Notes: generated from the letters alone by a model not told the origin. Counted from the first letter of the stretch, positions 1 to 32,000 are shown. The stretch: DNA of 32,000 bases from Acaryochloris marina S15 (GCF_018336915.1 NZ_CP064923.1:1920001-1952000), one strand, 5' to 3'. Made by a program: numbers and translations.

Positions 1-569
1 TGACGTGGCTGAAGCGGCAGCTGATTCAATCCTGGCAGGATCCGAAGGTCCGGGGCCGAATTTTGTTTTTCCACCATCCCCCCTATGTGACCGAAGCCAC
101 AAAGTGGTATCAGGGACAAACCTTAGCAGTGCGGCAAAATCTCCGGTGGGTTCTCAATGAAGTCCAAAGTGAGGTGACTGAACTTATAAAAGGTAGACCT
201 CTAGTCGATTTGATTATCAATGGACATGCCCATTGCCTGGAGTACCTGAAGACGGAAAATACGGGGCATGCAGATTCACATCTCAATTGGGTGATTTGCG
301 GTGGTAGCGGTTTTAGTCTGCGCCGTCAGCGGTCTGAAGGGCCTGAGTTAACGGAAAAACTAGATGGAGAAACAGAGCGTATTGTGGCGCGATCGCAATT
401 CTACATCGGACGATATGGACATGGCTCTCAAAAACATCGACCCTATTCTGGCCTGCGGATTGATGTCAAAGCCGGAACACCTCCCAAAATCATCCTTCAA
501 CCTCTAGTTGCTGAACGATTTCAGCATCAGTGGCAAAATCATGTCATGGATGCAATTGAAATCGGCTGA
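1..569 (+). CDS. Metallophosphoesterase (calcineurin-like), 3' part; the 5' end lies left of the window
   Basis: Frame 3 is open from the window edge (TWLKRQLIQSW...) into the 63..569 ORF. LFFHHPPY and INGHAHCLEY (GHxH) resemble metallophosphatase metal-ligand motifs. Confidence 0.7.
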   Translation, partial: TWLKRQLIQSWQDPKVRGRILFFHHPPYVTEATKWYQGQTLAVRQNLRWVLNEVQSEVTELIKGRPLVDLIINGHAHCLEYLKTENTGHADSHLNWVICGGSGFSLRRQRSEGPELTEKLDGETERIVARSQFYIGRYGHGSQKHRPYSGLRIDVKAGTPPKIILQPLVAERFQHQWQNHVMDAIEIG

Positions 570-585
570 GATTAACTGCTAAACC

Positions 586-632
586 AAGCCCCCAAAGGAA
601 TAACCAATATTCGGCTATTTCTTTGGGGGCTT
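586..632. terminator. Hairpin between convergent genes, possibly a bidirectional terminator
   Basis: AAGCCCCCAAAG (586..597) pairs perfectly with CTTTGGGGGCTT (621..632), and about 5 further pairs extend into the loop. It sits between the stops at 569 (+) and 649 (-). There is no strong U-tract. Confidence 0.45.
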
Positions 633-648
633 ATTGCAACCGGCTGGG

Positions 649-1302
649 TTAGCGAATCGCTGCTGGATTAGTCTGGCAGTCGCAGATAAAACTACTCAAA
701 ATATCTTTCGCCACAGCTAGAGGTCCGGTGCCATCCGATGCTTGTTCGGCAGTGCCGATGAGGCCATCAATGGTTCCAGCCACTTTAGCCACTCGAACAC
801 CATCAACGGTGAGTTGGGAGGTGGGGTACTTCTGCAAAAACTCTAAAAAAGAAATTTGATTATCATCACTTAGAGAGAGCAGGATAGCTGACCGAAGGGC
901 CTGCATATTGGCTTTGCGGCTGGGGGTATGAATGACTTGCCCTGCTTGAAAGAGGGCATATTCTCCAGGTAATATCGTCAAAATTTTATCAGCCGTACGC
1001 AAGTTGACCTTGAGACTTTTGGTCATAAATTGGCGGGCGGTTTCTGGATCTTGCCCTGATACATTCAGGAAGAATTTGAGTTTGGAAGATGCTTTGCCAG
1101 TCTCAGCAAAGGTTTCTAACTCATCAATACTCAGAGATTGACCAAACTGATTGTAAGTAAAGATAACTTTTTCTGCAGCCTGCACAGATGCAGTCGGCGC
1201 GATCAAACTAGTCGCCGAGATGGAGGCGACAGCAGAAAAAGTGAGACCTTTAACCATCCTCCAACGCCTAAATTTTTGAAATACCGAATGCCAAGTGGTC
1301 AT
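649..1302 (-). CDS. Secreted DUF1400-like protein (paralogue 1)
   Basis: ATG at 1302 is preceded by GGAG at about -9. The N-terminal signal-like segment is MTTWHSVFQKFRRWRMVKGLTFSAVASISATSLIAPTASVQA. SLSIDELETFAETGK and ISFLEFLQKYP match my memory of the cyanobacterial DUF1400 region. It is clearly homologous to the next gene. The ORF-track start at 1365 is a GTG with an implausible N-terminus. Confidence 0.55.
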   Translation of the reverse strand: MTTWHSVFQKFRRWRMVKGLTFSAVASISATSLIAPTASVQAAEKVIFTYNQFGQSLSIDELETFAETGKASSKLKFFLNVSGQDPETARQFMTKSLKVNLRTADKILTILPGEYALFQAGQVIHTPSRKANMQALRSAILLSLSDDNQISFLEFLQKYPTSQLTVDGVRVAKVAGTIDGLIGTAEQASDGTGPLAVAKDILSSFICDCQTNPAAIR

Positions 1303-1400
1303 GAATCGACTCCGTAAACAGTAGTGAATCCTTTCAGCAACAAAACAGGGGAATAAGAAGAGCACTCATGGGGACGATGCTCAAATATTCCCTTCAAGAT

Positions 1401-2186
1401 CTATTGAGCTTGAGCTGAACTAGCAGGTGTTTGAGTTGTGGAGGTCGGAGCTTGAAGCATTGACGGAGTAGACTTGGCACTGGATTGCTCTTCTGGTGAA
1501 TTGCTGTTTACCGACACAGTCATTGTGGGTTTTTCTTCTGCACAATTATCAGACACCTTCTCGGCTTGATAGGTTGCTTGTGAATCTTTGCTGGAGGACG
1601 CTTGTGTTGTTTTACAATCGCAAACAAAGTCTGACAATACGTCTTTTGCAACCTCTAGAGCCGGTAATGTTTTTTCGACAAAGCCGCTGACTTGGGTGTA
1701 AGTGCCTTCTAAGTTGGTTACATCAACTCGAATGGTGTTCTGGGGATATTTATCGATAATTTCCATAAAGGAAATTCGCTCATCCTCAATGGAGTTAAGG
1801 ACCGCTGTTTTCAGGGATTCGAGCCCATCTTCTGTTCTGCCAGATGTGCTAGAAATAGTCTGATCAAGCTTGAAGAGTAGAAATTCTCCATTAGAGCCTT
1901 CCAGAAAACTTTGTAAAAAAGTAGGTACAGTGATTTGTTCAGAAAGTGCTTTACGGACAATTCCTGGGAGTTCTAGATCGGTTTCTAGTAGCTTTTTCAA
2001 CGATGTAGGAAGTTCTCCCGTATTGCTGAAGTCATCCAGTTCGCTGCGAGTCACTGTTACTTCGGTGTTTTTATAGCGGACAAATATACTCTCAGCAGCT
2101 TGTGTTTGAGTCGCAAAAAATGAAGTACTAATGGTTGTTAGACCGATAACTCCCCAAGAGAGTAGGGCTTGGAACGCAGTTTTCAT
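1401..2186 (-). CDS. Secreted DUF1400-like protein (paralogue 2) with an S/T/Q/A-rich C-terminal tail
   Basis: ATG at 2186 has GGAG upstream. The signal peptide is MKTAFQALLSWGVIGLTTISTSFFATQTQAAE. It is collinear with the 649..1302 product (RSELDDFSNTGE, ISFMEIIDKYP, FVCDCKT), followed by about 70 low-complexity residues. Confidence 0.6.
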   Translation of the reverse strand: MKTAFQALLSWGVIGLTTISTSFFATQTQAAESIFVRYKNTEVTVTRSELDDFSNTGELPTSLKKLLETDLELPGIVRKALSEQITVPTFLQSFLEGSNGEFLLFKLDQTISSTSGRTEDGLESLKTAVLNSIEDERISFMEIIDKYPQNTIRVDVTNLEGTYTQVSGFVEKTLPALEVAKDVLSDFVCDCKTTQASSSKDSQATYQAEKVSDNCAEEKPTMTVSVNSNSPEEQSSAKSTPSMLQAPTSTTQTPASSAQAQ

Positions 2187-2570
2187 ATGGAGACTCCTTA
2201 CAATGAGCTTAGCTTCTGAAGCGAACAGATTTATCTAAGTTGCTAGCAATGCAACTGTGGTTCGATCCGGTTTATCTGTTGTTCATTGTTATGGGTTGCC
2301 TAGGAATTTCAATCCTCTCTGGGGCTAGGATGCGTTCTCTCAAATTCGGCCTTTGGGAAGATGTATCAACGTAACCTTTATGAAGAGTGATTTTCTGAAA
2401 CGAGAGGATTACAGTTCCTATCGGGAAATCATAGACGAGAGAACCTTCTCACCTTGGCTAAAGCCGCTTAAAACTAAGTGATTCCAAAAGGTGACGGGTA
2501 AATAATTCTGCAGTGCTTACTTCTGCTGGGGGCATCCATTACACTCTATCCCCGAATAGAAAACAAAGGT

Positions 2571-3212
2571 TTAAGTGCCAAGTCGTTCTTGCAAAGCATC
2601 GGACATATAAGCCCGATCTCCTAACCGTTGCAATAGGGGACCATGCTCATCAAATTTCACAATGCTGATGGAGCCTGCCAAACAGTCAATGCGATCGCGA
2701 TATCGTCCTAAATCTATGCCTAACAGTTGGCACAGGATAATCCGGATCGTTGTTTTGTGGGACACCACAAGTACCGGTCCATTACTACAGGTGTCTTCGA
2801 TTTCTGCCATCACTGACATGGCTCGATTGGCCACCTCAACCGCTGTTTCTCCTCCACCCGGTGGAGAATTCCAGGCAGGCTCAGTCATCCAGCGAATGTA
2901 GTCTTCTAAGTATTGTGATTTGACTTCATCCCGTGCCTTCTCTTCCCAATCACCAAAACTCATTTCTCGCAGACCTGCTCGGACCTGTGGCTCCATCCCC
3001 AATGCCTTGCAAAGGGGGGCCGCCGTTGCAGCTGTGCGTTTCATGGGGCTGGTAAAAATAGCCTGCCAGGGCATGTGGGCATAGGCTCGGGCAAACTCCT
3101 CAGCCATTGCTTTACCTGGGTCGGTTAACTCTAGATCAAGTTCACCGCAGAATCCACCGCTTATACTAAATGGCGTCTCACCATGCCGTAAAAAATAGAC
3201 CTGTAGTCCCAT
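2571..3212 (-). CDS. Histidine phosphatase family protein (phosphoglycerate-mutase-like branch)
   Basis: N-terminal LRHGET catalytic motif, plus SPMKRT and VVSHKTTIR (second catalytic His region). 213 aa. Confidence 0.8.
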   Translation of the reverse strand: MGLQVYFLRHGETPFSISGGFCGELDLELTDPGKAMAEEFARAYAHMPWQAIFTSPMKRTAATAAPLCKALGMEPQVRAGLREMSFGDWEEKARDEVKSQYLEDYIRWMTEPAWNSPPGGGETAVEVANRAMSVMAEIEDTCSNGPVLVVSHKTTIRIILCQLLGIDLGRYRDRIDCLAGSISIVKFDEHGPLLQRLGDRAYMSDALQERLGT

Positions 3213-3328
3213 TGTTAAACCGTTCCTAAAGGGATTGTTTTGTTTGAGTTTAGAGTTGACGACTCAGCCAAAGGAGATAAATGGGTTCGTTTCAGTAACT
3301 GTACCGGGCAAATAAGGATGGAGAGCGT

Positions 3329-4429
3329 TCAAGCTGATGCTGTAGCCATACTTTGCTGAAGACGATGACGGATGGCTACTTTTTCTAGCAAACCCATCAG
3401 CACCCCACTTTCGTTAACCACCGCTATGGTTTGCAGTTTTTCTTTGTCCAGAAGAGCCACAATATCTAGCAGTGATTGATTGGACTGCACGACAGGGGGG
3501 AGTACCGTTGGCTGTAAGATTTCTTGGACTGACACTTGGGGCCATTTCATAGTGGGAACAGTATTCAGATCTTCTAAGTTGACGGACCCCACGAGCTGTC
3601 CTTTCTCATCGACGACGAGAAACTTAGAAACCTTACCCTGATAAGGGATAGCCTGATTGGCAAGCTGTCGGAGGGAATCATTGAGTTCAATCACAAACTC
3701 ACCTTCGGTCACCACATCTGCTGCAGTGTATCGACTCAGCTCTTCCTGAAGCTTAGAAGATTGGAACGCTCGCCCTGCATTTTGGTACAAGAACCAACCA
3801 ATCAGTGCATTCCAGACACTGAGACTCAGGATACCGGATGCGATCGCAACACCACCCACAACCTGTCCAGCGCGGGCTGCGATTCTGATGCCTCGATAGC
3901 GATTGCCCGTAAACTTCCACACCGCTGCTTTTAGAACATTTCCACCATCTAAGGGTAGGCCTGGAATCATATTGAACAAAGCAAGGAATAGGTTAATCGT
4001 GGCGAGAAACCCAACGATGGCAGCAATCGGGCCGCTAGGCAGCATCATGCCTCCATAGGAGAGGAGCGCCCAAAGGAGAACGCTGACGGCAGGACCGGCG
4101 ATGGCAATAGCAAATGCCCCTGAAGGTGTTTTAGATTCTTCCTCTAGACTGGCGAGTCCACCAAACAGAAAGAGTGAAATGGACTTAACCTCAATTCCTT
4201 GTTGCATCGCCACCAGGCTATGACCGAGTTCATGGGCGAGTACCGAACTAAACAGCAAAAGTGCTGTTCCAAAGCCTAGGAGCCAGGGTCCAATCCCGAT
4301 TAACTCTGGAAACTGAGCAGCTAGACCATTGCCATAGGTCCAAGAAAAAAACGCTAACACCAGAAACCATGATGCATTGAGATAGAAAGGGATGCCAAAG
4401 AGGCTACCTAGTCTAAAGTTACTGTTCAT
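3329..4429 (-). CDS. Site-2 protease family (peptidase M50) membrane metalloprotease with C-terminal CBS-like region
   Basis: HELGHSLVA (HExxH) lies in a polytopic membrane N-half. NMIPGLPLDGG is the second M50 motif. The soluble C-terminal ~130 aa is typical of a CBS pair. Confidence 0.8.
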   Translation of the reverse strand: MNSNFRLGSLFGIPFYLNASWFLVLAFFSWTYGNGLAAQFPELIGIGPWLLGFGTALLLFSSVLAHELGHSLVAMQQGIEVKSISLFLFGGLASLEEESKTPSGAFAIAIAGPAVSVLLWALLSYGGMMLPSGPIAAIVGFLATINLFLALFNMIPGLPLDGGNVLKAAVWKFTGNRYRGIRIAARAGQVVGGVAIASGILSLSVWNALIGWFLYQNAGRAFQSSKLQEELSRYTAADVVTEGEFVIELNDSLRQLANQAIPYQGKVSKFLVVDEKGQLVGSVNLEDLNTVPTMKWPQVSVQEILQPTVLPPVVQSNQSLLDIVALLDKEKLQTIAVVNESGVLMGLLEKVAIRHRLQQSMATASA

Positions 4430-4856
4430 GAAAAAACTCCTAATCGATGGATGAGCAATCCTCCTCGAAAGGTCTGCGATATTGCTCCTTACCTGTAATT
4501 GTAACGAAGTGTAAACTTTTACTGTTCCGTAGTAACCGCTCTGAAGCGTTCGGTTCTCCTGTGGGGTGGTTCAGTTACCCAGCGCTGATCTAACTCAACG
4601 CCCTTAAGAGAGACTTGCCAGACGGTACTGGGCCAATCAATGGGTTGAGCAGATTGCAGAAAGTCAATCCGTTGATCAGAATTGAGGACTTTTCCTTGTA
4701 AAATTTCTCAGGCTCTAGCCGTCAAGCTTTCAGTTTGGCTACATTGCCAGCTAATCCTGTTAGAGAATTGTGCTCCAATCCTAGACTGATCAACTTTATC
4801 GATTGCCTCCAAAAAACTTCGTAGACTGTTGGTATTGCTATAAGGGAGAAATCCTG

Positions 4857-5354
4857 ATGGGATACACTCGCATTCTGGCAGCAATAGATGCTTCATCTTT
4901 GCGATCGATTGTGTATGAGCAGGCTTTGGAAACGGCTCAACTTCACCAAGCTGAGTTATTGCTGTTGCATACTATTGAAGCGGATATTAGTGCATCGTCG
5001 GGAACGCCTCTCGATACTGGTTACCTCTCTCCATCTGTGGTGGATCTGCAGATGGCTCAGCAAGCTTGGGAGGTGCAACTTGCAGACGCAACACAATGGC
5101 TCCAGGAATTTTGCCAAATTGCAGAACAGCAAGGCGTGAAGGCAACCTTTGAAGCTGAGTTGGGAAATCCAGGGTATCAAGTGTGCGATCGCGCTCGGGA
5201 TTGGCAGGCTGACTTAATCGTTGTAGGACGACATGGCCGCACTGGCTTAACTGAACTCATATTGGGAAGTGTCAGCAATCACGTCGTTCACCATGCCTCT
5301 TGTTCCGTCTTGGTGATTCAGGGAGAAGAAACGGTTGTGGACGTGTCCGACTAA
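4857..5354 (+). CDS. Universal stress protein (UspA family)
   Basis: ATG at 4857 is preceded by AAGGGAGAA; the track start at 4803 is a TTG. RILAAIDAS...LLLLH and VVGRHGRTGLTELILGSVSNHVVHHASCSVLVI give the G-x2-G-x9-G-S nucleotide-binding motif. Confidence 0.85.
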   Translation: MGYTRILAAIDASSLRSIVYEQALETAQLHQAELLLLHTIEADISASSGTPLDTGYLSPSVVDLQMAQQAWEVQLADATQWLQEFCQIAEQQGVKATFEAELGNPGYQVCDRARDWQADLIVVGRHGRTGLTELILGSVSNHVVHHASCSVLVIQGEETVVDVSD

Positions 5355-5413
5355 CTGTAGCCTTTGGGAGTTTTAAGGTGATTCAGTAGGATTCTCCGGT
5401 GCTATAGTTCGTT

Positions 5414-5438
5414 GCCACCAACCTTCAAGGTTGGTGGC
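5414..5438. terminator. Near-perfect hairpin between convergent USP and HdeD-like genes
   Basis: GCCACCAACCTT-C-AAGGTTGGTGGC has 12-nt complementary arms. No clear U-tract on either strand. Confidence 0.4.
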
Positions 5439-5483
5439 AGACAGAAGGGAAGAGTTTAACAGATGCATGACATCAGCCCTTTC

Positions 5484-6065
5484 CTAGCTAGCTTGGGGTT
5501 GCTGAGGACCTGAACCAAACAGATCGGTTCCAGCTAGGCCAAAGATCACCATAGGCCAACCATCAGAGATCAGGTTTAAGCCCACGAGAAGACCTAAAAT
5601 CCAGGCAGAGTCAGCAGGCCAGCCCAACATAATGGAAACACCAAACACCACAGCAAACAAACCGCTACCCAGGGTCCAATACCAGCCAGACTCTTCTTCT
5701 CGCATGCGGATCGCCATGATGGCTTGCAAAATACCTTCTACGAGAATGAAAGATCCAATTGCAAGGGTCAGGCTGAGGACACCTTGAAGGGGATAAAACA
5801 GCAGCAATGCACTAGAGCCAATGTAGCCTGCACCTAGCAAGAGCTTAAAGACTAAGCTTTTGACATTAGCGCGAGACCGATAGGCATAAATCAGTTGAAT
5901 AATACCGCTGCTAAAAAAGACGCTCGCAATGACTAGCTCAGTGGCTAGGGTGCTGATAAAGGGCATGGCAATAGCCACAACTCCTAAGACGACGAGCAAT
6001 GCCCCCAGGGCAATAGACCATTTCCCTAATGAGGGGTCGTTGTTTTGTATATCTTGGTTACTCAT
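5484..6065 (-). CDS. HdeD/DUF308-family small membrane protein
   Basis: 193 aa with about six hydrophobic helices. The repeated G-rich helix pattern (ALGALLVVLGVVAIAMPF, FSSGIIQLIYAY, ILVEGILQAIMAI) is typical of DUF308. Confidence 0.6.
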   Translation of the reverse strand: MSNQDIQNNDPSLGKWSIALGALLVVLGVVAIAMPFISTLATELVIASVFFSSGIIQLIYAYRSRANVKSLVFKLLLGAGYIGSSALLLFYPLQGVLSLTLAIGSFILVEGILQAIMAIRMREEESGWYWTLGSGLFAVVFGVSIMLGWPADSAWILGLLVGLNLISDGWPMVIFGLAGTDLFGSGPQQPQAS

Positions 6066-6085
6066 GTAAAAATCCTTTTGTACTG

Positions 6086-6093
6086 CGAAATTT
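6086..6093. repeat. Left target-site duplication of the IS1-family element (CGAAATTT)
   Basis: An identical 8-mer recurs at 8492..8499, directly abutting the outer ends of the terminal inverted repeats. Confidence 0.8.
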
Positions 6094-6157
6094 GGTCGTG
6101 CCTCAAGTAATTGTGGGTTGAGTATACTAGAGGCTCAGCTCAGCTTCTAACCTACCC

Positions 6158-6442
6158 ATGCAATGCCCACTATGCGGTCATTCCAAAGCACACAAGCATG
6201 GCAAGATGCCCAACATGCTTCAACGATACCGTTGTCCTGAGTGCCAGCAGACCTTTACTGAACGCTTTGATACCCTTTACTATCGTCGTCAGGTGAGTCC
6301 AGAGCAGGTCCGACAAGTTCTCCAAGCCCATGCAGAAGGGAGTAGTCTTCGAGGTATCACTCGGACCAGTGGCCTGGCTTACAACACTGTAGTCTCTCTA
6401 GTAAGAGCTGCTAGCCAACGATCTCAGCAACTCCATAATGGG
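6158..6442 (+). pseudogene. IS1-family transposase, N-terminal (InsA-like zinc-finger + HTH) fragment
   Basis: CPLCGHSKAHKHGK...YRCPECQQTF is a Cys4 zinc finger, followed by an HTH-like GSSLRGITRTSGLAYNTVVSLV. The reading frame is cut after ...QQLHNG by the nested IS. The track ORF runs on to a stop at 6451 inside the inserted element. Confidence 0.8.
6431..6440. repeat. Left target-site duplication of the nested IS (CTCCATAAT[G])
   Basis: The same 10-mer recurs at 7926..7935. The length is 9 or 10 bp, depending on whether G6440/C7925 belong to the inverted repeats. Confidence 0.75.
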
Positions 6443-7924
6443 CGTATTTAGCGGATCGGGGATGCCTTAGTTTTCGGAATGGTCACCTCTGGGAATAAGG
6501 AGTCAAACCGTTCATTGACCCAGGCAATTCTCAAGATCAGTAAATGGTTGAAACCATCCTCACTCCAGCGCATGCCAACTCCCTTAAAGCGCTGCTGAAT
6601 CAACCACTTGCATGCACTTTCAACCATTCCTGACCCGAGAGGAATCTGTTGCTGTTCAAAGTGCCGATAACGGATGTGGTTATGATGGCGTTGGAAATAA
6701 GCCTGCACCTGGAGCAACGTTGAAAAAGACTTTCCCGTTAACAGTTGTGAGTGAATCAATATCGTCAAGGACCGTAATACAAGTAGGTGTTGCCCGTGTC
6801 GCAATTGGTGTCGCCAGTGCCGGAACCAGGCTTGGGCTTGAGCAGAGCGGGCATCTCCAAACATCGCTTTAGTTGCTCGTGCCAGATGGCCTGCTGAATG
6901 AAAAAAGTCGAGGACTGCCACAGCACAATGAGAGAACAAGGTGCGATAGACTCGCCAGAAGCCTCGTCCCCCATCACTGAGCCAGATGACTTTTGGAGCA
7001 GATTCAAAGTCTTGTTTGTGAGCTTCGAGTTGAAGTAAAGGGATGAACTGGTCGATATCGCCCAATACTGCCACCAGTCTTCGACGCAGTAATTGGGGGA
7101 CCTCCTTTTTAGCTCGGGTAACCCGTGTTCCCAGGCGAGCTAAGATGGCGACTTTGACTTCTCGCCACTGGATTTTTCCCTTGGGTGAGTTCGGGGTGGG
7201 GCGAAAGGGGACCATCACACCATCGGCGGCAATGGCCAAAGGTAGAGCAGATAACATCTCTGAAATCGCTTCACAAGGGGCCTGAGTCCCTGATGATTGA
7301 GCGTTGAGTTGAGCTTCTAATTCCTGCTGAGCTTTGTTACCCACGGATTGCACCCAGTTCCACAAACTGGATGGACTCACGGATAGACCACTCCACTGAC
7401 CCAGCATCCAACTGGCCAGTTCATAGGGCATGAACAGACTCAACAAGCAGCCCAGACGCACCAGTTCTTCGCTGCTGTGCTGATAGGGGGCAATCCCAAT
7501 GGCTTGATCCAGGGGAGTCAACAGACTGCCTGGACATCCTTTGGGACAACGGCCCACCCGTCGCTTTCAAGAGATAGTGCCTACCAGTGTCTGCATCTGA
7601 CGAGATTCCCATCCCTTCGAATGTAAGCGGGTTCCGCAGGTAGTACATACAGGCCATACAAATACTGCTTTCGCGCGCCTTGAGAGTTCATCCTCCAGAA
7701 GACAGCGAGCTAGAAACAAGCCCATTTGCAGAACGATATAAACCATCTGACTCAGGCTGGTTGATACTTTGAGTGCTTCAGTTTGTTCTAGAAATTCGTC
7801 ATGGGCTAGCACGGTTAGCAATTGCGATGGTAGGGTCATGATAGTTTTTTGGTTCGGGTACAGGATCTATTGTCCTTGACCCGTTTTTCTTTGAGCCATG
7901 CATCCCCGATCCTTTGCTTACGCC
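6441..7924 (-). mobile_element. ISKra4-like insertion sequence nested inside the IS1-family element
   Basis: The terminal IRs are GGCGTATTTAGCGGATCGGGGATGC (6441..6465) and the reverse complement of 7900..7924, GGCGTAAGCAAAGGATCGGGGATGC (20/25 match). It has a 9-10 bp flanking direct repeat and one long transposase frame on the minus strand. Removing 6441..7935 restores a continuous IS1 transposase frame (...QQLHNGQVQAVETEDVSADEMWSFV...). Confidence 0.75.
6448..7839 (-). pseudogene. DDE transposase, ISKra4-like, interrupted by one in-frame TGA (7567..7569)
   Basis: ORFs 7567..7839 and 6448..7557 are in the same frame, reading ...LVGTIS-TGA-KRRVGRCPKGC... Motifs recalled for ISKra4-type transposases are present: ADGVMVPFR, WREVKV, WLSDGGRGFW, LDFFHSAGHL and GSGMVESACKWLIQQRFKGVGMRWSEDG. 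The family assignment is from memory only. Confidence 0.6.
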
Positions 7925-7925
7925 C

Positions 7926-7935
7926 CTCCATAATG
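7926..7935. repeat. Right target-site duplication of the nested IS (CTCCATAATG)
   Basis: Identical to 6431..6440 and directly follows the right IR of the nested element. Confidence 0.75.
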
Positions 7936-7937
7936 GC

Positions 7938-8482
7938 CAAGTGCAAGCCGTTGAAACGGAGGATGTCAGTGCAGATGAAATGTGGTCCTTTGTGAAAAAA
8001 AGCAAAAACACTGTCTTCCCCATGAGCTAGAGATGGGTGATTGTTGGATGGCGATTACCTTGGCAAACACAAGCGGCGTGATCCTCTCGTGTCGTGTGGG
8101 CAAGCACACCGATTCATTATTGAATGAACTGGTGACTAGCACTGAAGGTAAGACCGATTGCAAGGACTGGAATAGCGACGATTGGGGGGGGTACGAAAGA
8201 GTGTTGCCTTGGGAGATTGACCATTACATTGGCAAGGACAGAACTCAACGACTCGAACGCACCAATGGCATTATTCGGCAGCACAGTGGTCGATGGCATC
8301 GACGCCAGAACAAATTTGGCAAAGTGTGGGCGCAAACCAAAGTCACTGCTCGATTAGTGGTCAGCTATTTCAATTGGATTTGGACACACAGTCGGCTTAA
8401 AACAACGGCGGCACAACGTGCTGATCTAGCCTCGCGAACTTGGCATTGGGATGACATACTCACCTACCCCACAATTGTTTGA
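7938..8482 (+). pseudogene. IS1-family transposase, C-terminal (InsB-like DDE) part; needs a -1 shift in the A7 run at 7995..8001
   Basis: Frame 3 reads QVQAVETEDVSADEMWSFVKK (7938..8000) and then stops at 8028..8030. Frame 2 continues KQKHCLPHELEMGDCWMAI...DWNSDDWGGYERVL...RTNGIIRQHSGRWHRRQNKF...SYFNWIWTH to the TGA at 8480..8482. DExWxFV and the D...D/W-G-Y...R-x-N spacing are IS1-like. Confidence 0.7.
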
Positions 8483-8491
8483 TGCACGACC

Positions 8492-8499
8492 CGAAATTT
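8492..8499. repeat. Right target-site duplication of the IS1-family element (CGAAATTT)
   Basis: Identical to 6086..6093 and directly follows IRR. Confidence 0.8.
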
Positions 8500-8912
8500 G
8501 AGTTTCAATTCCGCTTAACAAGCTGTAACTATCATCTCTGAAATGGTTTGGATTCGAATCTACCCCTAGAGAGACAGGCTATGGGCTAAGGGTCTGACCT
8601 AAGAAGGAGATTAAGCTTCGATAAGCAGTCGTTGGGGTGGCTTATTGGGCTCCTCAAGATCAGACCGCGGCTAAAGATTGGTCGGAGCGAAAAGTTCTAT
8701 AGCTTAAATGCGAAGCCCTATCCGTCCAGGACCTTTTCTAGGTGGGCATTCGTTTTATTGCTCTTAACTAAAGCCTTAGAGAGGGCTACAGTTTATCGAT
8801 TTCCGAATATTGGTTAACTGCAGTCTGGCCCTAGGAATAAGCCCAAGTCTACGGATGTTCTTGTACGTCAAGAGGTAGAGACTGTTAGGGTTGGTTGCTA
8901 GCAATACCTTAT

Positions 8913-10205
8913 ATGTCAACGTTGGTTTTGATTTTGCGATCGCTCTTATGGTTACTCCTCGGATTGACCGGGGTGATATTAGTCAGCTTGTATATTCGAG
9001 GGGCATTTCGCACACCCGTAACCTATCGAGTCGAAGACGGTCCCAGCCCAGAAGAATCTAGATTTCCAACGGTGCTGGCTAGTTTGTCTACCTCTTTGAT
9101 CACCTCAGGAACGATCACCCAGTTCTGGTCCAAACCCGATCAGATTCAGGCGGCTCGGTTAGAGGCCATTAAAACTGCCCAACGGACGATTCATTTTGAG
9201 ACGTTTTTTATGACACCGGGGCGTCGAGCCAATGACTTTGCCGCAGCCCTAGCGGAGCGGGCAACCGCAGGTGTACAAGTACAGCTCGTGATTGACGCTT
9301 ATGGTGCCCATACCCTACCCAATCGTTATTGGCAGCGGCTCCAATCCGCGGGCGTGCAGGTGGAATTCTTCAATCGATTGGACTGGCGGGCACCCTCTAA
9401 TTTTGCCGGTCGTACCCACCGAAAGTTACTGCTGATTGATGGAAATGTTGGGTTGATTGGCGGTGCAGGTATCTCTGATCATTGGGACGGAGACGAACAA
9501 ACTGCTCCCTGGCTAGATATTGAGGTTTGCTTAGAAGGAGAGATCGTACCCATTTTAGAGGGCATGTTTATTCAGCATTGGACCTACAGCGGTGGCGAGG
9601 CCAATCTCAGAGCCGAGATCTTTCAGACTGATCCAGCTCAGGACCCAACATTGATGTTGGTGACACCCGGGAATAATCCCACCTACCGTTTTTCTCCAAT
9701 TCGGGCGCTGAAAGAAAATACGATTGTGGCTGCCAGAAAGCGGATTTGGTTAGCGAGCCCCTATCTGATTCCAGACCGAAACACTCGTGAACTCCTGATC
9801 GAAGCCAAGCAGTCTGGCGTGGATGTTCGCATCCTCACATCCACCCTTGAAAATATCGATAAAAAATACGTTTACTATGCCGCTTATGAATTATGTGGCG
9901 ATCTGCTCAAAAACGGCATTGAGATTTACGAATATCTTCCCAATATGACCCATGCCAAGATGCTGCTGATTGATGACCGATGGGTCAATATTGGCAGTGC
10001 TAACTTCGACCCCCGTAGTTTCTTTCATAATGAGGAACTAGATATTTCCACTGCCGAGCCCAGGCTTCAACAGTCAGTTGAACAAGTGTTTGTAGACGCA
10101 TTTGCCCAAAGTCAGACCATGAGCTTTAAGGATTGGCAACAGCGCTCTTGGTGGCGGCATCGGTTGTTCGGCAGTTTGGTTCGGTTTATTCAATGGCAAC
10201 TTTAG
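8913..10205 (+). CDS. Phospholipase D family protein, cardiolipin-synthase-like (two HKD motifs, N-terminal membrane anchor)
   Basis: HRKLLLIDGNVGLIGGAGISD and HAKMLLIDDRWVNIGSANFD are two HxKxxxxD motifs. The N-terminus STLVLILRSLLWLLLGLTGVILVSLYI is hydrophobic. The first ATG is at 8913; the track start at 8895 is a TTG. Confidence 0.8.
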   Translation: MSTLVLILRSLLWLLLGLTGVILVSLYIRGAFRTPVTYRVEDGPSPEESRFPTVLASLSTSLITSGTITQFWSKPDQIQAARLEAIKTAQRTIHFETFFMTPGRRANDFAAALAERATAGVQVQLVIDAYGAHTLPNRYWQRLQSAGVQVEFFNRLDWRAPSNFAGRTHRKLLLIDGNVGLIGGAGISDHWDGDEQTAPWLDIEVCLEGEIVPILEGMFIQHWTYSGGEANLRAEIFQTDPAQDPTLMLVTPGNNPTYRFSPIRALKENTIVAARKRIWLASPYLIPDRNTRELLIEAKQSGVDVRILTSTLENIDKKYVYYAAYELCGDLLKNGIEIYEYLPNMTHAKMLLIDDRWVNIGSANFDPRSFFHNEELDISTAEPRLQQSVEQVFVDAFAQSQTMSFKDWQQRSWWRHRLFGSLVRFIQWQL

Positions 10206-10409
10206 AGGTGGGCAAAACCATTACCGATCGAGGGACTGCCGCTGTCTAGTTTGAGGTTGCTTGCTTCGTCCTTGCTTCTACTGCCACCGGGACGGCAGGC
10301 GCGAGAAGAATTTTCTTGCCATGCTGTAAAAGTTGTCTGGATAAGTCTTCAGGCTTGTTCAGGACTAATCTTGGGAAAAGCAGTTACTCAGTCGGTTGAC
10401 CAGGATGCA

Positions 10410-10811
10410 TTACTTCTCATCCGTTACATAACTGGGGAATTTGTCAGCAAAGTACTTACTGAGCAATGTATTAATGAAGGAGAGCAAGACAGGTGCCAGG
10501 AGGAAGGAAAGAAGCCCGCTGACCTTAAATCCAGGCACCAATAAAGCCGCCAACCATAGGCAGAAGCCATTTACAATCAGTGAAAACGCTCCTAAGCTCA
10601 AAAAAGTTAAGGGCAGAGACAATAAGGAAATCACTGGCTTAACGACAGCGTTCACAATGCCAATGGCCCCTCCCCCCACGAGTGCGGCTGGAAATGTAGA
10701 GAGATCAATCCCCGGAAAAACGATATCAACGACTAGTAAACTGAGGGCTGTGGCCAAAATGGTCAGGGCTGAACCGATCAGCACATTTTTGGAATCATAA
10801 CGAGCTAGCAT
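10410..10811 (-). CDS. Small four-helix membrane protein, YvlD / 'phage holin family 4' (PF04020-like)
   Basis: 133 aa and almost entirely hydrophobic. GAIGIVNAVVKPVISLLSLPLTFLSLGAFSLIVNG resembles the N-A-x-[VI]-[KR]-P-[VIL] core I recall for this family. No phage genes are adjacent. Confidence 0.5.
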   Translation of the reverse strand: MLARYDSKNVLIGSALTILATALSLLVVDIVFPGIDLSTFPAALVGGGAIGIVNAVVKPVISLLSLPLTFLSLGAFSLIVNGFCLWLAALLVPGFKVSGLLSFLLAPVLLSFINTLLSKYFADKFPSYVTDEK

Positions 10812-11065
10812 AATTTATTTCCTTGTTTTTGAATGAAGGGTATGAACGGGATTTGATTGTCAGCATAGGAGAGCAACTGTTCTTCCCGTATCTACCTTGA
10901 GAGTGAACCTATTTTTGGTGGCTCTTCCGCAAGAAATAGTCTGACTACTGAAGTCACTTTCTATCCTTGAGGAATAGAGAGAGGTCGGTCTTTAGGTAGA
11001 TGCCCGATGGGCGTTCAAAATTGGATACTCGGGATATTGAAAATAGTCCTTACATCCTAAAAATC

Positions 11066-11242
11066 ATGAGTCTTTTAAACGTGGTTCTTGCTATCGTCTT
11101 CCCTCCAGTCAGCATTTTTTTGAATGAAGGTATGGGTGGCACCTTATTCATCAATATCTTGCTAACCCTCGTGGGATGGGTTCCTGGTTCAATCCATGCT
11201 GTTTGGGTTCTCTCTAAACAAGGGGAGAGAGCCAGGATTTAG
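11066..11242 (+). CDS. YqaE/Pmp3 family proteolipid membrane protein
   Basis: A 58-aa product from the ATG at 11066. LAIVFPPVSIFLNEG...FINILLTLVGWVPGSIHAVWVL matches the Pmp3/UPF0057 signature (ILLTLLG-x-PG-x-IHA). Confidence 0.75.
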   Translation: MSLLNVVLAIVFPPVSIFLNEGMGGTLFINILLTLVGWVPGSIHAVWVLSKQGERARI

Positions 11243-11376
11243 CAACAGAATTTTCTGCACAATGCATCTACCGAATGCCTCAGCTAGATTCAACCCCTCC
11301 ATTGTGGAAAGTGAAGTCTGGCTATTAACGAATCTTTGCCCTATTAGGCATATCAGCGTGGAGCTAAACAATACTA

Positions 11377-12150
11377 TTGAATAGTTTGAATTTACAGTTA
11401 AATTTTTGGGTTTATTGGTTTATCTTTTGTGGCATTATCCTAGGCCGATACTTCATTGTCGCAGGTGGTACCCATTGGCTATTACATTTACTCTTGGGCA
11501 ATCAGCTTTTCGAGTCTTGGTTTGGCAATAAGCAACAAATAAGGAAAGCCATTTCAGAAGATATTAAGCTTTCTACTCTGTCAGCTATTTTCTTTGCACT
11601 GAGTGCAGCCTGCTTTATGGGTTGCTACCAGTTGAAACTGACACAAGTCTATACCCATTTAGAAGTTCAAGATTTAGCCTACTTGGTGGCTAGCTATGTG
11701 GGAGTGTTGATCCTTCAAGATACATACTTCTACTTTATGCATCGGTTATTTCATCTACCATCCCTGTTCAAGCGATTTCACCAAGGACATCACCAGTCTA
11801 AAATCCCTACCCCTTGGACCTCTTTTGCCTTTGATCCTCTAGAAGCAGTCTTTCAAGCGTTGTTCTTGTTTGCGATTACCTTCGTAGTTCCCTTGCATTA
11901 CGGTGTTCTCCTGGCGCTTTTGACCACAATGACGGTTTGGGCTGTGGGGAATCATCTGGGGTTTCAAATCATTCCAGATTCTCGCCTCAGCCGTTGGTGG
12001 GGAGGATGGTGCATTGGTTCAACCCACCATTTGGTTCACCACAACCGATATACACGTCACTATGGTTTGTATTTCACCTTTTGGGATAAACTGCTCGGCA
12101 CTCAGGATGACCGTTACGAAGAGCAACGATTAGAGTCTAGGCATCCCTAG
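11377..12150 (+). CDS. Fatty acid hydroxylase superfamily / sterol-desaturase-family membrane enzyme
   Basis: Three histidine boxes are present: HRLFH, HQGHHQS and HHLVHHN, in a polytopic membrane protein. The start is uncertain (TTG at 11377, no nearby ATG). Confidence 0.7.
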   Translation: MNSLNLQLNFWVYWFIFCGIILGRYFIVAGGTHWLLHLLLGNQLFESWFGNKQQIRKAISEDIKLSTLSAIFFALSAACFMGCYQLKLTQVYTHLEVQDLAYLVASYVGVLILQDTYFYFMHRLFHLPSLFKRFHQGHHQSKIPTPWTSFAFDPLEAVFQALFLFAITFVVPLHYGVLLALLTTMTVWAVGNHLGFQIIPDSRLSRWWGGWCIGSTHHLVHHNRYTRHYGLYFTFWDKLLGTQDDRYEEQRLESRHP

Positions 12151-12151
12151 A

Positions 12152-13600
12152 CTATTCTGTTTGAGGCCAAGTGAACCTGAAGGTTGTCCCTTGATTGGGT
12201 TTCGATTCTACTTGAATCCTTCCGCCTTTTGACTTGACGATTTTTTGGACAATTGATAGACCAATGCCAGTATTTTCAGTGGTATCTCGACTATCTAAGA
12301 CTTGAAAGATTTTAAAGATCTTATCGTGGTAATCTTCGGCAATCCCTGGACCATCATCACTAACCACAAACTCATAGCAATCCCGCTGCTTTGTCCCTGA
12401 GACCCGAATATGCCCTTCTGATTGGTGATGATGTTTGATGGCATTGCTCAGCAGGTTGCTAAAGACTTGCTGTAATTGGAGGGTATCCGTTTGCAGAGTG
12501 GGCATTGTCCCCACAATCTCAATTTTGAATTCGGTAGGGGGAGCCAACGAATCGATGATCTCGGCGAGCAAGTCTTCGACCCTGATCGTTTCTATAGTGG
12601 ATTGCCGTCGCCCAATCCGAGAAAACTGCAGCAGCCCATTAATCAACGCTTCCATACGATGAACTCGTTTGCGCAGCAAGTTCATCTGGTAGCGATTTTC
12701 TTCATCTAGTTTTTCTTCAAGATCTTCTTCAATCCATTCCGAGAGATTTGCAATTGCCCGCAAAGGGGCTTTCAAGTCGTGAGAAACCACATAGGTAAAC
12801 TGGTCTAGCTCCTTATTGCGCTCAGCTAAGGTGAGATTTGCTGTAGCTAAAATTCGATTAGTGGCCGCCAATTCATTCCCGCGGCGCAGCATTTGCTTTT
12901 CCGTTTGCCGATACAAAGATAAAGCGGCAGCAAATCCCAATAGGCTAATCACCCCAGACACCCCCAATAGGGAATCATTGACAAACCTAGCTTGGTTCAG
13001 ACGAGTGCGGCGTCTTACTAATAATTCCTGTTCAGTCTCTTTAAAATCTTGAAGGGATTGTCGGACCGCATCCATACGAGCTTTGCCTTGTTCCACTAAA
13101 ACCCCGAGTCGAGGGGCCTGGGGTGCAAATCGGAAATCGTTTTCGATTTGTTTTAGGGTTTTAGCAAGAATATCGAGTTCTTGTTGGATTAAAAGTTTCA
13201 GCCCCGTAACCTGTTGGCGTTGTTCTGGATTGCCCTGAACCTGTTGAAATAATTCCTGCACCGTCGGTTCAATGTCGGGTAATGCCTCTCGATAAGACGT
13301 CAGAAATTTTTGGTCTTCGGTGAGGCCATAGCCCCGAATTCCTGTTTCCGCATTGATCAAAACGTTTAAAAGTTGATCGCTGGTCCGCAGGACTTTCTGG
13401 GTATGGACGATTTGCTGATAGGTAAATTCTTCATTTTTGCGGGTGCCGATCCAGGCTGCCATGGTAATCAGCAGACAGGTTAAAGGAATGGCTAAAATAA
13501 CTGTTCCTTGGCGAGTTAGGGACAGATTAGTCCAGTAGTGGAGAATGGATTTTCTCTTGGCTGGGTTCTTGGCTTTAGGCGCTTGCTCAGCTTGTCCCAT
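12152..13600 (-). CDS. Sensor histidine kinase with periplasmic CHASE3-like domain
   Basis: An N-terminal TM segment is followed by NAETGIRGYGLTEDQKFLTSYREA (CHASE3-like) and a second TM. The H-box is VVSHDLKAPLR, and the HATPase N/G boxes are LLSNAIKHH, DDGPGI and GIGLSIV. Confidence 0.8.
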   Translation of the reverse strand: MGQAEQAPKAKNPAKRKSILHYWTNLSLTRQGTVILAIPLTCLLITMAAWIGTRKNEEFTYQQIVHTQKVLRTSDQLLNVLINAETGIRGYGLTEDQKFLTSYREALPDIEPTVQELFQQVQGNPEQRQQVTGLKLLIQQELDILAKTLKQIENDFRFAPQAPRLGVLVEQGKARMDAVRQSLQDFKETEQELLVRRRTRLNQARFVNDSLLGVSGVISLLGFAAALSLYRQTEKQMLRRGNELAATNRILATANLTLAERNKELDQFTYVVSHDLKAPLRAIANLSEWIEEDLEEKLDEENRYQMNLLRKRVHRMEALINGLLQFSRIGRRQSTIETIRVEDLLAEIIDSLAPPTEFKIEIVGTMPTLQTDTLQLQQVFSNLLSNAIKHHHQSEGHIRVSGTKQRDCYEFVVSDDGPGIAEDYHDKIFKIFQVLDSRDTTENTGIGLSIVQKIVKSKGGRIQVESKPNQGTTFRFTWPQTE

Positions 13601-13637
13601 AGTTTTGCAACGTTAGATCAGTCCTGCTGGAGAATCG

Positions 13638-14354
13638 TTAATTGACCAAGCCTGAGCGGAGAGCTCTGACGGCAGCTTGGGTGCGGTCATCGGCACATAG
13701 TTTATTCAAAATGCTGCGCACGTGGGTTTTGACGGTGCCCACGGAAATATAGAGTTTGTCGGCAATGGCGGCATTACTGCATCCTGCCACAATCAGTTCT
13801 AAAACTTCTAATTCGCGATCCGTTAACGGTTCTGTTTCTAAGATGGCTTGGTATTCCGGATCAGTGGCTTTAATTACCGTGGTTTCGGCTTCAACATCTT
13901 GAAGATTTTCTTTTGACGCTTTCGCTTGCTGCAAAACGATCCGGGCAATGTTGGGATCAATCCAAGCGTTGCCCTCATGGGTGAGCTGAATAGCGCTGAG
14001 TAAGTCCTCGACACTGACTTCCTTAAGGCTGTAGGAATCTGCGCCAGCGGCAAAGGCTGCGAGTACGGCATCTTCACTGGTATTAGCCGTCAGCATCAGC
14101 ACCTTGGTTTGCAAGGTTTCGTCTGCCTGCTGTACTTGTTTGAGCTGTAGGGTTACTTCAATGCCATCGATGTCGGGTAGGCCAATATCCAAGATGGCGA
14201 CATCGGGTTTATATTGCTGAATCATCTCCAGTCCCTGGCGACCATTGGCCGCCGATCCGAGTACATCCACTACCCCACTATGCTGAAGCGCCGCCGTCAG
14301 TCCCACACGGCTGAGATCATGGTCTTCAATAATAACAACCTGAATTTTAGTCAT
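13638..14354 (-). CDS. Response regulator, NarL/FixJ class (REC + LuxR-type HTH)
   Basis: VVIIEDHDL...VAILDIGLPDIDG is the receiver. The C-terminal LTDRELEVLELIVAGCSNAAIADKLYISVGTVKTHVRSILNKL is the LuxR-type HTH. Confidence 0.9.
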   Translation of the reverse strand: MTKIQVVIIEDHDLSRVGLTAALQHSGVVDVLGSAANGRQGLEMIQQYKPDVAILDIGLPDIDGIEVTLQLKQVQQADETLQTKVLMLTANTSEDAVLAAFAAGADSYSLKEVSVEDLLSAIQLTHEGNAWIDPNIARIVLQQAKASKENLQDVEAETTVIKATDPEYQAILETEPLTDRELEVLELIVAGCSNAAIADKLYISVGTVKTHVRSILNKLCADDRTQAAVRALRSGLVN

Positions 14355-14398
14355 TAGTTCGCCTTGTTAATGGATGAATAAGAGGAGCTAGAAACGGA

Positions 14399-15361
14399 CT
14401 AGGAAGCTGTTAAGGAGAGGTCAGACTGATTGGGACTCTCTTGGGGAATCAAAGGTGATTCGCTGATTGTGGCATTGATTGCTTTGGCTTGATCAACATT
14501 GTCAGCAATCGTTTGGCAAATGTCATCGATGGGTAAATCATTGGCATCTTGCCCAAAGGGGTTATCCAGTTCTCGTCCTACTTCTTCCAGGCCCAGCAGG
14601 ATAAAGCTGACCACTGCCACCATGGGCAATGCCCATCCATGAATGTCAGGCACCCAACGAAAGGGTAAACCGATACAGTAAATCAGAATCAACCGTTTTA
14701 AATAAATTCGATAGGCGATGGGAAGGGGGGTGGAACGAATGCGCTCACAGCTACTCATTCCTTCAATCATTTGACTCAAAGATTGATCGAGATTGGAGGC
14801 TTGGTTACTATCAATATGACCTTGCTGTAGGGCCTGCTGTAGGTGCATCCCGATCCAAAACGTGATTTGTAAGGGAGGATGTTTGGCATCTGCCAAAATT
14901 TGAGCCTGCTCAGGTGTAATCAGGTCTTGCAGTTGTTTATCGATGGGCTCTGATCGCAAGTGCAGTTTTGTGGCTAGGGCAAAAGCGACCAGTAGATTGA
15001 GTAAGGCATCCCGATCTGTTGAGGGGGTGGTTTTGGGAGAGGGCCAAAGTAAGGCAACCTGTCGAGCAAAGTTGCGGCTGTTAACCACCAGCATTCCCCA
15101 GGCTTTGCGACCATCCCAAAAACGATCGTAGGCAGTGTTGGTGCGAAACACGAGCAGTAAACCCAAGACCAGGTTGTAGACCACGTTGGTGGTGAGGTTA
15201 CCAATCTCTTTGAGGTAAATGGGGTAGCCCCAATAGTCAAGACTACAGATGGCGAAGGTGAACCCGGCAAAGGCCAGGATTCGAGGCAGGATAATGCCCG
15301 CAACGGAGCCGTCGAGTCTGAAGGTGGTAGCTAGCCAATTCGATTGGGTGGGAGTGTCCAT
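14399..15361 (-). CDS. Bestrophin-family (UPF0187/YneE-like) ion channel
   Basis: FRTNTAYDRFWDGRKAWG matches the R-x-N-x-AY-x-R-[WF]W-[ED]-GR signature. It has four predicted TM segments in about 320 aa. Confidence 0.75.
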   Translation of the reverse strand: MDTPTQSNWLATTFRLDGSVAGIILPRILAFAGFTFAICSLDYWGYPIYLKEIGNLTTNVVYNLVLGLLLVFRTNTAYDRFWDGRKAWGMLVVNSRNFARQVALLWPSPKTTPSTDRDALLNLLVAFALATKLHLRSEPIDKQLQDLITPEQAQILADAKHPPLQITFWIGMHLQQALQQGHIDSNQASNLDQSLSQMIEGMSSCERIRSTPLPIAYRIYLKRLILIYCIGLPFRWVPDIHGWALPMVAVVSFILLGLEEVGRELDNPFGQDANDLPIDDICQTIADNVDQAKAINATISESPLIPQESPNQSDLSLTAS

Positions 15362-15370
15362 AGGTTTCGT

Positions 15371-15811
15371 TTAGCTGGAAATATCCTGTTGTGCGGCTTG
15401 GGTTTCGATAAACAGCCGCATTCGACGGACGTTGCGATAGTTGGCAGTCTGGGATTGGTCTTGGTAAAGGGATGCAGCTTGGTTTAAATCTGCGATCGCA
15501 CGTTCATATCGCTCCTGCAAATAGTTAACCCACCCTCGCTGCTCTAGAATCTCGGGGTTTTGTCCAGCGGATAAATCCACGGCCTTATTAAAGGCTTGGA
15601 GACTATTAATATAATCTTGAGCAATCAAGGCATTGATACCCACCGTTTGCCAGTCCTGAGCCGTTTGTAGCGTCTGAGGTAAAGGCTGATGAACATAGGT
15701 GGGTAGGTCAAACTGGCGATGCTGCTCACTCGGTGTCGCAGTTGCGACGGCAGGCAAGACAGTGTTAATCGAAATAACTAAACACAAAGTCGGCAATAAT
15801 CTCAAAGGCAT
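15371..15811 (-). CDS. Secreted TPR-like hypothetical protein
   Basis: Signal-like N-terminus MPLRLLPTLCLVISINTVLPAVATA. The helical repeats with A/Y/L spacing (YINSLQAFNKAVDL, YERAIADLNQAASLY) suggest TPR. Its stop lies 9 bp from the bestrophin start. Confidence 0.55.
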   Translation of the reverse strand: MPLRLLPTLCLVISINTVLPAVATATPSEQHRQFDLPTYVHQPLPQTLQTAQDWQTVGINALIAQDYINSLQAFNKAVDLSAGQNPEILEQRGWVNYLQERYERAIADLNQAASLYQDQSQTANYRNVRRMRLFIETQAAQQDISS

Positions 15812-16046
15812 ATATGGGTCGCGTAACTACTGATACAACCTTAGAAAAATTTGCCACTCAATACATCCACTGGAAGATAGGAGTAGGCCTCTCTCTGGAG
15901 ATAGAGACGGGGAATAATTTTGAACCCTTCTCTGATAGAGATCTCTACCTTAGGGAGGATAGACCAGACAACAAGTTATGGCTGGAGGTAGATGGGATTC
16001 TGCTGCAACTTTTGTTGAATGGAAGTATCAAATTTGGCCTTAACTT

Positions 16047-16973
16047 ATGAAAGATAACAATCAGCTCTTGACTCATCCTCAGAAATCTACACCTAAAATG
16101 GGGGGCGTTTCCTATCAGGAGGCACTCAAGAAATGGTCAGAACGGCCTACGCAGCTATTATCTTCCTCCCAGTCTCTGTCAAGTTTAGAGTCCGTTGGCC
16201 GGACTGATGTGGGGCGTGAGCGCACCCACAACGAAGATTATTTTTCGATTGATCAGCAACATTTTTGCACCCCTGACCTGCCAGATGGCAGCTATCGAGG
16301 TCTCTATATCCTTTGTGATGGCATGGGGGGCATGGCTAAAGGGGAAGTGGCGAGTGAACTGGCCACTAAAACCCTACGAAGTTATTTGAATAGCCGCTGG
16401 CAGCGTCATTTACCCACTGAAATTGGTTTAGAACTGGCCATGAATACGGCCAATAAAGCAGTGTATGAACGCAACCAGAGAGAGCAACGGGCGGGTTCGG
16501 GCCGCATGGGAACCACTGCCGTTGTGGTGATGGTGAATAACTCCCACATTAGATATGTCCATATCGGTGACAGTCGTCTGTATCGATTGACCCGAAAGGG
16601 ATTGCAGCAATTAACCACCGATCACAACGCCTATCAGCGGGCGTTGCAGCGGGGCTATTCCCTAGAAGAAGCGCAAGCCTATGGGCCGCAACTCACCAAA
16701 GCCCTAGGACCTTGGTCGGGAGAATCCCTTCGCCCTCAGTCTCAAACCCTAGCGGTGGAAGAAGATACGGTATTTCTCCTTTGTTCTGATGGCCTCAGCG
16801 ATCATGATTTATTGGAAAACCATACCCATAGTCATTTAATGGGACTGTTAGATTTCCGTACCGATCTGGCCCATGGCATGGATCAACTGATGGCATTAGC
16901 CAACCAGAAAAATGGTCACGACAATATCACTGCAGTTGCTGTGCGGTTGAGACCTCAGCAATCATCGATTTAA
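16047..16973 (+). CDS. PP2C-family (PPM) serine/threonine protein phosphatase
   Basis: GRERTHNEDYF, LCDGMGG, LLCSDGLSD and NGHDNITAVAV are the conserved PPM metal-binding motifs. An alternative start is the ATG at 16098. Confidence 0.85.
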   Translation: MKDNNQLLTHPQKSTPKMGGVSYQEALKKWSERPTQLLSSSQSLSSLESVGRTDVGRERTHNEDYFSIDQQHFCTPDLPDGSYRGLYILCDGMGGMAKGEVASELATKTLRSYLNSRWQRHLPTEIGLELAMNTANKAVYERNQREQRAGSGRMGTTAVVVMVNNSHIRYVHIGDSRLYRLTRKGLQQLTTDHNAYQRALQRGYSLEEAQAYGPQLTKALGPWSGESLRPQSQTLAVEEDTVFLLCSDGLSDHDLLENHTHSHLMGLLDFRTDLAHGMDQLMALANQKNGHDNITAVAVRLRPQQSSI

Positions 16974-17185
16974 ACCCCCACCCCTTGGATAGAGAACTTA
17001 ACAATGAGGGGCGTGCTTGAAAAACCCCGCAAATAGGATTTTCGTTCTGTTCGCCAGGCAAAACCACGAATCTCTACCTTTTTGTAGAGTTACAACCCAG
17101 CAGCAGTCCTATAGTCTAAAAGGAACTTCCTATAATTTAGGTCTGTTACAACTGAATTGATAGTACAAGGTGGCTTGAGCCAGAG

Positions 17186-17617
17186 ATGAATGACAAAGCA
17201 CTCAATATTTTGCTCGTAGAAGATGACGAGGTAGACGTGATGAACGTCAAACGAGCTTTTAAGAAAGGCATGATTTCTAATCCCTTGTATGTCGCCAATA
17301 ATGGACTCGAAGCCTTGTCCATGCTGCGAGGGAAGGAAGGGGAGAAACCGCCTGTACCCAAGTATCGCCGCCTCATTCTGCTGGATCTCAACATGCCCAA
17401 AATGAATGGGTTGGAATTTTTAGAAGTTTTGCGCAGCGATCCGGACCTGAAATCGATTCCAGTGGTGGTACTGACCACCTCGGATGAAGATCGCGATCGC
17501 ATTGAGGCTTACCACTACAATGTGGCGGGTTATATTCTTAAACCCGTGACTTTTTCCAACTTTGCAGAGGTGATGACCACCCTCAATAAATACTGGACCC
17601 TTTGCGAAATGCTGTAG
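17186..17617 (+). CDS. Single-domain CheY-like response regulator
   Basis: ILLVEDDEVD...ILLDLNMPKMNG...VVVLTTS...GYILKP is a receiver domain only (143 aa). Confidence 0.9.
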   Translation: MNDKALNILLVEDDEVDVMNVKRAFKKGMISNPLYVANNGLEALSMLRGKEGEKPPVPKYRRLILLDLNMPKMNGLEFLEVLRSDPDLKSIPVVVLTTSDEDRDRIEAYHYNVAGYILKPVTFSNFAEVMTTLNKYWTLCEML

Positions 17618-17625
17618 TGAGCGTG

Positions 17626-18864
17626 ATGGACGAGACCCTCAAAATCCTAGTGATTGATGATGATACGGTTGATCGGATGGCTGTTCGCCGGGCCTTGCGC
17701 AAGACGGATTTAGAGATTGATTTGTCTGAAGCGGAAGATGGAGAAACGGCTCTGTCCATTCTCAAAACCCATCAGTTTGACTGTATCTTTGTGGATTACT
17801 TGTTGCCGGATCAGGATGGTTTAGTCCTAGCCAAGCAACTGCAACAGCTTCAGATAGATGCCCCCTTTGTGGTGTTAACGGGGCAAGGGGATGAGCAAAT
17901 TGCCGTGGATGTGATGAAAGCTGGAGCCGCCGATTATCTGGCTAAACATCGGATTTCACCGGCCACCTTGGCGCGAACCATTCGTAGTGCCATTCGTCTC
18001 CATCGGGCTGAACAAGTCGCCCAAGCCGCAAAGCAAAAATTGCAAATTACCAATGATCAATTACGGCAGCAAAATGATGAACTGGCCCATCAGCGGGCGC
18101 AGATTGAATCGCAGAACCAGGAACTGGTTAAAGCCTATCGCCTCAAATCTGAGTTTATCGCTACGATTTCCCATGAGCTGCGAACACCCATGAATGCGAT
18201 TATGGGGTTCTCTCAATTACTCTTGCGCCAGTACCCGGACCCCTTGAGTGAGCAGCAGTTGGATATGGTGCAGCGGATTTTTGACAACAGCCGCAACCTT
18301 TTGACCATGGTCAATGAAGTGTTAGATTTCTCGAAGATTGAAGCGAATCGCCTAGAACTGCATCCAGAACCCTTTCAGCTTGCGGTTCCCATCCTGACGA
18401 CGGTGCAAGAACTTCAAGCTCTGGCGGTAGAAAAGGCTCTGACTTTAAAAGCAGAGATCCCGGATGTGTTGCAATCCATTCAGCTAACCAATGATCCGGA
18501 ATGTCTACGGCGGGTGTTGGTGAACCTAATTTCCAATGCCATCAAGTTTACAGAAATGGGAGAAGTGACCCTCCAACTGCAACAGCCCCATCCTGACCAG
18601 ATCACCATTGCGGTGATTGATACGGGTATTGGCATGACACCTGAGCAGTTAGACACCATCTTTGATCCCTTCTGCCAGGCCGATCAATCCTTAACTCGCC
18701 ATCATTCTGGAACGGGGCTAGGCCTTGCGATCACTGAATCTCTGGTTAAAGCGATGCAGGGTCAGATTTCAGTCATCAGTCAACCCGGAGTCGGGTCAAC
18801 CTTTTCCGTTCAATTGCCCCTGCAAGTGCGAGCCTTGCCCAATGCCAAATCGCCTATGATTTAG
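17626..18864 (+). CDS. Hybrid REC-histidine kinase (N-terminal receiver, coiled coil, HisKA, HATPase; no TM or sensor domain)
   Basis: ILVIDDD...IFVDYLLPDQDG is the receiver, ISHELRTPMNAI the H-box, and LISNAIKFT, DTGIGM and GTGLGLAI the ATPase boxes. ATG at 17626; the track start at 17602 is a TTG overlapping the upstream gene. Confidence 0.85.
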   Translation: MDETLKILVIDDDTVDRMAVRRALRKTDLEIDLSEAEDGETALSILKTHQFDCIFVDYLLPDQDGLVLAKQLQQLQIDAPFVVLTGQGDEQIAVDVMKAGAADYLAKHRISPATLARTIRSAIRLHRAEQVAQAAKQKLQITNDQLRQQNDELAHQRAQIESQNQELVKAYRLKSEFIATISHELRTPMNAIMGFSQLLLRQYPDPLSEQQLDMVQRIFDNSRNLLTMVNEVLDFSKIEANRLELHPEPFQLAVPILTTVQELQALAVEKALTLKAEIPDVLQSIQLTNDPECLRRVLVNLISNAIKFTEMGEVTLQLQQPHPDQITIAVIDTGIGMTPEQLDTIFDPFCQADQSLTRHHSGTGLGLAITESLVKAMQGQISVISQPGVGSTFSVQLPLQVRALPNAKSPMI

Positions 18865-18902
18865 GGCTGGCGCTTTTTGAGAAATAACTGTTTGCTAATC
18901 TT

Positions 18903-19979
18903 ATGCCGTCTCCTTCGCCTGCCTCATTGTCTAACCGCTATATTCTGGCCGTTGATGATCGGCCCGATAATTTGATGCTGCTCAAAATGATGTTGGAGAG
19001 CGCTGGCTATCGGATGGAGCTGGCGGATAATGGTCCTGCAGCCCTGGCACAAATCCAAAAAGCCCAACCGGATTTAGTGATTTTGGATGTGATGATGCCG
19101 GGGATGAGTGGCTATGAGGTCACCCAGAAAATTCGCAATGATCCTCAGCTCCCCTATATTCCCATTTTGCTGATTTCTGCCCACGAGCGTTCGAGCGTGG
19201 TTAAGGGACTCGATGCCGGGGCCGATGACTTTATTCGTAAACCTGTAGAGCTAAATGAACTACAGGCAAGGGTACGATCGCTCCTGCGCCTCAAACAGTC
19301 CATTGACCAACAGGAGAACTTTATCTCCTGTCTCACCCATGATTTACGGACGCCGTTAATAGCTTGCGATCGCATGGTGGATTTGGTTCAGCAGGGCGTG
19401 TTTGGAGAGATCCCTCCGTCAGTCAAGGAAGCCTTAGCTGGGGTCAGCGGCAGCAACCAAAATCTGCTGCAAATGCTCAACAACTTGCTAGAGGTCTACT
19501 GTTACGAAATGGGAGAAAAGACCCTCAGCTTTATCGCCGTTGATGTGCAGGCGCTGGTAACTGAGGTGGTTACAGAACTCAATCCCCTGGCCTTAGAAAA
19601 GCAGCTGAAGTTAACCTGCGATTGGCAGACGGAGGTAAGGGAATTGAGTTGCGATCCCATGGAGCTTCGCCGGGTCTTCACCAACCTGATCAGCAACGCT
19701 ATCAAGTTCACGGATACCGGCTCTGTGACAGTTTCAGGCACGTCTGATCCAAAGACCCTTTTGATTGAGATTCAAGATACGGGAGTTGGTATTGCAGAAG
19801 CCGATCAAGCCCAGATCTTCGAGCGCTTCAAACAGACCAAGCACAACCGCTCCGGTCATGGCTTAGGGCTGCATTTGTGCCAGCAAGTGATGCAGGCCCA
19901 TGACGGGGAATTGTCGGTGCGATCGCAACCTGGCCAAGGCAGTACCTTCACAATTGCCTTACCCCTCCCTTCAACCTAG
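18903..19979 (+). CDS. Hybrid REC-histidine kinase (second copy of the same architecture)
   Basis: ILAVDDRPDN...VILDVMMPGMSG is the receiver, LTHDLRTPLIA the H-box, and LISNAIKFT, DTGVGI and GHGLGLHL the ATPase boxes. Confidence 0.85.
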   Translation: MPSPSPASLSNRYILAVDDRPDNLMLLKMMLESAGYRMELADNGPAALAQIQKAQPDLVILDVMMPGMSGYEVTQKIRNDPQLPYIPILLISAHERSSVVKGLDAGADDFIRKPVELNELQARVRSLLRLKQSIDQQENFISCLTHDLRTPLIACDRMVDLVQQGVFGEIPPSVKEALAGVSGSNQNLLQMLNNLLEVYCYEMGEKTLSFIAVDVQALVTEVVTELNPLALEKQLKLTCDWQTEVRELSCDPMELRRVFTNLISNAIKFTDTGSVTVSGTSDPKTLLIEIQDTGVGIAEADQAQIFERFKQTKHNRSGHGLGLHLCQQVMQAHDGELSVRSQPGQGSTFTIALPLPST

Positions 19980-20209
19980 GGAGAGCCGCTATCTGGAATC
20001 TATGCCTATAGGTATAGTTCTGAGTCTATCTAGAGATAGAAGGCTTTCCCAGTCGTCGTTGATACGGTAGTAATAACCCTTTCTGGTTCTTAACAAAGTC
20101 TCTAAAACTCACTGCTGATCGATCAGTTCTGATTAAGGCATTCATCGATGAGTTGTCAGTATTGAGACAAGAAAGGATGTCAAATTTATGATCAACAGGA
20201 GCTTTTCAC

Positions 20210-20509
20210 ATGCCACTGACGACTGATACCCGACAAGCCTATATCGAAAAAGTTAAAGCGCAACTGAATCAATATGATGCCCAGTTAGCAGAAATGAAAG
20301 CGAAAGCTGATCAAGTGGCTGCAAGTGCCCAAGTGGAATACCACTCCATGATGGAAGAAGCCCTGGTCAAACGCGATGCCATGCAGGCCCAACTCACCGA
20401 ACTTCACAGTTCGAGCGAAAGTGCTTGGGAAGAGATTCAGCATGGTTTAGAAAAAGCTGGACATGAATTGCAAAAATCTTTTGAAGCTGCTTTAGCAAAT
20501 TTTCAGTAG
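20210..20509 (+). CDS. Small coiled-coil hypothetical protein
   Basis: 99 aa with GGAG about 9 nt upstream. It has a heptad-like, E/K/Q/A-rich sequence (YIEKVKAQLNQYDAQLAEMKAKADQ...). No family name could be assigned. Confidence 0.6.
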   Translation: MPLTTDTRQAYIEKVKAQLNQYDAQLAEMKAKADQVAASAQVEYHSMMEEALVKRDAMQAQLTELHSSSESAWEEIQHGLEKAGHELQKSFEAALANFQ

Positions 20510-20596
20510 AAGAATTACAGTATCAATTATTAGTCGCTTCTGGATCAATCAGCAGCCCCCATGCAAGCAATATGTAGGTAGACGTCAATCACGATA

Positions 20597-21499
20597 ATGT
20601 CCGATATTCTTAAGACTATTGAGTCAAGCTTAAAAGAGCTGCTAGCAAGTGCAGTAAAAATTTTCCCGGCGTTGTTAACGGCTGTCATTGTTCTGTTCCT
20701 CACCCGGTACATGGCCCAGTTCGCGCATCGGGTAGCGGGCAAAGCAGGCAAGACTGCCTTTCGCAGTCATTCCATTCAAATTCTTCTAGAAAAATCTGCC
20801 TATGTGATGACCTGGGTGATTGGGGTTGTGTTTGCCGGTGTTTTGGCATTTCCTGGCTTAGATTTAGGAGATATTATTGCCACCCTTGGTCTAGGTTCTG
20901 TGGCGATTGGTTTTGCTTTTCAAGACATTATCAAGAACTTTTTTGCAGGTATTTTATTACTATTGCAAGAACCCTTCAGTATCAATGACCAAATCATTAT
21001 TGATACCTTTGAAGGCACCGTCGAGAAAATCAATTTCCGAACGACCCAGATTCGCACCTATCAAGGGGAACGGATTCTGATTCCCAATGCCAACGTGTTT
21101 ACCAGTGCGGTGCAAGTGCAGACAGCCTATGCCAGTCGGAGAACAGATCTAGGGGTTGGGGTTGATTACAATACTTCTCTGGAAGATACAGCTGACCTTT
21201 TACAAAGAACCATAGAACAGTTGGAAGGAGTGCTGCCTTCGCCGACACCTGAAATTGACTTGGTGGGCTTTGGAGACAGTTCTATTGACTTTATCGTTCG
21301 CTACTGGACAGAACCTCAACAAGCTCAGGTCAGACGGATTCAAACCAAGGCCATTATTGCGATTAAAAAAGCCTTTGACAAAGCCGATATCAGCATTCCC
21401 TATCCGATTCGAACCCTGTATTACTACAACCAAGATCACTATAACGATTACATGCCAACGAACGAGAATAGCAATAACCGTATGTTATCCAAAGTTTAA
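20597..21499 (+). CDS. Mechanosensitive ion channel, MscS family
   Basis: GLGSVAIGFAFQDIIKNFFAGILLLLQEPFSINDQI...GTVEKINFRTTQIRTYQGERILIPNANV is the conserved TM3/beta-domain core of MscS. Confidence 0.9.
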   Translation: MSDILKTIESSLKELLASAVKIFPALLTAVIVLFLTRYMAQFAHRVAGKAGKTAFRSHSIQILLEKSAYVMTWVIGVVFAGVLAFPGLDLGDIIATLGLGSVAIGFAFQDIIKNFFAGILLLLQEPFSINDQIIIDTFEGTVEKINFRTTQIRTYQGERILIPNANVFTSAVQVQTAYASRRTDLGVGVDYNTSLEDTADLLQRTIEQLEGVLPSPTPEIDLVGFGDSSIDFIVRYWTEPQQAQVRRIQTKAIIAIKKAFDKADISIPYPIRTLYYYNQDHYNDYMPTNENSNNRMLSKV

Positions 21500-21537
21500 G
21501 GTGCTGCCCTCAAATGCCCTGGGTTTAGTAACCCCTT

Positions 21538-21561
21538 CACTCCACAAAGGATTGTGGAGTG
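21538..21561 (+). terminator. Hairpin downstream of the MscS gene
   Basis: CACTCCACAA-AGGA-TTGTGGAGTG (10-bp stem) is followed by TTTG, 39 nt after the stop. Confidence 0.4.
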
Positions 21562-21827
21562 TTTGCCCTGTACTGAGGTCTCAATCTCAAAGAGCTAAAG
21601 CCCTATATTGCCTTGGCTTTGACGTATTGCTGTCATAAAAAGCTTGAAGCATCTGCTCGGCGGAAGATAGAAAAAGTCAGTTTGGATGAAAGACAGCCAA
21701 CTTATACTGTTGATGCCCCTGCTTTATGAGCACTGGGCTTCCGCGACAAACCTTTTCATTCCCTCCTGCTCTTTTTAAGGGGGCTGAATGTATCTAAGAC
21801 TCTGTAAACATCAGCATAAACTTTGCA

Positions 21828-23501
21828 ATGGCTGAACAAAAAGTTGGGACTTCAAAACCTATCATCGTGGTTGTGGATGATGATCCTGCGGTTTTACAAG
21901 CCGTTGCTCGGGATCTCCGTAAACAGTATGGCGATCGTTTTCGAATTATTCGGGCTGACTCAGGGGGGACCGCTCTAGATGCGGTTCAACAGCTCAAGCT
22001 GCGGGGTGATATTGTCGCTCTCTTCTTGGTGGATCAGCGCATGCCCCACATGAGCGGGGTGGAATTTATCAAACAAGCCAGTGAGCTTTTCCCCCTGGCG
22101 AAGCGCGCACTCCTGACGGCCTATGCCGATACCAATGCGGCCATTGATTCCATTAACCAGGCTCAGCTAGACTATTACCTCCTCAAACCTTGGGATCCGC
22201 CAGAGGAAAAACTTTACCCAGTCTTAGATGATTTGATTCGGGACTGGCTGGCAACCTTTAAGCCAGAATTCAAAGGGGTGAAGGTGATTAGCGATCGCTG
22301 GTCTCCCCAGTCCCATGCCCTACGGGATTTTTTAGCACGCAACCAAATCCCCTACCGTTGGCTGGATATTGAGAACAATCCAGAGGCTCAGCAACTGGTC
22401 TCTTGTGCTGGAAAAGCAGATTCTCCATGCCTACCCTTAGTGTTACTCCCTAATGGCGAGCAGCTGATCAAACCTGATACGACAAAGCTGGCCCAATCTG
22501 TGGGGATGCAAACAGAGGCTGAGAAACCCTTTTACGATTTGGTGATTGTGGGGGGTGGTCCTGCTGGCTTGGCCGCAGCCGTCTATGGAGCATCGGAGGG
22601 CTTACATACTGTCATGGTTGAACGGGAAGCGCCAGGAGGACAAGCGGGCACTAGCTCTCGCATCGAAAATTATCTCGGTTTTCCCGTCGGATTGAGCGGG
22701 GGCGACTTAGCCCGTCGCGGAGTGACCCAAGCCAAACGCTTTGGAGTAGAAATCCTCACGCCTCAGGAAGTGACGGGGATTCGCATCCAAGATAATTATC
22801 GAATCATTGCCCTTGCCGATGGCAGCGAGATTAGCTGCCATGCCCTCATTTTGGCCATGGGGGTTTCTTGGCGGCGACTGACTGTTCCTGGAATTGATCA
22901 GTTCACTGGGGCGGGGGTTTATTACGGTGCGGCTCAGACAGAAGCTGCCGCTTGCCAAGATGAGGAAGTTTATATCGTCGGGGGAGCTAACTCAGCAGGG
23001 CAGGGAGCCATGTATTTCTCTAAATATGCTCGCAAAGTGCATATTCTGGTGCGGGGGGAGTCCTTAAAGAAGAGTATGTCCCAGTATCTGATCGATCAGA
23101 TTGCAGACACTGAAAATATTGAGGTATTGCCGTTTCACAGTGTAGTAGAGGCCAAAGGGAATGAGCGCCTAGAGCAGCTTCTGATCAAAGATTCTCAAAC
23201 GGATGAGGTCAAAACCTTTGATGCCAATTCTCTCTTCATCTTTATTGGTGCAACGCCCAGTACCGATTGGTTAGAGGGAATGGTTCATCGCGATCAGCGG
23301 GGCTTTATCTGCACAGGCCCAGATATTCCTCAGGAGACCCCGTGGTCTTTGGAGCGAGATCGGTTTTTACTCGAAACCAATGTGCCAGGAATCTTTGCCG
23401 TGGGGGATGTTCGGCATGGTTCGGTGAAGCGGGTTGCCTCTGGCGTGGGAGAAGGGTCCATCTGTGTCCAGTTTGTTCACCGTCATTTGGCCAATGTATA
23501 G
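21828..23501 (+). CDS. Fused response-regulator receiver / glutaredoxin-like / thioredoxin-reductase-like FAD-dependent oxidoreductase
   Basis: IIVVVDDDP...LFLVDQRMPHMSG...YLLKP is the receiver. The middle ~80 aa has a Grx-like layout. DLVIVGGGPAGLAAAVYGA is the FAD GxGxxG motif, VYIVGGANSAGQ the NAD(P) site, and GIFAVGDV the C-terminal FAD motif. Confidence 0.85.
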   Translation: MAEQKVGTSKPIIVVVDDDPAVLQAVARDLRKQYGDRFRIIRADSGGTALDAVQQLKLRGDIVALFLVDQRMPHMSGVEFIKQASELFPLAKRALLTAYADTNAAIDSINQAQLDYYLLKPWDPPEEKLYPVLDDLIRDWLATFKPEFKGVKVISDRWSPQSHALRDFLARNQIPYRWLDIENNPEAQQLVSCAGKADSPCLPLVLLPNGEQLIKPDTTKLAQSVGMQTEAEKPFYDLVIVGGGPAGLAAAVYGASEGLHTVMVEREAPGGQAGTSSRIENYLGFPVGLSGGDLARRGVTQAKRFGVEILTPQEVTGIRIQDNYRIIALADGSEISCHALILAMGVSWRRLTVPGIDQFTGAGVYYGAAQTEAAACQDEEVYIVGGANSAGQGAMYFSKYARKVHILVRGESLKKSMSQYLIDQIADTENIEVLPFHSVVEAKGNERLEQLLIKDSQTDEVKTFDANSLFIFIGATPSTDWLEGMVHRDQRGFICTGPDIPQETPWSLERDRFLLETNVPGIFAVGDVRHGSVKRVASGVGEGSICVQFVHRHLANV

Positions 23502-23513
23502 CTAGGGGTTGCC

Positions 23514-24926
23514 ATGTTGTGTTCACAAGCTTTGTTGCAAATCAAACCCTTTCAGCTGTTGCCGCCGGAGCGGTTGAATTGGATCTGCGATCGCACTCAA
23601 CACATCCAACTTACGCCAGGTGAAGTTCTCGTGCGTGAGGGTGAGCCTCCCCAGGGCTTTTTTATTCAACTGAGTGGTCAAATCACCATTAGCCGCACGA
23701 GCAATGGCGCAAATATGCCTTTGGGCCGTCATGAGAGTCCTTCTTTCTTTGGAGAAATTCAATGCCTGACCGAGGATATCGTCCCGGTCACGTTAACGGC
23801 TGATACCAACACCGACTTGTATCGACTCAATTGTCCTGATTTTTTAGAGGTTCTCCATAGCTGTCGTGACTTTGAAAAAGCCATCTTTCGCACAATGGCG
23901 AAACGCTTGCGCGGTCTAGAATCTTTTATTCAAAGCCGAGAAAAAATGGCGGCCCTAGGAACGCTATCTGCAGGACTTGCCCATGAGCTTAACAACCCTG
24001 CAGCTGCCCTTGTGCGGGTACTCAAGGACGCGAAGCCAGCCATTCTAGAATTACAGCGGATGAATATGGTGTATGGCCAACACCAGGTGAACGATGAACA
24101 TACTCAGCAGTGGTTAACATTACGAGATCATGGGTTTGATGCCATTGCCAACCCTCAAAACGATCCCCTAGCCTTGAGCGATCGGGAAGATGCGCTGACG
24201 GACTGGCTAGAGGACTATGGAGTGGATGAAGCTTGGAAGTTGGCTGAACCTCTAGCAGCAGGCGAAGTAGAGCCTGAAGTGCTTGAGCAACTGATGGACC
24301 GCTGGCGCGACAGTGAGACTGAATTACGAGATATGGGGCTGAGGTGGTTAGCCCTCTCCTTTGATGTCATGGGGATGATTGCCAGAGGTTTAGATGGCGC
24401 AGAGCGAATCTCGACCCTCGTGCAATCCATGAAATCCTACTCCTATATGGATAGAGCGGCACAGCAGGAGGTAAATATCCACGATGGTATTGAGGATACC
24501 CTACGCTTGTTTGCCTTTAAGCTCAAGCATGGCATTAAGGTTGAGCGTCACTACGACCCAAACCTACCTAGAATTATGGCCTTTGGCAGTGAACTGAACC
24601 AAGTGTGGACCAATCTCTTGGACAATGCAGTCGATGCTTTAACAGAAAACCCATCGCCTTCTGTTCCCCCCCAAATTACGATTCGGACGTGCCAAAAGAA
24701 TGGCTGTATCCGAGTTGAGCTTGAAGATAATGGTCCGGGTATCCCGCCCGAGATCAACACCCGCATTTTGGAACCTTTTTTCACCACCAAACCCATGGGT
24801 AAAGGGTCGGGTTTAGGGCTGGATGTCGTCCGTCGGATCGTTGAAAATCGTCATGGTGGCAGCCTGATGGTGGAATCTGAGGTAGGGCGTACCTGCTTTG
24901 CGATCGCACTGCCACTCCCTCAATAA
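23514..24926 (+). CDS. Histidine kinase with N-terminal cyclic-nucleotide-binding-like (CAP/Crp-fold) domain
   Basis: PGEVLVREGEPPQGFFIQLSG...FFGEI shows the cNMP-fold motifs. GLAHELNNPAAA is the H-box, and LLDNAVDA, DNGPGI and GSGLGLDVV are the ATPase boxes. Confidence 0.8.
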   Translation: MLCSQALLQIKPFQLLPPERLNWICDRTQHIQLTPGEVLVREGEPPQGFFIQLSGQITISRTSNGANMPLGRHESPSFFGEIQCLTEDIVPVTLTADTNTDLYRLNCPDFLEVLHSCRDFEKAIFRTMAKRLRGLESFIQSREKMAALGTLSAGLAHELNNPAAALVRVLKDAKPAILELQRMNMVYGQHQVNDEHTQQWLTLRDHGFDAIANPQNDPLALSDREDALTDWLEDYGVDEAWKLAEPLAAGEVEPEVLEQLMDRWRDSETELRDMGLRWLALSFDVMGMIARGLDGAERISTLVQSMKSYSYMDRAAQQEVNIHDGIEDTLRLFAFKLKHGIKVERHYDPNLPRIMAFGSELNQVWTNLLDNAVDALTENPSPSVPPQITIRTCQKNGCIRVELEDNGPGIPPEINTRILEPFFTTKPMGKGSGLGLDVVRRIVENRHGGSLMVESEVGRTCFAIALPLPQ

Positions 24927-25156
24927 ACCTTTTATGAGTCCTTCACTGCTCAATTTGCCCCAGTGGGATTGCAGGGTCTTCTGATAGGCTTCTCTACGTT
25001 GTAGATAGAGCTAGAAGAAAAAGTCTGTAGCGCAAAAGTTATGGACAAACAGGTCAGCAACAACACAATTAGGCAATCCAGATTGAGTATAAGCCCAACA
25101 GAAAAGGGTGGACCTAACTTCCGATAAAAGTGGTTTATGCCGACTGGTTTTGGGAA

Positions 25157-25228
25157 TGGGCGATACTGGATTTGAACCAGTGACCTCTTCCGTGTGAAGG
25201 AAGCGCGCTACCCCTGTGCTAATCGCCC
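25157..25228 (-). tRNA. tRNA-Val (anticodon CAC); CCA not encoded
   Basis: The minus strand reads GGGCGAT-TA-GCAC-AGGGGTA-GCGC-G-CTTCC-TTCACAC-GGAAG-AGGTC-ACTGG-TTCAAAT-CCAGT-ATCGCCC-A. It has a 7-bp acceptor, a 5-bp anticodon stem and a 5-bp T stem with a TTCAAAT loop. The D stem has one A:C mismatch. Confidence 0.85.
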
Positions 25229-25456
25229 TTGGGTCAACAAATCTAACATAGTCATTCCTTAAAGAGCAATAGCCAGCAACGATTGCTCCAAAGCATCATT
25301 CTCTGGCCTTTGAACTCAATAGAGTTTAAGGGTAAAAATTCTTTGGCTAGTTAAATTAAGGATAGGTAAATTAATTTAAGTTTTTGTTGAAGTGTATTGG
25401 ATTATACAAAGAGACTGATTAGCCTATAAAGAAGCGGCTTGTGATGGATTTAGCTC

Positions 25457-25849
25457 ATGAATACTGAAATCTCCAAAAAAAAAGGTTTATCGTCGGCATT
25501 TACCCAGCGACAAGCCAACATAATGGCAAATTTACAAAATCGGATGGATGTTGCGGCAGCCAACCATGACGATCATTTGCTGGAACTACTCACCCATGAA
25601 CGGATCCAGCTTGAATCTCATGGGCCTGATATTTCGCCTCCCTCTCATCGGCCACCCAATGTTATGCAGTTTTGGCAACGCATAGCTAAGGGAATAGCCT
25701 CTCGAAGACAGCTCAGCTTAGAGCGTCGAATCACTTCTAGGGGTGAGGAATGGTGGCATGTTGCCGATCCTTGCTCTGGTAAAACCTTTAATGCTGAATC
25801 CTGGAGTGTCGCTATGCATTGGATTGAGCGGAATCGATTAGGCCACTAA
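25457..25849 (+). CDS. Hypothetical protein (no recognisable family)
   Basis: A 130-aa ORF in an otherwise empty interval with an AT-rich upstream region. There are no motifs I can name. Confidence 0.4.
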   Translation: MNTEISKKKGLSSAFTQRQANIMANLQNRMDVAAANHDDHLLELLTHERIQLESHGPDISPPSHRPPNVMQFWQRIAKGIASRRQLSLERRITSRGEEWWHVADPCSGKTFNAESWSVAMHWIERNRLGH

Positions 25850-25954
25850 TCGCGGTACCAGAGAGCCTAGTGCTGAAAATTTGAGGTTTACCTGACTTGT
25901 GTTCTCAGGGCTAGCCTTCTGTATGATCAGAGGGAACAAGCAGCTGGCATCCCC

Positions 25955-26875
25955 ATGAAAGTAGTCGTAACAGGTGCAACCGGATTCGTAGGTCAACGCC
26001 TTATTGAACGGTTGAAAGAAGAAGGCCATCAGGTCTTGGCATTGGTCCGGAGTCCCGATAAAGCGGCTAAGCTTTTCCCCTCCCAAACATTCCCTAACGT
26101 AGAAATTCACGGCTATGAGCCCCAAGCTTCAGGCGATTGGCAAAAAGTCCTGTCGGGGTGGGACGGGGTGGTTAATCTGGCTGGAGAACCCCTTGTGGGC
26201 GATCGCTGGACGACTAGCCGCAAACAAGAAATTATTAACAGCCGTGCGGTGGGCACCCAGAAACTGGTGGAGGCTATTGCCGCTGCGGAGGATAAGCCAT
26301 CGGTTTTGGTGAACGCGTCTGCCATTGGGTTTTATGGCACCAGTGAAACGGCCACCTTCGATGAATCGAGCGGCTCTGGCGATGATTTCTTAGCGGAGGT
26401 TTGTCAATCCTGGGAGAAATCGGCCCATACCGCTACGGATGCCGGCACACGATTAGTGATTTTTCGGATCGGCATTGTTCTAGGGGATGGTGGTGCCTTA
26501 GCCAAAATGTTACCTCCGTTTCAGATGTTTGCCGGTGGCCCCATTGGCAGTGGTAAGCAATGGTTCTCTTGGGTGCATTTAGATGACTTGGTCAATTTCA
26601 TCCTTATGGCCCTCACTGATCCTAGTAAGTCTGGGATTTATAATGCTACCGCTCCCAATCCTGTGCGCATGACTGAGCTGTGTGATTCTCTGGGAAAAGT
26701 CCTGAATCGTCCCTCCTGGTTACCCGTCCCGGACGTCGCCCTGGAGCTGCTTTTGGGAGAAGCGGCCCAGCTAGTTCTGGAAGGACAAAACGTACGACCA
26801 GAGAAAACTCAGGCCGATGGATTTCAATATAAATATGAGACGATTGACTCGGCCCTTCAACAGATATTGACCTAA
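25955..26875 (+). CDS. TIGR01777-type NAD-dependent epimerase/dehydratase family protein (YfcH-like, with DUF1731-type C-terminus)
   Basis: N-terminal [11 protein letters not shown] Rossmann motif. The C-terminus [28 protein letters not shown] is typical of the DUF1731 end. The stop overlaps the next start (TAATG at 26873..26877). Confidence 0.75.
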
Positions 26876-28086
26876 TGGCGCTTCAACGAATTCTGTTCCT
26901 CCACCCCAATTTTCCCGCTCAGTTTCGGCATTTGGCGATGGTGTTAGCCGAAAGTCCAAAGCATCAAGTGGTGTATGGGACGGCTCGGGAGGAGGGGCAG
27001 ATTCAAGGGGTACAGAAAATTTTGTACAAACCGTCTCGGGAAGTGCGACCCGAAACCCACCATTATGTCCGTCCCCTTGAAAGTGCAGTGTTGGAGGGAC
27101 AGGCCGTTTATCGGATTGCCCAGCAGCTCAGTGACAAAGGCTTTGTACCGGATGTGGTCTATGCCCATTCCGGTTGGGGACCGGGGTTATTTGTAAAAGA
27201 TATTTTCCCCAAGGCCAAGTTCTGCTGCTTTTTTGAGTGGTACTACCATGCCCACGGCACCGATGCCGATTTTGACCCTGCAGATCCCCTCGACGCCGAT
27301 GCGGAGGCTCGGATTCGCATCAAGAATGCACCCATACTTTTGGATTTGGCGAGCTGTGATTATGGCCTCTCTCCCACCCAATGGCAGCGCCACCAATTTC
27401 CGCCAGAATTTCACAGCAAGATCAAGGTTTTACATGACGGCATCGACACGGAGTATTTTCAGCCTAAACCGGGTGCCAAGCTGGTTTTACCCGACGTGAA
27501 TCTGGATTTGTCGGCAGTGGATGAAATCGTTACCTATGTCGCCCGAGGCATGGAGCCCTATCGGGGGTTTCCCCAGTTTATGGAGGCTATTGCCCTGCTG
27601 CAGCAAAAGCGGCCCAATTGCCATGTAGTGGTGGTAGGGGCTGACCGAGTGGCCTACGGTAAAAAGCTTCCGAATGGCAAAACCTATAAGCAGCATATGC
27701 TGGAAACCTTGTCCCTCGATTTATCGCGACTACATTTTACGGGTCGGTTGCCCTACAACCAGTATTTGCAGGTTTTACAAGCTTCTTCGGTACATGTTTA
27801 TTTAACCCGGCCCTTTGTGCTGTCTTGGTCCATGCTGGAATCCATGTCCGCTGGCTGCCTACTAGTGGCTTCCGATACGGCTCCGGTCAAAGAGGTGATT
27901 AAAGATGGCCAGAATGGCCTGCTCGTGGACTTTTTCTCGCCGCAACAGGTGTGCGATCGCATCCAGGAAGCCCTCAATCACCCAGACGGCATGGCCGAAC
28001 TCCGGGCCAATGCCCGTCGGACCATTCAGAAAACCTATGACTTGGTGAAGCTCTTACCCCAGCATCTCGACTGGTTAACCCGTTAG
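26875..28086 (+). CDS. Glycosyltransferase, GT4-like (GT-B fold)
   Basis: The C-terminal half has PFVLSWSMLESMSAGCLLVASDTAPVKEVIKDGQNGLLV, which is E-x7-E-type GT4 donor-site sequence. 403 aa. Confidence 0.7.
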   Translation: MALQRILFLHPNFPAQFRHLAMVLAESPKHQVVYGTAREEGQIQGVQKILYKPSREVRPETHHYVRPLESAVLEGQAVYRIAQQLSDKGFVPDVVYAHSGWGPGLFVKDIFPKAKFCCFFEWYYHAHGTDADFDPADPLDADAEARIRIKNAPILLDLASCDYGLSPTQWQRHQFPPEFHSKIKVLHDGIDTEYFQPKPGAKLVLPDVNLDLSAVDEIVTYVARGMEPYRGFPQFMEAIALLQQKRPNCHVVVVGADRVAYGKKLPNGKTYKQHMLETLSLDLSRLHFTGRLPYNQYLQVLQASSVHVYLTRPFVLSWSMLESMSAGCLLVASDTAPVKEVIKDGQNGLLVDFFSPQQVCDRIQEALNHPDGMAELRANARRTIQKTYDLVKLLPQHLDWLTR

Positions 28087-28443
28087 GTTTCAGTTCGAAA
28101 GCGAAGAGATTTTCGGTAGACATTTGGACTGGAGAGCCTGGTGAGAACTGTCCCTGGCATTGGAACCGCAATCGTGACAATGTCTGGGCAAAAAGCGTGG
28201 CAGGCAAACGGGCCAGACTTTTATCCAAGAATAGGGGAACTCTCAGGGAAAACTCATGCCGCTTAGTTTTAATGGGTCTGAGAACATAAGGGTTAGCTCC
28301 CTAACTCGAATGGCCCATGCACTCTATCCATCTTATCGACCAGCTGAAATTCTCTTGTTTGGTGACTGGCAGCTGCAAAAAACAGATAAACATGGCATAG
28401 TGCCCATGAATGACCATTCATTACAAATCCATCATTGACCACT

Positions 28444-29412
28444 ATGACGTATTTAGAATCCGCAGCAGAGTTTTACAGTCAAGTCGCTGAAACCCCAGAC
28501 GTGGGCTTATGTTGTGTCCAAAGCACTCCTTTGCAACTGCCGGGCCTGGTGGTGCCTCCGCAAATGCAGGAAATGAACTATGGATGTGGCACAACCGTCC
28601 ATCCCACTGAATTGTCGGGTGATCCAACGGTTCTCTATGTCGGTGTCGGGGGAGGATTGGAAGCCCTGCAATTTTCCTACTTTTCCCGTCGCCCTGGAGC
28701 CGTGGTTGCGGTGGATCCAGTGGATGAAATGCGTAAAGCGGCTGCTCGGAACCTAGAGATTGCTGCTAAAGATAATGAGTGGTTTGACCCCAGCTTTGTC
28801 ACGATTAAAGAAGGGGATGCCTTTGCCCTGCCCGTCCCAGATAACTCCGTAGATTTGGTGGCTCAGAATTGTCTGTTCAATATCTTTGAGCCCGAAGATC
28901 TATCCCGTGCCCTCCAGGAAACCTATCGAGTCCTGAAGCCCGGTGGCCGCTTAGTGATGAGTGACCCCATTTCCACTCGCCCTATTCCAGAGCATCTGCA
29001 GCGAGATGATCGGCTGCGGGCCATGTGCTTGTCCGGTGCCTTAACTTATGAACAGTACGTTCAGCGAATTATCCATGCTGGATTTGGACAAGTTGAGATC
29101 CGAGCCCGTCGCCCCTACCGCTTACTCGATCAAGCCAACTACAAGCTAGACCAGCATTTACTCCTAGAGAGCCTAGATTCCGTTTCCTTTAAAATCGATA
29201 TTGCCGATGATGGAGCTTGTGTCTTCACAGGCAAGATGGCGGTTTATACAGGACCCGATGAGTATTTCGATGATCAAGCCGGTCACATTTTGAGTTTAGG
29301 GATCCCCCTAGCCGTTTGCGATAAAACAGCAGCTAAATTGGCAAAAGCTCATCCCCAAGCAATTAAGGTCACTGAGTCTACTTGGTATTACGACGGTGGA
29401 GGATGTTGCTAA
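28444..29412 (+). CDS. arsM: As(III) S-adenosylmethionine methyltransferase-like protein (ArsM/AS3MT type), ending in Cys-Cys
   Basis: The layout is collinear with AS3MT as I remember it: LCCVQSTPLQLP (cf. ACVTTARPVP), NYGCGTTVHP (cf. YYGCGLVIPE), the SAM motif VLYVGVGGG, QNCLFNIF (cf. SNCVINL) and MCLSGAL (cf. ECLGGAL). ATG at 28444; the track start at 28435 is a TTG. Confidence 0.6.
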   Translation: MTYLESAAEFYSQVAETPDVGLCCVQSTPLQLPGLVVPPQMQEMNYGCGTTVHPTELSGDPTVLYVGVGGGLEALQFSYFSRRPGAVVAVDPVDEMRKAAARNLEIAAKDNEWFDPSFVTIKEGDAFALPVPDNSVDLVAQNCLFNIFEPEDLSRALQETYRVLKPGGRLVMSDPISTRPIPEHLQRDDRLRAMCLSGALTYEQYVQRIIHAGFGQVEIRARRPYRLLDQANYKLDQHLLLESLDSVSFKIDIADDGACVFTGKMAVYTGPDEYFDDQAGHILSLGIPLAVCDKTAAKLAKAHPQAIKVTESTWYYDGGGCC

Positions 29413-29445
29413 GCTAAGCCGTTTGTTGTTGTGGATCGAGCTGAT

Positions 29446-30441
29446 ATGACTGTTTCAACTACCCCCTCTCTCACTCCGTTTACCCAGAAGTTAGCTGCTC
29501 CCCTCAGCAAGCAGCCCATTACGGTGCTGCAAATCAATTTGGGGCGGCGGTGCAACTTAGCCTGTAGCCATTGCCATGTGGAGGCCAGTCCGAAACGGAC
29601 AGAGGAGTTATCCCCAGACGTCTGTGATCAGTTGGTTGAACTGATTCATCAATTCCCTCAGATTGAAACCGTGGATCTAACGGGGGGTGCCCCGGAGATG
29701 AATTACGGCTTTCGTCCCCTAGTAGAGGCAGCTCGCTCCCACAACAAGGAAGTCATCGTTCGTTCGAATTTAACCATTTACTTTGAACCGGGTTTTGAAG
29801 ATTTACCCGAATATTTTGCCCAGCATCAACTGCGAGTGGTGGCCTCCCTGCCCTGTTATCTGGAGCAAAATGTAGACAAAATGCGGGGTGATGGCGTCTT
29901 TGACAGCTCAATCAAAGCGCTGCAGCGGTTGAATCAGTTGGGCTATGGCTCGGATCCGAATCTATTGTTGGACCTGGTGTATAACCCCCAGGTGCCCACC
30001 ACCCTGGACTTTGCCCTAGCCCCGGATCAGCAGCCCTTAGAACAGGCCTATAAACAGCACTTAGGGGAGCAGTTCGGAATTACCTTTAATCATCTATTTG
30101 CGATTACCAATCTACCCATCGGTCGCACCAAGTTTCATTTGCAACATCGTCAGCTTCATCAGCCCTATCTTCAGTTTTTGGAAGGCCATTTTAATGACTC
30201 GACGATAGAGCATTTAATGTGTCGCAATGAGCTATCCGTCGATTATCTGGGCAATATCTATGACTGCGATTTCAATCAAATGGAGGAGATTCCAGCTACC
30301 ACCCCTAAGGGGGAGCGGTTAACGGTGAAAAAGCTGTTGGACGCTGGCAGTCTCGATTTAATTGAAGACGTAAAAACAGCGCCCTATTGCTATGGCTGCA
30401 CTGCGGGGAGTGGTTCGAGCTGCGGCGGTTCTTTGTTATGA
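29446..30441 (+). CDS. arsS: Radical-SAM / Cys-rich-tail protein of the ArsS (arsenosugar biosynthesis) type
   Basis: RRCNLACSHC is the CxxxCxxC radical-SAM cluster motif (29551..29574). The Cys-rich C-terminus is APYCYGCTAGSGSSCGGSL. The gene lies directly downstream of the arsM-like gene. An alternative start is the GTG at 29431. Confidence 0.65.
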   Translation: MTVSTTPSLTPFTQKLAAPLSKQPITVLQINLGRRCNLACSHCHVEASPKRTEELSPDVCDQLVELIHQFPQIETVDLTGGAPEMNYGFRPLVEAARSHNKEVIVRSNLTIYFEPGFEDLPEYFAQHQLRVVASLPCYLEQNVDKMRGDGVFDSSIKALQRLNQLGYGSDPNLLLDLVYNPQVPTTLDFALAPDQQPLEQAYKQHLGEQFGITFNHLFAITNLPIGRTKFHLQHRQLHQPYLQFLEGHFNDSTIEHLMCRNELSVDYLGNIYDCDFNQMEEIPATTPKGERLTVKKLLDAGSLDLIEDVKTAPYCYGCTAGSGSSCGGSLL

Positions 30442-30470
30442 CATCACACACATTTTTTAAAGGTAAATCT

Positions 30471-31223
30471 ATGAATGTTCGTCACTGGAAAAAAATCCAA
30501 CCTGTTTTATTAGCAGCTTTAGCCTTTTTGGTGATTACGGCATCTCCTGCTTGGGCCGCAGATGGGGGTGGTTTCAATCCCCAGCAACTGCTTCGGGATG
30601 CCCTGTTATGGGTGAAAGAATTAGGTCCTGTCGGTGCGATCGCATTTATTGGGATTTACATTGTTTCCACCGTTGCCTTTTTGCCGGGGTCCATTTTGAC
30701 CCTAGGCGCAGGGGTTGTCTTTGGAGTGGTTCAAGGATCTTTTTTAGTCTTTATTGGGGCCACTATTGGGGCTACTCTCGCTTTTCTGGTGGGGCGATAT
30801 GCCGCTCGGGGCTGGATCTCTAAAAAAATTGAAGGCAATGATAAATTTGCAGCGATTGATAAAGCGGTCGGTAAAGAAGGGTTCAAGATTGTTCTACTGA
30901 CCCGGCTATCCCCCATTTTTCCCTTTAACTTACTCAACTATGGCATGGGGGTTACGGGAGTTTCTTTAAGAGATTACTTTTTCGGTTCCGTGGGCATGAT
31001 TCCCGGCACCATTATGTATGTCTATCTCGGATCTCTAGCGGGGAATATCGCCACAATCGGCACAGGAGATCAACCCTCTAACCCCACCATTACTTGGGCC
31101 ATCCGCATTATCGGTTTTCTTGCCACGGTTTTAGTGACGGTCTATGTGACTAAAGTTGCCCGAAAAGCGCTGGCAGAAGCCGTTCCTGAAACCGGCTCTG
31201 TGGTAGAGCAAGAATTAAGCTAA
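30471..31223 (+). CDS. TVP38/TMEM64 family (DedA-superfamily, 'SNARE-associated') membrane protein, copy 1
   Basis: FLPGSILTLGAGVVFG...GATLAFLVGRY...LTRLSPIFPFNLLNYGMG is the PF09335-type core. An alternative start is the ATG at 30438, which overlaps the arsS stop (ATGA). Confidence 0.75.
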   Translation: MNVRHWKKIQPVLLAALAFLVITASPAWAADGGGFNPQQLLRDALLWVKELGPVGAIAFIGIYIVSTVAFLPGSILTLGAGVVFGVVQGSFLVFIGATIGATLAFLVGRYAARGWISKKIEGNDKFAAIDKAVGKEGFKIVLLTRLSPIFPFNLLNYGMGVTGVSLRDYFFGSVGMIPGTIMYVYLGSLAGNIATIGTGDQPSNPTITWAIRIIGFLATVLVTVYVTKVARKALAEAVPETGSVVEQELS

Positions 31224-31903
31224 TGCTGCAAGAAGGACTACGCCAACGGCAAGTGAAAGGTCGCAGACGATTACTAGCAGGGGTGGTAGGGGTGTTGTTG
31301 CTTCCCCTAGTCATTCGGTATGGTCCCTTGCTGTTTGACCAGATGCATTTAGTGGAGGTTGTGCAATCCCATGGTTTATGGGGCTACATCATCTTTCTTC
31401 TGCTACATATCGTCGCCACGATGCTGGGTGTCCCTGGTGTTATTCTCACGATTGTGGGCGGTATCTTGTTTGGCCTGCTATGGGGAAGTGTCTTATCCCT
31501 AGTCGGAGCTACCTTGGGAGCTCTGGGAGCCTTCTGGATGGCTCGCTATCTCTTCTTAGATTGGGCACAGAAACGCGTGCGCGATCGCAAGCTCCTCTGC
31601 TCCTTCAATCAGGCGGTCCTCCAGCATCCGTTTAGCTTTGTTCTGATCGTCCGCTTTGCCCCGATCTCACCCTTTAATTTGGTGAATTTCCTGTTTGGTA
31701 TGACTACCATTCACTGGTTTCCTTACAGCTTGGGAACGCTTATTGGCATTATCCCCGGTGTGATTGCCTATACCTGGATCGGCGTCGCTGGTAATGAGGC
31801 GATGCATGGCAAAGGCCCTTGGCCCTTAGTGATTGCCTGTACCTGCCTAGCGATATTGTCGGCAATGCCTTTGCTACTCCGCCAGAAGCGATCGTTTAAT
31901 TGA
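31223..31903 (+). CDS. TVP38/TMEM64 family membrane protein, copy 2
   Basis: GVPGVILTIVGGILFG...GALGAFWMARY...VRFAPISPFNLVNFLFG is paralogous to the upstream gene. Its start overlaps the upstream stop (TAATG at 31221..31225). Confidence 0.75.
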   Translation: MLQEGLRQRQVKGRRRLLAGVVGVLLLPLVIRYGPLLFDQMHLVEVVQSHGLWGYIIFLLLHIVATMLGVPGVILTIVGGILFGLLWGSVLSLVGATLGALGAFWMARYLFLDWAQKRVRDRKLLCSFNQAVLQHPFSFVLIVRFAPISPFNLVNFLFGMTTIHWFPYSLGTLIGIIPGVIAYTWIGVAGNEAMHGKGPWPLVIACTCLAILSAMPLLLRQKRSFN

Positions 31904-32000
31904 AGGGCTTCGACATCCGCCTAATTTTTCTCACAAGATAGCTGTCAGTAACTTGAGTTCGAGATCAGTAAAGGATTAAGTAGCTTTCCTCATCCAAAGG

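Follow-up and report, generated by a model that had tools for sequence, protein, structure and literature searches.

Two TVP38/TMEM64 paralogues in the arsenosugar gene unit of Acaryochloris marina S15: candidates for a membrane step in arsenosugar lipid biosynthesis

Introduction

In aquatic food webs, arsenosugars and arsenosugar phospholipids rank among the main forms of arsenic. To our knowledge, only the first two enzymes of arsenosugar biosynthesis have been shown experimentally, and we know of no gene for any membrane step. The closest described system is that of Synechocystis sp. PCC 6803, in which the arsenosugar genes are reportedly slr0303 and its co-transcribed neighbour. Synechocystis makes arsenosugar phospholipids, and its co-transcribed arsM and arsS encode the two enzymes of the locus described here, with the gene order conserved. 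Characterised ArsS adds a 5'-deoxyadenosyl group to dimethylarsenite and requires the trivalent substrate. By number, the next right-strand gene is slr0305, so that Synechocystis probably has the order arsM-arsS-VTT1, where VTT1 denotes the orthologue of Slr0305 in A. marina S15. In the open literature the published system ends at ArsS, whereas the Acaryochloris unit adds a further gene with an overlapping start, VTT2. So far, Slr0305 has been discussed only as a candidate for vesicle/thylakoid biogenesis.

DedA/VTT proteins are nearly universal, and we know of no substrate for their bacterial COG0398 branch. COG0398 proteins have none of the acidic residues found in proton-driven DedA transporters and are similar to the phospholipid scramblases of eukaryotes, their eukaryotic relatives Tvp38, TMEM41B, and VMP1 being such scramblases; their commonest fusion partner is a PF07992/PF02852 reductase, and beyond an 'association with aerobic metabolism' no substrate or pathway context has been proposed for the bacterial members (Todor et al. 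2023). The Acaryochloris unit differs in that its genes stand in a specific pathway and that two non-identical VTT genes are paired. A further parallel is offered by the COG0586 DedA polyprenyl-phosphate transporters (UptA) and by DedA-dependent lipid A aminoarabinose modification. There, a lipid carrier is the substrate of a GT2-type transferase, and the lipid is moved by a member of the DedA family; TIGR04283 of arsenosugar loci is likewise a GT2 enzyme, weakly similar to ArnC, PpgS, and AglJ. VTT1 and VTT2, however, belong to another subfamily, in which the charged residues associated with proton coupling and with binding of undecaprenyl phosphate are missing. No paper linking DedA/TVP38 proteins to arsenosugars was found in the open literature, and in that respect the novelty proposed in an initial annotation of this locus stands.

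This study describes the locus in a 32,000-nt stretch of the A. marina S15 genome (NZ_CP064923.1:1920001-1952000; hereafter the window). Gene neighbourhoods were assessed in two samples, namely, I) an ArsS-seeded set of 80 genomes/species (31 cyanobacterial and 49 non-cyanobacterial loci, with up to 8 kb of flank per side), and II) a VTT1-seeded set of 28 metagenomic loci, each flanked by 2.5 kb or more on either side.

Results

Organization of the gene unit

The following features were assigned (window coordinates):

28222-28443, + strand: non-coding, conserved region, putatively a leader or promoter; near-identical in three Acaryochloris lineages
28444-29412, + strand: arsM (322 aa); NF038099 AsSugarArsM, class I methyltransferase Pfam domains
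29446-30441, + strand: arsS (331 aa), radical SAM; TIGR04167, PF04055, PF12345 (DUF3641)
30471-31223, + strand: VTT1 (250 aa), TVP38/TMEM64, DedA superfamily, COG0398-type; PF09335 and orthologues
31223-31903, + strand: VTT2 (226 aa), second TVP38/TMEM64 paralogue; PF09335, 39% identity with VTT1

The four genes share one direction and make up a single, translationally coupled unit, preceded by a conserved leader of its own. They had been described as tightly packed on one strand, with at most 33 nt between the methyltransferase and the radical SAM gene and a stop/start overlap between the two TVP38 genes; all of this was recovered, the intergenic gaps being 33 nt (arsM/arsS), 29 nt (arsS/VTT1), and -1 nt (VTT1/VTT2, TAATG at 31221-31225). 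The arsM gene runs from ATG 28444 to a TAA stop at 29410-29412, with an alternative TTG upstream at 28435, and arsS from ATG 29446 to a TGA stop at 30439-30441, with an alternative GTG at 29431; VTT2 ends with TGA at 31901-31903. An overlap between the arsS stop and the VTT1 start had also been suggested, and although the ATGA in question exists (30438-30441), it is probably not the real VTT1 start. Orthologues (249-261 aa) begin at the equivalent of ATG 30471, which makes the in-frame ATG 30438 unlikely; from ATG 30471, VTT1 begins MNVRHWKK, an AAGG lies 8-11 nt upstream, and the gap after arsS is 28-30 nt in the orthologue comparison. Terminator-like matches within the unit were limited to weak stems of 5-6 pairs, in a number at the level of shuffled sequence.

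The leader opens with a direct-repeat block, CTTTTATC-N9-GGGGAACTCTCAGGGAAAACTCAT (28222-28258), and holds a near-invariant stretch of 75 nt with a hairpin, CATGGCATAGTGCCCATG (28391-28408), and a palindrome, ATGAATGACCATTCAT (28406-28421). It is almost identical in the three Acaryochloris lineages despite different upstream genes, its motifs are restricted there to the region upstream of arsM, and Rfam gave no match for 28222-28443. The unit as a whole moves as a block between differing genomic flanks: it is constant, with changing flanks, in two Acaryochloris lineages (L081-L083), in Gloeothece PCC 7424 (L085), and in a further genome of 3.8 Mb (L094).

ArsM and ArsS

Both enzymes score above the curated NCBIfam cutoffs, in agreement with their initial identification as ArsM-like and ArsS-like. 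ArsM matches NF038099 AsSugarArsM over its full length (571.9 bits, cutoff 400; residues 5-325 of the TTG-initiated reading frame align to model positions 1-321) as well as Methyltransf_11, 25, and 31 of Pfam, and its relatives have the same length of 322 aa. Its cysteines lie at 22/23, 47, 152, and 199, a spacing that we take to resemble that of the catalytic cysteines of characterised ArsM. The arsM gene lies beside arsS, at a distance of 33 nt. The arsS product matches TIGR04167 over its full length (423.2 bits, cutoff 300), PF12345 (177.9 bits), and PF04055; the cysteines of its CX3CX2C motif (C36, C40, and C43) and of the C-terminal motif CYGCTAGSGSSCGG (C315, C318, and C326) are invariant in our alignment. 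By family assignment, the product of 29446-30441 is predicted to be a dimethylarsenite-adenosylating ArsS.

VTT1 and VTT2

The VTT_dom model PF09335 (cutoff 33.9 bits) is matched by VTT1 with 103.5 bits and by VTT2 with 81.3 bits, and the two proteins share 39% identity over 156 aa (E = 7e-33), so that they are indeed the clear paralogues they had been taken for. VTT1 is an orthologue of Synechocystis Slr0305, to which AM1_5085 is 72% identical, and its orthologues are 67-98% identical across cyanobacterial orders; VTT2 has an exact counterpart (100% identity) in Acaryochloris sp. 'Moss Beach'. The N-terminus of VTT1 is a signal-peptide-like segment ending in AWA. In an AF2 model of VTT1 (mean pLDDT 79), for which no solved structure was found for comparison, two helix-loop-helix hairpins occur at PG and PxxP motifs (helices 53-68/73-84 and 137-146/152-160, broken at the invariant P72-G73 and P148/P151), i.e., the two predicted re-entrant hairpins of the DedA superfamily.

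Like COG0398 proteins of the YdjX/YdjZ type, both carry PF09335 and a non-acidic first hairpin (FLPGS in VTT1 and GVPGV in VTT2, with neither D nor E), orthologues are paired or fused with flavoprotein disulfide reductases, and JGI calls VTT homologues YdjX (TVP38/TMEM64 family). A UptA-type undecaprenyl-phosphate transporter was rejected: on NF052604 (cutoff 250 bits) VTT1 reached no more than 22.1 bits, and there was no match for VTT2. Tandem or overlapping VTT1-VTT2 starts recur across loci: the pair comes after arsS in 10 of the 11 informative cases from the VTT-query search and in five further cases among the ArsS-seeded loci. This gene order suggests that VTT1 and VTT2 may form a heteromer.

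Linkage of VTT genes to arsenosugar genes

VTT-family genes occur near arsS, arsM, TIGR04283, and TIGR04282 much more often than chance would give, whichever gene the search starts from and in more than one phylum. Of the 31 cyanobacterial loci seeded from ArsS, 10 have a VTT gene next to arsS or arsM; in eight, arsS is followed within 101 nt by VTT1 with or without VTT2, and two more have the order reductase-arsM-VTT1. The arsM-arsS loci of Nostocales and Microcystis have no VTT gene in their flanks (up to 8 kb each side). Among the 49 non-cyanobacterial loci, 11 have a VTT gene or a VTT::reductase fusion at most 3.5 kb from arsS, and there a flavoprotein disulfide reductase is usually the fusion or pairing partner of the VTT gene. 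On the annotation of Pseudanabaena plasmid pPg_02 the order is TVP38, 'mercuric reductase', arsM, TVP38, arsS, and in an actinomycete ArsS and VTT are fused in a single protein (MDR1775240.1). The baseline is about 2.0 COG0398 and 1.4 COG0586 DedA genes per cyanobacterial genome, and most Gammaproteobacteria have no COG0398 gene; the binomial probability of the VTT/arsS juxtaposition, with phylogenetic non-independence ignored, is about 1e-12 to 1e-14.

Seeded from VTT1, arsS, arsM, or TIGR04282/TIGR04283 is found within 3 kb in 16 of the 28 metagenomic loci, TIGR04283 being directly upstream of VTT1 in eight; a reductase adjoins VTT1 in 11, and only four have no recurring partner (ars-family gene, reductase, or VTT2) nearby. 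The enrichment of TVP38 genes beside arsS, on which the initial annotation had staked its proposal, was borne out beyond this genome, from either starting point, in more than one phylum and in several gene orders that are independent of one another.

Outside cyanobacteria the loci are ArsS-centred as well. About half of the non-cyanobacterial loci have TIGR04283/TIGR04282 genes flanking arsS, TIGR04283 is present in 9 of 12 VTT-bearing ones, and in the proteobacterial type of neighbourhood with TIGR04283/TIGR04282, 9 of 24 non-cyanobacterial loci also have VTT or VTT::reductase within one and the same gene run. The window differs in having arsM and the VTT1-VTT2 pair instead: tblastn of TIGR04283, TIGR04282, and the NF004991-type reductase against its 32 kb found nothing. 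The earlier view that the later steps of the pathway have no assigned genes is thus partly true, since NCBIfam does name TIGR04282 and TIGR04283 arsenosugar biosynthesis glycosyltransferases.

Discussion

The VTT proteins are strong candidates for the missing membrane step of the arsenosugar pathway. In the proposed scheme, ArsM would yield dimethylarsenite, which ArsS would adenosylate to 5'-deoxy-5'-dimethylarsinoyl-adenosine. The arsenoriboside would then be assembled onto lipid, in cyanobacteria as a phosphatidylglycerol-type arsenosugar phospholipid and outside cyanobacteria maybe as a lipid-linked intermediate from a GT2-type TIGR04283 enzyme. VTT1 and VTT2 would combine into a heteromeric scramblase or flippase of the COG0398 DedA type, shifting the arsenosugar lipid, or the lipid acceptor, between leaflets or membranes; in other lineages the partner of VTT1 would be a dimeric flavoprotein disulfide reductase, often fused, instead of VTT2. 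Scramblase activity of bacterial COG0398 proteins is suggested here by analogy with TMEM41B and VMP1, and a VTT1/VTT2 scramblase or flippase for arsenosugar lipid is the reading that we favour, tentatively.

The same neighbourhoods would also be expected if VTT1/VTT2 transported small arsenicals, either importing arsenite or dimethylarsenate to feed ArsM/ArsS or exporting dimethylarsinoyl-adenosine or free arsenosugar. Many arsS-VTT loci have no arsM in the upstream flank (up to 8 kb retrieved), and for these, methylated arsenic taken up from outside would be a sensible source; moreover, ArsB, Acr3, and ArsP genes are absent from 11.4-32 kb of the window, the part with annotation, and DedA proteins are genetically tied in the literature to selenite uptake and indium extrusion. 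Those published metal links, however, concern other DedA subfamilies and are indirect, COG0398 proteins are devoid of the membrane-embedded acidic residues thought to couple DedA to the proton gradient, and the VTT1 sequence has no cysteine with which to bind trivalent arsenic. Small-arsenical transport is considered unlikely.

How far the VTT proteins serve arsenic alone is a separate matter. The initial annotation had spoken of a dedicated DedA partner. This is doubtful: VTT1 is a member of the strongly conserved Slr0305 family (70-80% identity between cyanobacterial orders), and many VTT1 orthologues adjoin a reductase at a distance from any ars gene. Almost all thylakoid-bearing cyanobacteria have a VTT1 orthologue, and plastid Tvp38 homologues occur in plants that make no arsenosugars; this suggests a role not restricted to arsenic. 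It could accordingly be argued that VTT1/VTT2 perform general lipid housekeeping, e.g., thylakoid or envelope lipid homeostasis, and lie near arsMS through shared regulation or inherited synteny. Loci of VTT1 free of ars genes would fit this, yet inherited synteny cannot account for at least five different gene orders, for linkage in Proteobacteria, Oligoflexia, and Actinomycetes and to three separate arsenosugar families, for the ArsS-VTT fusion, or for the rate of about 50% seen from VTT1, and we regard this explanation as improbable too.

Pairs or fusions of VTT1 with a reductase are the commonest context of the VTT1 family, in agreement with the fusion partner given for COG0398 (Todor et al. 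2023). In Nostocales, Lyngbya, and Xenococcus, VTT1 adjoins a flavoprotein disulfide reductase that resembles MerA, and no ars gene is close by; in five sampled genomes VTT1 is accompanied by the reductase and by thioredoxin, DsbD, or peroxiredoxin genes, with ars genes absent within 5-6 kb. Thioredoxin, DsbD_TM, peroxiredoxin, and rhodanese genes flank some of the pairs, and in the sampled loci VTT2 and the reductase are never both adjacent to one VTT1. The reductases carry a CLNxGC disulfide and no C-terminal cysteine pair, and are thus not metal(loid) reductases of the MerA type. A pure lipid-flipping model leaves this recurrent partner unexplained. VTT proteins might instead belong to a membrane thiol/disulfide redox module built around the reductase and serve ArsM/ArsS indirectly, e.g., by keeping dimethylarsenic trivalent, as ArsS needs, or by re-reducing ArsM, with VTT2 replacing the reductase as dimerising partner in Acaryochloris; the reductase-arsM-VTT1 operons would suit such a module, but the window holds no reductase of this family, MerA-type chemistry is not expected of these enzymes, and such a module gives no reason for joining a transmembrane VTT domain to a soluble reductase. 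This is the least probable of the explanations considered. The genomic link also points to the MerA-like reductase as a further likely member of the arsenosugar pathway.

Returning to lipid translocation by VTT1/VTT2, its extension to the whole Slr0305/VTT1 family, as the protein that moves the lipid in a bacterial arsenosugar-lipid pathway of wide occurrence, partnered by either another VTT paralogue or a dedicated flavoprotein disulfide reductase, is conceivable and warrants less confidence than the reading for Acaryochloris itself. If true, a bacterial COG0398 DedA protein would for the first time have a physiological substrate assigned to it, and a VTT protein and an NF004991-type reductase would join ArsM, ArsS, TIGR04283, and TIGR04282 in the pathway. 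The two-way, reproducible genomic link ties the membrane step of arsenosugar biosynthesis to the COG0398 substrate problem, and it questions the current view of Slr0305 as a thylakoid-biogenesis factor.

The arsM-arsS-VTT1-VTT2 unit

Positions 28444-31903 hold four forward-strand genes, the last two encoding TVP38/TMEM64 (DedA superfamily) proteins, here referred to as VTT1 and VTT2:

28444-29412, forward strand: arsM
29446-30441, forward strand: arsS
30471-31223, forward strand: VTT1
31223-31903, forward strand: VTT2

The ArsM and ArsS assignments of the initial annotation hold by profile search, as both proteins exceed curated cutoffs: the arsM product matches NF038099, "arsenosugar biosynthesis arsenite methyltransferase ArsM" (571.9 bits, cutoff 400), and the arsS product, with radical SAM and DUF3641 domains, matches TIGR04167 (423.2 bits, cutoff 300). 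The PF09335 VTT domain is found in VTT1 (103.5 bits) and VTT2 (81.3 bits; cutoff 33.9), and the proposed paralogy of the two is confirmed by 39% identity (E = 7e-33). The DNA is from Acaryochloris, and the VTT2 sequence has a 100% identical counterpart in Acaryochloris sp. 'Moss Beach'.

Three junctions had been described, namely, I) a gap of at most 33 nt between arsM and arsS, II) a TAATG joining VTT1 to VTT2, and III) an ATGA joining arsS to a possible VTT1 start. The spacing to the arsS ATG is indeed 33 nt, and the TAATG is present at 31221-31225. The ATGA also exists (30438-30441), but is probably unused as the VTT1 start, since VTT1 orthologues (249-261 aa) start at the equivalent of the ATG at 30471; their lengths and starts speak against the start at 30438. 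With the ATG at 30471, which is preceded by AAGG, the arsS-VTT1 gap is about 29 nt. Promoter and terminator scans returned promoter-like and terminator-like hits at shuffle level, and the terminator-like matches within the unit are weak stems of 5-6 pairs.

The four genes are contiguous in two retrieved loci with a 93% identical VTT1 (L081 and L082) and in Acaryochloris sp. CCMEE 5410 (L083), and the identical order, with a longer, canonical type of ArsM, is found in Gloeothece citriformis PCC 7424 (L085) and in locus L094. The flanks of the block differ in L081-L083, downstream genes included. Other features of the window are:

11377-12150: FA_hydroxylase gene (PF04116)
21828-23501: 557-aa fusion of a receiver domain with a Pyr_redox_2 domain of thioredoxin-reductase-like type
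25157-25228, reverse strand: tRNA-Val(CAC) gene, the sole Rfam match
25457-25849, forward strand: 130-aa ORF with a weak, sub-threshold PirA resemblance
25955-26875: gene for the thylakoid protein ThyD (NF050030, 517 bits)
26875-28086: GT4 glycosyltransferase gene (PF12000)
28222-28443: non-coding leader upstream of arsM, near-invariant in three Acaryochloris lineages

The ThyD and GT4 genes, which overlap by one base (stop/start), were excluded from the unit because the flanks change around an intact block in relatives: in L081-L083 they are 7.5 kb off or missing, and a chemotaxis cluster, inserted or inverted, separates or replaces them. No homologue of either was found across 80 ArsS-seeded loci. 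The receiver-Pyr_redox_2 fusion and the FA_hydroxylase gene were likewise rejected as pathway members, both lying far from the unit. The former belongs to a family other than the VTT-linked reductase discussed below and does not move with the ars unit in relatives; it is followed by a 470-aa gene whose translation reads as a putative histidine kinase (region 21828-24926). The latter, 16 kb from the unit, is just 25% identical to the PF04116 genes of the proteobacterial clusters listed below.

Despite differing upstream genes, two stretches are near-invariant across these Acaryochloris lineages, the first covering about 75 nt up to the arsM start codon and the other located about 190 nt ahead of it; this fits a promoter, operator or leader owned by the unit. 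The region contains a direct repeat (GGGRAA-N6-GGGAAA), a hairpin (CATGGCATAGTGCCCATG), and a palindrome (ATGAATGACCATTCAT) 23 nt ahead of the arsM ATG. It matches no Rfam family and probably serves the unit as its operator or leader.

Linkage of VTT genes to arsenosugar genes

VTT genes are linked to arsS, arsM, and the glycosyltransferase families TIGR04283/TIGR04282 across phyla, whether the loci are retrieved with ArsS or with VTT1. The ArsS-seeded sample comprised 80 loci from as many species, 31 of them cyanobacterial and 49 non-cyanobacterial, whose ORFs were searched with profiles for VTT, ArsM, glycosyltransferases, and a MerA-like flavoprotein disulfide reductase (hereafter the reductase); representative proteins were verified against Pfam and NCBIfam. 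In cyanobacteria, VTT1 lies within 101 nt after arsS in 8/31 loci and is then followed by VTT2 in five of the eight; six of these eight have no arsM in the retrieved upstream flank (up to 8 kb). Two more cyanobacterial loci show the order reductase-arsM-VTT1 at 3-5 kb from arsS. Elsewhere, a same-strand VTT gene is found within 3.5 kb of arsS in 11 of the 49 loci, usually either fused with a pyridine-nucleotide disulfide reductase into one protein of about 716 aa (PF09335 + PF07992 + PF02852) or paired with an adjoining reductase gene. TIGR04283 is present in 9 of 12 VTT-bearing non-cyanobacterial loci, usually with TIGR04282, whereas arsM and VTT have no clear relation there (VTT in 2/10 loci with arsM vs. 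10/39 without).

According to published counts, a cyanobacterial genome has about 2.0 COG0398 and 1.4 COG0586 DedA genes, and COG0398 is absent from more than half of Gammaproteobacteria. The expected enrichment of VTT genes beside arsS is borne out, with binomial tails of about 1e-12 to 1e-14 at a generous per-locus chance of 0.5-1%, shared ancestry being ignored. Gene order and phylum vary among these loci, which argues for independent retention on repeated occasions. As annotated, Pseudanabaena galeata plasmid pPg_02 carries on one strand genes for a histidine kinase, a response regulator, TVP38, "mercuric reductase", arsM, TVP38, and arsS.

For the reverse view, metagenome contigs were scanned with a VTT1 alignment, giving 79 loci with relatives 48-79% identical; counting was restricted to the 28 flanked on each side by 2.5 kb or more, and partner labels were confirmed above curated NCBIfam cutoffs. 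ArsS, ArsM, TIGR04283 or TIGR04282 lies within 3 kb of VTT1 in 16/28 loci (ArsS or ArsM in 14 of the 16), and VTT2 is present in five of the 28. TIGR04283 is immediately upstream of VTT1 in eight VTT1-seeded metagenomic loci showing no arsS. VTT2 is the more context-specific paralogue of the two: 10 of the 11 informative VTT1-VTT2 pairs from VTT-query searches come after arsS. VTT2 and the reductase never both adjoin one VTT1 in the ArsS- and VTT1-seeded loci sampled.

Other genes recur in these neighbourhoods. An OmpR-type (RppA-like) response regulator is found near cyanobacterial arsS/VTT genes (L001, L087, L088, and 12 ArsS loci), accompanied in L087 and L088 by a HAMP histidine kinase gene, and may regulate them. 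Three proteobacterial arsS/VTT/glycosyltransferase clusters contain a gene of the fatty-acid hydroxylase family (PF04116, weakly similar to OlsE), a hint that the pathway involves lipid chemistry:

Locus L033, 9036-9845: PF04116 gene
Locus L044, 3523-4365: PF04116 gene
Locus L058, 11082-11885: PF04116 gene

A search for ArsS over 1.84 billion representative proteins returned many ArsS-ArsM fusions and one ArsS-VTT fusion, MDR1775240.1 (P0503), from an actinomycete MAG, whose 651 aa comprise ArsS joined to a VTT domain by a Gly/Ala/Asp-rich linker. Since its cluster has no second member and comes from one contig, the protein may be a true fusion or instead the product of a lost stop codon or an assembly artefact. 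Further ArsS fusions (P0371, P0394, P0372, P0375, and P0379) are Flavin_Reduct-ArsS, ArsS-CMD (AhpD-like), and ArsS with long N-terminal extensions (about 225-430 aa) that have no Pfam match.

Properties of the VTT proteins and the reductase

In a published table of cyanobacterial Tvp38 homologues, AM1_5085 is 72% and AM1_5086 39% identical to Synechocystis Slr0305, which identifies VTT1 as the Slr0305 orthologue. The arsM gene of Synechocystis is slr0303, with arsS as the adjoining co-transcribed gene; slr0304 is annotated as "hypothetical protein", and slr0305 is the Tvp38 homologue. Going by gene numbering, this organism, which served for the characterisation of ArsS, very probably shares the arsM-arsS-VTT1 layout.

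Both VTT proteins retain the invariant residues of the first (P72, G73, T77, G81, G85) and second hairpin (R145, P148, P151, F152, N156), and their first hairpin is free of acidic residues, a COG0398 signature. According to Todor et al., COG0398 proteins are unlikely to flip undecaprenyl phosphate and are closest to eukaryotic scramblases. A role as UptA-type carrier-lipid flippases was rejected on these subfamily features and on score (VTT1 reaches just 22 bits against the UptA model, cutoff 250). In an AlphaFold2 model of VTT1 (mean pLDDT 79) the helix-loop-helix hairpins are present as expected, and no PDB relative was found by sequence or fold (best Foldseek E = 0.7, TM ≤0.24). A putative signal peptide is common to the VTT1 orthologues: a hydrophobic stretch at the N-terminus that ends in A-x-A and precedes GFNP.

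Among the genes that adjoin or are fused to VTT1, the reductase (NF004991 subfamily, about 515 aa) is seen most often (L020, L025, L042, L054, L086, L088-L092, and many of L095-L173), and Todor et al. report it as the commonest COG0398 fusion partner. It has a CLNxGC redox disulfide site and a basic amphipathic tail; despite this site it does not qualify as a genuine mercuric reductase, because the C-terminal cysteine pair is absent. The arsenosugar neighbourhood appears to include this reductase as an unnamed member.

A possible role in arsenosugar lipid translocation

ArsS adenosylates dimethylarsenite, and Synechocystis produces arsenosugar phospholipids. By analogy with GT2-plus-flippase systems, VTT1 could, tentatively, form a DedA-type translocator with VTT2 in this unit, or with the dimeric reductase elsewhere, whose cargo would be an arsenosugar-bearing lipid or the lipid acceptor thereof.

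It is unlikely that the VTT proteins are housekeeping lipid proteins with no pathway-specific role. The VTT1 family is strongly conserved in cyanobacteria (67-98% identity across orders), although Gloeobacter and Thermosynechococcus have no Slr0305 homologue. Published work discusses Slr0305 as a potential vesicle or thylakoid factor, the VTT1-VTT2 pair stands alone in Leptolyngbya PCC 7376, and VTT1 stands alone on plasmid pAQ7 of PCC 7002; an ars-family gene, the reductase, and VTT2 are all missing in only 4 of the 28 metagenomic VTT1 loci. Transport of small-molecule arsenicals, the other function proposed initially, is similarly unlikely. A reductase-centred redox module serving ArsM and ArsS, with the VTT proteins as parts, is rather improbable. 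The reductase adjoins VTT1 in 11/28 metagenomic loci and occurs in operons with arsM, arsS, and TIGR04283, and VTT1-reductase pairs also occur with no ars gene nearby (Nodularia, Lyngbya aestuarii, Xenococcus PCC 7305, and two other genomes).

TIGR04282 and TIGR04283 are already named arsenosugar glycosyltransferases in NCBIfam; the profile search found no curated NCBIfam model covering VTT1 or VTT2, and full-text searches found no paper joining DedA, TVP38 or VTT with arsM or arsenosugars. The finding adds a candidate membrane component, from a known but functionally unassigned family, to a known two-gene pathway. With translocation of arsenosugar lipids as the favoured, tentative reading, the link between VTT proteins and arsenosugars is open to direct test in a model organism.
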